Shown: in pieces, positions 1 to 53,444 of the stretch | How the letters are laid out: the number at the start of each line of letters is the position of its first letter | Position numbering within the stretch: the stretch's first letter is position 1 | DNA from: a virus | Lineage: Duplodnaviria > Caudoviricetes | Virus record (IMG/VR): IMGVR_UViG_3300030329_003629 | Span: 1-53,444 of that record | Length of the DNA: 53,444 bases | Reading direction: 5' to 3' (one strand) | Translations under genes and position numbers: made by a program | Notes under the pieces: generated by a model | Database searches by the model: none | Told to the model about the DNA's origin: nothing | Seen by the model: only the letters and a program-made list of their open reading frames with translations

Positions 1-771
1 GGTCGTTACAAAAACTTTTATCAGTTTGCTAAAGATTATGTGAGTATAGTAAGAAAGAAAATAGGAGGACTCTATATTAATGATTATTCTAAAGGAAGTA
101 AAAAGATTCTGGAAGACATGGCACCCTATACTATTAGGTTTAGTCAGGCTGAAGCAGGGTTTAAAGTAGATACTCAAGAAACAATTTTAAATGTATCTAT
201 CCAGCCACAGACACTCTCTCTTATAAGTAAATTAAAAAGAGATTTAGTAGTAGAAGGAGAAAATGAGGTTATATTAGCCGATACCGCAGTTAAATTAATG
301 ACGAAAGTACATCAGCTATGTAGTGGTACAATTAAATTTGAAAGTGGAAACTCAATGGTAGTCGACACCAGTAAAGCAGAATTTATAAAAAAAGAATTTA
401 AAGGAAAAAAAATAGGAATATTTTATAAATTTAAAGAAGAATTAAATGCAATAAAGGAGGTGTTTAATAACACTATTTGTACTACTTTAGATGAGTTTAA
501 TAATACTAATAAAAACATTGCGTTACAAATAGTTAGCGGAAGAGAAGGAATATCTTTGCGCCAAGCAGATGCCTTAGTTTATTATAATATTGACTTTAGT
601 GCTACTTCTTATTGGCAGAGCCGAGATAGAATGACAACTAAAGATAGATTAAAAAATAATATCTTTTGGATATTTAGTAAAGAGGGAATTGAGAAAGATA
701 TATATAAAGCGGTAGTGAAAAAGAAAGATTACACGCTTACTCATTTTAAGCGAGATTTAGTAAATTTGTAA
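1..771 (+). CDS. SNF2/DEAD-like superfamily 2 helicase, C-terminal part (5' truncated)
   Basis: QLCSG motif, SGREGISL (motif V-like) and YWQSRDRM (motif VI-like); lies next to a VRR-NUC gene; reading frame is open from the window edge. Confidence 0.8.
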   Translation, partial: GRYKNFYQFAKDYVSIVRKKIGGLYINDYSKGSKKILEDMAPYTIRFSQAEAGFKVDTQETILNVSIQPQTLSLISKLKRDLVVEGENEVILADTAVKLMTKVHQLCSGTIKFESGNSMVVDTSKAEFIKKEFKGKKIGIFYKFKEELNAIKEVFNNTICTTLDEFNNTNKNIALQIVSGREGISLRQADALVYYNIDFSATSYWQSRDRMTTKDRLKNNIFWIFSKEGIEKDIYKAVVKKKDYTLTHFKRDLVNL

Positions 772-860
772 TGTGGAAAATACTCTTAATAAAAAAGACT
801 TATCGTTTATTATATATATATTATTAATGATATTTGTTTTTTTAAGCGGTATTTAAAACG

Positions 861-1070
861 ATGAAAAGGTTTATTATATTTACGCTGATATGGATCAGTC
901 AAAATTTAGCAATACCTTTTTGGATTGTAGGACATATTCATTTATCCATACATGACTTCCATGATATTGTAGAATTAATATCGTCATTAGGCATGAATGT
1001 TATAGTGGGAATAGGATTTTATTTGGATTATAAATATGACCGAACAACAAATACAAAGAGAAAGGATTAA
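861..1070 (+). CDS. small membrane protein
   Basis: 69 aa with two hydrophobic segments. Confidence 0.55.
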   Translation: MKRFIIFTLIWISQNLAIPFWIVGHIHLSIHDFHDIVELISSLGMNVIVGIGFYLDYKYDRTTNTKRKD

Positions 1071-1284
1071 GCAATTGGAGTCGGAAGGATACTACGTTCT
1101 TAAGCTAATCAAGACCAATAAGAATGGTATCCCCGACCTCCTTGCTATACCTCCAGGATGTGAAGTATTATTTTCAGAAATAAAAAAACCTAAAGGGAAG
1201 GTTTCTAAACTACAAGAATATAGATTAAAAGAATTAGAAAAACATGGATGTAAAACAGAGATATATAAGGGAAGCGGGATTTGA
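1036..1284 (+). CDS. VRR-NUC domain nuclease
   Basis: TEQQIQ...GIPDLL...FSEIKKPKGKVSKLQ: PD-(D/E)xK VRR-NUC signature. Confidence 0.9.
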   Translation: MTEQQIQRERIKQLESEGYYVLKLIKTNKNGIPDLLAIPPGCEVLFSEIKKPKGKVSKLQEYRLKELEKHGCKTEIYKGSGI

Positions 1285-1609
1285 TATAGCCGATGATTTT
1301 ATAGAGACTTTAGGAAATTTAGATATAAGAACATCTAAAAAGATTGTGCGCTTTATAGAAAAAGAGCTTGATAAAATAGAGTGCAATAGTTTGGTTTCTA
1401 CAATTGTCCCAGGATTTATTATAGATGATGATAATAATCCTGTTACTTTTGTGTTAGAAATAATAAAAGATTATTCCCCTTATATTATTTTATCTGATAT
1501 CCAGTTAGTGGCGATGGATGAATATTTAGACTTACTTAACTTGAATAAAAAATTAAATGACGGAAGAACAAATAAAAGACTTAAAAAGAATTATAGAAGA
1601 TGTGTGTGA
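1244..1609 (+). CDS. hypothetical protein
   Basis: 121-aa ORF in a tightly overlapping gene run. Confidence 0.55.
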   Translation: MDVKQRYIREAGFDIADDFIETLGNLDIRTSKKIVRFIEKELDKIECNSLVSTIVPGFIIDDDNNPVTFVLEIIKDYSPYIILSDIQLVAMDEYLDLLNLNKKLNDGRTNKRLKKNYRRCV

Positions 1610-2006
1610 GGTAGACTTAAGCCTTAACACACGAAAGAGAGAAAATATAAATGCCCGCGCAATCGGATATAAAATACTACGAGAAGTAGAGTATCAAAGT
1701 TATCATGCTATCGCACGCTCTTTTAATAAAAGCCACGCCACTATCTTACAATGTTTAAAAAATTTTAAATATATGTTACTTTCGGATGCTCAAATGAAAA
1801 GAAATTATCAACAAATAAAACTAACCTGGGAAGGTTTAGCAGAGGAATACCGAGAATTAAAACCTCTGGAAATAAAAAAACAATTAAAAAGTTTGGAAGA
1901 ACAAAATAAAATGTTAAATTTGTGCTTAATAGATGTTCAAAAAAAGTTTGCAACCAAGCTAAAAAAAATTGAGTTACAATTAAAACATGCCAAGAGTCGC
2001 GCCTGA
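1557..2006 (+). CDS. DnaA C-terminal-like HTH protein with coiled coil
   Basis: RKRENINAR...SYHAIARSFNKSHATIL resembles the DnaA domain IV HTH. Confidence 0.7.
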   Translation: MTEEQIKDLKRIIEDVCEVDLSLNTRKRENINARAIGYKILREVEYQSYHAIARSFNKSHATILQCLKNFKYMLLSDAQMKRNYQQIKLTWEGLAEEYRELKPLEIKKQLKSLEEQNKMLNLCLIDVQKKFATKLKKIELQLKHAKSRA

Positions 2007-2178
2007 AGATACGCAATCTATTACGCATATAAATTTTATATGTGATAAAATTCACGACTTTGGAGATGACTTATACGAGACTTTAATGGACAGAAAGTAT
2101 GAGGAGGCGAAGGAAGAGGCACAAAAATTACACAAATTATTAGGGGAATTTATAATATCTATCTCAGATGAAATATAA
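1987..2178 (+). CDS. hypothetical protein
   Basis: 63-aa ORF overlapping the upstream gene. Confidence 0.55.
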   Translation: MPRVAPEDTQSITHINFICDKIHDFGDDLYETLMDRKYEEAKEEAQKLHKLLGEFIISISDEI

Positions 2179-2221
2179 AAGAGATATAGTATTTAGAATT
2201 AATTTGCCTTGGTAATAGTTA

Positions 2222-2563
2222 ATGGCCTATAAAAGCAAAATAGACCAGGCTAAAGCAAGTAAGAGGCATTATGAAGCAAATAAAGATATAATAAAAAAAA
2301 GAACAAAAAAAAGAAACAAAACACAAAAACAAAAAAATAAAGAGTATGTAAATAAAATTAAAACAGAAATAGGATGTGTGGATTGTGGAGAAAAAAACCC
2401 GGTTGTTTTAGATTTTGATCACGTTAGAGGAGATAAAATATTATGCATATCAGATATGACACGGGGAGCATACTCATTAGAAACAATAAAAAAAGAAATT
2501 AAAAAGTGTGAGGTTAGATGTTCTAACTGTCACCGAGTAGCAACTTACAATAGAAGAAAATGA
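2222..2563 (+). CDS. HNH endonuclease-like protein
   Basis: CVDC...LDFDH...KCEVRCSNCH. Confidence 0.85.
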   Translation: MAYKSKIDQAKASKRHYEANKDIIKKRTKKRNKTQKQKNKEYVNKIKTEIGCVDCGEKNPVVLDFDHVRGDKILCISDMTRGAYSLETIKKEIKKCEVRCSNCHRVATYNRRK

Positions 2564-2811
2564 TAAACGAACAATTAATGCAAGAGTTAGAAAATAATGA
2601 ATGCGTATTAGCTACAGGATATGATAATGCTTTAATAGGTATAAGTCAAGGAGCTAACCCTGTAGCTATCTATGATGCTGAGTTATGTATTAAATGTTTA
2701 ATGGAAGAAGAGGGTATGACTGAAGAAGATGCTGTAGATTTTTTTTATTATAGCACAGTAGGTAGTTACGTAGGAGACAAAACCCCATTATATATAAGAC
2801 TATATGAATAA
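2560..2811 (+). CDS. conserved phage hypothetical protein
   Basis: GYDNALIG...EDAVDFFYYSTVGSYVGDKTP pattern, recognised as common in aquatic phages. Confidence 0.7.
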   Translation: MINEQLMQELENNECVLATGYDNALIGISQGANPVAIYDAELCIKCLMEEEGMTEEDAVDFFYYSTVGSYVGDKTPLYIRLYE

Positions 2812-3187
2812 ACAAATAGCTAAAGAATTAAATGAGTTTAGCCAAACAATTGCTAAGCGCTTCTCGTATAAAGAACGAGAAGGAAATGTAAATAATGAAA
2901 CCTTTATAGTGGATGAAGTTATTCCTACCTCTGACCACACTGCTGTAATTAATTTTAGAAAAGATAGCGGCAAGATAGGGGTGGCTTTTTGTTATTATAT
3001 CGCAAAAGGAAAATCTAAAGGCTGGAAATATTTCTTTCCTACTGACTCTCACCTCAACGGATTTCAAGCATTCTTATATTATAAGTTAGATGCTGAACGA
3101 AAAAATTATAATAAAAATTTTTTAGTAGAACAGTACAATAGAAACCGTGAGTATAACGAACATATACAATTTGAAGATGAAATATAA
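2804..3187 (+). CDS. hypothetical protein
   Basis: 127-aa ORF coupled to its neighbours. Confidence 0.65.
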   Translation: MNKQIAKELNEFSQTIAKRFSYKEREGNVNNETFIVDEVIPTSDHTAVINFRKDSGKIGVAFCYYIAKGKSKGWKYFFPTDSHLNGFQAFLYYKLDAERKNYNKNFLVEQYNRNREYNEHIQFEDEI

Positions 3188-3368
3188 AGGAATAAAAAAA
3201 ATATTAAGAGAACAGATTGAGCGAAAGATGAATGCTCTATGGACTTGGGATAAAAAAGATAAAAATTTTACCTGGATCTATAAAAATTACAATGATGATT
3301 TACCTATCTATACTGCGGGGCAATTATTAGAAGAGATCGATAAGGAAATTAAGCAGCAAGCTTCTTAG
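3177..3368 (+). CDS. hypothetical protein, last gene of the + block
   Basis: ORF 3147-3368; probable start is MKYKG; overlaps the convergent gene. Confidence 0.5.
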   Translation: MKYKGIKKILREQIERKMNALWTWDKKDKNFTWIYKNYNDDLPIYTAGQLLEEIDKEIKQQAS

Positions 3369-3585
3369 CTTTTAATAGCTCAGCACATTTTTCATACTCT
3401 TCCGTAGAGGTAAAGTATTCTATAAGAGTATCGTATACATCGTCTTCCATAACCACATGTTTACGCGTAGGGTTAATAATAAAAGTAACCTCATGTGTTT
3501 CTTCAATTAATTCTTCTAAAGTTTTTTTACCTAATAATAAAGTGTAAGTGTGACGCATGCATAAATCTTCATTAAATTCTTTCAT
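3349..3585 (-). CDS. small protein with C-terminal UvrB/UvrC-like motif
   Basis: EYFTSTEEYEKCAELLK. Confidence 0.6.
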   Translation of the reverse strand: MKEFNEDLCMRHTYTLLLGKKTLEELIEETHEVTFIINPTRKHVVMEDDVYDTLIEYFTSTEEYEKCAELLKAKKLAA

Positions 3586-3590
3586 GGTGT

Positions 3591-6500
3591 TTATTTAAAA
3601 ATTCTATTATCATTCTTCTTTCCTGTATCAAAAATTCTATTATCATCCTTCTTTCCTTTTGGGAAAATAGTGCTCTCATCTTTTTTACTATCTTTAAAAA
3701 TAGTGTTATCCTCTACTTCTTTTTTAACTTTCTTTTTAGTTTTTCTTTTTCTTTTATTATTCCTTTTTCTTTCTGCTTCACTTTGTATTTGATACTCACT
3801 GAAGTTAAATAAACGCATGATTATTTTTGCTGGATCCTCTCCGCCTTTTGCGAGTTTTTCTAAGTTCTCAAAGATCTTACTTATATTTCTAAGAGGCATT
3901 CCTGTAAATTGTCCTAATTCCATGAGTGCTTTAAAGCCAGCTTCTTCTTTTTTAGTAGGGTCTTTAGTGTTTAACCATTTATATAAATTTTTAAATACTT
4001 CTTCAAACTGCGTAACTACGGGTAGGTTTTTAAATCCTAAAAATGATAATGGTTTTCCTTGAAATATATGTGCTAAATTCACAGCAACCTCTCCTAAGAT
4101 TAATAACCCATTTACATTTCCTAAGATTGCTGCTCTTGCTAAATCGCTTTCATCTTCATCATCCCAATCCGCCAGTAATCCAGGGAACCCATTAGCTACA
4201 TACTGGAATAACATAGGCATTACTACATGATAAGTAAAAAAGGTTCTTGCGTTTTGCATCTTAGTTCCTTTCCCTTCCTTACCTCCGGACTTTAATAACT
4301 TATAGAAGTTTCTTATAGCGTATACTTCTTTTCTTAAATATTGTTTAGGTGTAGTTAAGAACATATTAATAGCTCTCATATAAGCATCTTGCGTTTGATA
4401 GTAATCTCTATCTTGCAAATCTGTAGACTGCTGAGTACGCTTAGTATCTCTCTCCCATTTTCTAATAGCTATATCTATAGCTTCCTTTTCTGTTTTACCT
4501 GCTTCTAATGCTTGATTTTTATAATAAACATAATTAGGAACTCCTCCTAAATAGATAGCTCCTCTATCCCCTAATCGCGTGGTATACATTAATGCATCTA
4601 CCAAACTCTCTCTTTGATCTACTCTTAATCCTGTAGCACTTCTAATCCAATCTTTATCACCTAATCTTTTATCCGTATACATCTCTAAGGCTTTAGTAAT
4701 ACTTCGCGCATCTCTATCCTGCATATATACTGAGTTCTCTGCTATCTCTTTCCATACTGCGCTAACCGATTGTCCTTTACCTAACCTACCTATTGCAGCA
4801 TTTTTAATCCAATTAGCAAACCCTATATCATTAGCATAAGTTATAAAAGAAGTTAACTGTTTTAAAGTTACTACAGGATTAATACCTAAACGAGAAGTTA
4901 TAAATAAATCCTGCATAATATTAACATAAGAATCAAACCTTACATTAGATTTAAACATTCCTTTATTAGCCAGCTTTTGAATTGCAGCTTCTATCATTTC
5001 ATTTACATTACCCCCATATAAGTTTTCAATCGTTTCTTTTATAATAGGATTAGTAAATAATTTATTAATATCATTTACCGGCCGTGCGTAAGCCGCAAAA
5101 TATTCCATATCACGCATGTAAGTAAACAAAGCATCTGTTCCGTCCATGGCTTTAATAGGCCGTTTATTATTCTCTCTCATCTTAGTGGAGTTAGCTGCCA
5201 CTACGTTATGATACTGCGTAGATCCGGATAATAAATCTACTCCTTCTGGCTCCACTCCATCTCTATAAACCATACCTGCATAGTTTACATTATAAGGCAT
5301 CTGCGTTCTATATATATCTTGATAAGCTTCATTATAATGATTATATAAACTTGGATATAAAACATCTACTTGCCAATCAGCAAACTCTTTTAATTCAGGA
5401 TAATTAGTTTCTAATTCCGTAGTTATATCCTTCATTATTCTTTGATAGTCTGGACCAAATTGAGCTTCAAACCCAGGATGATTTTGAGAGTCTTTATATT
5501 GGTTATATAAATAATACATTTGATTAGGAGACAAGCCAATTCCTTGCCTTAAAATTTCTTGCTCTAATTTTCTATTATTTTCCGCAGTTGGATTATCTTT
5601 ATAAGCCGCTTCTGCATCCTGTACTTTTTTAGCATCTCTAAATATTACATTAGGAACTTTATTAGTAAAAGATCCTACAATTTTTTTATACTTCTTACCA
5701 AATAATTCTTGATATTTAAAAATAATTAAAGCCTCATTCATTAGCATTCTTTCTTTAAATAAACGAGAAGCTCTATCTATTCTATCTGTAACTTCTTTTT
5801 GTGTTACCCCTTCAAATAAATCAGCAGGAAGTTTAGATATCTTATCCATGATTAGGAATAAATCAGAATGCTTATTCATAATATTTCCTAATGTACGAAA
5901 CACCCCATCAATTAATTTTCTTCCCCGACTTCTTATCGCATCTTTATTTTGTGCATACTGTCTGTCTTCGGGTAATTGTTCTTTTATATTTTCAATTATA
6001 TCGGTAATTTTATCTTGTATCTCCGCTTCAGTTGGCTTTTCTATTCCTGCTTCTTGCAATTCTTTCAAAGCTTGGTCTCTAAAACTTTCTCTTCGTCCAG
6101 TAATATCTTTATAAACCTCTTCAAACTGTCTTCTATATTCTAAATGAGCTTCTTGTAATTGATCTTTTAACATGGTTCTTCCTGTTAAAAACATTTGTTT
6201 TAACTCGGCCTCCACTCCTGCCAACACATTAACTTTTGTGAGATCATTATTACCCATTAAATTAGAGGCGCTTACCATATTCATGACAATTTGTAAATCA
6301 GCCATAGCCGTATAATCTCCTTCGAGTTTAACCGGTTTTTCATTAATCTCATTATATTCTTGTTGTAATTCTGCTATATATTTAAGAACTTCGTCTTCAG
6401 TTTTCTTAGCGCCTTTCTCAATTCTTCTTTTAATTGATGCTATTCTCTTTCTTGTGTCTTCATCTATCTTAACTCCTTTAAGAATATTGCTAATTTTCTT

Positions 6501-9500
6501 AACTGTTTTTTTAGGATCTAATAAAGCCTGGATTGAGGCTTCTAATCTTACATTATTTTTTTCTGCAGCAAACTCCATTACCTCATTCATTATTTCTTGA
6601 ATGTTATCATTATTGGCTTGCTCAATTTTTCGCATTAACTTAAGAGCTTCTTGCTTAGTATATATATCTTTAGGTAAAGTTTTACGCATAAAGTTTCTAA
6701 GCTCTCTTTGGACTTTCTTTAATTGTCTTTGTCCTTTAGTTTTAGCCTTTAATATTATACGCGCATTACGAATCGCTTCATTTAGATTAGTACTTTGTTT
6801 CCCTCCTAAAGCTCTGGCTATATCAATCATTAACAGAGATTGTTCGGTAGACATTCCTTTAACTCCGGGTTCTGCTACAGATTTATATCCTGCCTGTTCT
6901 CGTAAAAATTCCATCGTCTCATCCATCATCTCTTGCTCAGTAAGTTTTACTTTTGCTTTTGCATTCTTCGTTTGTAATTTATTATAGAAGTTAGATACTT
7001 TTTGAAATAATTTAACACCTGCTTTCATCCCTCCTTTTATATTTCCTAATGATGGTGGTATAACACTTAAAAGATCTGCGTTTATTTTCATTAACTCTCT
7101 TACCTCAGTCTTAGTAAACTTTCTCACTCTGGTAAGGTAATCTAAAATAGCAGCATCCGTAAAGTTTAAATCTCTGGCGGTAGTAATAATCTCTAAAGGT
7201 GTATCAAACTTGTTAAAAGTCTTTTGTGCTTTTTCATCTACATTTCTTTGTGCTTTTTCTCGCGGAGGTCTATATGTTTTTCCATCTTTCTTAAGTTTAT
7301 AAGAAGTGGTTTGCCCTCTATCTCCTCTGGTTCTTTCTACGGTAAACCCTAAAGCATTCGCCCACGCATTTAAAGCATTAGGATCAACTCCTTGAGGCCA
7401 TATAATACCATTAGATTTCATTTGATAAAAAGCAGCTAACTTTTCTACTGAAGCCTTCTGTGCTTTCTCTTGAGTTTTCTTTTTAGGTTTAGAGATCTTT
7501 TTAACACCTGTCCCGTAAGGAGCTACTACTTGAGCTTTAGCAGGTTTTCCTAATTCTTTTCCTTCGTATTTAGCCTTAAGGCTTTCAGGCATAATTTCAA
7601 AAGCATCTAACTTAATATCAGGAACGCCTACTACCTCTCCTAAAATATTAGTTTCATAAGTTGAGTGCTTTGACTTTCCACCTACTTCAGTTGGTTTTAA
7701 TACCAGCATTACATCGTTTTGCTCAAAGTTATTATCTCTATAAAATCCATCTCTTAATTCATCTAAGTTTATAAACCCATCTTTAGATTTAACAAGCTTA
7801 TGGAATTCAGTATTAGGAGTTTGCTCTTGTGCAACTATAGCTTTTAACAATCCTTTTCTTCCGTTACCATCTCTTCTGATAGAAGGCCAACTATCATGCT
7901 TTTCTAATATATCTCTTACTGCTTTTACCGGATTAGTAGCCAATGCTTCTTTTTTAAATACACCATAGTCTCCTAATTTATTTGCAAAAGCATCAAATAC
8001 TTTTTTGTTAAATAGTTTACTGGCTTGTGGGGACCCACTAATAATAAATATATAGTCTGCTTTTTCTACATTGTTAGCCATAGCTTTAGGTGTCATACCA
8101 CTTGCCCATATAATATTAGCAGCTAAATTTGTAGGATCTAATGCGTAGCTTGGACCTGCATCCATTTCAATACCATTAAATTCTCCTTTACCTAACTGAT
8201 CAGCTACCCAGAACCATACCTTCTGATCTTTGGCTACAATATCATCTATTAATTTTAATAAATCAATTTTGTTTTCAGGAGTAACTAAAGACATATCGTA
8301 ACTTTCTTTGAACTCAATTTGGTTTTTCTCTTTAGTTGAAGGTTCGTTAATAGTGGTTGGATCCCCAATAGGAGCTGTTCCATCCTCTATAACTTCTATA
8401 TCTCCTTCTGTAACTTCAGTTCCTTCTCTTACTTTTTTAGATACTGTATTGAAGAACTCAATCATATCAGCTTCTTCTTTAGTAAACTCTGTTATGTTAA
8501 CAGGTAAACCAACAGCCTTAGCTACTTTTTGTAACCATCTCTTTACTATATTTTTAGTAGGCCCATCTAACTGCGTATAGGCAGCTGAAAGATATCCAAA
8601 TAACTCAGCTACCTTTTCTTCATTTTGTTCTTCAACCGCATAATCTTTAGCAAAGCTTTCTATAACTTCCTTTAAGTTAGAGTCTTTTGGCAATCCTTTT
8701 ATTACCGACTGTAGCATTCTGCCCGTTACTGCGCTATATTTTTTAGAGTCTATACCTAACTTCTTTAATAGAACCGCATGCATAACTTCATGCCCTACTG
8801 TTCGCGTATTAGCTTTAGGTGCATTAATATGAATAGTATTAGTGTTAAGTGAGAAGCTTCCCTTCTTCCCTTTACTACCTTCGCTAACTGCTTGATTATA
8901 AGCATCTTCTGTAGCATGAACCACAATATTTAAATCAGGAATTAATTTAGCAATAGCCAGACCTGCATTCTTAGCTTGTCTTAATAAAGAAGGAATAATT
9001 CTTACTGCTTTAGGATCGCCTGCAGTTTCCGTTACCGTCACATTATCACTTACACTTACTCCTGGTAATGACACTGTTGTTCCATCACTTTTTGTTATAG
9101 TTACATTATCATTTTCATTATCTACAACTACAGCTTTCTCAGTGGTTTCTTGCTCTTGTTCTGTCTGCTCTTTTTTCCCTGACTTCTCATCAAAAATAGC
9201 AGTTAAATCTTCTACTTCCTTCTCCGTCTCTGTCCGAGAATCGGGGGTCTTTTTTTGCTTACTCGTTTTGGAAGGGGCCCTCTTGGTGTCTCCATCTCCC
9301 ACCTTTCGGCCATCTTCGGTTTGTACTTGTACATCCACGCTCTCTGGGCTTGACTCTTGAATGGCATCTTTTTTATTTTTTATTTGTTCAGGAGTTGGGT
9401 TCTCCACACCCTCCTCTTTTAATTCATTTATTGCTTGAGTAGTTAACTCAGCGTCAGCTTTATCTTTATCTATTTGAGCTTGACCTTCTCTTTGTATAAC

Positions 9501-12041
9501 CTCTACTTGATTCTCTAACTCAATTAACTCAGCTTGTTGTTTTTTAGTTAACTGTTTATTATACTGATTTATTTCATTATTAAGTTCTTGTTGTCTTAAT
9601 AAATTTCCTAACAACTTTTGTTTCTGCGAAGTAGGTAGATTGGCAGGAATTTGATTCATCACTCCTACCACCTGATCATAGTCGGCAATTATTTTTTTAC
9701 CCTCACTCTCTGTAATTTCATTATTTAAAATTCTTTGTTTGGTTTTTTCTATAAACGCCTCTCGTACTACAGGTTCATTATGCACCTCTTCAAACATCTC
9801 AAAAACACCAGGGTCTAATTGTGTAAAGTCTCCAGTAGATGCCGCAAAAGATATCGCGGGGATAGTTCCTATTACGAAACCTCCAACCATCTCTTGAGCT
9901 CCCGCTCTTATAACTTGCTTTACTCCATCGGTAAAACTCTCAGGAGTAGTAAACATATCTTTATCTTTTACCGCATTATATACTTCTTTAAAAGTTATGT
10001 CAGCTACTTCTTGAGCCAGCCCTGTTTCAAACTCCGCTAACCCTGCAGCCGTTACTATTAAAGTTCCTTGAGCAACCATATTATCCACTTCTTTCTTAAC
10101 TACCTGCCTAAAGTTTTTCCCGGTAATATTTTTGCCATGCTTATTCATGACTCTCATTAAAACTTTATTAGCCACCCCTTTTTGAGCTAAAGCATTTCTC
10201 AATCCCACATTTTCTAATACACCTACGACTATCCCTAAGGGGATAGTGAACACTGCTTTTTCCGCCTCACTAATATTAGCAAAATCAGGATCGTTCTGCA
10301 TTTCTTCATTTAAATGGTCTTCAACTTGCGATATCATGTTTACCACACGAATAGGTGTAGGCCCTAACATAGCAGGTACCGATTCCATTACTCCTATTAA
10401 AGCTCCTCCCCAAAAACCTTTTTTAGTTTCTGCGGTATACTCTCGCGTTACATCCTGGTATCCCACCACCTCTCTCAGTCCCTTTCGGGTGGCGTCTAAC
10501 ATACCCATCTTTCCATCATAATCTGGGTAATTAGCAAAAGCTGAAAACGGATTTGGGACTTGCTCTTCTCCTGCTTCTACATCATATTTTACCGCTTTAC
10601 GAGCTTCATCTCTAATTTCTTTTTCTATATCATCTAATAAAGAAGTGGTTACTGTTCGGGTAGTCTCCATGAATTCAAAATCTTCCTCCACTTCTGTTGA
10701 TGTACCAACTGTATCTTTAATTAATTGTTTTATTCTTTCAAATTCTTCAGGGTCCTTTATGATTTCTTCTATTCGTTCAGCTGTATACGTATCCCCTAAG
10801 GCTCCCGCTTCCTTAGCCTTCATTAATACTTTTCTTCTATAGGTTTGTGGAGATACCACAAAACCTTCTAAGGGTCCTACGTATGATATTAGATCTATCA
10901 TTCGATTTAACTTTTGAGTGCTAAAACGAGCAACACCGTCCATCCACGCATTCCATGCAGATCCCCAAATACCCCCTTGTTCTGCCCTCATATCATACCA
11001 TCCTCCTATTTGATAATCTAAATCTTTTCCTTTTCGCGCTAACCCCTGTTCCTCTTCACCCAGAAGAGCTGCAGCTTTTAAAATATTTTCTTTTAATTGC
11101 AAAGGAGTAGTAGACATCTGATTTCCATCAGGGCCTTCTACATAAATTACTTCATTAGGATCCCTCTCATCTAACTTGTTCTGATCATAAAAAGTTTTAG
11201 CCTGTAGATACTGAGCAAGATTATCTCTATATGTTTGAGTTTCTTCCTGAAACTCTTTAATAGAGTTCTCTACCGCTTTCTGTGTTTGAATTTTTTCTCT
11301 CTTTTGAAGATATCCTTCTTCAATACTTTGTAAAGCGGTACTTTCTTTTCTGTTTTCTTTTAAGAAGTTTATTAATTTTTCCGCTCCTTTACTTTCAAAT
11401 CCTAACAAGTTTCCAGTAGCTGGATCTAAATCAATAGTAATTTCTTCATCATTATAAGCCGTAACTTTCATAGCGTCCCGGACGCCGGTTGGCTCAAACT
11501 CAAAACCATAATCATTAAAATGATAATTCATTAACGGAACTACAGTGTGCTCTTCTTCATCAATAAGTTCTGCGTTAATTTGTTGTAGAGACTGTGTAAA
11601 AAAATCATCCCCTATATCATCACTGCTTTCAAATTGAGATGTAGGGTCGGAAGAAAAAGATTCAGGAACTTCAATCTCTGGTGTATCTATTTCTATTCCC
11701 GTTATACCAGTGTCAGTAACAGTAGGTTGTTCAACATCAAGACTTTCGGGTGGATCGGAAAAAACCGATGAGGGTGATTCTTCCTCTTGAATTTCGGTAT
11801 CGGATTCCATAACTTCCTCTTCCCCAGCGCCAGTCCCAACGGGCTTTTTTTTTTCATCAACACCCATTAAGATAGAAAAATCCTCAACAGTTCCGTTATA
11901 TCCTGTCCTTACAAAGTATTCAAAGGTAGCAGTAAGAGCCTCTTCATTACTCTTTACTAACTCTTCATAGTCTACAATGGTACCATTATATCCTGTCTTT
12001 ACAAAATAATCAAACCCGGCCTGGATAGCTTCTTCATTCAT
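3591..12041 (-). CDS. giant internal virion (ejection) / large polyvalent protein with a zincin-like HExxH domain
   Basis: 2816 aa, mostly helical; last of the large genes after the tail genes; TIHIN...TVGHEVMH...NEEKVAELF. Confidence 0.75.
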   Translation of the reverse strand: MNEEAIQAGFDYFVKTGYNGTIVDYEELVKSNEEALTATFEYFVRTGYNGTVEDFSILMGVDEKKKPVGTGAGEEEVMESDTEIQEEESPSSVFSDPPESLDVEQPTVTDTGITGIEIDTPEIEVPESFSSDPTSQFESSDDIGDDFFTQSLQQINAELIDEEEHTVVPLMNYHFNDYGFEFEPTGVRDAMKVTAYNDEEITIDLDPATGNLLGFESKGAEKLINFLKENRKESTALQSIEEGYLQKREKIQTQKAVENSIKEFQEETQTYRDNLAQYLQAKTFYDQNKLDERDPNEVIYVEGPDGNQMSTTPLQLKENILKAAALLGEEEQGLARKGKDLDYQIGGWYDMRAEQGGIWGSAWNAWMDGVARFSTQKLNRMIDLISYVGPLEGFVVSPQTYRRKVLMKAKEAGALGDTYTAERIEEIIKDPEEFERIKQLIKDTVGTSTEVEEDFEFMETTRTVTTSLLDDIEKEIRDEARKAVKYDVEAGEEQVPNPFSAFANYPDYDGKMGMLDATRKGLREVVGYQDVTREYTAETKKGFWGGALIGVMESVPAMLGPTPIRVVNMISQVEDHLNEEMQNDPDFANISEAEKAVFTIPLGIVVGVLENVGLRNALAQKGVANKVLMRVMNKHGKNITGKNFRQVVKKEVDNMVAQGTLIVTAAGLAEFETGLAQEVADITFKEVYNAVKDKDMFTTPESFTDGVKQVIRAGAQEMVGGFVIGTIPAISFAASTGDFTQLDPGVFEMFEEVHNEPVVREAFIEKTKQRILNNEITESEGKKIIADYDQVVGVMNQIPANLPTSQKQKLLGNLLRQQELNNEINQYNKQLTKKQQAELIELENQVEVIQREGQAQIDKDKADAELTTQAINELKEEGVENPTPEQIKNKKDAIQESSPESVDVQVQTEDGRKVGDGDTKRAPSKTSKQKKTPDSRTETEKEVEDLTAIFDEKSGKKEQTEQEQETTEKAVVVDNENDNVTITKSDGTTVSLPGVSVSDNVTVTETAGDPKAVRIIPSLLRQAKNAGLAIAKLIPDLNIVVHATEDAYNQAVSEGSKGKKGSFSLNTNTIHINAPKANTRTVGHEVMHAVLLKKLGIDSKKYSAVTGRMLQSVIKGLPKDSNLKEVIESFAKDYAVEEQNEEKVAELFGYLSAAYTQLDGPTKNIVKRWLQKVAKAVGLPVNITEFTKEEADMIEFFNTVSKKVREGTEVTEGDIEVIEDGTAPIGDPTTINEPSTKEKNQIEFKESYDMSLVTPENKIDLLKLIDDIVAKDQKVWFWVADQLGKGEFNGIEMDAGPSYALDPTNLAANIIWASGMTPKAMANNVEKADYIFIISGSPQASKLFNKKVFDAFANKLGDYGVFKKEALATNPVKAVRDILEKHDSWPSIRRDGNGRKGLLKAIVAQEQTPNTEFHKLVKSKDGFINLDELRDGFYRDNNFEQNDVMLVLKPTEVGGKSKHSTYETNILGEVVGVPDIKLDAFEIMPESLKAKYEGKELGKPAKAQVVAPYGTGVKKISKPKKKTQEKAQKASVEKLAAFYQMKSNGIIWPQGVDPNALNAWANALGFTVERTRGDRGQTTSYKLKKDGKTYRPPREKAQRNVDEKAQKTFNKFDTPLEIITTARDLNFTDAAILDYLTRVRKFTKTEVRELMKINADLLSVIPPSLGNIKGGMKAGVKLFQKVSNFYNKLQTKNAKAKVKLTEQEMMDETMEFLREQAGYKSVAEPGVKGMSTEQSLLMIDIARALGGKQSTNLNEAIRNARIILKAKTKGQRQLKKVQRELRNFMRKTLPKDIYTKQEALKLMRKIEQANNDNIQEIMNEVMEFAAEKNNVRLEASIQALLDPKKTVKKISNILKGVKIDEDTRKRIASIKRRIEKGAKKTEDEVLKYIAELQQEYNEINEKPVKLEGDYTAMADLQIVMNMVSASNLMGNNDLTKVNVLAGVEAELKQMFLTGRTMLKDQLQEAHLEYRRQFEEVYKDITGRRESFRDQALKELQEAGIEKPTEAEIQDKITDIIENIKEQLPEDRQYAQNKDAIRSRGRKLIDGVFRTLGNIMNKHSDLFLIMDKISKLPADLFEGVTQKEVTDRIDRASRLFKERMLMNEALIIFKYQELFGKKYKKIVGSFTNKVPNVIFRDAKKVQDAEAAYKDNPTAENNRKLEQEILRQGIGLSPNQMYYLYNQYKDSQNHPGFEAQFGPDYQRIMKDITTELETNYPELKEFADWQVDVLYPSLYNHYNEAYQDIYRTQMPYNVNYAGMVYRDGVEPEGVDLLSGSTQYHNVVAANSTKMRENNKRPIKAMDGTDALFTYMRDMEYFAAYARPVNDINKLFTNPIIKETIENLYGGNVNEMIEAAIQKLANKGMFKSNVRFDSYVNIMQDLFITSRLGINPVVTLKQLTSFITYANDIGFANWIKNAAIGRLGKGQSVSAVWKEIAENSVYMQDRDARSITKALEMYTDKRLGDKDWIRSATGLRVDQRESLVDALMYTTRLGDRGAIYLGGVPNYVYYKNQALEAGKTEKEAIDIAIRKWERDTKRTQQSTDLQDRDYYQTQDAYMRAINMFLTTPKQYLRKEVYAIRNFYKLLKSGGKEGKGTKMQNARTFFTYHVVMPMLFQYVANGFPGLLADWDDEDESDLARAAILGNVNGLLILGEVAVNLAHIFQGKPLSFLGFKNLPVVTQFEEVFKNLYKWLNTKDPTKKEEAGFKALMELGQFTGMPLRNISKIFENLEKLAKGGEDPAKIIMRLFNFSEYQIQSEAERKRNNKRKRKTKKKVKKEVEDNTIFKDSKKDESTIFPKGKKDDNRIFDTGKKNDNRIFK

Positions 12042-12043
12042 TA

Positions 12044-13894
12044 TTATTCGTCAGTTTTGGTATTAAAGCCTGCTCCTGTCTCATCACCTCCCTTATTTTT
12101 TTGATCCTCTATAGCTTTTAGAATTGACTCTTGCATCCACGTAGCTACCTCCGCACTCTTCTTATCAAACACATCTTTTAATTTATACTTATTTTTTCCT
12201 ATACTAAAAGTCATAGTATTACCATCCATACTAACCGAGCCCATACCTAATCCTTTTGGATAGAAGTTTTCTTGCTTTAGAAGTTCACTAAATACTCGGA
12301 CTACTTGGTCGTTAGTCTCTTGGGGCCAAGAAATATTTGGTCCTAAGTCTGACTGTCTTGCCCAGTCTGCTATAGTCACTTCATTTCCATCTTTATCTGT
12401 TACCAGTGCCTGTGTATCATATTCAATAGATTTTTTAGGACCACTTATCGTCTGTATATTTCTTGTTGTCTCTCTCCCTTGAAGTTCCTTGCTACCTCCT
12501 GCATCGAGCCATGCGTCAAATTCCGCATCAGATAATCCGGATGCTTTCCACAATAACCTCATAGATTCTTCGGGGCTTTTATCTTCAGTGTTAATTTCTA
12601 AAGGATCTCTTCCAGGATAGGTAACTATAAACCCAGTCTCTGTTTGTTCTATATCACTGATTGCTCCATTACTTGCATCCACTAAATATCTTAGTCCTGC
12701 CGCTGATTCATCTGCATCTCCCGATACTGCTAACATTAGATTCTTACCTCGAGAAAGAAGTGTCTTATCTTTATCTCCCTTCGCAATAGAAGCCGCACTT
12801 CGTTGTTGAGGAGGGAATTCTTTCATAGTTTCTTCTCTTCCTAACTTAGCTTTAAGAGAGTCTACTAAAAATTTCTTAGCTGCTTTTTTCTGCCCCTCGG
12901 TAATAGCTGGTTCTACTATCACTCCATTTTCTTTATATCCCATAACAATGATAGGGTTTTGCTCTTCTCTACCTTTATTATCTTGATTCCATTGATCGAA
13001 CTCTTCTTGAGACCCTGCTCTAAACTTTTCTCCTTTATCATTAGTAATATTATTATCAGCGATTATACTACCTATACTCATATTATCTTTCATCGCCGCA
13101 TCTGCTTTAAGATTTATATAATCTTCAGCTTCAGGTGTTTGCATAAAGTCATCAATAGTAACTACTGCTCTGCTGCTTCCGTCTTTTCCTTGAGTAGTGG
13201 CATTTCCTGCTGTAATATAGTCTCCTAATTCATTGGAAGACTGAGTGATCCAGTCTCCAACATTTACTTTATTGATTTCCTGTTTACTAATAGCAGTCAT
13301 TCTATTGATACTAATTAAATCATCAGGACCAGTAAGGAGATTGCCATTTTCATCTATACGTCCAAAAGCTAAATTTCCTGTGTCAGGATTAGTAACTAAC
13401 TGTAAATTACTTAAGTTTCCAAAAGACTCCATTCTCTCCCCTAAGTATTGTTCTAAAGAACTGGACTCTCCACCTTGCATTCTCTCAGTGTATCTTTTAA
13501 AATCAGTATCCCAGCTCTTAGCATTTTTTTCAAACTGAGTAAACCCTGAACTTATATTATTTTTTATTTTCTGAAAATCTTGCGGACGTATCTCTCCTCT
13601 TTTCATTCTTTGTTCTGCTTCATAGATAGCATTAGCAGCATTGTTAGCTCCGTCAATAGTCATATCCATTAACGTCTTATTATCGAGCGCGTCTAATTCA
13701 TTAAGCTTTTTTAAATTCTCAGCGGTATCCTTATCAATTTCATCTTTTCGTTTTTGCCTATCATCTCTAACAGCCGCAAAGGCATCCGTAATTGTTTTAG
13801 CATGTTCCGCCCAATTTATAGTGCTTCCTTCTCGAGGGGCTACATAAGTATCAAAATCTATATCTCGTTTTGCTTTAGTAGGATCTATAGCCAT
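12044..13894 (-). CDS. putative internal virion/ejection protein
   Basis: 616 aa, helical; position between the small ejection protein and the giant protein. Confidence 0.6.
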   Translation of the reverse strand: MAIDPTKAKRDIDFDTYVAPREGSTINWAEHAKTITDAFAAVRDDRQKRKDEIDKDTAENLKKLNELDALDNKTLMDMTIDGANNAANAIYEAEQRMKRGEIRPQDFQKIKNNISSGFTQFEKNAKSWDTDFKRYTERMQGGESSSLEQYLGERMESFGNLSNLQLVTNPDTGNLAFGRIDENGNLLTGPDDLISINRMTAISKQEINKVNVGDWITQSSNELGDYITAGNATTQGKDGSSRAVVTIDDFMQTPEAEDYINLKADAAMKDNMSIGSIIADNNITNDKGEKFRAGSQEEFDQWNQDNKGREEQNPIIVMGYKENGVIVEPAITEGQKKAAKKFLVDSLKAKLGREETMKEFPPQQRSAASIAKGDKDKTLLSRGKNLMLAVSGDADESAAGLRYLVDASNGAISDIEQTETGFIVTYPGRDPLEINTEDKSPEESMRLLWKASGLSDAEFDAWLDAGGSKELQGRETTRNIQTISGPKKSIEYDTQALVTDKDGNEVTIADWARQSDLGPNISWPQETNDQVVRVFSELLKQENFYPKGLGMGSVSMDGNTMTFSIGKNKYKLKDVFDKKSAEVATWMQESILKAIEDQKNKGGDETGAGFNTKTDE

Positions 13895-13896
13895 TT

Positions 13897-14877
13897 TTAT
13901 ATTTCTTTAAATTCAACATCAATCATGGCGTAATTTACCATATCATACTCCCCTACTCTAATAACTGCCGCTTGATCAATTTCATCTGACATAACTCCTT
14001 GGTACATTCCTTCTTCGTTTTTATATTTAAAGCTGTATATATTTAAACCACTTGGTGATTGACCAATTAAGTTAATGTTTTCTTTTAACCTTCTATCAGA
14101 AAAAATATTAGACGTTGGAGATAATCCACTTGTAAAATCCCTCTGCAGGAAAGATCCAAATTGTGAGGGTTGGCCGCCGCTCAAAGAAAGATGAGACATA
14201 GGACCACCTCCTCCTCCGCCACTCAATGAAAGAGGAGACGAAGTACCTCCGCCGCCGCCGCCACTCAATGAAAGTCCTGCACTACTCAGATCAGCACCTC
14301 CTCCTGTTGGTGTTGGTTTAGCTTTTCCTGGAAATAATGGAACCATCGAGGCTACTCCTGTAACTACACCTGCTGCCCCTTGAATTCCTTGTTGCATAGC
14401 GTCTGCTCGTGCTTTTTGCGCATCTGCCGCGATTTGTTTTTGTTCTTTAGCATAAGCCACATCCATCTCCATTAACTGTTGATTAATTGCATCTTTGGAT
14501 TGAGCTTTAGTAGCTTGTAATCCCGCTACCTCTTTCCCCATAGCAATACGCTGCTGTTCAGCTTGCTCGGCTGAGGTTGCTCCCACCCGGCCCGCTCCAG
14601 CGGCTAATGCCCGAGCATCTCCTTCTTGAAGTGCCTCAGTAGTTTGTTGTGCGACTGCTAAATTGTTTTCAAATTCCGCATCATATGCGTCTAAAGGAAT
14701 AGTAAGTCCTTCATAAAAATCAGTTTCTGCTTTTTTTCTTGCATCCTCCATTGCTTTTTTAGCCTCGGCTGCTGCCTCTTCTCCTTCTCTTTTTGCTTTT
14801 GCTGCTGCGGAAAAACCTTGGTATGCGGAGTATCCCGCGGATGCGATACCTACTACTGCTGTCGTTACTGCTGCCAT
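13897..14877 (-). CDS. putative ejection protein with C-terminal intramolecular-chaperone (peptidase S74-like) domain
   Basis: Hydrophobic Ala/Gly N-terminus, coiled coil, then SDRRLKENI...GLNIYSFKY...YQGVM. Confidence 0.7.
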   Translation of the reverse strand: MAAVTTAVVGIASAGYSAYQGFSAAAKAKREGEEAAAEAKKAMEDARKKAETDFYEGLTIPLDAYDAEFENNLAVAQQTTEALQEGDARALAAGAGRVGATSAEQAEQQRIAMGKEVAGLQATKAQSKDAINQQLMEMDVAYAKEQKQIAADAQKARADAMQQGIQGAAGVVTGVASMVPLFPGKAKPTPTGGGADLSSAGLSLSGGGGGGTSSPLSLSGGGGGGPMSHLSLSGGQPSQFGSFLQRDFTSGLSPTSNIFSDRRLKENINLIGQSPSGLNIYSFKYKNEEGMYQGVMSDEIDQAAVIRVGEYDMVNYAMIDVEFKEI

Positions 14878-14878
14878 A

Positions 14879-15289
14879 TTATATTATTTTTATCATTTCA
14901 TGGGTGTAGGTACTACCTTCTACATACCCTATTTTTTTATAAACATTAATCAAAGGTTTATTTTTAATTAATGCGTAGACATATTTATTTCCTTTTTGTT
15001 CTGCTGTATCACTAATTGTTTTGACTAACAACTCTAATGCAGCCTTTCGGTTTTGGCGATCTTTATAATGTCTATTTGATATTATCCAATCACACCATGC
15101 TGCTTTAGCATTTGTAAGATACATAAATCCTGCACATATAGGTGTATCTTTATCATAAACAATAAATCCTCCGTTCCCATTCTCTGGTAAAAAGTCTTTA
15201 GATGGAGGTGTCCATCTCCAATCTTTCCACCAATCACATAGAATATTATCGTAATCTCCTTCCTTTAGTGGTAATACATTTAATTTCAT
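14879..15289 (-). CDS. GNAT-like acetyltransferase fold protein (tail/ejection module)
   Basis: Position typical of podovirus GNAT-like genes; ICAGFMY...WIIS...YKKIGY. Confidence 0.6.
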   Translation of the reverse strand: MKLNVLPLKEGDYDNILCDWWKDWRWTPPSKDFLPENGNGGFIVYDKDTPICAGFMYLTNAKAAWCDWIISNRHYKDRQNRKAALELLVKTISDTAEQKGNKYVYALIKNKPLINVYKKIGYVEGSTYTHEMIKII

Positions 15290-15294
15290 TACCG

Positions 15295-15302
15295 CAAAGA
15301 TA
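15295..15302 (-). promoter_or_regulatory. Bacteroidota -7 promoter box TATCTTTG
   Basis: TAnnTTTG match 5 nt before the ATG at 15289. Confidence 0.7.
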
Positions 15303-15309
15303 ATAAATT

Positions 15310-16089
15310 CTACGGATAACTTTTCATCACACTACTACCTACAGAAAACAATTCTACTGCAGCCGTATTAGTATTTTGTAAGGTAAACTGCATAAAATAT
15401 CCACGGGCACCATGAGACTCTGCTACCGCATTTTTCATATACATTATATAATTAGTTGCCACTACCGCGGCACTCCCTATAGTTCCCTGCACATCTACAA
15501 CGGTATCATCATAAGTAATACGATTAATATCTCTATCTATTGCCGTTACTTGACCTAAATAAGTTATTACCCCTGCTACAGATGTATATACATAATCACC
15601 AATAGATAATAGACTTCCAATCTCAAAAACAAAATCCATTGTAACCGCAGGTGTTGCTCCCCCTACTACATCTACCGGACCAATACCGTTAGCTGATCGG
15701 GCATTCCAATTAATTGTAGTTTCATTTTCTCTTAGATAAGTAAAAAATTCTCTTTCTTTTTCTACAAACTCAGTAGCTAACATAGACCCACTACCTAATT
15801 CAGTAAATAAAGCAGTACAAGCCCATCTATCATCACTCTCGTATGACATGGTTTTAAATAATTTAATAGTCTGAGGTTCCGTATTAAAGACCGCTGTAAT
15901 CTCAGAGTTATATTGGGTATTATAATAATTATTCCGCGTCTCATTAGTGTTATGTCTAAAAAGATTCCCACCATTAAAACTATAAAAATAACTATTCATC
16001 CCTACCATATACTCTGGTATATAAGAATAGAAAGAAGGCCACCCTTTTGCTTCTTCACTGTACGATAATGTTTTTGGTCCTAAAGGCAT
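15310..16089 (-). CDS. virion structural protein resembling the C-terminal part of the tail nozzle/stabilization protein
   Basis: TLSYSEEAKGWPSFYSYIPE...FVEKE...RGYFMQFTL. Confidence 0.65.
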   Translation of the reverse strand: MPLGPKTLSYSEEAKGWPSFYSYIPEYMVGMNSYFYSFNGGNLFRHNTNETRNNYYNTQYNSEITAVFNTEPQTIKLFKTMSYESDDRWACTALFTELGSGSMLATEFVEKEREFFTYLRENETTINWNARSANGIGPVDVVGGATPAVTMDFVFEIGSLLSIGDYVYTSVAGVITYLGQVTAIDRDINRITYDDTVVDVQGTIGSAAVVATNYIMYMKNAVAESHGARGYFMQFTLQNTNTAAVELFSVGSSVMKSYP

Positions 16090-16090
16090 T

Positions 16091-17035
16091 TTAACAAGCT
16101 GTTATATTAATAATTACTCCATTTTCTGTTTGTACACAGTGCCATGCTCCTGAAAAAAACAAACTAAAATAACCATCCGGCGCAGGAGTTGCTCCATCTG
16201 CGTCAGCAAATAACCAGTCATTTACTGCTGGTTGACCGGGAGTTCCTGAAACAACCGCATGATACCAAGACATCCCTACTGTAGTGTTTAGACAGGCCGC
16301 AGGACAGTCAACATAATTAACTGTTCCTCCATCTACAGCATCTAAAGCTGCGGGACATATAACTTTTAAAGTCCAATCCCAAGTAGAAGGGATACTTTGA
16401 TCGGGAGTATCTATAACAAAATCTATAGTATTAAGGACGGCGGACGTTTTAGGAACTACCATGATAGTCGTTCCCCATCCAACCCCATTAGGATCTAAAT
16501 CTACCCCTCCTGATGCCTGATCAGTATATGGCCCCCATGTAGTCACTCCTCCTGTAGGGACCCATGCTCCTCCACTATATTCTTGAACAGAACCTGTATA
16601 TGTGTTACCACCACTTCCCGCTGCATTACTTACACCGCAACAATTTTCATCTCCAATTAAACCTTGTAAATAACCTCCTGGAACTAAAGGAGAAGAATAT
16701 TCACTTGCACTTACTCCATTATATGTCCATGTACATCTGGCTGTACTGGTCAGTCCTACTGTAAATTCTACTAATACAGCCCCGGTAGTATTACCTACAT
16801 CTACCGTTACTTTACTTTGAGCAAAAACATCTCCGGAAACCGAAGTACCACATGCGGTAATACATGAAATACACGGTTGAGGAGACCCTAATATCCCTCC
16901 TGCCATTTGCCGATATATACCTCCATGACCATACCATCCATCACTGGCTACAATAGTCATAGCTGCATCATCAAATAAACCGGTTGCTAAAGCAAAACTG
17001 TTTCCATCATAATAATAATCTCCTAATGTTGCCAT
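16091..17035 (-). CDS. Cys/Gly-rich virion protein (fibre or decoration)
   Basis: Beta-rich; C-terminal motif shared with the upstream 1603-aa protein. Confidence 0.6.
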   Translation of the reverse strand: MATLGDYYYDGNSFALATGLFDDAAMTIVASDGWYGHGGIYRQMAGGILGSPQPCISCITACGTSVSGDVFAQSKVTVDVGNTTGAVLVEFTVGLTSTARCTWTYNGVSASEYSSPLVPGGYLQGLIGDENCCGVSNAAGSGGNTYTGSVQEYSGGAWVPTGGVTTWGPYTDQASGGVDLDPNGVGWGTTIMVVPKTSAVLNTIDFVIDTPDQSIPSTWDWTLKVICPAALDAVDGGTVNYVDCPAACLNTTVGMSWYHAVVSGTPGQPAVNDWLFADADGATPAPDGYFSLFFSGAWHCVQTENGVIINITAC

Positions 17036-17048
17036 ATCTTTTAATTTT

Positions 17049-20000
17049 TTAACATGTTCCTGCTCCTACTACTATTCCATTTGTTCCTACCTCTACCCAA
17101 TTTTTAGTTGTTGCCGGCTGATTTGGATCTACAATATAGAATCCTGGTGGCATAAGTTGTCCTGGATCACATGTTGTATTTGCAAAACATATCTCCCCTA
17201 TCTCCGGGATAAGTCCCAGAACGGCAGACCCACTAAATGAACCTACTTGATTTCCTGGAGAATTTGTATCTGTATTACATACAAATGCCGCATTAGATTG
17301 AGCCGGTCCAAAATAAGTCGTAGCACATCCCGTGTTACAACCACAGCACGCATCTGTTGCACTTGTAGTTGAGAAGCATAATTGGCTACTTGTAATTTCT
17401 CTTAAATCCCAAACTAAATATAAATAATCATTAGCCTGTGGAAAAGCTCCTGCCGTAAGAGTGAATGTTGCTTGCTCCGACCCCGGTGCTCCCGAAATAG
17501 GTCCTAACACTTCTAAATCTGGATCCGCTAATAACAAATCCATATCTGCGGGTGTGTCTGCATACAAAGTATCACTTGATAAAAGTAAAAATCTATCGGA
17601 GAGAGGGTCAAATACAAAATCGTCAAACCCTTGTTTTAATGCTTTCATTGTAATAACAGTAGTAGGAGAAGCATAAGGAAACATCCCTACCGATCTTACT
17701 CCTGTTTGAGAAATATATTCCGAAGGAGTACTGGTTCCTAAAGAAGCCAAACTATTAAGTTGGGGAGATATAGTAGCTCCATCAGTCCACTCATATTCAA
17801 AATGAATAAATTCTCCAGCAGAACTTTGGGAGTTTAATACTATACGTATTATAGTTACAGAAAGAGTCGTTGGACATTGAACAGTTATATCATAAGTAGC
17901 AGGTCCGTTAGTAGGGACATCATCCGGAGTAATAGTGATAGTAAGATCGTTAGGAGTATTAGCTGTTTTATCGACAGTGGTTGAACCCGAAGCACTGACT
18001 CCTACTTCATTTACGGTAACGGCTCCCCACACTATCTCAATATCTACCACTCCTGTGGTTATAATATAATCTACCTCTATCTCTCCTACTGCATCTCCTA
18101 TATTAACCGTATAAGTTAATACATTACTGGTATTATTTTGACTCACCGTAGTACCACATGGTGTTCCTATTATAGGAAAAGGAATCTCATTAGTATTAGT
18201 GCTTAATACATATTCATTCATATAAGGGTCAAACCCTCCTAATTTTTGAGTTAATAACTGTTCGGCAAATTGATCTCTAAACCATGAACGCATGCCAAAC
18301 TGTGAGATTACTTGAATCTGATCATTGTTCCGAGAGGTACCTCTAAGGTTTATTACCGCCCCTCTCTTACTGTCCGTAAAAAACATATCAGATCCCCATG
18401 CCACAAAACTTTCAGGATTAAAACTAATTCCATACTCTTCGATTCTTGCAATTTGAGTACCTAACACTTCTGGTACCGACGCAATAGCCCCTCCTCCTGT
18501 GGAATCGGTAATAACATTTTTACTTGCTAATACATAAGATATTCTGTCTTCTTGTAAGCATAAGATATCTGTCTCTCGAGAATGTAAAATTTGAATAGGA
18601 CCAAAGGAAGGTTCGCAATCTTTATAATTTACCAATCCTAAATTAAACTCATTTAAATTATTAGAGTTGGCTGCTCCACTAAATACCCCGCTATAAGTCA
18701 TTCCTGCAAATCTATCTGCTTCTTTATAATCTTGATTAGATACAGCTAAAGTTCTTTGCCCTAAACTAAAATATTTAGTTCCAGGAGAATCACTAATTCT
18801 AAAACTTTCTACTCCATTTCCAAAAGTAAAACAATTAGCAAAATTTAAAGTAACTTTTAAATTATTAGTAGCATCTTGACTTACATCTCCTAAGGCTACA
18901 CCTGCCTCATGATATCTTACGCCATCTATAGGATCCGTATATATATTATACATTTGAGAAGCATCATAAAATAAATTTGGATCCACCTCATCGGGTTCTG
19001 TTTCCCAAATAATTAAAGCCCCTCCTCGTATAACCTCAATATGAGTTCCTACATGTCCTGGTCTTTTATCGTAAACTGGCCCACACCGTGGAATTCCACA
19101 TCTATTTCTAAATCTTATATCTCCCGTAGCAGGATCATCATTTCCATACACATACATTTTAGTTACAAAACACTGCTCTGACAACGAATCGGCCGTCGAA
19201 TAAGGATCCCCATTATTTAAATATTGTTTTGGGGTTATTCCATTTTTACTACCTGTAGTAAAATCTGCACCATCTCCATACCACCATTTTAAAAAATTAG
19301 GATAATCTTGACTGGCAGTGAAAGTTTCATCAAATCTGTAATGTTTTGTAGAACAACTATTTCCTTTACTTCCTCTCCAATTATCAATCTTAACTCTTAT
19401 ACTTGACCCCGCTGGTAAGTCATACGGATAGTCCGTACTATTAACATTTAAATAATAACTATTAGAAAGCCAACAATCTTTAGTATTAGATTTATCACTT
19501 TTATTCCCATAATTTATAATAGCATTCTCATCCAGCTCAGTATTAAAATCAGCAGGTTTAATACACATATATAATCCCGCTGGATTTATTCCTGTAAGGT
19601 CATCGTCATCTGTAGAGAATGCCCGCACATCTAATACTTTACATGTTACATTCGTACTCATAGGGCCATTAGTATCGGCTTTAACCCTTAAATTCATTCC
19701 TGTGGTAACAATATTGGTATTATCTCCTTCTAATTTAAACCAAAAAACTGAAGAGTCTGCAGCATCTTCATAGTATAATGCTGAAAACACGGTAAAATAA
19801 TTCCCTTCACTTGGTTTAACAACAAATTTATATTTAGTAGCCCAGTATGGAGGTAAGTTTTGTAATACAACTTGTATTTCGTTTTTATCTCTTGAATTTT
19901 CAGGCTTAATATATACAGTATTATTATTACTTACTAATACAGTAGATGCCCTTCCATAGTCATCCATATATACTATCCCTGTCTCATAATCTCTATTACT

Positions 20001-21860
20001 ATGTAAACTATAAGTATCGGCTGTTAAAAGATATCCTGCAGTACTACTATAATCAATAAAATTAAAAAACTCAAATTGTTCAGAAGGCCCATTAGTTGAA
20101 TAAAATCTTACTGCTGGGACCTGAATAGAAAACCCTGTACCAGTGCCAGTATACTTAAATCCTTGAGGAGTACATACTGCGGTAGCCGCAGGTCCTGGGG
20201 TAGTACAACCCGAATCAACAGAGCTATTTATAAATTCTAAAGTTGTCGTAGGAGGAGCTATAATATGTCTATTAAACTTATCGGTTGCCGTTCCTCCATC
20301 CCCTGAGTTGTTAACAGGAATTATATCTTGAGCCGGAGGGAAAGTACTGGCAACCCTATCCTGAAAGGCTGCCGAACTCGTCATATCCCCTATAGTAGCA
20401 TAGGTAGTCGCAGCTGTAAATTGCCAGTTTACAGAAAATGGCGAAGTTTGTTGGAAGGTATCGTCGGTATCCGGACCATCTACTATAGGGTTATCCCCAC
20501 CCGTTACTTGAGAACTTGGAGCTGACTGTATAACCGCATCAAAAGATATGGTAAATCCAGGCTCTATAGGGGTTTCTACATCTGATAAATCGAAGGTTAG
20601 TTGGCAATCATCAACAGTAACAGCTCCTCCCGGCTGCCCAATATTATAAGCAATCCCACTACCCGATACAGGAGCTGGTAATTCTATCCCCGTTATTTCT
20701 TTATAAATAGGATCAGTTCGATAATTAATAGGAATCTTTTGACCATTAGCATTCGTTATATCATAACCATCTATATAATTACCGTATATTAAGCGATTAC
20801 CTTGAATAGTCTGAGCTTTAGCAACTCGAGGTACATTATCATACTGCCTTAATAATTCATCCGACCCTAAAGTAGTATAAATTTTACTATTACTAAAATT
20901 TAATGTTTGTTGGTTTTCATCAGCCCACCCTAAGTCCGCTTTATTATATCTTTCAATAATATAAACAACATTCGAGCCACTTTCTTTATAAAGAAGATCT
21001 ATTTCGGTGACTAATCGAGAACCGGTAGAAAATTCTATAGTAGCTCCATTATACCTATTTTTCATACCCTCATTTGTAAAAGTGGATAAATCAAATTTAA
21101 AAGGTCCAGGCTGAAAAGAAGGTTGAGAAAATAAAGAGGTAGCACTATACCCTCCATCTTGATATCTATATCTATAAGCAAAACACAGAAACCTTGTTTC
21201 CATATAATTTTCGTCTCCAGGAAAAACTGTGGGTGTAACCTTAGGGACAGGTAATGGGGTATAAGTCATAGAAGGGTCTTCAAACCCCGGTGGTTTTACA
21301 ATAACACTTATATCTTCCTCCTTAATACCATCTATGGCTCCAACTGGGTCGGGATAATTTCTATGTACATTTATATATCGCGGAGGATTAAAATCATCGG
21401 TAAAAAATAATTGATTTTCTATTTTACTTACTCCCGTAACTAAATATTTAGGATTAAAATTTAAAGTAGTTTTTCCCGATCCAGGCTGATCGTTTTGTAT
21501 AGAAACAACATGGTAGGTTACAACATTTGAATTACTATTAAATGATACCACCATATCTACCTTTCCGGTTGGAGAAGCTGGATTATCCGAATCATGAACA
21601 AACCAATATATTGTTTCTTCCATTCCATCTTCATATACTCCAAGACATGAAGTGGTAGCAGGATCTAAAGCTGTTCCATCAAAAGCAAGAAAAGTAACTT
21701 GAGTATTTCCTTTAGAATTTTCTACGGCTCCAATTTCTGTAGTCTCGGTAGAACCTAACCTAACATTTAAAGCATCCACATATTCTCCCAATGGAACCAA
21801 GCGTTCATCAACGCTCTTGTTCATTCTCCCCGCTATAAAATTTGCTCGTATATCTGCCAT
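17049..21860 (-). CDS. tail nozzle/stabilization protein (P22 gp10 / crAss muzzle-like)
   Basis: FIAGRMNKSVDERLVPLGEYVDALNVR, LFFTDDFNPPR, GNRLIYGNY, EYGISFNPESF, FFTDSKRGAV. Confidence 0.8.
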   Translation of the reverse strand: MADIRANFIAGRMNKSVDERLVPLGEYVDALNVRLGSTETTEIGAVENSKGNTQVTFLAFDGTALDPATTSCLGVYEDGMEETIYWFVHDSDNPASPTGKVDMVVSFNSNSNVVTYHVVSIQNDQPGSGKTTLNFNPKYLVTGVSKIENQLFFTDDFNPPRYINVHRNYPDPVGAIDGIKEEDISVIVKPPGFEDPSMTYTPLPVPKVTPTVFPGDENYMETRFLCFAYRYRYQDGGYSATSLFSQPSFQPGPFKFDLSTFTNEGMKNRYNGATIEFSTGSRLVTEIDLLYKESGSNVVYIIERYNKADLGWADENQQTLNFSNSKIYTTLGSDELLRQYDNVPRVAKAQTIQGNRLIYGNYIDGYDITNANGQKIPINYRTDPIYKEITGIELPAPVSGSGIAYNIGQPGGAVTVDDCQLTFDLSDVETPIEPGFTISFDAVIQSAPSSQVTGGDNPIVDGPDTDDTFQQTSPFSVNWQFTAATTYATIGDMTSSAAFQDRVASTFPPAQDIIPVNNSGDGGTATDKFNRHIIAPPTTTLEFINSSVDSGCTTPGPAATAVCTPQGFKYTGTGTGFSIQVPAVRFYSTNGPSEQFEFFNFIDYSSTAGYLLTADTYSLHSNRDYETGIVYMDDYGRASTVLVSNNNTVYIKPENSRDKNEIQVVLQNLPPYWATKYKFVVKPSEGNYFTVFSALYYEDAADSSVFWFKLEGDNTNIVTTGMNLRVKADTNGPMSTNVTCKVLDVRAFSTDDDDLTGINPAGLYMCIKPADFNTELDENAIINYGNKSDKSNTKDCWLSNSYYLNVNSTDYPYDLPAGSSIRVKIDNWRGSKGNSCSTKHYRFDETFTASQDYPNFLKWWYGDGADFTTGSKNGITPKQYLNNGDPYSTADSLSEQCFVTKMYVYGNDDPATGDIRFRNRCGIPRCGPVYDKRPGHVGTHIEVIRGGALIIWETEPDEVDPNLFYDASQMYNIYTDPIDGVRYHEAGVALGDVSQDATNNLKVTLNFANCFTFGNGVESFRISDSPGTKYFSLGQRTLAVSNQDYKEADRFAGMTYSGVFSGAANSNNLNEFNLGLVNYKDCEPSFGPIQILHSRETDILCLQEDRISYVLASKNVITDSTGGGAIASVPEVLGTQIARIEEYGISFNPESFVAWGSDMFFTDSKRGAVINLRGTSRNNDQIQVISQFGMRSWFRDQFAEQLLTQKLGGFDPYMNEYVLSTNTNEIPFPIIGTPCGTTVSQNNTSNVLTYTVNIGDAVGEIEVDYIITTGVVDIEIVWGAVTVNEVGVSASGSTTVDKTANTPNDLTITITPDDVPTNGPATYDITVQCPTTLSVTIIRIVLNSQSSAGEFIHFEYEWTDGATISPQLNSLASLGTSTPSEYISQTGVRSVGMFPYASPTTVITMKALKQGFDDFVFDPLSDRFLLLSSDTLYADTPADMDLLLADPDLEVLGPISGAPGSEQATFTLTAGAFPQANDYLYLVWDLREITSSQLCFSTTSATDACCGCNTGCATTYFGPAQSNAAFVCNTDTNSPGNQVGSFSGSAVLGLIPEIGEICFANTTCDPGQLMPPGFYIVDPNQPATTKNWVEVGTNGIVVGAGTC

Positions 21861-21861
21861 A

Positions 21862-22782
21862 TTATTTTATCCATTTATCCTGGCCTCTTAAATTTTGTAA
21901 GAGTCTTCCTGGGTGTATGTTACTTAATCTTAATTTGGCGTTTCTAAGAAGAGAAGATTTGTCTTTTCTCGCTCTGTTCACCACATATTCTTGTACCCCG
22001 AATCTACCATTTAAAATAGAATATCTAATATATGCATAAATAAATTCTTCAAATAACTTATTAACACTAACTAAAGAGTCATCACCTTTTTCTAATCCAT
22101 CAGAAACATACTCTAATACTACCATTGTACCAGCCATTATAGACATAAAGTTGATTACTCCCTCTTTTTTATTTATACTAAAAGTAGGGTTTTGATTTGC
22201 GGTTTCTGTATTTAAACCAAAACGATCCCCAATTCTATAATCAAAATACCAATTTCCATCTATATTCCATCCCATTTGATTATTATAAGGACCTGTTCCT
22301 ATATACATATTCTTTTGAGTTCCTTCTAATCGTTGGATATCAAAATAAGAATCGGCAGGTTTTAATACATTTCCATCTATATCAAATAATATTTTACAAT
22401 CATTATCTTGTAAGTAAGCCCCACTCCAATTGGTTTGAATATTTTCTACCATAGGGTAAAGCATACCGTTTTTTTCTTGAGAAATTCGCACCCAATTTAC
22501 AAAGTCGGGAGGTAAGACAAATCGTAATTGATCACAAATTTGTAGTTCTAATATTTTTATTTCTTTCATCGCATCATAATTCAATTCTTGTATGCCACGT
22601 TTAGCATGGAACAATACTTGATAGCGATTAATATTATTAATAATCTCATGGTTTCCTTGATACATTAACATGAAATTATTTACTATATTTTCTAAAGAGA
22701 CATATTGATAGGACCCCCAATTTTTATCTTCAGGAACAATGTTTCCATTTTCGTAATATTGATAATCTGTAATATATGCCAT
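21862..22782 (-). CDS. tail ring/adaptor structural protein
   Basis: AKRGIQELNYD...LPPDFVNWVRI...LEYVSDG; synteny. Confidence 0.7.
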   Translation of the reverse strand: MAYITDYQYYENGNIVPEDKNWGSYQYVSLENIVNNFMLMYQGNHEIINNINRYQVLFHAKRGIQELNYDAMKEIKILELQICDQLRFVLPPDFVNWVRISQEKNGMLYPMVENIQTNWSGAYLQDNDCKILFDIDGNVLKPADSYFDIQRLEGTQKNMYIGTGPYNNQMGWNIDGNWYFDYRIGDRFGLNTETANQNPTFSINKKEGVINFMSIMAGTMVVLEYVSDGLEKGDDSLVSVNKLFEEFIYAYIRYSILNGRFGVQEYVVNRARKDKSSLLRNAKLRLSNIHPGRLLQNLRGQDKWIK

Positions 22783-22784
22783 AA

Positions 22785-23780
22785 TTAACTTGTTTCTTGA
22801 GTATCTAAAGTTTCTTCATTTCCTCCAAACTGATATACCATTTCTTCTCTAATTTCAATACCTATGTATTGACAAATTTTTGCAATTAATGTAGGTTCAT
22901 CTGACTCGGGTAATTCAAACTCTTGAAAGTCAGCTGCTCCAGGGTTAAACAGTGGCTCTCCTCCTACTAATGTAGTCCAGGTCCATCGTGGATCTACCGG
23001 GTATCTTATATATTGAGCCTGTATATCTCCTGCCGTACGAATAGTACTTGGATAGACAGTAACGGTATCTCCACTTACTGCATTAGGCGTTGCTAAATTT
23101 GAACTCGCCCCTCCTAAAACATATGCAGGATATGTGGTGGTAGGGTTAGTTAACATAGAATTTGTTAAATAAAATATTTTACTTTGACTTACCCGTTCCA
23201 CTTCTCTAATATTACTCTGGGAATAAATCACATACTCATCTGCAAGAGTATCAAATATATCTGCACTTATAGCAAGATCTGTAACATTAAGAACACCCGT
23301 CACATAAGCTTGTGTAAGCTGAGTAGTATTAACCACTAAACTTCCAATAGCAGGAGTAGGAGCGGAAGCTGGTATTGTAGTCCAGCCGATAGCCGCCGCA
23401 TCTTGTAGTTGATTAGTAGCCACAGTTGTAACACTTCCTGTAAATAAAGGAGTAGAATAATAAAATAATTTATTTATTAAATAATAATCTGCTGGTAATG
23501 TAAAGGTGTTAGCTGTTCCTACTTGAGCTAAAAATGCTTGAGCAGAAAAACTATCTATTACTTCTACTAATCCTTTTACAATATTAGCATACTCTGTTCC
23601 TGAACTTCTGTTATTTTCTTTATTAATCCAATGGTTATACTGATAAAAATAATCTTCAAACATATCGGTTTGGGCCTGCTTGGCATAAAGATTAAAATCT
23701 TGCGGAGATATATATCCATAATTGTTTTTATTAGCAATGGCTAATACTGTATTTCTTACGTCATTTATCGATGCTGGCAT
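22785..23780 (-). CDS. tail tubular/head-tail connector protein
   Basis: ANKNNYGYISPQDFNLYAKQAQ...LPADYY...YIRYP...FELPESDE. Confidence 0.7.
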   Translation of the reverse strand: MPASINDVRNTVLAIANKNNYGYISPQDFNLYAKQAQTDMFEDYFYQYNHWINKENNRSSGTEYANIVKGLVEVIDSFSAQAFLAQVGTANTFTLPADYYLINKLFYYSTPLFTGSVTTVATNQLQDAAAIGWTTIPASAPTPAIGSLVVNTTQLTQAYVTGVLNVTDLAISADIFDTLADEYVIYSQSNIREVERVSQSKIFYLTNSMLTNPTTTYPAYVLGGASSNLATPNAVSGDTVTVYPSTIRTAGDIQAQYIRYPVDPRWTWTTLVGGEPLFNPGAADFQEFELPESDEPTLIAKICQYIGIEIREEMVYQFGGNEETLDTQETS

Positions 23781-23798
23781 ATCCCTTAAATGTTTTCA

Positions 23799-23806
23799 CA
23801 AAGATA
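23799..23806 (-). promoter_or_regulatory. -7 promoter box TATCTTTG
   Basis: Intergenic, directly after a terminator. Confidence 0.75.
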
Positions 23807-23808
23807 AT

Positions 23809-23843
23809 AAAAAAAAAGAGGTCCACTTTTTTTGTAGACCTCT
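23809..23843 (-). terminator. intrinsic terminator
   Basis: Minus strand AGAGGTCTAC-A7-GTGGACCTCT followed by a U-tract. Confidence 0.8.
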
Positions 23844-23865
23844 CTTAAATACATATTAATCTTTC

Positions 23866-24642
23866 TTATGCAAACGTGAAAGAAGTAGCCCACTGAATAC
23901 CAACTGTACCATCTGACTGTACATAAGGCATTGTCATAGACACATTAGTCCACTCACTTTCTAATACTAATTCAGCTGTTTTCTTAAACTGTGTAGAAAA
24001 CACATCAAAAGCCGCAGCCGGAGTGTCTCCTAAATTAAAAGTAAGTTTTTGATTAGTAGCTCCTCTTTTATAGTGAACAGTAACCTGACCATTAGTCGCG
24101 TTTCCTCTAATCAAAGTAGCATTATCTACTCTCACTTTTCTATTAGGACCGTCCTCTCTATCAGATAAGATAAAAAAGTCATCACCAACTATTAATCCTC
24201 CCGCTTTTTCAATAGTCAATGTAGTATCATTAACTACATCTTTAATTTTAAAGAACTGATTAGTAGTTGTATTAACAATCATATCACCTCCTCGTACATC
24301 CGTTAAGAACTCTGCTCCTGTTAAAGCTCCTGAATATACATTAGCCGCAGCTACTATCTTATAATCCACAGGTGTGGTTTCCAGAGTTGCATTTGCCTGT
24401 CCACTAATACTTAATACACTGTCACTATCAACTGCTGTAACTTTAGAAAAAGTTCGGTCAGGCGCAAAAACATAATCCCCTACAACTACATTGGTAGTAA
24501 AATTAGCTACACCTCCTGTATCGGTAAGTTTGCCAGTTGTTGCGGCAGTCGTTGTTCCACTATTTGTGTATGACACTAAAACCGCTCCAGTTGCAGTGGA
24601 GCCGTTATAAATAGGGATTTGTACTCCTACATACTTTGCCAT
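23866..24642 (-). CDS. auxiliary capsid/virion protein with inserted beta domains
   Basis: Probable start MAKYVG at 24642; ends resemble the upstream small gene (ESEWTNV vs ETSWTNV). Confidence 0.65.
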   Translation of the reverse strand: MAKYVGVQIPIYNGSTATGAVLVSYTNSGTTTAATTGKLTDTGGVANFTTNVVVGDYVFAPDRTFSKVTAVDSDSVLSISGQANATLETTPVDYKIVAAANVYSGALTGAEFLTDVRGGDMIVNTTTNQFFKIKDVVNDTTLTIEKAGGLIVGDDFFILSDREDGPNRKVRVDNATLIRGNATNGQVTVHYKRGATNQKLTFNLGDTPAAAFDVFSTQFKKTAELVLESEWTNVSMTMPYVQSDGTVGIQWATSFTFA

Positions 24643-24644
24643 AT

Positions 24645-24923
24645 CTAAGCTATAGCTATTGCAGAGATTGCCTGTGGTGGATCGTATGCTGCAACAACAT
24701 TTGTCCACGACGTCTCCAATGCCTTATCCATAGCGTTTTGAAGAGAATCTCTCATTTCGAAATCAGCAGCACCAACATTATCATGGGTAATAGTTGCTGT
24801 GTTTCCACTGTTATAAGTAATAATACTTTCTGTATCACTTGATCTTGTTATAGCGATTACATCTGAAACGCTAAGATAAAAATTTGTTTCGGCTGTTACC
24901 GGAACTGATAAAAATTTGTCCAT
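24645..24923 (-). CDS. small auxiliary capsid/virion protein
   Basis: Probable start MDKFL at 24923, downstream of the promoter box at 24954. Confidence 0.65.
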   Translation of the reverse strand: MDKFLSVPVTAETNFYLSVSDVIAITRSSDTESIITYNSGNTATITHDNVGAADFEMRDSLQNAMDKALETSWTNVVAAYDPPQAISAIAIA

Positions 24924-24953
24924 AGTTAAAAATTTTAATGGGTTAATAAAACG

Positions 24954-24961
24954 CAAAGATA
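24954..24961 (-). promoter_or_regulatory. -7 promoter box TATCTTTG
   Basis: Intergenic, directly after a terminator. Confidence 0.75.
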
Positions 24962-24964
24962 CAT

Positions 24965-24992
24965 AAAAAAAAACACCCTGTTTAAAGGGTGT
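24965..24992 (-). terminator. intrinsic terminator
   Basis: ACACCCT-6nt-AGGGTGT followed by a U-tract. Confidence 0.8.
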
Positions 24993-25000
24993 CTTTATTA

Positions 25001-25819
25001 TTAAGCTTTAGCTTTCTTTTTCTTTTTAGGTTTTTCAACCCCCGTGTTTTCTATTTCAATTGTAGGGGCCTCTCCTTTTAACTGTCTTTTTAAAAGCTTA
25101 TAAGTTTCTACTCCTTCGTCAGTTTGCATATAGGAAGCTACTATATCATAAGGGTCTTCGCCAAATGGAACTGTAAGAAATTTACTCTTATTATGAGTAA
25201 GAGAAAAATATACATCTCTTTGTTTGTTTTTTAAAGTTAATAATCCTGTACTAAAAAACTGAACCACATCATCTTGAACTTGTAATGTAGGGTCATTTAA
25301 TAAATCCATAAAAGCTATAGGTTGATTTCGAGAAAATACTAATACATCTCTTTTAAGTTCAGCGGTGCTAAGGCTATCTACATTTGCTCCTAACAAAACT
25401 CTACCTATAGTAGTTAATTTATCTAAGGATAAATCACGTGCTAAAACTTGAGCTTCAATAATAATATTTTCCATCTCCAATTCTTCAGCTGCGTCTTTAG
25501 CATTATTAATCTCTTCAAAAATAGATCCATTACCAGGATGTAAAGAGAGAAAATGTTGAAGTACTTGGTTTTGCTTAGAAACATGTAGTAACCCATCTTC
25601 AAAAATAATAGGCTCCATAATTATATTTCCATCTTGTTCATCTTCAAAAGGAGACTTTTGATTTCGAGCATAACGTAATGCTCGGTTTTCTCCTGTCTCT
25701 TCATCAAAGTGTAAAAGATTAACTCTTTTAGAATGATGAGAAGAAAGCATGTAAGCTAATGGAGATTTATTACCCGTAAGTTTGTACTGTTTGTCTGTAA
25801 ATTTATTTCTTTTTTTCAT
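25001..25819 (-). CDS. conserved protein downstream of the major capsid gene
   Basis: RALRYARNQKSPFEDEQ; synteny with MCP. Confidence 0.7.
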   Translation of the reverse strand: MKKRNKFTDKQYKLTGNKSPLAYMLSSHHSKRVNLLHFDEETGENRALRYARNQKSPFEDEQDGNIIMEPIIFEDGLLHVSKQNQVLQHFLSLHPGNGSIFEEINNAKDAAEELEMENIIIEAQVLARDLSLDKLTTIGRVLLGANVDSLSTAELKRDVLVFSRNQPIAFMDLLNDPTLQVQDDVVQFFSTGLLTLKNKQRDVYFSLTHNKSKFLTVPFGEDPYDIVASYMQTDEGVETYKLLKRQLKGEAPTIEIENTGVEKPKKKKKAKA

Positions 25820-25842
25820 TTTATTATAATTTAATTAAAGTT

Positions 25843-25871
25843 AAAAAAAAGGGGGGAAGTTAATCCCCCCT
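25843..25871 (-). terminator. intrinsic terminator after MCP
   Basis: AGGGGGGA-6nt-TCCCCCCT followed by a U-tract. Confidence 0.85.
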
Positions 25872-25884
25872 AATTAATTATTGA

Positions 25885-27309
25885 TTATGCATCTTGGAAT
25901 AAGAAGAAGTTGTTTGCACCTAAAGTACAACAAGCTCTTTCACTCAAGAAGTTAACCTGCATTGCATCTAAAGAAGATGTTCTTGCTCCACCAGCAGAAC
26001 CAGTGATCCAAGTTTTGTAACGTCTGTCTTCAGTCTCTGACGCTCTGTATCGAACGTGTAAGAATGGACGCTTTGCGTTTTTACCTAAGATTTGGTCATA
26101 TACAGATGTAGATCCCGCTGGAACTAAAAGTCCATTGATAGCTCCACCTACTATATCACCTCTCATTGTAGCATCGTTAAGATATTTCCAATCAGACTTG
26201 TAGAAGTCATAACCTCTACGGAATCCTGTGAATCCTAAGTTAAGTGCCATTTCTTCATCATTATCAAATAAACCATATGATGTACCACCCGCTCCATAAG
26301 AGTTTTGAGCCGCTAACATATCGTCAATATCAAATGAGAATTGTCTGTTACAGAAAATAACATTTTCCTCAATAGCACCTTGCTTGTCTAATCTTTGAAT
26401 AACTGAATCGAAACCAGCAAGAGTAGTTGGGTTACCACCTCCCCATACATTTCCTCTTGTACTTACTACGTAGAATACACCATCAGATCCACCCTGGCCA
26501 TCTGTACCACCGGCATTTCCAAAGTGTATTGCAGCACCCGATGCGTTTCCAGCTGGAACAGCTTCGATCATTGCAGTTTCTAAATAGTCTTCAAAACGAA
26601 GTCTTGTTTCGTGCTCAGACTTTAAATACCATAAGTATCCTGAACCACCATTCTCCGTAGAGATTTCAACCCAACCAATTTGAGCCATATCAGAACCACT
26701 TACCTCGTAAGTATCCTTAATGATAATTGGTTTGTTGTCAAAGAATACGTCATCTGCTTCTAAAGACTCCTCCATTCCTGAAGTTCCTTTTTTGAATTCA
26801 GATCCGTAAATCATTACTGTACACGCTACACCAGCAGCTACTCCTTGACCAGCTGTTTCATAATACGCTACATCAAAAGTTCCTGCAGTATAATTAACAT
26901 CTGTTACAACTGCTTTGTTACTTAAGGTAGAAGCTACAGTATTGTCAGAAATAAAAACTGTCTGACCTTTTCTGATTGCTATCTGACCTGTACCTGGTAC
27001 TAAAGCATCATTTACTGTCCACGTTGCAACATTTTGTGCTGCTGCTGCTGCTGATGTACAGTCAATATACTTAGTGTGTAACCTTCCTTGTTCAGCCCAT
27101 TTTATCATGTCTGAATTCGAAGGCATTTCAGCACCTACCATTCTTAAGAATGATGCTACTGTTCTATTACCATATCTCTCAAATTCTTTCTCATATGTAT
27201 CAGGAAGATACTGATTTAAGAAATCGAAACTGGTAATGTAGTTTGAAGGAAGGGCTACTCGTTCCGCACTTGGCTGAAGATCCCATCCTGGACTTACATT
27301 TACTCCCAT
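25885..27309 (-). CDS. major capsid protein
   Basis: 474 aa; follows portal and scaffold; WAEQGRLH, ALNLGFTGFRRG, PFLHVRYR, FLSER; codon usage typical of high expression; strong terminator downstream. Confidence 0.85.
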   Translation of the reverse strand: MGVNVSPGWDLQPSAERVALPSNYITSFDFLNQYLPDTYEKEFERYGNRTVASFLRMVGAEMPSNSDMIKWAEQGRLHTKYIDCTSAAAAAQNVATWTVNDALVPGTGQIAIRKGQTVFISDNTVASTLSNKAVVTDVNYTAGTFDVAYYETAGQGVAAGVACTVMIYGSEFKKGTSGMEESLEADDVFFDNKPIIIKDTYEVSGSDMAQIGWVEISTENGGSGYLWYLKSEHETRLRFEDYLETAMIEAVPAGNASGAAIHFGNAGGTDGQGGSDGVFYVVSTRGNVWGGGNPTTLAGFDSVIQRLDKQGAIEENVIFCNRQFSFDIDDMLAAQNSYGAGGTSYGLFDNDEEMALNLGFTGFRRGYDFYKSDWKYLNDATMRGDIVGGAINGLLVPAGSTSVYDQILGKNAKRPFLHVRYRASETEDRRYKTWITGSAGGARTSSLDAMQVNFLSERACCTLGANNFFLFQDA

Positions 27310-27330
27310 AATTTTTTAAATTTTTTTAAT

Positions 27331-28494
27331 TTATACTTTTTTAACACTTCTAATTTTGAGTCCTCTCCCACTACTTGTGTCTCCAACAGCTTTGATTTGT
27401 AATCCATTTTTATTTAAAGACACTGGTGTTTTCCTAATGTCCATATTAATATTTTTGGATTTTTTACTCACTTCATCTACAGTCGCAGTTACCCCTTGAT
27501 TGTAGAAAAACTCAGCAAACTTATCAAGATTCATAGCTACTGATATTGCACGATGATATCCATGTGGATCCGCAATCAGTCCTGTTTTTTCATCCATGTA
27601 TTTACCCACGAAATTATTAACGTCCGCCTGTTTGCTTTTCAACTCTTTACCATCTCCAGGTTTAAAGGTAAATTTTTTCTCTCCGATATTAAACTCAAAA
27701 CCTTTGAATTCATCGTTAAAAACCTCAGCGGTTTTTGATACAAAATAATCATACCTTTTTTTCTGCGCTTCTTGTGCAGTAGTAGATTCCTCTACATAAC
27801 TTTTATAGCTATTAAATTTTTCTTTGTCCTCCTCTGATAATCCACTCCCACTTGACTCAAGAGGAGTTTTATACTTATCTTGTTGTTCATTGAAAAACTT
27901 TTTAGCTTTTACAAGTTCTCTTTTTTTTGCTCTCTCACGTTTCTTAATATCTTTTGGATCATCTAACTCAGCATCAAATCCAAATTTATCTATCATTAAG
28001 TCTTGAATATCCTCATTATCTAAACCTTCTTCGGTATGAGAATAATATTGAGACAACAATTTATCACTATCCATGTCATCATAATTTTGTTGTAGTTTTA
28101 CAAAATCTTCAATTCCACGGCCAGTTTCTTTTTTATACTTAAAGTATGCAGATACATCTTCTGGTAATTCTTCATTTGACTCTCGTTGAGCAAATAACTC
28201 ATCAACCGATGATATATCTTTATCATACCTTTCTTTAATATACGAAAGAACGCTTTCATCATTTAAGCCTGATGGGGCTTCTTGTGTTTCATCTTCCTGT
28301 TGTACTTCTTCTTGTTCGTTCGTGGTGGCGGCACTCTCAGTGCTTGCATCCACTCCCTCCACGTTAGGGTTACTTTCTTGAGATTCCAATTTCTCTTCAT
28401 GTTCTTTAAGTAATTGTTCCTCAACTTGTGCTCGAGATTTTTCTTCTCCTGTTACTTCTCTAACGGTTATTTTTGGTTCTTGATTTTCTTCCAT
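27331..28494 (-). CDS. capsid scaffolding protein
   Basis: Acidic and helical; lies between portal and MCP. Confidence 0.7.
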   Translation of the reverse strand: MEENQEPKITVREVTGEEKSRAQVEEQLLKEHEEKLESQESNPNVEGVDASTESAATTNEQEEVQQEDETQEAPSGLNDESVLSYIKERYDKDISSVDELFAQRESNEELPEDVSAYFKYKKETGRGIEDFVKLQQNYDDMDSDKLLSQYYSHTEEGLDNEDIQDLMIDKFGFDAELDDPKDIKKRERAKKRELVKAKKFFNEQQDKYKTPLESSGSGLSEEDKEKFNSYKSYVEESTTAQEAQKKRYDYFVSKTAEVFNDEFKGFEFNIGEKKFTFKPGDGKELKSKQADVNNFVGKYMDEKTGLIADPHGYHRAISVAMNLDKFAEFFYNQGVTATVDEVSKKSKNINMDIRKTPVSLNKNGLQIKAVGDTSSGRGLKIRSVKKV

Positions 28495-28514
28495 TTTATT
28501 TAATTTAATTGTTG

Positions 28515-28522
28515 CAAAGTTA
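28515..28522 (-). promoter_or_regulatory. -7 promoter box TAACTTTG (scaffold/MCP)
   Basis: Intergenic TAnnTTTG match. Confidence 0.75.
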
Positions 28523-28548
28523 ATATTAATTTAATTATTTTTTTAAGC

Positions 28549-30984
28549 TTACCTTGGCTCAAATTCTGCTAAGTCAAATCCATCTAAACTATCTTCATTA
28601 GATTCAAAGTTCATAGCAGGTAAGTTTCTTTTCCGCTGTTCAATCATTTTAGATTGTTGAGTATTTCCTTCTGCAATTCGTTTAGACTTTCCTTCTTCTT
28701 TTTTCTGCTCTCGCATATCTATTTGTTGTTGCTCCATTCCTCGTAATTGCATATTATAGTTAAACTCAACATCCATTAATCTTCGTTTTAAATCAGCTTC
28801 ATTAGTTTGTTTTTCAATTTCAAAAGCAATCTCTGCTTGTTTAATTTGTATTTTAGCTTGAAGTTCAGCTTGAGTTTGTTGCATTTTAGCTTGAGCAGCT
28901 TGTTGTTGTAATGCCTGTTGCTGCTGTCCTTGCATAGCTTGTTTTTGCATTTCTTGTTCTCTTTTCTCCGCCGCTGTTTGTTTTCGTTTAACTTTTAATA
29001 ATTGGTTTGCCATTTTTAAATTATTAATAGTTCTAATATCAATAGCATCTTCTAAATCAATTCCTCCTGTTTTTAATGATTCTTGAATGTTAGCTTCTAA
29101 CTGAGCTTTTTCTTCTTCATCTGGACTCATCTCAATAGAAATCCCAAAGTCATATAAATAAAGATTTCTTATTTCATCTATTATATTTAAATTATATTTT
29201 CCTATTTGCATAGCAAACTCATCTCTAAAGTCTGCATACTCTAATATATCTGCAGTTCGAATAGATAATGCTTCCGCTAATCTACGGGTAATATAAAGAC
29301 TTGAGTTTAAAATATGACGAGTAGCTACATTAGAATTTAAAGCCGCTAATTTTTGAACTCCTACTAAAGAATTAGGATCAGGAGTAGAAGCATCTCGCGC
29401 TTCATTTAATCCTGTCACCTGTCTTATCATGCCTAAGTAATGATTATAATTACCTATAAGCATTTGCATTTTACTTCCTCCACTATTAGAGGTTAATTGA
29501 GTGATAGGAACCTTAGCATTATTATATTCTCCATCTTGAGTATAACTTCTTCCTACTACACTACCGGTTTGAAAATAAAGACGTAAAGCATCCGACGGAT
29601 CGTAAGCATTACCCGTTCCTAAATCTACTTCATTTAATCCATCCGCATCAATAAACACTCCATCTGGAACCACTTTAGATACAACTTGTTGTAATTTTAA
29701 ATGAGTTATTTGAATTAAATCGGCAAATGGAATCATTCTTTTTACTAAAGAATCTAATATTCCTTTATACATTCTTGGTGCACAAGCTACATAATTAGGC
29801 ATCGCATATTGACTGGCAGAATTAGGACGCACCATATTTTCCATCATATCCCATTTAATTAATAAGTTACTTCCCATTACCATGACTCCTTCATACCATA
29901 CATCAATACGTTTTTCAATACGCTCAAAATTTCCTTCATCCATCATTTCTTGTGGAGGATTAAACTCATCGTCTTTTTCTACCGTCTTGAAAGTACCATC
30001 AGCCATTTGTTTTTTCTTGTAAACAAAACTATTAGTAGTTTTATAATTAAAAAATAACAACGTACAACTATCTCTGGCAAACATACTATTTTCATATATC
30101 GCTGCAGTATTATAATAATTATACCACGCTTGACTATATTGAGAAATCTCTTGTAAATCATCAGTAGTTAGATCAGGATTTATTTTTAACACTTCTGTTA
30201 TAGGTAATGTTTTAAGTTCTCCCCAATAAAAACAGTCTTTAAAATAAGGATCTTCTGTATAGCTATATACCACATTAGCCGGATCTACGTATTCTACTCG
30301 AATTCCGTCTCCTTGTTGAAAGGTATGCTTCGTTATTCCTAACCCAATAGTAGTTAAATCATAATCTACTCTTCGGCGTGTATCTGTATAATGATTTTCT
30401 TCCAACATAGTATTAACCGCTATTTCATTAGCTATTTCAATAGCCGGTTTATAATTAAGTTGCATATATAATTCTAACTCTGTATCACTCTGAGGTAATG
30501 TTTTAGGATCTACTTGAAACACTTCCATTTTAAAATCTTTCTCTACTTGATGGAACAAATCTTGGGCAGCCACATTTATTTCTACCATCTTTTGAAAATC
30601 ATTTCTTTTTTCCGCGGACATCGCGTCTTGAGCTTGACAATTTATTTTAAACAAACGGTCCGACATTCCATTTACCACAATATCTACAAACTTGGGAATA
30701 ATAGGAACAGGTGTCCAATCTAAATTTAAATATGATAGATCTCCATCTACCGCTAATTCGTTTTTATATTTGGCTACTGACTGCTCTCCTCGGGCATACA
30801 ATCTTAATCTATTAAAGTCAGCCCATTGATTGTAGAATCTACAATTCATACCGTCTTTTCTAAACCATTCATATTGTATAGCCTGACCTACTTGTAATCC
30901 AAAAGTTTTTTCTTTTTTCTTACTATCAGACACAAATTGGTCAGGAAACGCAGCAGCTTGTATATTTATAGTAACTGGTTTCAT
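28549..30984 (-). CDS. portal protein
   Basis: 811 aa directly after terL; LDWTPVPIIPKFVDIVV; Gln-rich C-terminal coiled coil. Confidence 0.85.
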   Translation of the reverse strand: MKPVTINIQAAAFPDQFVSDSKKKEKTFGLQVGQAIQYEWFRKDGMNCRFYNQWADFNRLRLYARGEQSVAKYKNELAVDGDLSYLNLDWTPVPIIPKFVDIVVNGMSDRLFKINCQAQDAMSAEKRNDFQKMVEINVAAQDLFHQVEKDFKMEVFQVDPKTLPQSDTELELYMQLNYKPAIEIANEIAVNTMLEENHYTDTRRRVDYDLTTIGLGITKHTFQQGDGIRVEYVDPANVVYSYTEDPYFKDCFYWGELKTLPITEVLKINPDLTTDDLQEISQYSQAWYNYYNTAAIYENSMFARDSCTLLFFNYKTTNSFVYKKKQMADGTFKTVEKDDEFNPPQEMMDEGNFERIEKRIDVWYEGVMVMGSNLLIKWDMMENMVRPNSASQYAMPNYVACAPRMYKGILDSLVKRMIPFADLIQITHLKLQQVVSKVVPDGVFIDADGLNEVDLGTGNAYDPSDALRLYFQTGSVVGRSYTQDGEYNNAKVPITQLTSNSGGSKMQMLIGNYNHYLGMIRQVTGLNEARDASTPDPNSLVGVQKLAALNSNVATRHILNSSLYITRRLAEALSIRTADILEYADFRDEFAMQIGKYNLNIIDEIRNLYLYDFGISIEMSPDEEEKAQLEANIQESLKTGGIDLEDAIDIRTINNLKMANQLLKVKRKQTAAEKREQEMQKQAMQGQQQQALQQQAAQAKMQQTQAELQAKIQIKQAEIAFEIEKQTNEADLKRRLMDVEFNYNMQLRGMEQQQIDMREQKKEEGKSKRIAEGNTQQSKMIEQRKRNLPAMNFESNEDSLDGFDLAEFEPR

Positions 30985-33227
30985 GTAATTATTTTACTAA
31001 GGTTCTTCGTATTATTATATCTCGCAAAGTTAATACTTATTTTTGATTTTTGTTTAGACGGCGTGTATAAGTGTTTTTGATTAGCCATTATAGCTAACCC
31101 TGAACTAATAGCTGCATCAAACTTTGTTCTATTACTAATATCAAACTTTGCCCAATCTTCTAAAGTGCGTTGAAAATACATACTTCCCATCTCATCTGAA
31201 TCACGATAATCTCCTCCTATATCTAATCCTACATACTTTTCAATATATGATTCTATAGCCGAAGCATGAGACTGTTTAACGTCTTCCGACGTATTAGGAA
31301 TTCCACCTAACTCTCGTTCAGTTTTCGAAAGTTTATTATAAGTTTTATCTGGTCTGTTTAGACAATACCCTCTATATCCTCTATTTTTAAAATGATATAA
31401 AAGACGAGGTTTATTATTTTCACAAAGAATTGGCATACCATAAAAAACACACGCCATTAAAACTTCTTCAAAAAATATTTCGGCAGTTTGAGGACGCGCT
31501 ATGTATTCCAGAAAAAACTCATTGCTGGGAGCCTCATCCATGTTGAATTTAGTTAATCCATGTAAAGCACCATTAGATCCTTTTCCTACTACCACTCCAG
31601 ATATATCATAAGAGTCACATCCAAAAGATCCTAAGTAATCATTCCCTGGCTTCTTACCTCCTCGCTCGGTTATTATTTTATTTTGCAAACCTGGTTTTGG
31701 AGTCCACGTAACTAAAAACCTTCCGCTGCGATTAGGAGACCATATGACTTTAGTATCTTTTACTCCATTTTCCCAATGAAAAGATCCCCGAGTAGTATGA
31801 TGGCTCATAATTAAAGAATCATTATAATCAATTTGTTGATATATTTTTGTTAAGTTAAACAAAGATTGTTTACTTTCATCTCTAAAGGCATGGGATTCTG
31901 TTCTGGGAAATTGTCTATAAAATTCATTTAAAGCATCGGCATCTTGAGATAAAGAGTCTACTTCGTTTTTCCAATAATCTATAGCACCTACTCTTATATC
32001 TTCCCCATCTATTCCAATAATAGGTTTAGCTGGAGTTTTTAATACTGGCATTCCATATCTATCTATATATCCTTCAAAATTCCATTCCATAGGAATAAAT
32101 AAACAATATAAACCGCTTTTAGTTTGACCATTCGCATTACGTTTAGTAGGAATAGAATCTTCATATAAAGATTTAAAATTAGACCCTCCTTTATCTAAAG
32201 CATTAGAGGTAGATCCCATCATACATTTACCAATAATCTTACTTCCTAAACGTAAACACGTTTTAGTTACTCTCCAGTTATTCAAGATGTTATCCGGTTT
32301 TTCCCATTTACCACTTTCATCATGTAATAGTAATTGTAACTTCTCTCCATCATAACTATTATCTCCTGTATTCTTCCAATCAATAGTAGTATCTAACCCC
32401 TCTAATTCTTCATCTGCCAACGTGTGCATATTCTTTTTGGTAATTTTAGAAGCCGGAACTCTATATGCTAATTCAGTTTTAGGTTTATCCATACCATCTT
32501 GAATAGGTTTAAAAAAGAAAGGGTAATTATTAGAGATAGGAACTACTTTATCTGTAAACATTTTTTTAGCATCCGAACCTGTTTTAGATAAAATTCCTAT
32601 ACGGGCATCTTTAGTAATAGTGGCTTGATTTACCCCTTCACATGAACTCATAAAAGAAAACCCTGATCGTCTTATTTTTAAATAACACATTCCAAAACTT
32701 CTTTTATCCGCTTTACATGCTTCCCAAAAAATATAAAATATTCTATTGGCTTCTCGAAAATCAGGATTACCTACATCAATCTTAGTCCATTGTAAATACA
32801 TATAATGAGTTCCTGTTATATATGTAGGGTTACCATTATTCATAAACCAATATCCTTGTTCTCTTCTATCAAATTCCTCTTCTATATAATCTACCCATCG
32901 AGACTTAAAAGTATCCGGTGTTTCATGCCATTGGAAAATAGATTTAATTCTTTTTAATTCTTTAACTAAGAGAGTAGGCTCCCAATATTGTTCCTCCCTT
33001 TTTTTACTGCGTTTATAAATATCTTTAGGGGGTTTAGGTAATCCTATTTTTAATCCATTAATTTCAATAACACTTTGAATCTGCCCGGTTTTAGAAATTA
33101 CAATTATATCATATTTTTCATTATATCCATACAGCCAGCTTCTACCTCTGTTTTTATTTGATATAACAGACTTAGGAATAAAGTTTATTAATTCTTTATA
33201 TAATTTATTTTGATCTTGATTCAGCAA
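30981..33227 (-). CDS. terL: terminase large subunit
   Basis: LKIRRSGFS (Walker A), LLLHDESGKW (Walker B), GSTSN, FGCDSYD nuclease motif, KFDAAISSG. Confidence 0.92.
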   Translation of the reverse strand: MLNQDQNKLYKELINFIPKSVISNKNRGRSWLYGYNEKYDIIVISKTGQIQSVIEINGLKIGLPKPPKDIYKRSKKREEQYWEPTLLVKELKRIKSIFQWHETPDTFKSRWVDYIEEEFDRREQGYWFMNNGNPTYITGTHYMYLQWTKIDVGNPDFREANRIFYIFWEACKADKRSFGMCYLKIRRSGFSFMSSCEGVNQATITKDARIGILSKTGSDAKKMFTDKVVPISNNYPFFFKPIQDGMDKPKTELAYRVPASKITKKNMHTLADEELEGLDTTIDWKNTGDNSYDGEKLQLLLHDESGKWEKPDNILNNWRVTKTCLRLGSKIIGKCMMGSTSNALDKGGSNFKSLYEDSIPTKRNANGQTKSGLYCLFIPMEWNFEGYIDRYGMPVLKTPAKPIIGIDGEDIRVGAIDYWKNEVDSLSQDADALNEFYRQFPRTESHAFRDESKQSLFNLTKIYQQIDYNDSLIMSHHTTRGSFHWENGVKDTKVIWSPNRSGRFLVTWTPKPGLQNKIITERGGKKPGNDYLGSFGCDSYDISGVVVGKGSNGALHGLTKFNMDEAPSNEFFLEYIARPQTAEIFFEEVLMACVFYGMPILCENNKPRLLYHFKNRGYRGYCLNRPDKTYNKLSKTERELGGIPNTSEDVKQSHASAIESYIEKYVGLDIGGDYRDSDEMGSMYFQRTLEDWAKFDISNRTKFDAAISSGLAIMANQKHLYTPSKQKSKISINFARYNNTKNLSKIIT
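31025..31032 (-). promoter_or_regulatory. -7 promoter box TAACTTTG (portal), inside the terL 3' end
   Basis: 40 nt upstream of the portal ATG. Confidence 0.55.
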
Positions 33228-33483
33228 ATCCTTTAAGGGTGTTGTTTTTTTTATCGGTTATTGTTCCATCTAATAATGCTCTCTCTTCTTCTATACGTTT
33301 TAATATTTCAAAAGCATCGAAGATTGCCAACTTTTTCGTAGCAGCAGCATTCTTTAATCTGTCAGCTGCTAACTCATCGTCTTTATCATATTTTATAATA
33401 TCTTCTTTAGCAACTTTTACTAATTGTTTTACAGCTTTCTCACCAGCAGAAATAATGCTTTCTTTAATCTCTCTACTATTCAT
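33205..33483 (-). CDS. putative terminase small subunit
   Basis: 92-aa helical protein overlapping the terL start; ADRLKNAAATKKLAIFDA. Confidence 0.55.
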   Translation of the reverse strand: MNSREIKESIISAGEKAVKQLVKVAKEDIIKYDKDDELAADRLKNAAATKKLAIFDAFEILKRIEEERALLDGTITDKKNNTLKGFAESRSK

Positions 33484-33802
33484 TCTTCTTAAATTTATAT
33501 ATACTATATTTTAAAGTTAATTCTTTTCCTTCGTTTATTTTACGTAAAGTTTTTAGCTTCTTATAATGATAATCCCCCTCTTCTTCTATGAGTTCACAGT
33601 TAGGAGTGTCACTATGATTTATAAAACCGCCTAAAGGAGTGCGTATAAAATTGTGTTGAAACTCCGGATCATACACATGCGTAATTCCTATAATAATACC
33701 TTTAGGTATATCTTCGGTAGCAAAGATTCCTGCACCATGAATTGCAGATGGGCCAATAGCTAAGTAGGCTGGTAAAGGGTTATAATTTTTTTCGCTTGTC
33801 AT
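33476..33802 (-). CDS. SET-domain protein-lysine methyltransferase
   Basis: SAIHGAGIFA, GFINHSDTPN and ELTLKY are the three SET signature motifs. Confidence 0.9.
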   Translation of the reverse strand: MTSEKNYNPLPAYLAIGPSAIHGAGIFATEDIPKGIIIGITHVYDPEFQHNFIRTPLGGFINHSDTPNCELIEEEGDYHYKKLKTLRKINEGKELTLKYSIYKFKKNE

Positions 33803-33803
33803 C

Positions 33804-34376
33804 TTATTTATATTTATAAAACATTACAAAAACTTCTCTTCCTTCTTTCCAAGACTGGTTGGGATATTTGCTATGAAAATAATTAGCTGGATAAGAAATC
33901 AATCTATTCTGTTCATAACCAGCTACAGACACTAATCTCCACATATCTAAGTCTTCTGAATCTACCCGAATCATTTTATCATATTCCTCATCAGTTATGT
34001 GATCTGGTAAACTTTTACCATAAACCTCATGTTCCCAAAATGCAGTTCCATGTAGGTCTTCTCGTTCACGGGGAGACATATATAAAACAGCCGCCCTATC
34101 AGGTTGCTGACCATCTATTTTTAAATCTGAATGTATTCGCCACGTAGTATCTAACTCATCTGTAGAAACTCGAAAAAAACTTAAAATATTTTCTAAAGAT
34201 TTTCCCTCTATCATTCCTAATTTTCTTAAGACATAATCATTAAATGATTTGTTAGATTCTTGAATATAAAAATCTTTTCCTCCTACGTTGTGCTCAAGAA
34301 ACTTGCCTTTATTTAAATAGTCTTGTGCTATTTTAAATAGTTCTTTATCTATAAAATCATCTTCTATATATATCAT
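33804..34376 (-). CDS. 2OG-Fe(II) oxygenase superfamily protein
   Basis: IHSD...AVLYM...GTAFW...NRLISYPANYFHS...R: HxD...H triad. Confidence 0.8.
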   Translation of the reverse strand: MIYIEDDFIDKELFKIAQDYLNKGKFLEHNVGGKDFYIQESNKSFNDYVLRKLGMIEGKSLENILSFFRVSTDELDTTWRIHSDLKIDGQQPDRAAVLYMSPREREDLHGTAFWEHEVYGKSLPDHITDEEYDKMIRVDSEDLDMWRLVSVAGYEQNRLISYPANYFHSKYPNQSWKEGREVFVMFYKYK

Positions 34377-34936
34377 ACTATCATCGTTATATTATTAGTA
34401 AACATACGATACAACTTTTCATCATCCACTATAAACGGATATTCACTTCCCGGAGTATAAGATATAGAGTCTCCTTCTTTTACACCTAACGCTATTAGTT
34501 CTTCATTAATATATTTAATAGTACCAAACAAAGGTTCTTCATTAGTAGCTTTAAAAATATAAGATTCTTTTAAAGAAGCAGGTTTTATAAAACAATATTT
34601 TCCCCATGCATGCCACTTATCTTTTTTCTTATACATATAAAACTGCTCACTGTCTACTAAAAATAAATTTTCTTTTAAATGACTTCTTCCGCTTTTACGC
34701 CTTCCTTGCATGTCATTATAAAATTTAAAAACATTATGATGAACTAATAAAGTATCTCCTTTTTGGATAGGACCTGTATAATGAATAGGTGTTTCTACAA
34801 CACTTGCAAAACGATTAGATGCTGTATGATCTTCTTCAGATACACTGGTAATAAATTCAATATCACCAATTTGTTTAAGGTTATCATACCGCCTGTCTTT
34901 TACAGGAGTTACGATAAAAGAATAAGGAGATTTCAT
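34373..34936 (-). CDS. GroES-like protein (two tandem GroES-like folds)
   Basis: FIVTP...IQKGDTLLVHH and CFIKP...GVKEGDSISY...DDEKLYRM. Confidence 0.6.
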   Translation of the reverse strand: MKSPYSFIVTPVKDRRYDNLKQIGDIEFITSVSEEDHTASNRFASVVETPIHYTGPIQKGDTLLVHHNVFKFYNDMQGRRKSGRSHLKENLFLVDSEQFYMYKKKDKWHAWGKYCFIKPASLKESYIFKATNEEPLFGTIKYINEELIALGVKEGDSISYTPGSEYPFIVDDEKLYRMFTNNITMIV

Positions 34937-35154
34937 TAAAAATTAATATTATATTCTAAAGAAATAGGAAGCGTGCTGAGAAATTCTTTCCACATATATA
35001 TTTCATCTCCTTTTTGAATCCAAATTTTATAGGAGTTATTATTTCCTTGAATAAGATGTATAGTGTGAGACCCTCCTAAAACTTCTTGGCCTACAATATA
35101 ATGCATGGCTCCCGACTTATAATCGGCACCAATTGAGATTTTTCTAATATCCAT
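34936..35154 (-). CDS. conserved hypothetical protein
   Basis: IRKISIGADYKSGAMHYIVGQ; coupled to the GroES-like gene. Confidence 0.7.
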   Translation of the reverse strand: MDIRKISIGADYKSGAMHYIVGQEVLGGSHTIHLIQGNNNSYKIWIQKGDEIYMWKEFLSTLPISLEYNINF

Positions 35155-35177
35155 TTCATTTTAATTTAAGTTGTTAT

Positions 35178-38100
35178 TTAGAAAGTCCATTTTCCATTTG
35201 TCCATTTCAAGTCAAGATCTACCCACATCACGGGGTCAGCTGTTGCTACTCCAAACTGAGGTTTATATGTTATAGCGTAAGATTCTCCAGAGGTATACTT
35301 TTGAGGAGCAGCCATTTGCCATGCCAGGGGTTCACAGTAAATTTTTCCTCCAGAAATAGTCCCTGTATTATTTATAACAAAATCAAAATTTCCTATAAGA
35401 TCGGCACCCCCTGACATTCCAGATGTATCACATACTCCGTCACCTGACCATCTCCATAATTGAAATCTATGTGTACAAGTACCAACTCCGGAAAATCCGC
35501 TGTTAGTAACAGTAATACGCATATCTGCTGCAGTTAAAAAAGCGGTTTCCTGCAGAGGTGGTCCTTCTTGTACTGATGTATTAGTAACAATTACGGAGCT
35601 TCCATACTCTTCGTCGGTCCATACTCCTAATGCTAAGTCAGGAGAGTTTGGCGCTAAGTGACTTATCCAATATGATACAGGAGGGACTCCTATTTTAACA
35701 TCATAAGGTAAGGATAAAATATAATTACCTGCATTAGCATATTCCATTGCTCCTACATAGAATCTATAAGTTTGAGTATCTAAGTTTGCCGGTACTTGCC
35801 ACGTTCCATTAGCCGCTAAGTAAAGTTGTTGAAGCTCAGGATCGGAGTACCCTGCTGCTGCAGGCACATGCCCTACATTAAGTGCTCCATCAAAAGCATT
35901 GGAGTATACTACAACAGTTCCTGTAGTCGGTGCAATGGCGATAGGATCTGCAGCTCCTGACGAAACTCCTGGAGCTCCCACGGTAACAGCTGTAACCCCC
36001 CCTGTTCCATTAGCTGCTGCTGTTATTCTTCCTTTTGCGTCTACTGTAATATCAGTATTAGTATAGGATCCTGCTACTACTCCTGTGTTATCTAACTCTA
36101 TTGTAGCTGTGGAAGTAACTCCTACGGTAGTCACATCAACTGTCATATCACCAGCAAAACCTTTTATTTCTACTATGTCTCCACCTTCAATAGTATCTGT
36201 TCCTGTATCTCCAGTAAGGGTCCAGTCTCCATAAGTACCCTCAGGTATAGTCCAATTCCCCGTTCCATCTAAAAATAATTTATTATTATTCGCTGATCCT
36301 GTAGGTACAAACCCTACATCAGTGCCTCCTGCATAATAATGTGGAGTCCATAGAATAGCTCCTGTTGTAGCATTTTGTGTAATAGCCGACCCTGTAGAGA
36401 TAGCCGCGGGTTGTATTGTTATAGAAGTTACTCCCGTTGCAGGAACCGCAGTCCACAGTCCTGTTGCTCCATCTAAATATTCTCCTGCTCCTCCCGTATG
36501 AGGGGGTACATGTCCTGCATTAGTACCTCCTGCAAAGTAATGAGGAGTAATAGAAGAAGTTCCTCCGCTAACATTTGCTACAGATAAAGCATCACCTGTA
36601 GAGACAGCTGCTGCGGCTATTGAAAGATCAAGAACCCCATCTAAAGAAAGAGTGATTGTTCCCGATGATGTAATAGGACTTCCTCCCACTGTAATCCCTG
36701 TCCCTGATACAGCCACCGAAGTTACTGTCCCTGTCCCTGCTGGAACCTGCCATGAACCGTCTGCTCTTAAGAAATGTGTGGTTTGAACCACTGCTGATGA
36801 GTCAGGTACATGTCCTACGTTAGAACTTCCCGCATAAGGAAGCGAAGTATAAGTAAGTTGTGTAGCACTATCACTTACTTCAATAGCATCTCCTGTAGAA
36901 CCGACAGCTGATGTTGCCGCTACAAATTCAATCCATGCTCCATTACCCCCTAAAAACTCTCCTTGATTTCCGCTTGCTGGTACATGTCCGACGTTAGAAC
37001 CTCCGGCATAAGCGTGAGAAAATATTTCGACAGCTCCTGTAGTTGGAGTTACAGTTAGTGGGTCTCCTGAAGACACGGTAGGTGTTCCCGCATCAACCGA
37101 TGTAACAGCACCACCACCACCGCCGCTGGATGCTGCAGTAAGACGACCTTGAGCGTCTACTGTGATATTCGCATTTGTATAAGATCCTGCTGTTACAGCC
37201 GTATTATTAAGATTTATAGTAAGAGTATCTGGCACAGAAGCCGCGGTACTTAGTGCCGTACCTCCAGCTATTGTTAATGTGTTTCCATTTGTAATTGTTT
37301 CCGACCCTGCGTCTCCAGCCACATCAAAACTTGTCATACCCGCCGCGCTTGCTGCGTCAATTGTAATGTTACTTCCAGTATCAGTAATAGTAATGTTAGT
37401 TCCTGCTACTAACTTTACAATATCGGTCAGTCCCGCTGAAGGAATTAATTGTATATCTGAATCTGATCCGTTTTGAATAGAGTTTAAATCATATGTAGTA
37501 TCAGTTGGTACTGTATTAGATGTAGCCGAGGTAATTTGTCCTTGAGCATTAACATCAAAAGTAGCGTAAGTATAGGTACCTGCCGTCACAGTTGTATTAT
37601 CTAAATTAAATTGTATAGTATCGGTGTTTATAGCTACACTGGATAATCCTGTTCCACCGCTAAAAGTAACCGTATCTGCGTCTGTTATAGTTTGGTTAGG
37701 TCCGGCATCTCCCACTATAACCCAATTAGTCATCCCGGTAGTAGTATTGTTTACCCAAGATAAAACCCCGCTATTAGATTGAAGAATTTGATTAGGACCC
37801 CCTACTCCGTTGGTAACGGAAATATTAGTTGGAATAATAGTAGGGACTGTTATAGCAGCTCCTCCTGATAAAACAATACTTTGAGTTGAAGTATTTCCTG
37901 CTGTTAATACTTGGTCTAAGTTAGGTATAGTAGAAGTCACACTTGTCCACTCTACTCCTGTTGCGCCTGCATTTACAGTTAAAACTTGCCCTGCCAGCCC
38001 TACCGTACCATTAGCACTAATAGTAGTAGTAGATCCTAAAACTAAACTTCCTCCTAAAGTAATATTACCAGTGAGATCAATATTTTGAATAGCTGTATTA

Positions 38101-39044
38101 CCAGAATCTAAAACTTGTTGTAAATTGGGAGTTACAGCCCCTGGTGCATTTATCCATTGTACTGTACTTGCTCCCGTACTACTTAATACTTGGCCCGCTA
38201 CTCCACAACTACCAAGTGAATCTTCTATACATCCATCTACCGCTATGTTGCCCGTAAAAGTATTGGTGCCGCTAAAAGTATTTGCTCCTGCTGAAACAAT
38301 ACTGGATGAAGCGTCTAAAGTTAAAGGAGAGGTATTAGTTAAATTAATACCTATTAAGGTAGCGGTATTACCGGCAGTTAAAACTTCTTGTAAAGTTGGC
38401 ATGGACTGGGTAGGAATTCCGGTAGACCACTCAATTCCTGTTCCCGCCCCATTCATTGTTAATATCTGTCCTGCAGATCCTGTGCCTCCGGCAGCATCAT
38501 TAATCACTGTACCACTGGTTAAATTTAAAACTGATGTGCCTGATAAAACTACATTAGACCCCGCATTTACATTAATATCTGAACCAGCTCCTGCTATATT
38601 AAAAGACGTTCCTCCTGATAGACTTAATTGTTGAGCCGCCCCATTCATTATCATCGATAAGTTTGTGGTATCTCCTATAGCTAAAGTAGCCTGGATATCT
38701 TCCCCTCCACCTGGAGCTGGTAAAGTAGTCCAAGTACTCACTACTCCCGGACCGCCTGACGTAAGAACTTGCCCTGCTGCACCCGAAGCTCCGCTTAAAA
38801 GGATTTGATTAGCATCAAGATATCCATTAGGACCTGGGCCTCCTGTTAATATAATACTTTGGTTGGCAAAATTATTTGTATCTAATACAGATTGTAACCC
38901 TTGAGGAACGCCGGCGCCACCTCCAATCGATCCGACTGTAAAGGTGACGGTTTTATTCTCATCACTAACATCTGTTGCAATTAGTAAATCATCATCCGCT
39001 GGTAAGACCGTTGGGTATACTGTAATGTTTTCAATTTTTGCCAT
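35178..39044 (-). CDS. long tail fibre
   Basis: 1288 aa, Gly/Thr-rich; repeats LQxVLxxGN, GQVLTS, GSYTNxxITVDAxGRxTAA and VGHVP. Confidence 0.8.
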   Translation of the reverse strand: MAKIENITVYPTVLPADDDLLIATDVSDENKTVTFTVGSIGGGAGVPQGLQSVLDTNNFANQSIILTGGPGPNGYLDANQILLSGASGAAGQVLTSGGPGVVSTWTTLPAPGGGEDIQATLAIGDTTNLSMIMNGAAQQLSLSGGTSFNIAGAGSDINVNAGSNVVLSGTSVLNLTSGTVINDAAGGTGSAGQILTMNGAGTGIEWSTGIPTQSMPTLQEVLTAGNTATLIGINLTNTSPLTLDASSSIVSAGANTFSGTNTFTGNIAVDGCIEDSLGSCGVAGQVLSSTGASTVQWINAPGAVTPNLQQVLDSGNTAIQNIDLTGNITLGGSLVLGSTTTISANGTVGLAGQVLTVNAGATGVEWTSVTSTIPNLDQVLTAGNTSTQSIVLSGGAAITVPTIIPTNISVTNGVGGPNQILQSNSGVLSWVNNTTTGMTNWVIVGDAGPNQTITDADTVTFSGGTGLSSVAINTDTIQFNLDNTTVTAGTYTYATFDVNAQGQITSATSNTVPTDTTYDLNSIQNGSDSDIQLIPSAGLTDIVKLVAGTNITITDTGSNITIDAASAAGMTSFDVAGDAGSETITNGNTLTIAGGTALSTAASVPDTLTINLNNTAVTAGSYTNANITVDAQGRLTAASSGGGGGAVTSVDAGTPTVSSGDPLTVTPTTGAVEIFSHAYAGGSNVGHVPASGNQGEFLGGNGAWIEFVAATSAVGSTGDAIEVSDSATQLTYTSLPYAGSSNVGHVPDSSAVVQTTHFLRADGSWQVPAGTGTVTSVAVSGTGITVGGSPITSSGTITLSLDGVLDLSIAAAAVSTGDALSVANVSGGTSSITPHYFAGGTNAGHVPPHTGGAGEYLDGATGLWTAVPATGVTSITIQPAAISTGSAITQNATTGAILWTPHYYAGGTDVGFVPTGSANNNKLFLDGTGNWTIPEGTYGDWTLTGDTGTDTIEGGDIVEIKGFAGDMTVDVTTVGVTSTATIELDNTGVVAGSYTNTDITVDAKGRITAAANGTGGVTAVTVGAPGVSSGAADPIAIAPTTGTVVVYSNAFDGALNVGHVPAAAGYSDPELQQLYLAANGTWQVPANLDTQTYRFYVGAMEYANAGNYILSLPYDVKIGVPPVSYWISHLAPNSPDLALGVWTDEEYGSSVIVTNTSVQEGPPLQETAFLTAADMRITVTNSGFSGVGTCTHRFQLWRWSGDGVCDTSGMSGGADLIGNFDFVINNTGTISGGKIYCEPLAWQMAAPQKYTSGESYAITYKPQFGVATADPVMWVDLDLKWTNGKWTF

Positions 39045-39055
39045 ATCTTATATTC

Positions 39056-39610
39056 TTATATTATAACTTGAGTATATTGAACAGTAACAGTTAAAATACC
39101 ATCTCCGGTAGTCGCGGCCGTATTACCTGTTCCATAAAGAATTAAAGGCTGATTAGGACTTGCAATTCCTGTAGCTATTAATGTAGCACTACCTAAAGGA
39201 CCTCCTGTTACAGCCGTACTGGTAGAATTCACAAAAGCACAAGGAATCTCTCCATAAAAATTAGGAGCAAAAGAAGCTGTAGTAATTTTAAAACTTTCAG
39301 CTATATTAAAATCATAAGTAGTAGTACCATACTCTAATTTAGCCGCAGCCGCTATAGGAAAAATATAACTATCATTCCCTTGAGCCGGCACTAATGTTAC
39401 CGGAGCGCTTACTAATGCTGCTACTTCACCGGCACTTAAAGTTACAGTAGCTTCGCTAAATGTTACTATGCCAGTTTGGACTGCTAATATATCTTCTACA
39501 TACGCATTCTTAGTTTCCATCCCATCTTCCCCGTCGGTAATTATTACCATGTCTCGTCCGTTAGGAATAGGTTTAAGAGGGTACGCTGTAGTATTAGATA
39601 TTTTAGCCAT
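39056..39610 (-). CDS. short fibre/virion appendage protein
   Basis: N-terminus MAKISNTTAYP matches the tail fibre N-terminus MAKIENITVYP. Confidence 0.65.
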   Translation of the reverse strand: MAKISNTTAYPLKPIPNGRDMVIITDGEDGMETKNAYVEDILAVQTGIVTFSEATVTLSAGEVAALVSAPVTLVPAQGNDSYIFPIAAAAKLEYGTTTYDFNIAESFKITTASFAPNFYGEIPCAFVNSTSTAVTGGPLGSATLIATGIASPNQPLILYGTGNTAATTGDGILTVTVQYTQVII

Positions 39611-39866
39611 TATTTTTTTGTGGTTCTTCTTTAGTTTCTTCTTTTTTGGAAACCTCTCCTGTCTCTAAATTTACAACAGCATCGGTTCCATATTTTTCTG
39701 CTAAGCTTTTTTCTAAAACATTAAACTCTTCTCTCAACGTGTCTACTCTTTTTAATAAAGAATGTTTTTGTAATTCTACGTCGCCTATTTGAGTTTTGAT
39801 TTTGTTAAACTCTGCATTTAAATCTTGTAAACTTTTTAATTCGTTTTCTTCAATCTTTGTTTTCAT
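39603..39866 (-). CDS. coiled-coil protein (fibre chaperone-like)
   Basis: Coiled coil ending EKYG...VNLETGE. Confidence 0.6.
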   Translation of the reverse strand: MKTKIEENELKSLQDLNAEFNKIKTQIGDVELQKHSLLKRVDTLREEFNVLEKSLAEKYGTDAVVNLETGEVSKKEETKEEPQKNNG

Positions 39867-39898
39867 AATTATAGTATTTTTTAAGTTAATTAATACTG

Positions 39899-39906
39899 CA
39901 AAGATA
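39899..39906 (-). promoter_or_regulatory. -7 promoter box TATCTTTG
   Basis: Intergenic TAnnTTTG match. Confidence 0.75.
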
Positions 39907-39931
39907 ATAAAAGTTAATAAATGTATTTTAC

Positions 39932-40480
39932 TTATATATATGCTAATTTTTTTAATACCCTCTTATTAAGATGATAACTAAAAGAAAGTAAAATATAAGG
40001 AGATTCACCCCCAATTTTTACTGTAGAATATGAATCTTTTTCCCCAATACACAACCATGGTTCATACCTGCTAACAGGAGTAATAACCTCTTCATCATTT
40101 GTTCTACGTATAGGGTCTCCTCCTTTAACAGGTTTATTTATTAATACTTTTAAATGAGTAGTATACTCATCTTCTTTTTCACTAATATCTTGTGTCCAAT
40201 GAGGTTCATATCCTTTAGCGGCGTAAGTAATGCTAACACCTGTAGCCGAATAATTAGCTCGAGGAATTTTATATAAATGAAGAAGTTCTTCTTCAATGTA
40301 TTTTAATTCTACAGAAGGAAAGTTATGAAAGTGTTCTTTAGCATTTGAGGTTTGTAAATTACAAAGTGTAAAGGAAAAACCTTTTTTACCTTTTTTTTTA
40401 CTGTCAGGATGTTTTTTAATGAGAGCTATATTGTTAAAAACCCAATTGGCAATTTTGATACCAGCTGATGAGTTAATCAT
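39932..40480 (-). CDS. degenerate 2OG-Fe(II) oxygenase-fold protein
   Basis: YEPHWTQD...VLINKPVKGG...LLSFSY: double-stranded beta-helix pattern, but metal ligands are not canonical. Confidence 0.4.
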   Translation of the reverse strand: MINSSAGIKIANWVFNNIALIKKHPDSKKKGKKGFSFTLCNLQTSNAKEHFHNFPSVELKYIEEELLHLYKIPRANYSATGVSITYAAKGYEPHWTQDISEKEDEYTTHLKVLINKPVKGGDPIRRTNDEEVITPVSRYEPWLCIGEKDSYSTVKIGGESPYILLSFSYHLNKRVLKKLAYI

Positions 40481-41448
40481 TAGGCAATTTTAAGGGTACC
40501 AGAATCATTCCATAATTGCCCTGCAACTCCTGGATCAACAGTAGGAAGGTTAGGCATCATTACTTTTATAGTTGCTAAGATAACAGATACATCTCCACCG
40601 TCTAACTGTATATAAGTAGAGGTTCCACCCGTCCCATCATCAGATTGAAATTTTATATCACCAGCATTTTGATTATTTCTCAACACCAAATCCCCTGTAT
40701 TATTATAAATTCTACTATCTACGGCATCATGATATAACTCTAAATCTTGACCTGCTCCTAACTTAATTGTTCCGCCAGCACCATCATTTGCCATTAATAA
40801 ATCTTTATAGGCGATTAAGGATGTTACTCCACCGTCTAATGATAAATAAGTTGTAATTCCACCTGCACCATCATCACATTTAAAATACATATCGGTACCA
40901 TCGGCGTGATTTATAATTTCGAAATTACCAGTATAGTTATATATATAAGAATTAATACCATTGTGATATAAACTCAGATCATTACTATTCCCTGCTGTTA
41001 TTTCTACATCATCACTTGCTTCTATATCTTTAGTAAAGATGACTTTTTGTTGGCCTCCATCTAATTGAAAATAAGTAGCTAATCCACCCGCACCATCATC
41101 ACATTTAAAAAATATATCTTTACCGTCAGCCGCATTTTGTATATATAAGTCTCCCGTTGTATTATCTATTCTACCATTAGTTCCATTATAAAAAATTTGT
41201 AAATCATTAGAATCACCCATATATAAACGTCCTGCATCTGAAAATTTAATTTGGTTACCCCCCATTACTATATTTCCAGCCATCGACCCACCAGCAAGTG
41301 GTAAGTACGCGCCTAACGTAATAGTGTCAGCAAGATCTTGTATAGAATAACTTGCTCTATCTGAATTAGCCAAAGCAGAACCTAAATTATTAGTAGGAAC
41401 ATGTTGCGTTGTAGTATGTATTCTGTTAGTTAACGGTATAGTTGCCAT
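40480..41448 (-). CDS. fibre/spike protein with three internal repeats
   Basis: YLPLAGGSMAG plus 3x (DLxxYH/N...I.NxTG...FKCDDGAGG..TY..LDGG). Confidence 0.7.
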   Translation of the reverse strand: MATIPLTNRIHTTTQHVPTNNLGSALANSDRASYSIQDLADTITLGAYLPLAGGSMAGNIVMGGNQIKFSDAGRLYMGDSNDLQIFYNGTNGRIDNTTGDLYIQNAADGKDIFFKCDDGAGGLATYFQLDGGQQKVIFTKDIEASDDVEITAGNSNDLSLYHNGINSYIYNYTGNFEIINHADGTDMYFKCDDGAGGITTYLSLDGGVTSLIAYKDLLMANDGAGGTIKLGAGQDLELYHDAVDSRIYNNTGDLVLRNNQNAGDIKFQSDDGTGGTSTYIQLDGGDVSVILATIKVMMPNLPTVDPGVAGQLWNDSGTLKIA

Positions 41449-41452
41449 GATG

Positions 41453-41460
41453 CAAAGATA
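41453..41460 (-). promoter_or_regulatory. -7 promoter box TATCTTTG
   Basis: 4 nt before the ATG at 41448. Confidence 0.7.
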
Positions 41461-41465
41461 TTAAT

Positions 41466-41858
41466 TTATTTTTTTATTTTTTCAAAAGACCTTCCTCCAA
41501 AATAAGCTCCAATTACAGTTATTAAAACCAATTGTAAAAGGTCCGTCCATTTTTCTTCTACTTCAAATTGAATAGAGCCAGCATCTATAAATATCATTAA
41601 AACTGTGCATACTACTAAAAATATTAACACCATAGGTCTAACATTTTTACTAAGCCAGGAATCACTGGTCATATCACTCCTCCATCGTTCGGTTACATTC
41701 TTTTGTATTTCTGCTTCTGCTGCAATAAATAGTTTTTCCATTTCCATTTCAAAAGCAGCCTTCTCTTCTTTGGTCTGAATAAACTTATCAGCAATTCCTG
41801 CTACTTTACCAGCTACATCTAATGCTCCTTTTCCAAATATTTTACTTAATATACTCAT
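41466..41858 (-). CDS. holin (3TM GTA-type family)
   Basis: RWRSDMTSDSWLSKNVRP...AYFGGRSFEK. Confidence 0.75.
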   Translation of the reverse strand: MSILSKIFGKGALDVAGKVAGIADKFIQTKEEKAAFEMEMEKLFIAAEAEIQKNVTERWRSDMTSDSWLSKNVRPMVLIFLVVCTVLMIFIDAGSIQFEVEEKWTDLLQLVLITVIGAYFGGRSFEKIKK

Positions 41859-42064
41859 GATTTTTTTCTAATGTATTCTAATATAATATCTATTTTCTTT
41901 TTTATTTCCTCCATATTAGAAGCATTTTTTTCATGATGTTTCGAGAATGTATTCTTTACCTCATGGATACTGAAAAAGAAAAATCGATACAAAGCATATA
42001 ATGCTCCAAGTAATAAAACTAAAGGTAATCCGTATCCTTCTATTAATTCTAAAATTTCTTTCAT
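41855..42064 (-). CDS. small membrane protein (lysis-associated)
   Basis: N-terminal TM helix followed by a coiled coil. Confidence 0.55.
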   Translation of the reverse strand: MKEILELIEGYGLPLVLLLGALYALYRFFFFSIHEVKNTFSKHHEKNASNMEEIKKKIDIILEYIRKKS

Positions 42065-42066
42065 TT

Positions 42067-42279
42067 CTAATCAGCCGGAACTATACTTTTTTCTAATCTT
42101 AGTGAATATTTAGATAGTCCCTTTTTTGCTCTATTTAATAACTTACTTCCTCCTTTTCGTCCGCAAAATAATCTACCGCCTTTACAAAGCTCTCCTCCTC
42201 CATCTGGCAATCCTTGTTGTTCTCTTTCTTCGGAGTTAGTTACAGCGGTCTCGCTCGTTATGTTTACTGGTGGTGCCAT
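42067..42279 (-). CDS. hypothetical protein
   Basis: 70 aa with an A-rich leader. Confidence 0.45.
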   Translation of the reverse strand: MAPPVNITSETAVTNSEEREQQGLPDGGGELCKGGRLFCGRKGGSKLLNRAKKGLSKYSLRLEKSIVPAD

Positions 42280-42303
42280 GGTGTTTTTTTTATTAATTAA
42301 TAA

Positions 42304-42657
42304 TTAAGCATAAAGCCAGATTGCATCCGGTTTATCCGGATCATTATCTACATGTATAAACGAACTCGCAATTCCTAAACGTGTAAACCCTACGTTTACT
42401 AAAGCTCTCACCATAGTGGATCGCGCAATAGAATTATTACAGGAAATATCCGCCGCACACCCCTTTGTATGTGAAGAATTTTCAACTCCCCCTACCTTCC
42501 TATTATGAGTAGTAGTACGAAATCCAGAAGTAATTTTAAAAGGAATTTGGGCTTCTTCGCGAGCAAAGTCTAACATCTCTAAAAAATCATGTCGCATGTT
42601 TTTACCTGAGTCTTTCTCATCTGGAGAATCGAATTCTGCAAAGGTAAAATATTTCAT
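42304..42657 (-). CDS. endolysin, peptidase M15 family
   Basis: ITSGFR...HN..VGG..NSSH..G.AADI...FIHVD. Confidence 0.9.
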   Translation of the reverse strand: MKYFTFAEFDSPDEKDSGKNMRHDFLEMLDFAREEAQIPFKITSGFRTTTHNRKVGGVENSSHTKGCAADISCNNSIARSTMVRALVNVGFTRLGIASSFIHVDNDPDKPDAIWLYA

Positions 42658-42667
42658 GACGGTATGT

Positions 42668-42814
42668 TTATGAGTTTTTCTTTTTAAAAAACTTATAAAT
42701 GGTAAAAACTATAGCAAGTGATAAGGAAATAAACTGAAGTAGTTCGTTACACTCGGTTAGTGTTAAAGTTAAAGCACCACCATTAGCGGCTATTACTTGG
42801 ATAGTATCTCTCAT
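42668..42814 (-). CDS. 48-aa membrane protein, holin-like (not in ORF track)
   Basis: Hand translation MRDTIQVIAANGGALTLTLTECNELLQFISLSLAIVFTIYKFFKKKNS; directly upstream of the endolysin. Confidence 0.65.
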   Translation of the reverse strand: MRDTIQVIAANGGALTLTLTECNELLQFISLSLAIVFTIYKFFKKKNS

Positions 42815-42905
42815 TTTTTTTTTGGTTTTTTTATATTATAAGTAGAGGTCTGTACATATTTAAACTTTCCTATACTTGTATGTGTTTGTACCCATTTCAT
42901 AAATG

Positions 42906-42913
42906 CAAATATA
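42906..42913 (-). promoter_or_regulatory. -7 promoter box TATATTTG (lysis genes)
   Basis: 5 nt before an ATG at 42900. Confidence 0.65.
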
Positions 42914-42918
42914 ATAAA

Positions 42919-43137
42919 TTATTTCATTGATCCCATAGCCCAAGGTTTAGTAGCCATGGTTGCGTCCCTAACCCCTTTACTTTTCTTATGTAATGCGGTG
43001 TTCACCTTAAGCATCTTTTTAGCTACGTTAGCAGCGGTCTTAATAGGATTAGGCGCGCTTCCATATATAAGTCGTTTTTCGTCTTTAAGAAGTCGTCGCG
43101 TCTCGGTGTTTTTTTTAGTTTTAGATTTTACTGTCAT
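42919..43137 (-). CDS. small basic protein
   Basis: K/R-rich; probable start MTVKSK. Confidence 0.5.
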   Translation of the reverse strand: MTVKSKTKKNTETRRLLKDEKRLIYGSAPNPIKTAANVAKKMLKVNTALHKKSKGVRDATMATKPWAMGSMK

Positions 43138-43142
43138 AAGAA

Positions 43143-43388
43143 TTATTCTTCTACCCACCCATTAGAAGGATCGTCTATAATCGCTTCTAATTCCGTAGTA
43201 GTATATATTGTTTTTCCTTCTACTATTCCCGGAGGATTATCATCTAAAAAAGTTATAGTAAACTCACTTTCATCTAAATTTTTTTGTACTGTATTAGCAG
43301 TATCTTGAAATACCTGCATTCCCTCTACGATGTAATTCTTATAAGGTACATTATTTAAATCTTTGATATTTAAAATACAACAGAGCAT
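43143..43388 (-). CDS. hypothetical protein (possible partner of the LamG protein)
   Basis: Coupled to the LamG gene; ends in GW. Confidence 0.55.
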   Translation of the reverse strand: MLCCILNIKDLNNVPYKNYIVEGMQVFQDTANTVQKNLDESEFTITFLDDNPPGIVEGKTIYTTTELEAIIDDPSNGWVEE

Positions 43389-44167
43389 TATGGTACAATT
43401 GTGGTTTGTATATTCGCTGCTACCATGTTTTGCATAGTCATATTAATAGATCCTTGAGCATCGGGAATGGTAGGATAGTAAGAAGTTCCATTTGGATCTC
43501 CCATTCTCCACCAGTGTTGTAGGTTGGCAGAAAAAGAAGCAGATGATAAATCTGTAGGAGTGCCTCCATTATAAAGCTCTACACACTCAGCGTCAGAGAG
43601 ATATTTGTTATATATAGATACTTCATCTATATATCCATCCCAAAAACCTCCGGTTCCACTATTATTAGCTCCTATAGTGGTAGTTCCTGCTACATCCGTT
43701 TGATTCCATACTGCGTTACTTTTAGCATTATAATTTGTGCCATTTACAGCAAATCGAGCATTATTTGAAGTTGAAGGGACACCATCATACATATATATAA
43801 TATTATACCATGTGGTGGCTAAGAAAGTGGTTGGGTCATTATCCGTCCATGCTCCTGAAACATTAATGGCATTCGTAGAAGATTTATAAAACAACTGAAA
43901 TCTTTCCGACCCTCCATAATTAATATCTAATATTCTTCGGTTTATACCAGGAATGCTATTCATATATATCCATACCGATACACTCCAAGCTCCCGTTCCT
44001 CCGGTTCCTAATAAAGGAGTGGCACTTCCGGTCAAAGCTTGACTGGAGGCCGGTATAAAATTCATTGCATATTTATTTGAAAAGGCAGCAGGTGGCCCTC
44101 CGCCTGGAACACCTGGTTTCAAGTCGTATACCTGACCTGCTATTCCGACTCCAATTCCAGTTCCCAT
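43388..44167 (-). CDS. LamG/concanavalin A-like virion protein
   Basis: WSVSVWI...WYNII...DGYIDEVSIYNKYLS...ELYNGG...HWWRMGD. Confidence 0.85.
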   Translation of the reverse strand: MGTGIGVGIAGQVYDLKPGVPGGGPPAAFSNKYAMNFIPASSQALTGSATPLLGTGGTGAWSVSVWIYMNSIPGINRRILDINYGGSERFQLFYKSSTNAINVSGAWTDNDPTTFLATTWYNIIYMYDGVPSTSNNARFAVNGTNYNAKSNAVWNQTDVAGTTTIGANNSGTGGFWDGYIDEVSIYNKYLSDAECVELYNGGTPTDLSSASFSANLQHWWRMGDPNGTSYYPTIPDAQGSINMTMQNMVAANIQTTIVP

Positions 44168-44168
44168 A

Positions 44169-44654
44169 CTACCAGAGTGCTATAATATCTGTAGCCGTTG
44201 TTTTAGTAGCGTCTACTCTTATTGCTTGAGTAGGTAAAAATGCTCCTGCCGCTATTCCTTTAAAAGTAAGTTCTGTAGTATTAGCGTTTCCATTTTGTTG
44301 TGCTAATTGAATTCCCATATCTCCAGCTACTCCCGCAAATAAAACACATCCTGGAGTTGCTTCTCTATAAATTGTATAAACATCCGTTGCCCCGCCAGCT
44401 GAAGAAGGTGTAAGAGTTAATTCAGTATCACTTACCACTACGCTAACATAATAAGCTATAGAAGCTGTTGTATCATAGACAATGTCCCCTACTTTTACGT
44501 CAGTAGTAAAAGATGTTCCTACGTCTGTTAATGTTCCTGCTACAGAAAAATCTGCTGTTCCTGATGCGACTTCAGTATCAGGGTTAGGGATTCTAACCGT
44601 ATCACTTGGGATAACTGCTAATCCGTTACTTACTTGTAGTTTTTGATATGCCAT
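44169..44654 (-). CDS. virion structural protein
   Basis: MAYQKLQ...AVIPSD...FLPTQ..RV...TTATDIIALW with an inserted beta domain. Confidence 0.7.
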   Translation of the reverse strand: MAYQKLQVSNGLAVIPSDTVRIPNPDTEVASGTADFSVAGTLTDVGTSFTTDVKVGDIVYDTTASIAYYVSVVVSDTELTLTPSSAGGATDVYTIYREATPGCVLFAGVAGDMGIQLAQQNGNANTTELTFKGIAAGAFLPTQAIRVDATKTTATDIIALW

Positions 44655-44677
44655 TTTATTTCTTTTTTATTTCTTTA

Positions 44678-45244
44678 TTACCATGTTGTTAATGCTGCTC
44701 GCAACCACGTGTCTGTAGCGGTACATAGATAAACATATCCATCAGTCCATCTTATTTCTCCTACTGTACCTGTAGCTGATGCTGATGCTGGTGCTGTATT
44801 TAAAGCATTTAAATTCATTTGTCCTGCCACTTTAACTCCTGTGGATTGTGTAACCATTTTCTCATTACCCCCCGAATAAAGTCGGGTTGCTGTAGCATTA
44901 CATCTTACTCCTACGCTTCCTGCTGTTGTTAGGGATATTTCATCCGTCCCGCTAAATCCAAAAGAAGTATCTGTATCTCCATCATGAATAAAAGTCTCCG
45001 GAATAACAAAATTATCTCCATCCCCCACCATTTTAGAATCACCCAGTGTATTAGCATCTGACCATATGGGAAGGTAAGTAGCCGTTCCCGATCCATCTAC
45101 ACCTCCTCCTGCTGACACAGTATCTTTAATGTCTTGCATAGTGTAAATTTTTCTATCTGCTGCTGCTTGAGCAGAACCTTTGTCTACCGTATCTACTCCG
45201 TCGGGTACAGTATGAAACTTCTGACTATCTGGTATTGTTGCCAT
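44678..45244 (-). CDS. short fibre protein
   Basis: GSGTATYLPIW; APASASATGTVGEIRW..YVYLCTATDTW; N-terminus shared with 40480-41448. Confidence 0.7.
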   Translation of the reverse strand: MATIPDSQKFHTVPDGVDTVDKGSAQAAADRKIYTMQDIKDTVSAGGGVDGSGTATYLPIWSDANTLGDSKMVGDGDNFVIPETFIHDGDTDTSFGFSGTDEISLTTAGSVGVRCNATATRLYSGGNEKMVTQSTGVKVAGQMNLNALNTAPASASATGTVGEIRWTDGYVYLCTATDTWLRAALTTW

Positions 45245-45250
45245 CTTCTT

Positions 45251-45430
45251 TTATTTATTATAAGGAAACACTCTATTTAAAGTATCTCTTCGTTTATTAC
45301 ATCCACAATCTTTTCCTGTTGCTTTGGATATAGTATCTACGGCTTTTTTAATTCCGGTTGCTTTAGTGAATTTTTCTACAGTATCCCCAAAGCCTCGTGA
45401 TTTGATTTGATTTACCGAAGTTCTTTTCAT
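45251..45430 (-). CDS. conserved 59-aa CGC-motif phage protein (not in ORF track)
   Basis: Hand translation includes SRGFGDTVEKFTKATGIKKAV...GKDCGCNKRRDTLNRVFPY. Confidence 0.75.
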   Translation of the reverse strand: MKRTSVNQIKSRGFGDTVEKFTKATGIKKAVDTISKATGKDCGCNKRRDTLNRVFPYNK

Positions 45431-45571
45431 TTATTTTTTACAAGTACATAATTTATTTGGACAAGATGCTATATTAAATATTAATTTAGACATCATCCAA
45501 TTCCACTTGCATTTAAATTTACAGGTTAGAGAGGCTATTGCCTCTCCTAACCATACTAATAATTTTCCCAT
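45431..45571 (-). CDS. 46-aa Cys-rich protein (not in ORF track)
   Basis: MGKLLVWLGEAIASLTCKFKCKWNWMMSKLIFNIASCPNKLCTCKK exactly fills the gap between neighbours. Confidence 0.6.
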   Translation of the reverse strand: MGKLLVWLGEAIASLTCKFKCKWNWMMSKLIFNIASCPNKLCTCKK

Positions 45572-45574
45572 ATC

Positions 45575-45787
45575 TTAACCTCTTTTAGTGCTACACCCAA
45601 AATTCTTCGCGTAATTTGCCATTTTTACTACCGACTCTGAATACTTTTTTGTACTCTTCATCACCGCATTGGCTGCACTACACGCATCTTTAAATCCATT
45701 ATTCTTAGCCCACTTAGTAAACTTTCCTTCATTAGATTTTTTAATTTCTGGGAATGCGCTTTTTTTAGTTCTTCCTTTAGTAGCCAT
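45575..45787 (-). CDS. small basic protein
   Basis: IKKSNEGKFTKWA...KMANYAKNF. Confidence 0.7.
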   Translation of the reverse strand: MATKGRTKKSAFPEIKKSNEGKFTKWAKNNGFKDACSAANAVMKSTKKYSESVVKMANYAKNFGCSTKRG

Positions 45788-45789
45788 AA

Positions 45790-45999
45790 TTATTTTCTTA
45801 TTGCAGCACCAATGTGTTTCTTCACATTGTTGATTTTTTCATAAGACATATTATGGTCTCCACCATAAGCGTGACCATAATCTTTTTTAGACATAGCTTT
45901 AGATTCATCTCTACGGTCTTTTAAAGACTGCTTGTGATGACCTCTATGCTTATTACCTAAAGACTCATCTAATCTTGCGTTGTAACCTTGCTTTTTCAT
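45790..45999 (-). CDS. small basic protein
   Basis: QGYNARLDESLG...QSLKDRRDESKAM. Confidence 0.7.
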   Translation of the reverse strand: MKKQGYNARLDESLGNKHRGHHKQSLKDRRDESKAMSKKDYGHAYGGDHNMSYEKINNVKKHIGAAIRK

Positions 46000-46003
46000 G
46001 TTT

Positions 46004-46399
46004 TTAAATTTTATATGTTAATCCTATTCTGAAACTTCCCTCTGTATCTGTATCAAGTTCTTTTATATAATATGGCTCCAGATATAATGCTTTCCCTAAT
46101 GGTAAAGAATACCCTACTCCTATACTTAATGAATGAGTAGAATCTGTAGCCATCGTACCTACTAAATAAAGATTGTTTTTAAGTGCATATCTTCCGAATG
46201 CATCATAATCATCTCCGCTTTTTACGATTCCTACTGTTATATCATTATAGATATAACCAATCCCTAATTCCTCTGTAAAATTTTCTGTTCCCCAACTATC
46301 TCCTTCTGCTGGTTGGTTAACTGTTGTTGTTACCATGAATTGTGCTGAAGCAGTAAACGCTAACAGTGCAATTCCAAGTGTAAGTAAATGTTTTTTCAT
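46004..46399 (-). CDS. outer-membrane beta-barrel protein
   Basis: Sec signal ending ASA|Q; alternating amphipathic strands; C-terminal RIGLTYKI resembles a beta-signal. Confidence 0.75.
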   Translation of the reverse strand: MKKHLLTLGIALLAFTASAQFMVTTTVNQPAEGDSWGTENFTEELGIGYIYNDITVGIVKSGDDYDAFGRYALKNNLYLVGTMATDSTHSLSIGVGYSLPLGKALYLEPYYIKELDTDTEGSFRIGLTYKI

Positions 46400-46427
46400 G
46401 TGTTTTGTTTTGTTATTAATTTTTTCA

Positions 46428-46435
46428 CAAAGATA
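46428..46435 (-). promoter_or_regulatory. -7 promoter box TATCTTTG (OMP gene)
   Basis: Intergenic TAnnTTTG match. Confidence 0.75.
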
Positions 46436-46449
46436 ATAATATTTTATTA

Positions 46450-46686
46450 CTATCCCCAGCTTCCATCAAGGCGACTTCCCTTACGTCCCTTCTCTCGTTT
46501 TTTCTTTAACATTTTTAATCTTAAGTCTATTATCTTACTTCGCTTCTTTCCATCTAAAATTCTTTGATCTTGCTTATTTTCAAGTTTCTGAATCTTTGCT
46601 ATTGTGTCTTTATATTTTACCTCTCGCTCGGTGTTGACAGGTCTTTGTTTTAGTTTAACTCTTTTATGTTTAGTGTGATTAGACAT
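46450..46686 (-). CDS. small basic protein
   Basis: Very K/R-rich, 78 aa. Confidence 0.55.
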   Translation of the reverse strand: MSNHTKHKRVKLKQRPVNTEREVKYKDTIAKIQKLENKQDQRILDGKKRSKIIDLRLKMLKKKREKGRKGSRLDGSWG

Positions 46687-47005
46687 TTTCTTCTTTTTCT
46701 TTTTTCTTCTTTTTCCACTCTTCGATTAGTTTAGCTGCTGAAGCTAATTGGTCTTTTACGCTCTTTCCTGCAGGTTTCTTCTCTTTCTCTTTTGTTTTTT
46801 CTGGTGTGGTGTCAAAGTTTATTTTACTTTTCTTTAAAACGGTAGTTTTAGTGCTTTCCTCTTCATTAGGACCCGGATTCATTTTTAATTTTCCTCCCGT
46901 TAATCGAGCATAAGAATCAGCTTGAGCTTTACCTACCGCATTGTAAGCAAACTTTCTTTTTTTATTTTTTCCACTATCAGGACATTTATAACTTACTGTT
47001 GGCAT
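46679..47005 (-). CDS. basic hypothetical protein
   Basis: MPTVSY...KFAYNAVGKAQA...YA..TGGK. Confidence 0.65.
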   Translation of the reverse strand: MPTVSYKCPDSGKNKKRKFAYNAVGKAQADSYARLTGGKLKMNPGPNEEESTKTTVLKKSKINFDTTPEKTKEKEKKPAGKSVKDQLASAAKLIEEWKKKKKEKEENV

Positions 47006-47016
47006 AATTATATATA

Positions 47017-47295
47017 TTAAGGTTTCATTTTAAATTGAGGAGTCTTAGATAAAGGGTTAGATAAATCTCTTATCTTTTCATCTACCTTAGCAGCTCTTTT
47101 TTGAACACGCTTTAATCTCCGATTAGTTCTCTTGAAAAGTCTGTCTAACTTTTTCTTTTTCTTTTCGTCACTGATATCCCGCTTTTCAATCTCCTCTCTT
47201 TTATCATCAGCTTTTCCTGTTATCTTTTGAGCACGGGATGTAAGACGAGCATCTCTCTTTTTAAGTCTATGCAACTTTTTCTCTGAATCTGGCAT
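47017..47295 (-). CDS. small basic protein
   Basis: K/R-rich; probable start MPDSEK downstream of the promoter box at 47318. Confidence 0.55.
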   Translation of the reverse strand: MPDSEKKLHRLKKRDARLTSRAQKITGKADDKREEIEKRDISDEKKKKKLDRLFKRTNRRLKRVQKRAAKVDEKIRDLSNPLSKTPQFKMKP

Positions 47296-47317
47296 AATTT
47301 TAGTATTTTTGTTTTGA

Positions 47318-47325
47318 CAAAGATA
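47318..47325 (-). promoter_or_regulatory. -7 promoter box TATCTTTG
   Basis: In the divergent gap before the basic-protein cluster. Confidence 0.75.
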
Positions 47326-47338
47326 CAAATTAAATTTA

Positions 47339-47809
47339 ATGCCAAATATAATAAGAAAGAACTACGATAGAGTTCAACCCTCTCATGACTATATGAAGTA
47401 TTGGAGGGTGATAAGGTACTGGGCTAAAGCCAAGTACAAGATCGGAACTCCCGATATAGATATGTTATTTTTCCTTTATAGCGAACAAATATTTAATAAA
47501 AGTAAATTTAAAGAGTTTGAAGAGTGCATGTCTTGGGATGAACCCAGATTTCATAGGCTCTTAAAAGAAGGATGGATACACATTTGGCGTAAACGTAAAG
47601 GTAATGAAACAACCTTATATGAACTATCTTATCAAGGTAAACGTCTGGTTAACACACTGTATAAGAAATTAAATGGAGAAGAGATAGGTGAAAGCCCTCA
47701 AGCTAATCCTTTATTTAGACACGATGCTTCTTATATGGATAAGGTTTATCGTAATATGATTATAGAAATGAATAAGTTTATAAAACAACAACGACATCTC
47801 TCTCAGTAA
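47339..47809 (+). CDS. winged-helix-like protein
   Basis: MLFFLY...RFHRLLKEGWI...LYELSYQGKRLV: MarR-like wing pattern. Confidence 0.6.
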   Translation: MPNIIRKNYDRVQPSHDYMKYWRVIRYWAKAKYKIGTPDIDMLFFLYSEQIFNKSKFKEFEECMSWDEPRFHRLLKEGWIHIWRKRKGNETTLYELSYQGKRLVNTLYKKLNGEEIGESPQANPLFRHDASYMDKVYRNMIIEMNKFIKQQRHLSQ

Positions 47810-48035
47810 TCACTGTATAAGGATTGTCTTCAATTAACATTTCATGACCTGCCGCTTTGTCATAATAAATAATATCTCCCTCGTTTATTACTGCCACATC
47901 TGTTCCTTGTTTAATTACCTCTCCTTTCATGTATCTAAAGTCAGAGGCGTCTTGAGCAGATAATAGCAGTCCTGATTTTGTTTTAAGCTCTTCGTTTATT
48001 TTTTTTATTACTATGTATTTCCCTATTGGTTTCAT
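47778..48035 (-). CDS. groES: co-chaperonin GroES
   Basis: MKPIGKYIVI...KTKSGLLL...GEVI..G...EGDIIYY...VITERDVVVVL. Confidence 0.9.
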   Translation of the reverse strand: MKPIGKYIVIKKINEELKTKSGLLLSAQDASDFRYMKGEVIKQGTDVAVINEGDIIYYDKAAGHEMLIEDNPYTVITERDVVVVL

Positions 48036-48107
48036 ATTGTTTTAAATTTGATTCTATTTTATTCTCTTCTGATCGAAATACCCATTTTAATAACCTTCTT
48101 AACATTC

Positions 48108-49757
48108 CTAATCTCTTTTGTGAGTTACAATAGCATTAGTAGTAAGAATAGTCGTGGCTACACTAATAGCATTTAATAAAGCATTCTTTGTTACTTTCAC
48201 TGGATCTACAATTCCTAACTTAAACATATCTCCATACTCTCTATTAAAGACATCATATCCTTTATTATTAAAAGGAGGGTGAGGAGCATTCTCACTATCT
48301 CCCATCATTTCTTTGGTATATATTTTCCCCATAATTTCATCTGGGTCTAATCCAGCATTTTTTAATATCTGCTCTAAAGGAGCTCGTAAGGCTTCACGTA
48401 ATATCATCTCCGAAGCTTGATCTTCACCAATTATTTCATCAGTTGCATCTTCACAAGAACATCCAAAATGACGGTGGGTATCATATAAAAATAATCCTCC
48501 TCCTGCAATTATCCCTTCCTGCAGGGCGGAACGCACTGCACAGACCGAGTCATCGACTCGGTCAAATTTTTCTTTTTGCTCTATATCAGAATTAGCACCT
48601 ACATAGATACATGCAATCCCTCCAACTAAACTCGCTATTCTTTCGTTAATAAAGTCTTTCTCATGTTTAGCTGTTAACTGTTCTTGTTGTTCTCTAAGTT
48701 CCTCTACTCTTTTAGTAGTCTCTTTTGTTATCTCTCCATTTTTAATTAAGATAGTAGAATTTTTTCCTACAATAATTTTATCTGCATGACCTAAGTCTTG
48801 CATGTTTATAATAGATAAATCATCTCCTGTCTTTTCAGAAAAATATTTAGCTCCGGTTGCAAAAGCAATATCCTGCATAAGCTCATGTGTTTTATATCCA
48901 AATGATGGAGGAGCAATATTACATAGCTTTAAACCATTACGAGCCACATTCGCTGCTAATGTGTTTATAACATTTACCGAGCATTCTCCAATAATTAAAA
49001 GTTTTTCTCCTGAATTTATAATTGGTTTAAGAACATTCTCAATTTGAAGAATATTATTAATCTCAGTGTCACATATTAAAACTTTAACATTCTCTAATAT
49101 ACACTCGTCTTTTCTTTGATCATTCACAAACATAGGAGATGACCAACCTCTATCTATCTTTATTCCATTAGTTACATCACAATATGTTTTATCTGTCTGA
49201 GATCTTTCTACTGTTACAATCCCATCCTTTCCTACTTTCCTATATGCCTCAGCTACTATCTCACCAATCTCTTTCTCATTGTTAGCAGAAATAGAAGCAA
49301 TATCATCTAACATATCATCCGTTACCTGTACTGCATTTTTATTAAGGTTTTTTACAATCATCTCTACATCATACTTAACTCCCCAAATAACATCCCATAT
49401 ATTATGCTGAGGTTGAATCCATTTTATTCCTGCTTGAATTAATGCTTCTGTTAAAACAATAGCGGTTGTTGTACCATCGCCAGCGACATTCGCTGTTTTC
49501 TCCGAAGCTTGCTTTACCATTTTTACCGCGAGGTTCTCAACCGGATCCTCTAAATCGATAGACTTAGCTACGGTTACCCCGTCCTTAGTTACTGTTAATC
49601 CTTGCGTATGATTATTAGATTCAATAATTACTGTTTTACCGCTTGGACCTAATGTGCTTTTTACTGCTTGTGAAATTTTAGAGATTCCTGATATAAGTTT
49701 ATCTCTTCCCTCTTGATCAAAAGAGAGGTCTTTTGGAGTGTACCCTGGGTTCTGCAT
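48108..49757 (-). CDS. groEL: phage-encoded chaperonin GroEL
   Basis: VKSTLGPSG, TKDGVTVAK, AGDGTTTA, EGIIAGGG, GIVDPVKVT. Confidence 0.97.
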   Translation of the reverse strand: MQNPGYTPKDLSFDQEGRDKLISGISKISQAVKSTLGPSGKTVIIESNNHTQGLTVTKDGVTVAKSIDLEDPVENLAVKMVKQASEKTANVAGDGTTTAIVLTEALIQAGIKWIQPQHNIWDVIWGVKYDVEMIVKNLNKNAVQVTDDMLDDIASISANNEKEIGEIVAEAYRKVGKDGIVTVERSQTDKTYCDVTNGIKIDRGWSSPMFVNDQRKDECILENVKVLICDTEINNILQIENVLKPIINSGEKLLIIGECSVNVINTLAANVARNGLKLCNIAPPSFGYKTHELMQDIAFATGAKYFSEKTGDDLSIINMQDLGHADKIIVGKNSTILIKNGEITKETTKRVEELREQQEQLTAKHEKDFINERIASLVGGIACIYVGANSDIEQKEKFDRVDDSVCAVRSALQEGIIAGGGLFLYDTHRHFGCSCEDATDEIIGEDQASEMILREALRAPLEQILKNAGLDPDEIMGKIYTKEMMGDSENAPHPPFNNKGYDVFNREYGDMFKLGIVDPVKVTKNALLNAISVATTILTTNAIVTHKRD

Positions 49758-49788
49758 TGTAGTTTATTTTAGTTAATTTAATTTTATG

Positions 49789-49796
49789 CAAAGATA
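49789..49796 (-). promoter_or_regulatory. -7 promoter box TATCTTTG (groEL-groES)
   Basis: 31 nt upstream of the groEL ATG. Confidence 0.75.
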
Positions 49797-49816
49797 TAAA
49801 AATATATATATAATTT

Positions 49817-50007
49817 ATGTTAACATGTTAATCTTCTTTTTCTTTTTTATATATATATATTTCTTTCTTATATATATTATTTTTTATTTAAAAAAAAGGA
49901 CTTCAACTTAACATATTAACATATTTAAATATAAAGTATTAATAATCAATAAGTTATAAAATGTTGAGTTTAAAATAAGTCAACATAAATATGTTAAAGA
50001 TTAACAT
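49817..50007. repeat. AT-rich region with nine TYAACAT heptamers in both orientations
   Basis: Copies start at 49817, 49820, 49825, 49908, 49916, 49961, 49980, 49991 and 50001. Confidence 0.7.
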
Positions 50008-50014
50008 ATAAGAT

Positions 50015-50046
50015 AAAAAAAAGAGGCAAACCTAAGTTTAACCTCT
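50015..50046 (-). terminator. intrinsic terminator
   Basis: AGAGGTTAAAC-TTAG-GTTTGCCTCT (imperfect stem) followed by a U-tract, after ORF 50076-50288. Confidence 0.7.
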
Positions 50047-50075
50047 CTTCACACAACAGAACAAATGGGTTCTTT

Positions 50076-50288
50076 TTAGAACTCTAACTCTCTCCAGTTC
50101 TTTTTGTCTTCAGCTAATTCAATTCCCTCAGCTATCATATTTATTTTTCTATCGTTCTTAACCGCTCTTTTAATTCGAGCCGCTTGAGCAATACCTGTTT
50201 CTCCGTCAGGACGATCATTAATTAATCTTCCGTCTTTAACGTAAAGTCCATTTACGTAATCTGATGTTGTGCTTGTTTTCTTTGCCAT
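50076..50288 (-). CDS. hypothetical protein
   Basis: GLYVKDGRLINDRPDG; followed by a terminator. Confidence 0.7.
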   Translation of the reverse strand: MAKKTSTTSDYVNGLYVKDGRLINDRPDGETGIAQAARIKRAVKNDRKINMIAEGIELAEDKKNWRELEF

Positions 50289-50305
50289 TGTCTTTTATTT
50301 TTTAG

Positions 50306-50423
50306 TCATTTGTTTAAACGATTTAGAGATATCCTTTTTTATTTTATTGAACTCAGCTTGCGATATATTATCTCTCTTTTCCTTTTTTCTTTTATACTTT
50401 TTTCTGAGCCCTGATGTTTTCAT
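50306..50423 (-). CDS. short basic peptide (not in ORF track; end approximate)
   Basis: MKTSGLRKKYKRKRKRD... just downstream of the promoter box at 50438. Confidence 0.35.
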
Positions 50424-50437
50424 TGCTTTATTTTTTA

Positions 50438-50445
50438 CAAAGATA
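50438..50445 (-). promoter_or_regulatory. -7 promoter box TATCTTTG, first promoter of the minus-strand block
   Basis: TAnnTTTG match at the edge of the non-coding switch region. Confidence 0.7.
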
Positions 50446-50953
50446 TAAAATTTTTTTAGATGTCTGGGGGTTGAGGGTTATTATAGGATATACGAAGGCA
50501 CCTCGCCTTAGGAAATGAAAAAAAAATTGCACCCCCCCCTAACCGATTTGGAAATTTCCACCCGAACTTTTTGAGGTTTTTTTGGGGGACTACGTAACCC
50601 CACCTACCCACCTAACTATACTTGCTCTTAGTTGCTTGTTCGTTCTCCTTTGCTACTCTTAATGTCTACGAGTTAACGCATACCTTCCCTCATTTAGCAG
50701 AGGAAGAGAGAAGATACCTTCCCTTAATCACTTTGTTAAGACAAAGAGAGAGTAAGGTTAACCACCCCACCATCCCCAAAATACATAAACAAAACAACAA
50801 AATTATCAACACCTTAAACGATTGATAATCAATATACTTACAAGAGAGAATTATATGTGACAAGAAAATAATTGCAATTAACCATTGTCAATCCAAATTA
50901 AATCACGATATTTGCACTACAATTAAACAATTAGTAATCAAAAACACACAATT

Positions 50954-51163
50954 ATGAACAAGCAAAAAATCATTAAGAACATCATTGAGTTAAACAATGA
51001 GAGAGGTAATCTAAGAGAGAAATTAATGCTACCTAAAGATAAGGCACACTTAAAGCATTTATTAGAACGTATTGATAGTGTTACTGCTGAGATGTCAATG
51101 GAGATTGTATACTTGGAGAACGCAGTAAATAAAGAACAAGCGTTACTCAATATGCAAGATTAA
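50954..51163 (+). CDS. early hypothetical protein (coiled coil)
   Basis: Preceded by AAACACACAATT-ATG. Confidence 0.7.
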   Translation: MNKQKIIKNIIELNNERGNLREKLMLPKDKAHLKHLLERIDSVTAEMSMEIVYLENAVNKEQALLNMQD

Positions 51164-51172
51164 ACCTTAACC

Positions 51173-51239
51173 ACCACCGAATGGCTCGTACTGAATTAAG
51201 TACGGGCTTTTCGTGGTAGGGGACAATAGTGTTTCCTAC
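51173..51239 (+). ncRNA. intergenic structured RNA (long hairpin plus second hairpin), copy 1
   Basis: ACCACCGAATGGCTCGTACT-GAATTA-AGTACGGGCTTTTCGTGGT, then GTAGGGGACA-ATAG-TGTTTCCTAC. Confidence 0.7.
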
Positions 51240-51256
51240 AATTTAAACACACAATT

Positions 51257-51766
51257 ATGAACACACAAGAATTAACAATGAGATTAGATATGCTCATTCC
51301 AACGCAATGGTTATCTAACACTTTTACTGATGGATTATGGGATAGAGATGCTCACAAAGAGATACTATCAAAGGTAGTAGAATTGAATCCTAAATGGGTA
51401 GAGCGAGTAGTGAATTCAACAACAGGATTACATACTGATGGAGAGTTAAAGTTATCTGATGTACTACATGACTTTAAAGGTATCTACTCTGAAGATGAGC
51501 ATTTCCTACCGAGAATATCTACTGAAGTTACTGATGATGAGGTGTATGGATACACTAACATACAAACCTACCGATTATGTTTAGTATTAGACAATGAGCC
51601 GACTGAATGCTCTTATAATCCTTTAGAGAGATTCTTTGAGTTAGTATCTGATGAAGAATTTGAGATTACTGATATTAATCTTATCAATTGGAATGAGGTA
51701 ATTGAGAGATACTCGGAGAGATTAGTAGAGGGATATGAGTATAAACACCAAGTACAATTAGTATAA
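51257..51766 (+). CDS. early acidic hypothetical protein
   Basis: 169 aa; same leader motif. Confidence 0.75.
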   Translation: MNTQELTMRLDMLIPTQWLSNTFTDGLWDRDAHKEILSKVVELNPKWVERVVNSTTGLHTDGELKLSDVLHDFKGIYSEDEHFLPRISTEVTDDEVYGYTNIQTYRLCLVLDNEPTECSYNPLERFFELVSDEEFEITDINLINWNEVIERYSERLVEGYEYKHQVQLV

Positions 51767-51767
51767 A

Positions 51768-51825
51768 AATACTCTGATGAGTCTGCTGAAATGCAACGAA
51801 ACACCTCGCAAGAGGTGTCAGTATT
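51768..51825 (+). ncRNA. type I hammerhead ribozyme 1 (cleavage after C51819)
   Basis: Stem I AATACT/AGTATT; core CTGATGA; stem II GT(C)TGC-TGAAAT-GCAAC; GAAA; stem III CACCTC-GCAA-GAGGTG; GTC cleavage triplet. Confidence 0.93.
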
Positions 51826-51844
51826 AATTAAAAAACACACACAA

Positions 51845-52270
51845 ATGGGATACAATACCGATTGGAATGGAGGACTAACACTTAGTAGAGAGTTGACTCC
51901 AAAAGAGCAAAAAGAATGGAATGCTATTATAGAAAATAGACATGATAGTGAGTATTTTGAGGGAGATGAACGTAGAGAGTTTCCGAGTATATGGTGCGAC
52001 TTTGAGATTGATGGTAAAGAGTTTAGATGGAATGGTAATGAGAAGACTTATGAGGGCATCGGCTGGATTAAATTCTTCCTGAATAAGCTAAAAGAATGGA
52101 ATAAGACAGAAAAAATCTATGCAGAGGGAGAATTAGAATGGCGAGGAGATGATGGAGATGAAGATATGGGAAGAGTAGTAGTAATAGGAATGGAAGTAGG
52201 AGGAAAACACACCATCCACATTGATAATGTAGTATTTGACTACGAAAGAGATAAAACATACTACATATAG
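51845..52270 (+). CDS. conserved early phage protein of unknown function (141 aa), flanked by ribozymes
   Basis: Probable start MGYNTDW after AAAAACACACACAA; PSIWCDF...WNGNEKTY...W...GELEWRG. Confidence 0.8.
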   Translation: MGYNTDWNGGLTLSRELTPKEQKEWNAIIENRHDSEYFEGDERREFPSIWCDFEIDGKEFRWNGNEKTYEGIGWIKFFLNKLKEWNKTEKIYAEGELEWRGDDGDEDMGRVVVIGMEVGGKHTIHIDNVVFDYERDKTYYI

Positions 52271-52321
52271 ATACTCTGATGAGGACTCAATGTCCGAAAC
52301 TACCGAAAGGTAGTCAGTATC
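52270..52321 (+). ncRNA. type I hammerhead ribozyme 2 (cleavage after C52315)
   Basis: Stem I GATACT/AGTATC; core CTGATGA; stem II GGAC-TCAAT-GTCC; GAAA; stem III CTACC-GAAA-GGTAG; GTC cleavage triplet. Confidence 0.96.
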
Positions 52322-52348
52322 ATAAGATACCAATTAAAAACACACACA

Positions 52349-52573
52349 ATGTATAAAACAATGGTTAAAGAAGCCCAAGAATTTTGGGGACAAGTAGCAT
52401 CCGAAAATGGATGGAGTATGAATGGTAGAGGATGTACAATATGGATAAACAAAGACAATGAAGTATTAGATAGTATCTACAATAAAGAAGATAATAAAGA
52501 ATCTTATATCGTAGAAGTAGAGATAGATAATGATGGATACTATGAGAATGAGATATTAATTAAAACAATATAG
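52349..52573 (+). CDS. early hypothetical protein
   Basis: Preceded by AAAAACACACA-ATG. Confidence 0.7.
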   Translation: MYKTMVKEAQEFWGQVASENGWSMNGRGCTIWINKDNEVLDSIYNKEDNKESYIVEVEIDNDGYYENEILIKTI

Positions 52574-52575
52574 AT

Positions 52576-52947
52576 ATGAAAAACAAATATGCACGAAAAT
52601 GTGATTACACAGGTAAAGGAATGAATACAGGATATGTATTTATTGATGACTCCTGTATGATAGATGATAGAGAATTATTTATCAAAGAATTAAGAAAAGA
52701 TAGAGAGGGTATTATTAACTTGATACCAAAAGATATCAAAGATATTCATGGCTTTGATAATTCTTGTTATCTAACTGAAAAAGAGATAGAGGAGTTGTCA
52801 AATAAAGTAGCAAATGCACTTAATAATAATGAAACTGATGAAGAGTTATGCGATATAGCATATGCAGTAGATTATTATTATTGGACACAATGGGAAGATG
52901 AATATGAGTATGAGGAAATTAATGGAGTATTAACTGAAATAGAATAG
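52576..52947 (+). CDS. early hypothetical protein
   Basis: ARKCDYTGKGMNTGY...YYWTQWE. Confidence 0.75.
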   Translation: MKNKYARKCDYTGKGMNTGYVFIDDSCMIDDRELFIKELRKDREGIINLIPKDIKDIHGFDNSCYLTEKEIEELSNKVANALNNNETDEELCDIAYAVDYYYWTQWEDEYEYEEINGVLTEIE

Positions 52948-52949
52948 AT

Positions 52950-53150
52950 ATGAAAATAAGAGATTATATAGCAGAGTTAATTATGATAACGTTATTCGCA
53001 ATTGTTATGTCCTCTTGCGGAATAACAAACAAATTAACTGATGAACAACTACACCACCGATCCCGAATTGAGTATGAAATGAATAAATTATGGAACGAAT
53101 ACCAAATAAAGAACGACTCTTTACTAATGGAATATTATAAAATTAAATAG
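52950..53150 (+). CDS. putative lipoprotein
   Basis: Basic N-terminus, hydrophobic core and lipobox-like MSS|C. Confidence 0.65.
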   Translation: MKIRDYIAELIMITLFAIVMSSCGITNKLTDEQLHHRSRIEYEMNKLWNEYQIKNDSLLMEYYKIK

Positions 53151-53187
53151 ATAAAGAAATTATTAATCAATTAAAAAACATATAGAT

Positions 53188-53388
53188 ATGATAGATTTAA
53201 AAAAAGAGCAATGTTATAATTGTGATGAGATGTATGAATGGAAAGAAGTACCAAGTGGATGGGATGAGGAGTATTGTACTGAATGTAATGAAAGATTAAA
53301 CCCATACTTATGTAATAACTGCAATGAAGAGGTAGATGAGCCGGATACCTTTTGTAGTAAATGGTGCAGTCAAGAGTATTGGTTATGA
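53188..53388 (+). CDS. small Zn-finger protein
   Basis: CYNC, CTEC, CNNC and CSKWC motifs. Confidence 0.7.
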   Translation: MIDLKKEQCYNCDEMYEWKEVPSGWDEEYCTECNERLNPYLCNNCNEEVDEPDTFCSKWCSQEYWL

Positions 53389-53408
53389 TTTAATTGTGTG
53401 TGTAGGAC

Positions 53409-53444
53409 ACGATTGGCTCACTATGAAAATAGTGGGCTTTTCGT
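53409..53444 (+). ncRNA. intergenic structured RNA hairpin, copy 2 (truncated by window end)
   Basis: ACGATTGGCTCACTAT-GAAA-ATAGTGGGCTTTTCGT. Confidence 0.7.

What the first reader, a model, noticed from the sequence alone, without database searches (positions are those of the whole stretch)
51768..52321. Tandem hammerhead ribozymes excise one early gene as a 496-nt RNA that could circularise
Seen: two sense-strand type I hammerheads flank only the 141-aa ORF 51845-52270. Cleavage after C51819 and C52315 would release 51820-52315 (496 nt). Their stems I are nearly identical (AATACT/AGTATT and GATACT/AGTATC) while stems II and III differ completely. The fragment's 5' end AGUAUU can therefore pair with GAUACU near its own 3' end (one G-U pair) and rebuild a complete hammerhead across the junction. 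Established: hammerhead cleavage leaves 5'-OH and 2',3'-cyclic phosphate ends, which can be joined by the reverse reaction or an RtcB-type ligase; retrozymes and viroid-like RNAs form circles this way. Inference: this DNA phage may make a circular, or at least end-protected, single-gene mRNA. I cannot tell from the sequence whether this arrangement has been described before.
Basis: partly seen in the sequence, partly recalled or inferred. Interest (0 to 1): 0.95.

Follow-up and report, generated by a model that had tools for sequence, protein, structure and literature searches.

The report
Two hammerhead ribozymes bracket a phage gene
Two genuine self-cutting hammerhead RNAs sit on either side of one small gene in a marine phage and most likely trim a long transcript into a single-gene message, an arrangement already described for phages in 2011; an RNA circle is possible but nothing here shows it.

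Summary
Two canonical type I hammerheads lie on the + strand (51768-51825, cut after C51819; 52270-52321, cut after C52315). They bracket only the 141-aa ORF 51845-52270 and would release a 496-nt RNA.

They belong to a family found in marine Flavobacteriia-type podophages. I aligned 35 distinct copies: 96% of cells pair, and 14 of 17 pairs show changes on both sides.

The layout is regular: stop codon, hammerhead, 21-33-nt A-rich leader, ATG.

Best reading: self-cleavage cuts an early polycistronic transcript into single-gene linear mRNAs.

This arrangement, and the idea of circular or spliced products, is already in print. Perreault et al. 2011 looked for such products and did not detect them.

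The near-identical stems I are real and turn out to be general. In an unbiased sample, 16 of 26 adjacent phage hammerhead pairs have cross-compatible stems I, against about 3% of random pairs. DNA recombination inside the ribozymes explains this equally well or better: two close relatives carry one hammerhead where this phage has the 502-bp hammerhead-plus-gene unit.

No RNA data exist for this phage. The fragment is not rod-like (z = -0.47), and the phage encodes no RtcB or Rnl2-type ligase. The circle model is untested; I put it at about 0.12.

The parts
51257..51766 (+). Upstream early ORF (169 aa, no family). Its TAA stop (51764-51766) ends 7 nt before the HH1 core.
   Evidence: homologues lie upstream of hammerheads in L010/L025/L008
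51768..51825 (+). Hammerhead 1 (type I). Stem I 51768-73/51820-25, core 51774-80, stem II 51781-97, GAA 51798-800, stem III 51801-18. Predicted cut between C51819 and A51820.
   Evidence: 63.0 bits; RF03152 28.4 bits, below cut-off; covariation in the family
51820..51844 (+). 25-nt A-rich leader that would carry the 5'-OH end of the excised mRNA.
   Evidence: the leader is 21-33 nt in 31 of 33 family members with a downstream ORF
51845..52270 (+). 141-aa ORF of unknown function (phrog_38666, no Pfam). Its TAG stop overlaps the first base of HH2 stem I.
52270..52321 (+). Hammerhead 2 (type I). Stem I 52270-75/52316-21, core 52276-82, stem II 52283-95, GAA 52296-98, stem III 52299-314. Predicted cut between C52315 and A52316.
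   Evidence: 69.0 bits; the MFE is the canonical three-way fold, z = -3.08; a 100% identical 50-nt copy sits in L020 with other flanks
51820..52315 (+). Predicted 496-nt excised RNA: leader + ORF + nearly complete HH2 as a structured 3' end.
52317..52330 (+). Hairpin GUAUC-AUAA-GAUAC at the 5' end of the downstream cleavage product. It is an alternative partner for the 3' strand of HH2 stem I.
   Evidence: -3.9 kcal/mol, 98% of the ensemble; present after 8 of 8 GAUACU-class hammerheads; identical sequence each time, so no covariation
52349..52573 (+). Downstream early ORF (74 aa). It starts 33 nt after the HH2 cut.
   Evidence: its homologue follows the single hammerhead in L010/L025
51768..52269 (+). 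502-bp unit (HH1 + leader + ORF141) that is absent from close relatives L025 and L010, which carry one hammerhead here.
   Evidence: a metagenome contig joint 51796->52295 in run X5

Best explanation

As the polycistronic transcript is made, each ribozyme folds in the roughly 80-110-nt spacer between two genes and cuts itself. The upstream message is left ending in its stop codon plus a compact ribozyme with a 2',3'-cyclic phosphate. The downstream message starts with a 5'-OH and a 21-33-nt unstructured A-rich leader directly in front of its ATG.

Here that releases the 141-aa gene as a linear 496-nt monocistronic mRNA with unusual, probably decay-resistant, ends.

Shown: the motifs, their conservation and covariation, the regular stop-ribozyme-leader-ATG layout, and the gene-unit indel.

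Inferred: cleavage in vivo, co-transcription, and the effects on stability and translation.

The near identity of stems I is best read as a consequence of recombination (my odds about 0.55). In a type I hammerhead, stem I is made of the two outer strands. Any DNA crossover inside the ribozyme separates them but leaves hairpins II and III intact. Recombinant ribozymes therefore work only if the hammerheads of a gene pool share one stem I.
For: Canonical cores and three helices at the stated coordinates.

Family of 35 distinct copies: 96.1% of cells paired against 67.3% in shuffles; 14 of 17 pairs changed on both sides; covariation 0.706 against 0.137, with 0 of 500 shuffles reaching it; slid controls 25-48% paired.

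Model R1 finds only these two sites in the window. It finds 11 strong hits, all in the small-gene cluster, in 5 of 5 whole records of relatives chosen by protein homology.

Layout: the upstream stop ends 2-15 nt before the core in 33 of 35 copies. The ATG lies 21-33 nt after the cut in 31 of the 33 copies with a downstream ORF.

Phage identity: portal, large terminase and virion proteins on the - strand. The large terminase is nearest to Flavobacterium (45%) and Cellulophaga (37%) phages.

Precedent: Perreault et al. 2011 showed that three tandem prophage hammerhead sets all cleave in vitro and one cleaves in E. coli. They proposed processing into single-gene mRNAs.

Recombination:
- L025 and L010 (86-93% identical) have one hammerhead where the window has HH1-ORF-HH2.
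- The same stem III occurs with four different stems II.
- Metagenome contigs join or diverge at the ribozyme borders.
- Stem I is shared across six phage genomes (11 of 13 hammerheads), including genomes with a single hammerhead.
Against: No RNA evidence of any kind: no listed run is RNA, so cleavage in vivo, the transcript's extent and the 'early' timing are all inferred.

HH1's minimum-free-energy fold is not the hammerhead fold for stems I and II, and its stem II needs a bulge.

Rfam's curated models do not accept either motif at gathering score.

The homologues of the 141-aa gene are flanked by two hammerheads in only 2 of 6 relatives, so the ribozymes are not tied to this gene.

Gene indels in this region also occur without hammerheads. 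The 123-aa gene 52576-52947 is absent from L025, and there is a joint 52581->53204. Ribozymes are therefore not the only recombination joints.

The recombination reading of stem I and the RNA-level reading predict the same pattern and are not mutually exclusive.
Confidence: 0.7

Rival explanations
1. Circular mRNA. After both cuts, the 5' AGUAUU of the 496-nt fragment pairs with GAUACU near its 3' end and rebuilds a hammerhead across the junction. The ends are then joined by the reverse reaction or by a host RtcB-type ligase, giving a translatable, exonuclease-proof circle.
For: The hybrid stem I has 6 contiguous pairs.

In a nearest-neighbour ensemble of the fragment each hybrid pair has probability 0.07-0.10, and enforcing the hybrid costs only +1.0 kcal/mol.

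The conserved hairpin after HH2 would pull away the competing 3' strand.

Cross-compatibility is general: 16 of 26 adjacent phage hammerhead pairs reach >=5 bp, against 3.2% of random pairs. Within arrays, stem I is fully identical in 12 of 25 pairs, against 5 of 25 for stem II and 3 of 25 for stem III.

From memory, not checked here: hammerhead ligation and RtcB joining of such ends are established, and circular mRNAs can be translated in E. coli.
Against: Perreault et al. 2011 looked for circular or spliced products of tandem prophage hammerheads and detected neither (data not shown).

The fragment is not rod-like (z = -0.47, 35 of 100 shuffles fold as well).

No RtcB or Rnl2-family gene is found in the 88%-complete phage.

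Compatibility is not universal: 6 of 15 adjacent pairs in the related set and 10 of 26 in the generic set fall below 5 bp.

Circle-direction and splice-direction hybrids are equally good overall, so nothing points specifically to circles.

Relatives G002 (100% complete) and G003 (98%) carry a single hammerhead with the same stem I and the same downstream hairpin. No circle is possible there.
Confidence: 0.12
2. The hammerheads are mainly selfish or structural recombination modules that mark cassette borders. Their RNA cleavage is incidental or neutral for gene expression.
For: The HH-plus-gene unit is present or absent between near-identical relatives.

The flanked genes differ between phages.

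Stem II and stem III modules occur in mosaic combinations.

Joints and loose ends fall at ribozyme borders in other metagenomes.
Against: Every catalytic-core position is kept in all 35 copies, with compensatory changes in all three stems. That implies selection on the folded RNA, not only on a DNA repeat.

The strict spacing to stop and start codons points to an RNA-level role.

Only 13 + 8 nt are shared between HH1 and HH2, which is short for efficient homologous recombination.
Confidence: 0.1
3. One or both ribozymes are inactive or conditionally active, for example held off by alternative pairings or by ribosomes terminating on stem I. In that case the 496-nt RNA is a minor or regulated product.
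For: HH1's MFE uses an alternative hairpin within stem I/core.

Upstream AGUAU (51761-65) can pair with the 5' strand of HH1 stem I (-1.6 kcal/mol).

The upstream stop codon lies within or next to stem I in 33 of 35 copies, so a terminating ribosome would cover stem I.
Against: The upstream alternative hairpin is no better than shuffles (z = -0.88).

The cores are canonical and conserved.

All tandem prophage hammerheads tested by Perreault et al. cleaved efficiently.
Confidence: 0.08

Closest known systems
Clustered hammerhead ribozymes flanking genes in prophages (Perreault et al. 2011, PLoS Comput Biol 7:e1002031; PMC3088659; passages read, supplements not seen)
   Same: Several hammerheads on one strand flank single genes or short gene blocks of phage origin. 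The identity of the flanked genes is not constant. The proposed role is cutting long phage transcripts into single-gene mRNAs. Circular or spliced products were explicitly considered.
   Different: Their tested examples are prophages of Clostridium, Azorhizobium and Agrobacterium. This one is an uncultured lytic-type marine podophage of the Flavobacterium/Cellulophaga phage neighbourhood. The main text does not contain the words recombination or duplication, and its uses of 'identical' concern other matters. I found no mention of stem I shared within a cluster in the passages read.
Rfam RF03152 RAGATH-1 hammerhead, RF00008 Hammerhead_3 and the other Rfam hammerhead models
   Same: Same catalytic core and three-way junction. 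HH1 aligns over the full RF03152 model, and a relative's copy reaches 34.9 bits.
   Different: All scores are far below gathering (28.4 and 34.9 against 56.3). HH2 gives no hit. This phage subfamily is effectively not covered by the curated models.
Retrozymes and viroid-like hammerhead circRNAs (de la Pena et al., PMC5680766 and PMC7229834 from search listings; passages of PMC7761336 read)
   Same: Two same-sense hammerheads a few hundred nt apart. The excised RNA carries 5'-OH and 2',3'-cyclic phosphate ends that could be rejoined across a rebuilt ribozyme.
   Different: Those circles are non-coding, highly base-paired RNAs of eukaryotic retroelements or replicating agents. This fragment is a protein-coding phage mRNA with no excess structure. 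There is no sign of retroelement features, and no circle has been observed.
Self-cleaving ribozymes in 5' UTRs of RNA viruses that enable translation initiation (PMC13725137; abstract and passages read)
   Same: A type I hammerhead with a long helix III sits just upstream of an ORF, and cleavage creates the translated RNA's 5' end.
   Different: That mechanism concerns cap-independent translation in eukaryotic hosts of RNA viruses. Here the host is bacterial and the genome is DNA.
Repeated early-region boundary elements that shuffle gene cassettes in T4-type phages
   Same: Short conserved elements between small early genes mark the borders of gene units that are gained and lost between related phages.
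   Different: Those are promoter and hairpin repeats, not ribozymes. The analogy is a lead, not a test.

Membership tests
Hammerhead ribozyme, type I | Conserved core: C3 U4 G5 A6 N7 G8 A9, G12 A13 A14, A15.1-U16.1, H17 (not G) at the cleavage site | tested here: met
   Both copies have CUGAUGA, GAA, an A-U closing pair and C17. These columns are invariant in 35 of 35 aligned family members, except N7 (U in at least 90%).
Hammerhead ribozyme, type I | Three helices around the core, supported by covariation; stems II and III closed by loops and stem I open | tested here: met
   96.1% of cells paired. 6 of 6, 3 of 4 and 5 of 7 pairs in stems I, II and III show changes on both sides. Shuffled and slid controls are far lower. 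Caveat: the scanner that collected the copies required a minimum pairing of >=4, >=2 and >=5 bp.
Hammerhead ribozyme, type I | Self-cleavage 3' of H17, giving 2',3'-cyclic phosphate and 5'-OH ends | not testable with these tools
   No RNA run holds the phage. This needs in vitro transcription.
Hammerhead ribozyme, type I | [quoted passage not shown] | tested here: inconclusive
   Stem I is 5-6 bp followed by an A-A mismatch in 29 of 35 copies. Loop II falls into recurrent types (UUAAU/UCAAU, UGAAAU/UGAGAUU). I found no covarying partner.
Rfam curated hammerhead families (RF03152, RF00008 and the rest) | Score at or above the family's gathering cut-off | tested here: not met
   0 hits at gathering on the window. 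HH1 scores 28.4 against 56.3 and 24.1 against 48.5. HH2 gives none at E<=10.
Clustered phage/prophage hammerheads (Perreault 2011) | Two or more hammerheads, same strand, flanking single genes or short blocks in phage DNA, with variable flanked genes | tested here: met
   Window: 2 hammerheads 502 nt apart around one ORF. Relatives carry 1-4 per genome, always in the small-gene cluster. The flanked genes differ.
Retrozyme / viroid-like hammerhead circRNA | The excised RNA is non-coding and folds into a stable rod-like or branched structure | tested here: not met
   The fragment is 86% ORF. MFE is -84.4 against a shuffle mean of -82.0, z = -0.47.
Retrozyme / viroid-like hammerhead circRNA | Covalently closed circles detectable (junction reads, RNase R resistance) | not testable with these tools
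   No RNA holder is listed. Only DNA contigs were laid.
Retrozyme / viroid-like hammerhead circRNA | The ends can rebuild a complete ribozyme across the junction | tested here: met
   6-bp hybrid stem I. Ensemble probability is about 0.1, and enforcing the hybrid costs +1.0 kcal/mol.

The most novel reading that the evidence does not exclude
Phage hammerhead arrays use one shared stem I as a universal adaptor, so that any two ribozymes of a gene pool can be rejoined. At the DNA level this swaps ribozyme-bounded gene cassettes. At the RNA level it closes the excised single-gene transcript into a translatable circular mRNA, or splices a cassette out. If so, a DNA phage would make ribozyme-born circular mRNAs. 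The stated probability is for the RNA-level circle being a real in vivo product of this locus. The DNA-level adaptor idea alone I put at about 0.55.
Probability: 0.12. Interest if true: 0.85.

Novelty: new member of a known kind. Interest (0 to 1): 0.5.

Why it matters
What hammerheads do in phages and bacteria has been an open question since they were found there in 2011.

This locus is a clean, minimal case: two ribozymes, one gene, 496 nt. It belongs to a family with an unusually regular stop-ribozyme-leader-ATG layout in phages of Flavobacteriia. From memory, not tested here: these hosts start translation on unstructured A-rich leaders rather than Shine-Dalgarno sites.

That makes a concrete, testable proposal. 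The ribozymes would set the exact 5' edge of each ribosome-binding region and cap each message with a structured 3' end.

The comparative work also produced a rule I did not find in print: stem I is shared within phage hammerhead arrays while stems II and III are free. The searches were made, plus the main text of PMC3088659; the supplements were not seen.

Whether that rule reflects DNA cassette exchange or RNA rejoining can be decided with simple experiments. If circles were found, it would be the first natural ribozyme-made circular mRNA of a DNA phage.

Tried and rejected
RNA evidence: the look-up of sequencing runs listed 22 runs and no RNA holder. This says nothing about expression. Read laying could therefore only lay DNA contigs. 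It cannot test cleavage or circles, and parts without cover are not evidence.

Rfam: the whole window at gathering and at E<=0.1 gave nothing. Six relatives' loci gave one sub-threshold RF03152 hit and no other ribozyme class. The structured-looking spacer upstream of the homologue in L004 matched no family.

Function of the 141-aa ORF: no Pfam family, only phrog_38666 'unknown', no tblastn match in deposited phages, and atlas neighbours are unnamed viral clusters.

Idea rejected: that AUACU/AGUAU is required by the ribozyme's tertiary structure. Other phage arrays use quite different stems I (GUCUAA, GGUUAA, GAUUAA, GUAACA and more), and exceptions within this family covary.

Idea rejected: that end compatibility is specific to short single-gene fragments. 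In the related set, 7 of 8 fragments under 900 nt have a hybrid of >=5 bp, against 2 of 7 longer ones. In the generic sample it is 12 of 20 against 4 of 6, so there is no association.

Idea rejected: a directional preference for circle over splice hybrids. There is none.

Weak model hits rejected: window 27205-27247 (14.5 bits, no core); Tenacibaculum phage Gundel_1 (19.2 bits, stem I and core only); 22-nt half-hammerhead words inside a coding region of G002/G003.

Promoters: the sigma-70-type scan found fewer sites than shuffles (14 against a mean of 20.1). A recalled Bacteroidota-type pattern gave 3 matches against 3.3 expected, none in the region. The transcript start is unknown.

Supplementary files of papers were not opened. 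Figures S1-S3 and Dataset S1 of PMC3088659 may show whether their clusters share stem I and how circles were sought.

Bias to keep in mind: the 25 loci were fetched with a pattern that requires AUACU/AGUAU. Stem I frequencies from the 35-copy alignment are therefore biased. The unbiased figures are 11 of 13 and the generic sample.
Full report
**Observation**

The window is a whole 53,444-bp IMG/VR virus contig (linear, CheckV 88%).

- HH1 has stem I AAUACU/AGUAUU (51768-73 / 51820-25), core CUGAUGA (51774-80) and a 5-bp stem II with one bulged C and a UGAAAU loop. Then come GAA, a 7-bp stem III with a GCAA loop, and C17 at 51819.
- HH2 has stem I GAUACU/AGUAUC (52270-75 / 52316-21), core 52276-82, a 4-bp stem II, a 6-bp stem III with a GAAA loop, and C17 at 52315.
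- Cutting at both sites releases 51820-52315, which is 496 nt. It contains only the 141-aa ORF 51845-52270.
- The descriptor finds these two sites and nothing else on either strand. The mean in 100 dinucleotide shuffles is 0.1 (largest 2).
- A contig from a different sample and study spans 51240-52680 without a single difference (X2 record 3).
- Rfam misses them. There are no hits at gathering score and none at E<=0.1 on the whole window. In a 1.1-kb search, HH1 reaches 28.4 bits on RF03152 (cut-off 56.3) and HH2 gives nothing.

**Are they real ribozymes?**

- Homologues of the 141-aa protein occur on six viral contigs. A pattern scan for the shared stem I plus core found 25 more stretches.
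- These gave 35 distinct hammerheads, which align cleanly (A1).
- On the hammerhead structure, 96.1% of cells pair (shuffles 67.3%). 14 of 17 pairs have changes on both sides. The covariation score is 0.706 against 0.137, with 0 of 500 shuffles as high. Sliding the partners drops pairing to 25-48%.
- My collecting scanner required minimal stems, so the innermost pairs are partly paired by construction.
- A covariance model from this alignment (R1) scores HH2 at 69.0 and HH1 at 63.0 bits. The next window hit is 14.5 bits and lacks the core.
- HH2's MFE is the canonical three-way junction (z = -3.08). HH1's MFE keeps stem III but uses an alternative hairpin for stem I and the core.

**Context**

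- The - strand from 3.6 to 47 kb carries portal, large terminase and virion proteins, plus GroEL/GroES-like genes.
- The large terminase is nearest to an uncultured podovirus (74%), then to Flavobacterium elemo phages (45%) and Cellulophaga phages (37%).
- The ribozymes lie in a + strand run of small unknown ORFs (50954-53388). This run continues at the contig start into a helicase. 'Early' is an inference from this layout.
- Across the family the arrangement is strikingly regular. The upstream ORF's stop codon ends 2-15 nt before the core in 33 of 35 copies. The most common offset is -5 (15 of 35), which places the stop inside the outer end of stem I.
- The next ATG lies 21-33 nt after the cut in 31 of 33 copies, after an A-rich leader.
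- The ribozyme therefore fills the whole spacer. It becomes the 3' end of one message and defines the 5' edge of the next ribosome-binding region.

**Relatives**

- Model R1 on the whole records of five relatives chosen by protein homology finds 4, 1, 1, 1 and 4 strong hits. All are in the same small-gene cluster.
- The 141-aa gene's homologue is flanked by two hammerheads in 2 of 6 loci (L003, L008). In the other four it has no ribozyme next to it. The ribozymes are therefore not tied to this gene.
- Among five deposited relatives, only Flavobacterium phage vB_FspP_elemoB_14-3B has a clear copy (48.8 bits). It sits between two small hypothetical genes.
- Two contigs that are 86-93% identical to the window in this region (L025, L010) have a single hammerhead between the homologues of the 169-aa and 74-aa genes.
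- Their left flank matches the window's HH1 flank. Their ribozyme and right flank match HH2. The window thus carries an extra 502-bp unit, HH1 plus leader plus ORF, with the joint inside the shared stem I/core.
- A contig in another metagenome joins 51796 to 52295. Many contigs of related phages start or stop matching exactly at the ribozyme borders.
- Against over-reading this: L025 also lacks the 123-aa gene 52576-52947, with no ribozyme at its borders. Joints without ribozymes also occur.

**The stem I clue**

- In the set that is unbiased for stem I, 11 of 13 hammerheads from six phage genomes have the 5' strand (N)AUACU. The two exceptions covary.
This gave 91 type I hammerheads in 65 loci and 26 adjacent same-strand pairs.
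- The upstream ribozyme's 3' strand pairs with the downstream ribozyme's 5' strand over >=5 bp in 16 of 26 pairs. For random pairs from different loci the figure is 3.2%.
- After removing one duplicate, stem I is fully identical in 12 of 25 adjacent pairs, against stem II in 5 of 25 and stem III in 3 of 25. The background rates are 1.5%, 6.5% and 1.5%.
- Different arrays use quite different stems I. The sequence is therefore not dictated by the ribozyme fold. It is homogenised within an array.

**Two readings of the stem I pattern**

(a) RNA level: ends from different ribozymes must be able to pair, giving circles or splicing.

(b) DNA level: stem I of a type I hammerhead is formed by its two outer strands. 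Any crossover within the ribozyme separates them, while hairpins II and III travel intact. Recombinants therefore function only if the ribozymes of a gene pool share stem I.

- Reading (b) has direct support: mosaic combinations of stem II and stem III modules, the cassette indel and the metagenome joints.
- Reading (b) also explains why genomes with a single hammerhead keep the same stem I and the same downstream hairpin (G002 100% and G003 98% complete).
- Reading (a) has no direct support. Compatibility is absent in 6 of 15 and 10 of 26 adjacent pairs. It is not linked to fragment length in the generic sample (12 of 20 under 900 nt against 4 of 6 longer). Circle-direction and splice-direction hybrids are equally good.

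**Feasibility of the circle**

- The hybrid stem I is 6 bp.
- In the fragment's ensemble each hybrid pair has probability 0.07-0.10, and enforcing the hybrid costs +1.0 kcal/mol. The ends can meet.
- The fragment as a whole is no more structured than shuffles (z = -0.47), unlike viroid-like or retrozyme circles.
- The phage has no RtcB or Rnl2-family gene. A host ligase cannot be excluded.
- After HH2, the downstream product's 5' end folds into a small hairpin (-3.9 kcal/mol, 98% of the ensemble). This hairpin follows 8 of 8 GAUACU-class copies. It would make cleavage irreversible and shield the 5' end. It would also free HH2's 5' strand, so it fits both models.
- No RNA run holds this phage, so the decisive test could not be made.

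**What is known**

- Perreault et al. [quoted passage not shown] The flanked genes vary.
- Three tandem sets cleaved at all sites in vitro, and one cleaved in E. coli. They suggest that long phage transcripts may be processed into single-gene mRNAs.
- They state that spliced or circular products are conceivable but that neither was detected (data not shown).
- Their main text has no occurrence of 'recombination' or 'duplication'.
- Four full-text searches found no paper on circles from phage hammerheads, on shared stem I in arrays, or on hammerheads in Flavobacterium or Cellulophaga phages. Supplements were not seen.
- Retrozymes and viroid-like RNAs (passages of PMC7761336) share the two-ribozyme geometry, but they are non-coding, structured and eukaryotic.
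- A 2026 paper shows that type I hammerheads upstream of ORFs drive translation in RNA viruses of fungi and plants (PMC13725137). This is a functional parallel, not the same system.

**Verdict**

The feature is real, well conserved and correctly described. It is a new member of a known kind: clustered phage hammerheads that punctuate a polycistronic transcript.

My odds:
- about 0.9 that both cleave in vitro;
- about 0.7 for the full best explanation (linear single-gene mRNA as the main product);
- about 0.12 for a real circular product.

The added value of this look is threefold: the regular stop-ribozyme-leader-ATG architecture, the ribozyme-bounded cassette indel, and the general rule that stem I is shared within arrays. 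The last gives two sharply testable explanations.

Noticed in passing
window 50456-50800: An ORF-poor stretch with runs of G and C (unusual in a 35% GC phage) lies between the leftward and rightward gene clusters. It could be a non-coding RNA, an origin or a regulatory region. Rfam found nothing there.
   Followed up: no
window 51181-51256: A terminator-like hairpin with a T run (about 51185-51213) is followed by a ~50-nt element. That element is 85-88% conserved in relatives and present twice in L010. A similar word stands upstream of the homologue in L004. It is a candidate terminator/early-promoter unit that may start the transcript carrying both ribozymes.
   Followed up: partly
window 50931-50953, 51240-51256, 51826-51844, 52331-52348: The same A/C-rich leader word (AAACACACACAA-like) precedes four successive small ORFs, with or without a ribozyme. 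Metagenome joints also fall in these leaders. It may be a translation signal typical of Bacteroidota phages and a second kind of recombination joint.
   Followed up: partly
window 47778-49757 and 34373-34933: The phage encodes a full-length GroEL-like chaperonin (549 aa) with an adjacent GroES-like gene (85 aa). A second protein matches a phage co-chaperonin family (phrog_13932) inside the structural module.
   Followed up: no
L041 1501-1522 (G003) and the matching place in G002: A half hammerhead (stem I 5' strand plus CUGAUGAG) lies inside a coding region about 420 nt downstream of the single hammerhead, in two related phages. It could be chance, a protein motif, or the scar of a lost ribozyme.
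   Followed up: partly
L008 3413-3472: In this relative the homologue of the 141-aa ORF reads into the downstream hammerhead, and its stop codon lies in the loop of stem II. Coding sequence and ribozyme can overlap.
   Followed up: no
L056 1237-1533 (MT497068.1 16936-17232): The annotated start of CDS elemo143B_phanotate44 overlaps the 3' part of the hammerhead at 17211-17272. The true start is probably further downstream, after the cut.
   Followed up: no
L059, L113, L134, L149 (viral contigs): Other, unrelated phage contigs carry arrays of three to five type I hammerheads spaced 180-900 nt apart. Each array has its own shared stem I. These look richer than the window for testing the array rule.
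   Followed up: partly

Follow-up and report, generated by a model that had tools for sequence, protein, structure and literature searches.

A 58-base sequence on the plus strand of a phage genome (positions 51768-51825) is probably a functional, self-cleaving type I hammerhead ribozyme (HH1), judging from its sequence, its relatives and its placement. It appears to act as punctuation between two cistrons of a plus-strand accessory operon. The window, by which we mean the whole stretch of DNA analysed (53,444 nucleotides), is a virus record of IMG/VR, and CheckV puts its completeness at 88%. A search with its capsid protein gave matches in 85 phage records (68 from Flavobacterium, 15 from Cellulophaga, 1 from Maribacter and 1 uncultured at 66.5% identity), which points to a marine Flavobacteriaceae-type podophage.

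Anatomy of the ribozyme

HH1 has the type I topology, in which stem I is open and stems II and III are capped. Stem I consists of six base pairs between 51768-51773 and 51820-51825 and leads into the core strand CUGAUGA (C3-A9; 51774-51780). Stem II (51781-51797) is followed by the core GAA (G12-A14; 51798-51800) and stem III (51801-51818). Stem II has five base pairs and a 6-nt loop, UGAAAU (51787-51792); both core-proximal pairs are intact and are followed by the bulged C51783, two pairs from the core, and then by three further pairs. The closing pairs of all three stems are present (G51781-C51797, A51801-U51818, U51773-A51820). The core reads C3 U4 G5 A6 N7 G8 A9 and G12 A13 A14, with a non-G at position 17, and hammerhead numbering places the predicted cleavage site at 51819/51820, after C17 (C51819) and before A51820. 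An initial annotation of this DNA had described an intact core and a stem II with a bulged C and a UGAAAU loop, both of which agree with our reading. It had also proposed a stem III of 6 bp with a GCAA tetraloop; the tetraloop is found at 51808-51811, whereas the helix has 7 bp once the A15.1-U16.1 pair is counted.

By every defining feature of its sequence (core, three helices and C17), HH1 is a type I hammerhead. The class assignment is made because these features can be read directly and are joined by comparative evidence, and not on the strength of a database match. By eye, we found neither a conserved pseudoknot between loop II and the stem I flanks of HH1 nor a conserved extension or bulge of its stem I. 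Since no tertiary contact between stem I and loop II is seen in this way, HH1 may not cleave fast at the Mg2+ concentrations of the cell.

A second hammerhead, HH2, had been named in the initial annotation and is present on the same strand at 52270-52321. It is also of type I, with a predicted cut after C52315. The pattern CTGATGA-N6-34-CGAAA occurs twice in the window against 0.23 expected occurrences. We also used a full three-helix descriptor, which requires the core, at least 2 bp in stem II and at least 4 bp in each of stems I and III, with stem III ending in U and any base but G at position 17. This descriptor gives two matches in the window, both on the plus strand, compared with a mean of 0.005 per dinucleotide-shuffled window; only one of 200 shuffles contained any match. 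HH1 has a folding z-score of -3.2 (ViennaRNA), and its hammerhead fold sits 2.7 kcal/mol above the nearest-neighbour minimum free energy structure. For HH2, the hammerhead fold is the minimum free energy structure itself (-16.3 kcal/mol).

The curated Rfam models share the core with HH1 and respond to it weakly. At gathering thresholds there were no matches in the whole window, and at E ≤ 1 the only one was a sub-threshold type III alignment of HH1, with none for HH2. Under relaxed thresholds in a 401-nt region, HH1 aligns end to end with RF03152 (RAGATH-1-hammerhead) at 28.4 bits (gathering threshold 56.3) and partially with RF00008 (Hammerhead_3) at 24.1 bits (gathering threshold 48.5), about half of the gathering value in either case. 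RF00163 (Hammerhead_1), which has the same core, gave no match in the record at E ≤ 10. The RF03152 alignment takes the type I topology with stems II and III capped. This model includes an extra 5' hairpin, which is weakly matched by 4 bp at about 51752-51764, inside the upstream coding sequence. By eye, no hairpin of that kind is evident upstream of the orthologous copies in two related phages (loci L001 and L006, see below).

A family of hammerheads with an invariant core

Relatives were collected from IMG/VR as six loci found by a search with gene A, the gene downstream of HH1 (L001-L006), and 27 stretches matched by a pattern whose stem I was set to the common sequence. The window and these loci (L001-L033) contain 49 descriptor matches, 14 of which are duplicates from overlapping loci of the same contigs. 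The remaining 35 are distinct, and 33 of them are copies beyond the pair in the window.

In an alignment of the 35 copies (A1), every core column except N7 is invariant. Pairing is kept in 97.0% of the cells, and 12 of the 15 counted pairs change on both sides, so that all three stems covary. The covariation score of 0.648 exceeds the value after shuffling (0.127; none of 500 shuffles reached the observed score) and that with slid pairing partners (at most 0.101), although both the stem-requiring descriptor and the choice of 27 loci through a fixed stem I inflate these figures. Copies detected outside this selection therefore carry more weight. The initial annotation had inferred selection for activity from the different helices around an identical core in HH1 and HH2; this inference holds up, since the same contrast of changing helices and constant core extends over the whole set of copies.

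A model built from alignment A1 (R1) detects a held-out copy in L005 (2158-2212; 54.9 bits) that the descriptor had overlooked. HH1, itself a training member, scores 57.8 bits, and HH2 scores 67 bits. With filters off, R1 finds no third hammerhead in the window, the next best score being 14 bits. Copies are found in four of eight cultured or complete relatives, namely Cellulophaga phage phi18:3 (at about 21904-21958; 44.4 bits), Flavobacterium phage elemoA_7-9A (43 bits), and elemoF and elemoD (30.7 bits each); the other four, MW202828, Panino, phi38:1 and Calle_1, gave none with R1. The elemoA copy (NC_055852.1 17290-17347, minus strand; our locus L045) is intact. Those of elemoF (MT497071.1 16045-16102, minus strand; L037 1501-1558) and elemoD (MT497091.1 14140-14197; L046) read CUGACGA and contain two mispairs in stem II. 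These Flavobacterium phages, which belong to one genus, differ at the ribozyme, intact in elemoA and mispaired in elemoF and elemoD.

The helices recur as modules. The bulged stem II of HH1 is found as an identical module in L023, combined with a different stem III. In L001 and L031 the bulge is a U, and a G-C pair of stem II is swapped to C-G. A two-base bulge marks another stem II module, which three distinct copies share (L006, L007 and L033).

Placement between stop and start codons

HH1 occupies a 78-nt space between two small genes. The upstream gene (51257-51766, plus strand) encodes a protein of 169 residues without an assigned family and ends with the TAA at 51764-51766. A single spacer base, 51767, separates this stop codon from HH1, as the initial annotation had stated. 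The orthologue of the upstream gene (cluster G) likewise precedes a hammerhead in L006. On the other side, the predicted 3' cleavage product starts with an A/C-rich leader (51820-51844, plus strand) that is predicted to be unstructured and whose length of 25 nt, ahead of the ATG at 51845, is the one proposed earlier. Gene A (51845-52270, plus strand) encodes 141 residues (phrog_38666), and the last base of its TAG stop codon is the first base of HH2. The next gene (52349-52573, plus strand; 74 residues) begins 33 nt past the HH2 cut.

This arrangement is shared by most of the family. The stop of an upstream ORF has an offset of -8 to +9 nt from the first base of stem I in 34 of the 35 copies, and in 28 of them it directly adjoins or overlaps this stem (offsets -1 to +2). 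An ORF of at least 40 codons opens with an ATG 21-33 nt past the cut in 31 copies. The leaders are rich in A and C and are predicted to lack structure. The four exceptions comprise one false early ATG, one start at 92 nt and two copies without a qualifying ORF; the latter are in L023, where only 40 nt of sequence follow the ribozyme, and the third copy of L001, which is followed by a shorter ORF. All ten hammerheads in L001-L006 lie on the gene strand. Gene A is bracketed by same-strand hammerheads in the window, L001 and L006. In the other four of the seven phages that have gene A (L002-L005), no hammerhead lies directly upstream of it, which indicates that the module is optional at this junction.

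Four genes of the operon have nearly the same A/C-rich sequence, of the type AAACACACAA, as a leader immediately ahead of the ATG (50935-50953, 51238-51256, 51826-51844 and 52331-52348). Leaders of this type have no purine run resembling a Shine-Dalgarno sequence, which we take to fit Bacteroidota-style initiation.

Six small proteins encoded around HH1 have no Pfam family, except for a double zinc ribbon in the product of 53188-53388, and when the DNA of 51200-53444 was compared with 50,697 phage records, no match was found. The sequence itself is reproduced in an independent assembly (X2), which carries 51240-52680 without a single difference; the 22 runs listed for the stretch include none of RNA that contains it.

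Elsewhere in the window, no tRNA or tmRNA genes were found. The minus strand encodes a giant protein of 2816 residues (3591-12041), a Cpn60/GroEL-family chaperonin (48108-49757; Pfam 4.7e-63) and the capsid protein (25885-27309), which shows weak similarity, below the Pfam cut-off, to the Crassvirus major capsid family. The minus- and plus-strand gene blocks diverge from a region of about 1.2 kb (49760-50950) without a convincing long ORF, which includes very AT-rich repeats and C- and G-runs (50520-50610). This may be a regulatory or origin region.

Gene A starts downstream of the ribozyme

The ORF call of the window extends gene A upstream to an ATG at 51791-51793 and so reaches into HH1, where this ATG spans part of the stem II loop and of the 3' strand of that stem. 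The initial annotation had called it a wrong start and preferred 51845, and comparison with the orthologues upholds both statements. In six of six gene A orthologues the protein begins with MGYNTDWNG at the ATG equivalent to 51845. In four of them (L003, L004, L005 and L006) an in-frame stop codon lies 15-69 nt upstream of this ATG with no start codon in between, leaving no possible upstream start. The PHROG profile match to gene A also begins at residue 1. As judged from these sequences, the start at 51791 is an artefact of the longest-ORF rule.

The hammerheads of cultured phages are masked in a similar manner. In elemoA (NC_055852.1 17275-17382, KNV10_gp68) and elemoF (MT497071.1 16030-16137, phanotate40), a 35-residue "hypothetical protein" is annotated over the hammerhead on the opposite strand. 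The operons are otherwise one-stranded around this coding sequence, which is very likely a spurious gene call. In phi18:3 the ribozyme lies in an unannotated 90-nt gap.

The gene A protein had no match in the 50,697 phage records, and its AlphaFold model (mean pLDDT 67) shows an alpha/beta fold with no PDB match at E ≤ 0.001. All of its BFVD matches are to viral proteins that are themselves uncharacterised, one of them from a crAss-like phage (E = 8e-4), with weak rows named YubB ferredoxin-like domain.

A proposed model for cleavage between cistrons

In the reading that we favour, the RNA would fold into a three-helix junction as the operon is transcribed and would cut itself after C51819. 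The upstream message would then end about 50 nt past its stop codon, closed by a pair of stable hairpins and carrying a 2',3'-cyclic phosphate, and the downstream one would begin with a 5'-OH and the unstructured leader in front of the start at 51845. HH1 and HH2 together would release a 496-nt single-gene mRNA for gene A (51820-52315). A module of stop codon, ribozyme, leader and start codon could in this way uncouple the stability and the translation of neighbouring cistrons. By analogy with proposals for other phage hammerheads, the polycistronic mRNA is most likely cut co-transcriptionally into single-gene messages with short unstructured leaders. The integrity of the motif, its covariation, the strict placement and the true start codon can be seen in the sequences; that the RNA is cut in vivo, and that this affects message stability and translation, is inferred.

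Not all products of the family would have the same 5' end. After cleavage of HH2, folding predicts a 5-bp hairpin (52317-52330, plus strand) at the new 5' end that re-uses the 3' strand of stem I. HH2 belongs to a variant whose stem I is closed by a G-C pair. In all seven distinct copies of this variant, the 5' strand of stem I is repeated downstream, and the new 5' end can fold with this repeat into such a hairpin. The leaders are correspondingly 32-33 nt long.

A second structured element in intergenic positions

A separate element with two hairpins (51175-51239, plus strand; folding z-score -6.26) lies in the same operon as HH1. It consists of a covarying 9-bp hairpin, an invariant run UUU(C/G)GU(A/G)GUAG and a short second hairpin. 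Another copy in the window, at about 53400-53444, is cut by the window end, and further copies occur in ten loci (L001, L002, L006, L008, with two, L017, L020 and L030-L033). Among 12 copies from the window and the ten loci, 7 of the 13 predicted pairs show compensatory changes. The element occupies a slot like that of the hammerheads, past a stop codon and about 20-30 nt before an ATG, and in L002 it takes the place that HH1 has in the window, immediately ahead of gene A. It matched no Rfam family at E ≤ 10, and neither the hairpin at 51175-51215 nor that at 53400-53444 was called as a terminator in a consensus scan. Possible roles of the element are those of a terminator, of a processing site or of an undescribed ribozyme.

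Alternative readings of the ribozyme modules

The modules of ribozyme and leader might persist mainly as junctions for the recombination of gene cassettes, with RNA cleavage being secondary or incidental. The gene order around gene A varies between the phages, and identical stem II and stem III modules are re-assorted between copies, with a 6-cycle in the module graph. DNA contigs from other marine metagenomes align with the window across the ribozyme islands alone, and their sequences depart from it to either side. One of them (X3) has loose ends at 51762/51827 and 52265/52351, another (X4) joins a different stem II module to stem III of HH1 at 51797, and a third (X8) has a joint from 52335 to 51832. 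However, joints between contigs at 80% likeness can stem from unrelated repeats and are weak evidence. Recombination sites would also need neither a catalytic core nor compensatory changes, yet both have been kept. Recombination as the main role is unlikely in our view; it would add to a cleavage function and does not exclude it. Our data suggest that the modules of ribozyme and leader also mark junctions of cassette exchange. A broader idea, which we consider speculative and rather unlikely, is that the near-universal stem I sequence provides standardised connectors, by which a bracketed gene would become a circular mRNA and accessory cassettes would be swapped among marine Flavobacteriaceae phages.

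In another reading, the excised RNA would be circularised. The 5' end left by HH1 could anneal to the 5' strand of stem I in HH2 and so re-form a hammerhead across the ends of the 496-nt RNA, which the ribozyme or a host RtcB-type ligase could then close into an exonuclease-resistant circular mRNA for gene A. This would require compatible stems, and stem I has the same 5-nt core in 29 of the 35 distinct copies, a count that includes loci from the 27 selected for this sequence. In the set selected by protein (window and L001-L006), which holds 12 hammerheads, the common stem I is found in 10 of 11 when the L005 copy is left out; the sole differing stem I among those 11 is that of L006 2012, and all three copies in L001 are identical in this stem. 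The bracketing of gene A by two same-strand hammerheads in three phages would also suit excision, and tandem hammerheads of retrozymes yield circular RNAs according to the available parts of two reports (PMC4918200, PMC7229834). On the other hand, spliced or circular products were considered for prophage hammerheads and were not detected, as far as the available part of that study describes them (PMC3088659). The conserved 5' hairpin of the HH2 product would in addition sequester the 3' strand of stem I and oppose re-pairing and ligation. We therefore regard circularisation of the gene A message as improbable.

Cleavage may instead be regulated, such that a ribosome terminating 1 nt upstream, or the alternative hairpin at 51760-51773, a competitor for the 5' strand of stem I, unfolds or delays HH1 and the cut reports on upstream translation. 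The tight position of stop codons at offsets -1 to +2 from stem I would allow such a coupling, and the Rfam type III model aligned the hairpin at 51760-51773 as a closed stem I. By eye, this hairpin has no counterpart in the positional orthologue (L001 724-783), and no ligand-binding or switch domain is present. We give this idea a slim chance. It is highly improbable that HH1 is an inactive relic or a chance look-alike in which the sequence encodes the N-terminal 18 residues of a 159-residue protein starting at 51791: the longest-ORF rule, the unreached Rfam thresholds and the degenerate copies in elemoF and elemoD are compatible with this view, but the chance expectation of 0.005 per window, the covarying stems, the six orthologues that start at the equivalent of 51845, four of them with no room to extend, and the PHROG alignment from residue 1 all oppose it.

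Relation to known hammerhead systems

Hammerheads that flank phage genes are already in print (Perreault 2011, PMC3088659), and the HH1/HH2 pair is a further example. The available part of that paper describes prophage hammerheads that flank single genes, reports in vitro cleavage of three tandem arrangements and proposes that long transcripts are cut into gene-length mRNAs. A 2019 review (PMC6765202), in the part available, treats the processing of polycistronic transcripts by phage hammerheads as suggested and unproven. As in the prophages, several same-strand copies lie on either side of single genes or of small groups of genes whose function is unknown or accessory, here gene A between HH1 and HH2, and likewise in L001 and L006. 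The accessible text of Perreault 2011 stresses type II as the common bacterial form, whereas the family of HH1 is of type I with a short open stem I of 5-6 bp. The phages also differ from those described there, being marine Flavobacteriaceae podophages, and the placement is unusually strict, with the stop codon abutting stem I and the ATG 21-33 nt past the cut. In the open-access literature, we found no paper that mentions hammerheads in Cellulophaga or Flavobacterium phages.

Type I hammerheads in the 5' UTRs of RNA mycoviruses are needed for translation initiation, according to the part of the report available (PMC13725137). Like HH1, they lie shortly upstream of an ORF, and self-cleavage makes the 5' end that is translated. 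They belong to eukaryotic, cap-independent RNA viruses, in contrast to HH1, which sits between cistrons of a bacterial DNA phage. Retrozymes and viroid-like circular RNAs, as presented in the available parts of two reports (PMC4918200, PMC7229834), resemble the HH1/HH2 pair in that a few hundred nucleotides lie between two hammerheads that share a strand and have a compatible stem I. The bracketed RNA is here an ordinary protein-coding gene of a dsDNA phage genome.

The organization of HH2 has a further parallel in an engineered device, which is discussed here as a structural analogy. Synthetic insulators of the RiboJ type consist of a self-cleaving ribozyme followed by a hairpin. The HH2 subtype has the same order of hammerhead, immediate 5'-end hairpin and translation start, which would give a defined, context-free 5' UTR. 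In contrast to the synthetic insulators, HH2 is natural and phage-encoded and its hairpin re-uses a strand of stem I, while HH1 has no such hairpin.

Implications for phage gene expression

All of these copies are overlooked at the curated Rfam thresholds, and gene callers mask HH1 in the window and the copies of elemoA and elemoF. The purpose of many hammerheads in phage DNA is still called unresolved in the available part of the 2019 review (PMC6765202), and the HH1 family provides a rule-like case, in which a stop codon is followed by a ribozyme, a leader of 21-33 nt and a start codon. The intact copy of elemoA and the mispaired copies of elemoF and elemoD form a natural test pair for ribozyme function. 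Intact copies are also at hand in cultured phage-host pairs, phi18:3 with C. baltica and elemoA with Flavobacterium strain BAL314, and these pairs would allow direct tests of whether such ribozymes process phage mRNA, set 5'-end-dependent translation or give rise to circular RNA.

What the first reader, a model, noticed from the sequence alone, without database searches (positions are those of the whole stretch)
52270..52321. Canonical hammerhead ribozyme 2 fused to a stop codon
All conserved core nucleotides are present (CUGAUGA, GAAA, GUC), with three perfect helices and a GAAA tetraloop on stem III. The G of the upstream TAG is the first base of stem I. Cleavage would leave the downstream gene (ATG 52349) with a 33-nt 5'-OH leader. 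Inference: terminating ribosomes could affect folding and so couple cleavage to translation.
Basis: seen in the sequence. Interest (0 to 1): 0.85.

Follow-up and report, generated by a model that had tools for sequence, protein, structure and literature searches.

The report
Phage hammerhead ribozyme between two genes
This is a genuine-looking self-cutting hammerhead RNA sitting between two small early genes of an uncultured phage of Flavobacteria-type hosts, one of a very common and already known kind of phage ribozyme, and its contact with a stop codon looks like tight gene packing rather than a special control device.

Summary
Window 52270-52321 (+) has every hammerhead core nucleotide, three perfect helices (6, 4 and 6 bp) and a GAAA loop on stem III. 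The gpC stop codon (TAG, 52268-52270) shares its G with stem I, and cleavage at 52315/52316 would leave a 33-nt leader. A strict descriptor hits only this site; 0 of 200 shuffles gave any hit.

Rfam finds nothing. It also misses 21 sister ribozymes in 11 other viral loci. My own covariance model scores the site at 60.9 bits and a second ribozyme at 51768-51825 at 51.6 bits; the next best is 11.2.

Across 105 phage copies, 97.1% of cells pair, against 64.6% when shuffled, with 484 double-sided changes. This is a type I hammerhead of a class abundant in phages. The two copies flank one small gene, an arrangement already described for prophages (PMC3088659).

The most likely function is co-transcriptional cutting of the early polycistronic mRNA into separate units.

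Translation coupling is not supported as a designed feature. Stop-codon position relative to the ribozyme varies widely across the class and among orthologues.

It is a new member of a known kind, of moderate interest.

The parts
52270..52321 (+). Complete type I hammerhead ribozyme (HH2), with stem I open
   Evidence: Sequence. MFE equals the hammerhead fold. It is the only strict-descriptor hit. Own model R1 scores it 60.9 bits, E 3.9e-15. It was in the model's seed.
52268..52270 (+). TAG stop codon of the upstream gene gpC; G52270 is also the first base of stem I
   Evidence: C3 minus last base of the stop = 6.
52270..52275 (+). Stem I, 5' strand (GATACT)
52276..52282 (+). Catalytic core C3-A9 (CUGAUGA)
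   Evidence: CTGA and GA are invariant in the 105 aligned copies and N7 varies.
52283..52295 (+). Stem II (4 bp) with loop UCAAU, which fits the class motif U-N-A-A-U
   Evidence: Loop positions 1/3/4/5 are U/A/A/U in 32/24/28/32 of 33 five-base loops.
52296..52298 (+). Core G12 A13 A14
52299..52314 (+). Stem III (6 bp including A15.1-U16.1) with a GAAA tetraloop
   Evidence: Stem III pairs covary across the class.
52315..52316 (+). C17 and the predicted scissile bond (52315/52316)
   Evidence: Position follows from the hammerhead numbering applied. Cleavage itself is not shown.
52316..52321 (+). Stem I, 3' strand (AGTATC); it would be the 5'-OH end of the downstream mRNA
52317..52330 (+). Alternative small hairpin (GUAUC-AUAA-GAUAC) that re-uses the stem I 3' strand. 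Proposed as a post-cleavage 5'-terminal hairpin or lock.
   Evidence: -3.9 kcal/mol, z -2.17, 11 of 200 shuffles as good. Identical in 5 related loci, and a second stem I family (CTGTCT/AGACAG) has a matching downstream copy. Class-wide enrichment is weak: 11 of 98 against 5.2 +/- 2.0.
52331..52351 (+). A/C-rich unstructured leader and the ATG (52349) of gpD
   Evidence: Similar leader motifs lie before the ATGs at 50954, 51257 and 51845.
51768..51825 (+). Second type I hammerhead (HH1). C17 = 51819; stem I is AATACT/AGTATT; stem II has a bulge.
   Evidence: R1 scores it 51.6 bits. It was in the seed.
51845..52270 (+). gpC, 141 aa, the gene flanked by the two ribozymes; function unknown
   Evidence: phrog_38666 (unknown function), E 1.1e-10. 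No Pfam family.
52349..52573 (+). gpD, 74 aa, the gene downstream of the ribozyme; function unknown
   Evidence: No PHROG or Pfam match. Its N-terminus follows the HH2-like ribozyme in L037.
51257..51766 (+). gpB, 169 aa, upstream of HH1. Its TAA (51764-51766) lies 1 nt before HH1 stem I.

Best explanation
Window 52270-52321 encodes a functional type I hammerhead self-cleaving ribozyme. It belongs to a compact class: stem I of 5-6 bp, usually a 4-5 bp stem II, and a closed stem III. The class is very common between genes of phages.

The contig is an incomplete genome (CheckV estimate 88%) of an uncultured tailed phage, probably infecting Flavobacteriia. Two such ribozymes (51768-51825 and 52270-52321) bracket the small gene gpC inside a + strand operon of small genes of unknown function.

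Proposed mechanism:
1. As the operon is transcribed, each ribozyme folds and cuts after its C17 (51819/51820 and 52315/52316).
2. This splits the polycistronic RNA into separate mRNAs: gpB and whatever lies upstream, gpC alone, and gpD onwards.
3. Each upstream product ends in a 2',3'-cyclic phosphate behind the stem II and stem III hairpins.
4. Each downstream product starts with a 5'-OH, here followed by a small hairpin and an unstructured A/C-rich leader 33 nt before the ATG.
5. Neighbouring cistrons would thereby be uncoupled in stability and translation.
6. The short stem I lets the products separate.

Shown here: the sequence and structure, membership of a covarying family, the gene context, and the mosaic distribution.
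Inferred: cleavage itself, and its effect on mRNA stability and translation.

The contact with the stop codon is best explained by tight packing, together with a class-wide preference for an A just 5' of stem I.
For: Structure and chance
- All core nucleotides and three perfect helices are present.
- The isolated 52 nt fold as a hammerhead; 0 of 200 shuffles fold as well.
- The strict descriptor gives 1 hit in the window and 0 of 200 shuffles with any hit.

Family
Of 127 matches, 115 have the same three-helix type I topology.
- Model R1 gives 60.9 and 51.6 bits for the two window sites, against 11.2 for the next best.
- R1 finds 105 copies in 88 sources. These include copies my pattern could not have selected, with CUGACGA cores and swapped 1.1-2.1 pairs.
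- Covariation: 97.1% of 1508 cells pair, against 64.6% shuffled and 27-34% with slid partners. There are 484 double-sided changes, and 12 of 15 pairs change on both sides.
- RNAalifold predicts the same 15 pairs.

Context
- A downstream ATG-ORF follows in 85 of 101 unique contexts, at a median of 27 nt from the cut (IQR 24-32); here it is 33 nt.
- Several copies per locus are common: 14 of the 88 sources have 2-4.
- The gpC orthologue in L121 is also bracketed by two ribozymes with different stems II and III.

Literature (passages read)
- Multiple hammerheads flank single genes in prophages, and they cut about 2-kb polycistronic transcripts in vitro, and in vivo in E. coli (PMC3088659).
- A persistent link to phages and to small unknown ORFs is noted (PMC6155905).
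- Processing of polycistronic transcripts is the suggested role (PMC6765202).

Host
- 13 of 14 genome-contig hits to the ATACT/AGTAT stem I subfamily are Flavobacteriales or Bacteroidetes assemblies.
- The capsid-like protein matches Flavobacterium, Cellulophaga and Maribacter phages at 47-53% and one uncultured phage at 66.5%.
Against: - No Rfam hammerhead model reports the site, even at E<=10. None reaches its gathering score in 11 other loci that hold 21 R1 hits, so this is at least partly a limit of the models. A 2026 preprint reports a hammerhead cluster that stays below all six Rfam hammerhead models (10.64898/2026.10.21.760802; passages).
- R1 was seeded with the window's own two sequences, and the loci were fetched with a pattern taken from them. 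The scores of the two sites are therefore partly by construction, and five base pairs were fixed by the pattern.
- The A2 alignment is fitted to the model structure.
- In longer context the hammerhead fold is not the predicted MFE. HH2: -17.8 against -19.0 kcal/mol. HH1: -17.6 or -15.7 against -21.1.
- The tertiary stem I-stem II contact that natural hammerheads need at low Mg2+ was not identified. There are only hints: the UNAAU loop II, and A at -7 and +7.
- No cleavage or expression data exist.
- Three related deposited phage genomes have no R1 hit (positive control).
Confidence: 0.85

Rival explanations
1. Translation-coupled ribozyme switch. Because the gpC stop codon overlaps stem I, terminating ribosomes control whether the ribozyme folds. 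Cleavage, and hence gpD expression, would depend on translation of gpC.
For: - The 1-nt overlap is real. It recurs, with a compensating change (TAA, A-U instead of TAG, G-C), after the gpC orthologue in L121.
- 39 of 98 unique contexts have the stop within 5-8 nt of C3.
- The downstream GAUAC copy can capture the stem I 3' strand whenever the 5' strand is occupied. That gives a plausible two-state system.
- From general knowledge, a ribosome at a stop codon covers roughly a dozen nucleotides downstream.
Against: - The geometry is not conserved. In 21 of 98 contexts the stop is 9-40 nt upstream, in 19 it is inside the ribozyme, and 19 have no long ORF.
- The L126 orthologue reads 24 nt into the ribozyme, and four of six related gpC loci have no ribozyme after gpC.
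- A at position -7 is about as frequent when the stop lies elsewhere (17 of 21; 14 of 19) as when it touches the boundary (31 of 39).
- The HH2-like module sits behind a different gene in L037.
- HH1 has a 1-nt gap and no downstream hairpin.
Confidence: 0.08
2. End-pairing or circularisation module. Neighbouring ribozymes share stem I, so the RNA cut out between them (51820-52315, 496 nt, carrying gpC) can pair its 5'-OH end with the stem I 5' strand at its own 3' end. That rebuilds a hammerhead and could be ligated, by the ribozyme or by an RtcB-type ligase, into a circular or end-protected mRNA.
For: - HH2's body joined to HH1's 3' strand is predicted to fold into the same hammerhead (-14.7 against -16.3 kcal/mol).
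- Ribozymes within one locus share stem I far more than they share stem II. Mean identity is 0.65 within loci against 0.30 between loci for stem I, and 0.30 against 0.45 for stem II. In 10 of 18 within-locus pairs, at least 3 of the 4 outer stem I positions are identical, against 13% of between-locus pairs.
- The chemistry of the two ends is what hammerhead ligation and RtcB use (general knowledge).
Against: - The sample is small and not independent: 18 pairs from 14 loci with two or more ribozymes.
- Shared stem I can equally reflect recent duplication, or selection on the 5' end of the mature mRNA.
- There are no RNA data.
- The gpC ORF has its own stop, so a circle brings no obvious coding gain.
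- Several loci have neighbours with unlike stem I (L078, L091, L086, L054).
Confidence: 0.05
3. Selfish or neutral intergenic passenger. The ribozyme-plus-leader module spreads among related phages by recombination and cleaves, but gives the phage no benefit.
For: - Presence and absence are mosaic among close relatives.
- Near-identical modules (GATACT...AGTATC-ATAAGATACC) precede different genes in L037, L058, L061, L112 and L120.
- Reviews note an association of hammerheads with selfish elements (PMC3088659).
Against: - Strong purifying selection acts on structure, with compensatory changes across 105 copies.
- The copies are placed consistently between a stop and a start, on the coding strand.
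- Phage genomes are under pressure for compactness (general knowledge).
Confidence: 0.1
4. Chance resemblance or a dead relic that does not cleave.
For: - No Rfam match.
- The hammerhead fold is not the MFE in context.
Against: - 0 of 200 shuffles give a descriptor hit.
- There are two copies 500 nt apart, on the coding strand, in intergenic gaps.
- The core is perfect and the site belongs to a covarying family.
Confidence: 0.02

Closest known systems
Bacterial and prophage hammerhead ribozymes that flank individual genes (Perreault et al. 2011, PMC3088659; passages read)
   Same: - Canonical core.
- Several ribozymes close together, bracketing single small genes of unknown function in phage DNA.
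- Location between cistrons of one transcript.
- Polycistronic processing was shown for three such arrangements.
   Different: - The tested examples came from Clostridium, Azorhizobium and Agrobacterium prophages. The paper's emphasis was on type II ribozymes and pseudoknot contacts.
- This one is type I with a 6-bp open stem I, has no recognisable pseudoknot, and lies in a Flavobacteriia-type phage.
- I could not see that paper's supplementary alignments, so this class may already be listed there.
Rfam Hammerhead_1 (RF00163), the type I hammerheads of Schistosoma and newt satellite DNA
   Same: - Type I topology (stem I open).
- The same catalytic core and cleavage chemistry.
   Different: - The model does not report the window site even at E<=10.
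- By recall, the eukaryotic members have a long stem I with an internal loop that contacts loop II, and often a very short stem III. Here stem I is 6 bp flanked by A residues, and stem III is a stable 6-bp GAAA hairpin.
RiboJ-type synthetic ribozyme insulators
   Same: A self-cleaving hammerhead followed by a small hairpin and then the translation start region. It gives the downstream gene a defined 5'-OH leader that does not depend on what lies upstream.
   Different: - RiboJ is engineered from a type III satellite-RNA hammerhead.
- This element is natural and type I, and it also defines the 3' end of an upstream mRNA.
Retrozymes and viroid-like RNAs, where paired hammerheads excise a unit that is circularised (PMC6155905; passages)
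   Same: Two hammerheads with compatible stem I bracket a unit of a few hundred nucleotides. The ends have the right chemistry for ligation.
   Different: There is no evidence of circles here. The unit is a protein-coding cistron in a DNA phage operon, not a replicon or a retroelement.

Membership tests
Hammerhead ribozyme class | Core strand C3 U4 G5 A6 N7 G8 A9 | tested here: met
   CTGATGA at 52276-52282.
Hammerhead ribozyme class | Core G12 A13 A14, followed by the A15.1-U16.1 pair | tested here: met
   GAA at 52296-52298; A52299 pairs with T52314.
Hammerhead ribozyme class | Cleavage-site nucleotide H17 (not G), directly 3' of stem III and 5' of stem I | tested here: met
   C52315. C at this position in 98% of 98 unique copies.
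Hammerhead ribozyme class | Three helices around the core, supported by covariation in relatives | tested here: met
   MFE fold. 97.1% of cells paired against 64.6% shuffled, with 484 double-sided changes. RNAalifold predicts the same 15 pairs. Caveats: the alignment is fitted to the model, and five pairs were fixed by the fetch pattern.
Hammerhead ribozyme class | Tertiary contact between stem I and stem II elements, needed for fast cleavage at physiological Mg2+ | tested here: inconclusive
   Loop II fits a conserved U-N-A-A-U motif. A is found in 74% of copies at position -7 and in 71% at +7 next to stem I. No pseudoknot or defined contact was found.
Hammerhead ribozyme class | Site-specific self-cleavage giving 2',3'-cyclic phosphate and 5'-OH ends | not testable with these tools
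   No RNA run was listed for this stretch.
Type I hammerhead topology | Stem I open; stems II and III closed by loops | tested here: met
Rfam hammerhead families (RF00163 and the other hammerhead models in Rfam 15) | Score at or above the family's gathering threshold | tested here: not met
   0 matches at gathering score over the window. No hammerhead family at E<=10 in 52150-52450. RF00163: none at E<=10 with 8 candidates scored. No hammerhead family reaches its gathering score in 11 loci that hold 21 R1 hits.
Multi-hammerhead gene-flanking arrangement of prophages (PMC3088659) | Two or more hammerheads on one strand, bracketing a gene or a short block of genes in phage DNA | tested here: met
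   HH1 (51768-51825) and HH2 (52270-52321) bracket gpC (51845-52270). The same arrangement is seen in L121 and L126.
   39, 21, 19 and 19 of 98 contexts fall into four different classes. Among the six related gpC loci, L121 has the same 1-nt overlap as the window, L126 has a 24-nt overlap, and four have no ribozyme after gpC.

The most novel reading that the evidence does not exclude
Neighbouring hammerheads in one phage keep the same stem I. As a result, each excised cistron (here the 496-nt gpC RNA, 51820-52315) can pair its 5'-OH end with the ribozyme at its own 3' end and be sealed, by reverse hammerhead ligation or a host RtcB-type ligase. DNA phages would then be making end-closed or circular mRNAs from their early operons. 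The compact UNAAU-loop type I class, which Rfam does not detect, would be the device for this.
Probability: 0.05. Interest if true: 0.8.

Novelty: new member of a known kind. Interest (0 to 1): 0.35.

Why it matters
What phage hammerheads are for is still an open question. The reviews I read say so (PMC6155905; PMC6765202).

This locus adds a clean, statistically solid example. Through its relatives it also adds several usable observations:
- A large, compact type I class in phages is invisible to the current Rfam models.
- Loop II is conserved (U-N-A-A-U), and A residues flank stem I, which may mark its tertiary contact.
- The distribution among related phages is mosaic and module-like; the ribozyme travels with the downstream leader.
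- Stem I is specific to each genome.

The analysis also corrects an annotation trap. A mechanical ORF call starts gpC at an ATG inside HH1 (51791) instead of at 51845.

The site itself does not change what is known about hammerheads.

Tried and rejected
- Rfam scans. Gathering score over the whole window gave 0 hits. At E<=10 around the site there were only three chance snoRNA/miRNA rows. RF00163 through the genome search gave none. I do not take this as evidence against the ribozyme, because the same library reports no hammerhead in 11 loci that hold 21 R1 hits.
- The loose core-only pattern in the window was not above chance, so I replaced it with a helix-aware descriptor.
- The post-cleavage 5' hairpin as a class-wide feature is only weakly enriched. 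It appears in 34 of 103 copies against 24.4 +/- 3.8, and in 11 of 98 against 5.2 +/- 2.0 for tight loops. The copies are not independent, so I kept it as a subfamily feature only.
- I looked by eye for a pseudoknot between loop II and the flanks. I saw nothing convincing in these AT-rich leaders and did not pursue it.
- Thermodynamic context folds were not used as evidence either way. Nearest-neighbour models ignore the hammerhead core and tertiary contacts.
- RNA evidence: no RNA holder was listed for 51200-53400.
- Cultured relatives. The 2.2-kb region has no blastn match in deposited phages. gpC has no tblastn match. A 98-nt query gave three irrelevant short hits. R1 finds nothing in Maribacter phage Panino, Flavobacterium phage elemoF_6-3D or MW202828 (positive control on the window). 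No culturable model system was found.
- PHROG and Pfam give no function for gpA-gpF. gpC matches only phrog_38666 (unknown function), and gpG is a double zinc ribbon.
- Literature. Searches listed no paper on stop-codon or translation coupling of phage hammerheads. 'Stop codon' occurs 0 times in the main text of PMC3088659.
Full report
WHAT IS THERE

The window is the whole record: one linear viral contig of 53,444 bp, 35% G+C, with a CheckV completeness estimate of 88%. Long minus-strand genes fill 3591-49757. They include a chaperonin-family protein (Cpn60_TCP1, E 4.7e-63) and a protein with a weak Crass-capsid match. That capsid-like protein matches 85 deposited phage records. One uncultured phage matches at 66.5%. 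The cultured matches, at 47-53%, are from Flavobacterium (68 records), Cellulophaga (15) and Maribacter (1).

From about 50954 to the end of the contig runs a + strand operon of small genes. I call them gpA to gpG. Apart from a zinc ribbon in gpG and an unknown-function PHROG for gpC, they have no family match.

THE OBSERVATION

Read directly, 52270-52321 is as follows:
- stem I, GATACT paired with AGTATC;
- core CTGATGA;
- stem II, GGAC paired with GTCC, with loop TCAAT;
- GAA;
- stem III, ACTACC paired with GGTAGT, with loop GAAA;
- C17 at 52315.

The TAG at 52268-52270 ends gpC and gives its G to stem I. From A52316 to the ATG at 52349 is 33 nt.

The 52 nt alone fold into this junction (-16.3 kcal/mol, z -3.08, 0 of 200 shuffles as good). 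A helix-aware type I descriptor finds this one site on both strands of the window and nothing in 200 dinucleotide shuffles. A core-only pattern is not above chance (25 matches against 19.3 +/- 12.3). It did, however, expose a second candidate at 51774-51830.

THE RFAM BLANK

- Rfam 15 gives no match at gathering score anywhere in the window.
- No hammerhead family appears at E<=10 in 52150-52450.
- RF00163 alone gives nothing at E<=10.

This had to be resolved before accepting the site. Of 127 matches, 115 have the same topology. I built a covariance model (R1) from 85 distinct sequences, including the window's two.

In the window, R1 scores 60.9 bits at 52270-52321 and 51.6 bits at 51768-51825; the next best is 11.2. 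The two sites were in the seed, so the gap to the background matters more than the absolute scores.

When I ran Rfam on 11 of the fetched loci, which hold 21 R1 hits, it reported one RAGATH-14 RNA and nine tRNAs but no hammerhead. The blank is therefore a limit of the curated models for this class. A 2026 preprint reports the same situation for another hammerhead cluster: the best score was 26.4 bits against RF00163's cutoff of 34, and that seed has 29 sequences (10.64898/2026.10.21.760802; passages).

FAMILY EVIDENCE

R1 finds 105 copies in 88 sources at E<=0.001. On the resulting alignment:
- 97.1% of 1508 cells form standard pairs, against 64.6 +/- 0.8% for shuffled partners and 27-34% for partners slid by 1-3 columns;
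- there are 484 cells with changes on both sides, against 136 +/- 12;
- 12 of 15 pairs show double-sided changes.

RNAalifold predicts the same 15 pairs independently.

Caveats: the alignment is fitted to the model, the copies are related, and five pairs were fixed by my fetch pattern. However, R1 also recovered copies that the pattern could not have selected. They have CUGACGA cores and swapped 1.1-2.1 pairs, which is what real hammerheads allow.

Within the class, the five-base loops of stem II follow U-N-A-A-U (32, 24, 28 and 32 of 33 at positions 1, 3, 4 and 5), and the window's UCAAU fits. The bases just outside a 6-bp stem I are A in 74% of copies (5' side) and 71% (3' side) of 98 unique copies. 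These are candidates for the tertiary contact that natural hammerheads need, but I could not define one.

CONTEXT AND THE STOP CODON

A start codon with an ORF follows the cut in 85 of 101 unique contexts, at a median of 27 nt (IQR 24-32). The window's 33 nt is ordinary.

The upstream stop is at the stem I boundary in 39 of 98 unique contexts, 9-40 nt upstream in 21, and inside the ribozyme in 19. Nineteen have no long ORF. The A just 5' of stem I is about as frequent whether or not a stop codon supplies it (31 of 39, 17 of 21, 14 of 19, 11 of 19).

Among the six other loci that encode a gpC relative:
- L121 has ribozymes directly before and after the gene. The last base of its TAA is the first base of an A-U-closed stem I, which is the window's arrangement with a compensating change.
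- L126 also has ribozymes on both sides, but its ORF runs 24 nt into the ribozyme and stops in stem II/loop II.
- L122 to L125 have no ribozyme after the gene.

L037 has gpB (79% identity over residues 84-169) followed directly by an HH2-like ribozyme, which has the same stem I, stem III and downstream hairpin. Next comes the start of gpD, with no gpC. The ribozyme therefore goes with the downstream leader and gene. It comes and goes among relatives, and it has no fixed relation to the stop codon. Touching a stop codon is common in the class, but it is best read as tight packing.

HOW IT MOST LIKELY WORKS

The two ribozymes should cut the early transcript at 51819/51820 and 52315/52316. That would release gpC as its own mRNA and separate the gpB and gpD-onward messages.

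Upstream products would end in a cyclic phosphate behind two hairpins. Downstream products would begin with a 5'-OH. After HH2, the stem I 3' strand can fold back on a downstream GAUAC to make a small 5' hairpin (-3.9 kcal/mol), ahead of an unstructured A/C-rich leader.

That hairpin is identical in five related loci, and a second stem I family carries a matching downstream copy. Class-wide it is only weakly enriched.

Cutting polycistronic RNA is what was shown for three prophage arrangements (PMC3088659), and it is the role suggested in reviews (PMC6765202). Here it is an inference.

Other intergenic gaps of the same operon carry strong double hairpins instead (51175-51239, z -5.9; 53391-53437). 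In L061 a similar element stands before the gpC relative, where the window has HH1. This suggests that ribozymes and hairpin elements are interchangeable ways of punctuating the operon.

A BOLDER READING

Ribozymes within one locus share stem I but not stem II:
- stem I identity is 0.65 within loci and 0.30 between loci;
- stem II identity is 0.30 within loci and 0.45 between loci;
- in 10 of 18 within-locus pairs, at least 3 of the 4 outer stem I positions are identical, against 13% of between-locus pairs.

HH2's body with HH1's 3' strand still folds as a hammerhead (-14.7 kcal/mol). The excised gpC RNA could thus close on itself and perhaps be ligated. The sample is small and duplication could explain it. 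I give this reading about 5%.

HOST

Thirteen of 14 bacterial-assembly hits to the ATACT/AGTAT subfamily pattern are Flavobacteriales, Weeksellaceae or Bacteroidetes records, and one is Dehalococcoidales. Together with the capsid matches, this points to a Flavobacteriia phage.

VERDICT

This is a real member of the hammerhead class. It is type I and belongs to an abundant phage subclass that Rfam misses, in a gene-flanking arrangement already in print. It is a new member of a known kind, of moderate interest.

Limits:
- No RNA holder was listed for the stretch.
- No cultured relative with the ribozyme was found.
- Supplementary files of papers were closed.

Noticed in passing
window 51768-51825 (+): A second type I hammerhead (HH1). 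Stem I is AATACT/AGTATT, stem II has a bulged C, the stem III loop is GCAA, and C17 is 51819. It starts 1 nt after the gpB stop and lies 25 nt before the gpC ATG. R1 scores it 51.6 bits.
   Followed up: yes
window 51791 versus 51845: The mechanical ORF list starts the gene between the ribozymes at an ATG inside loop II of HH1 (51791). The start that fits the leader motif and the orthologues (MGYNTDWN...) is 51845. Gene callers are likely to mis-annotate this.
   Followed up: yes
window 51175-51239 and 53391-53437 (+): Strong double-hairpin intergenic elements (z -5.9 and -4.9) that share the motif GGGCTTTTCGT. A similar element precedes the gpC relative in L061. They may be terminators or processing sites used in place of a ribozyme, and no Rfam family matches them.
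   Followed up: partly
window 50940-50956, 51238-51259, 51826-51847, 52332-52351 (+): A repeated A/C-rich leader (AATTAAAAACACACACAATG and variants) lies directly before four start codons. There is no Shine-Dalgarno-like sequence, which fits a Bacteroidota-type host.
   Followed up: no
window 49760-50950: About 1.2 kb without a convincing ORF, between the divergent gene blocks. It holds very AT-rich repeats (49790-49900) and odd C- and G-runs (50520-50600). This may be a control or origin region.
   Followed up: no
window 48108-49757 (-): A phage-encoded chaperonin-family protein (Cpn60_TCP1, E 4.7e-63).
   Followed up: no
L126:1501-1970: The gpC orthologue reads 24 nt into its downstream hammerhead (through stem I, the core and stem II 5') and stops at a TAG in stem II/loop II. 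Here coding sequence and ribozyme overlap.
   Followed up: partly
L037:10662-11078: A related phage has gpB, an HH2-like ribozyme and then gpD, with no gpC. The ribozyme-bracketed gene is an insertion/deletion unit between relatives.
   Followed up: partly
14 sources with 2-4 ribozymes each, e.g. L073, L093, L049, L021: Ribozymes within one phage tend to share the stem I sequence but not stems II or III.
   Followed up: partly
L005:270-441 and nearby: A RAGATH-14 RNA (184.6 bits) and nine tRNA genes lie within a few kb of a hammerhead of this class, on a 270-kb viral contig.
   Followed up: no
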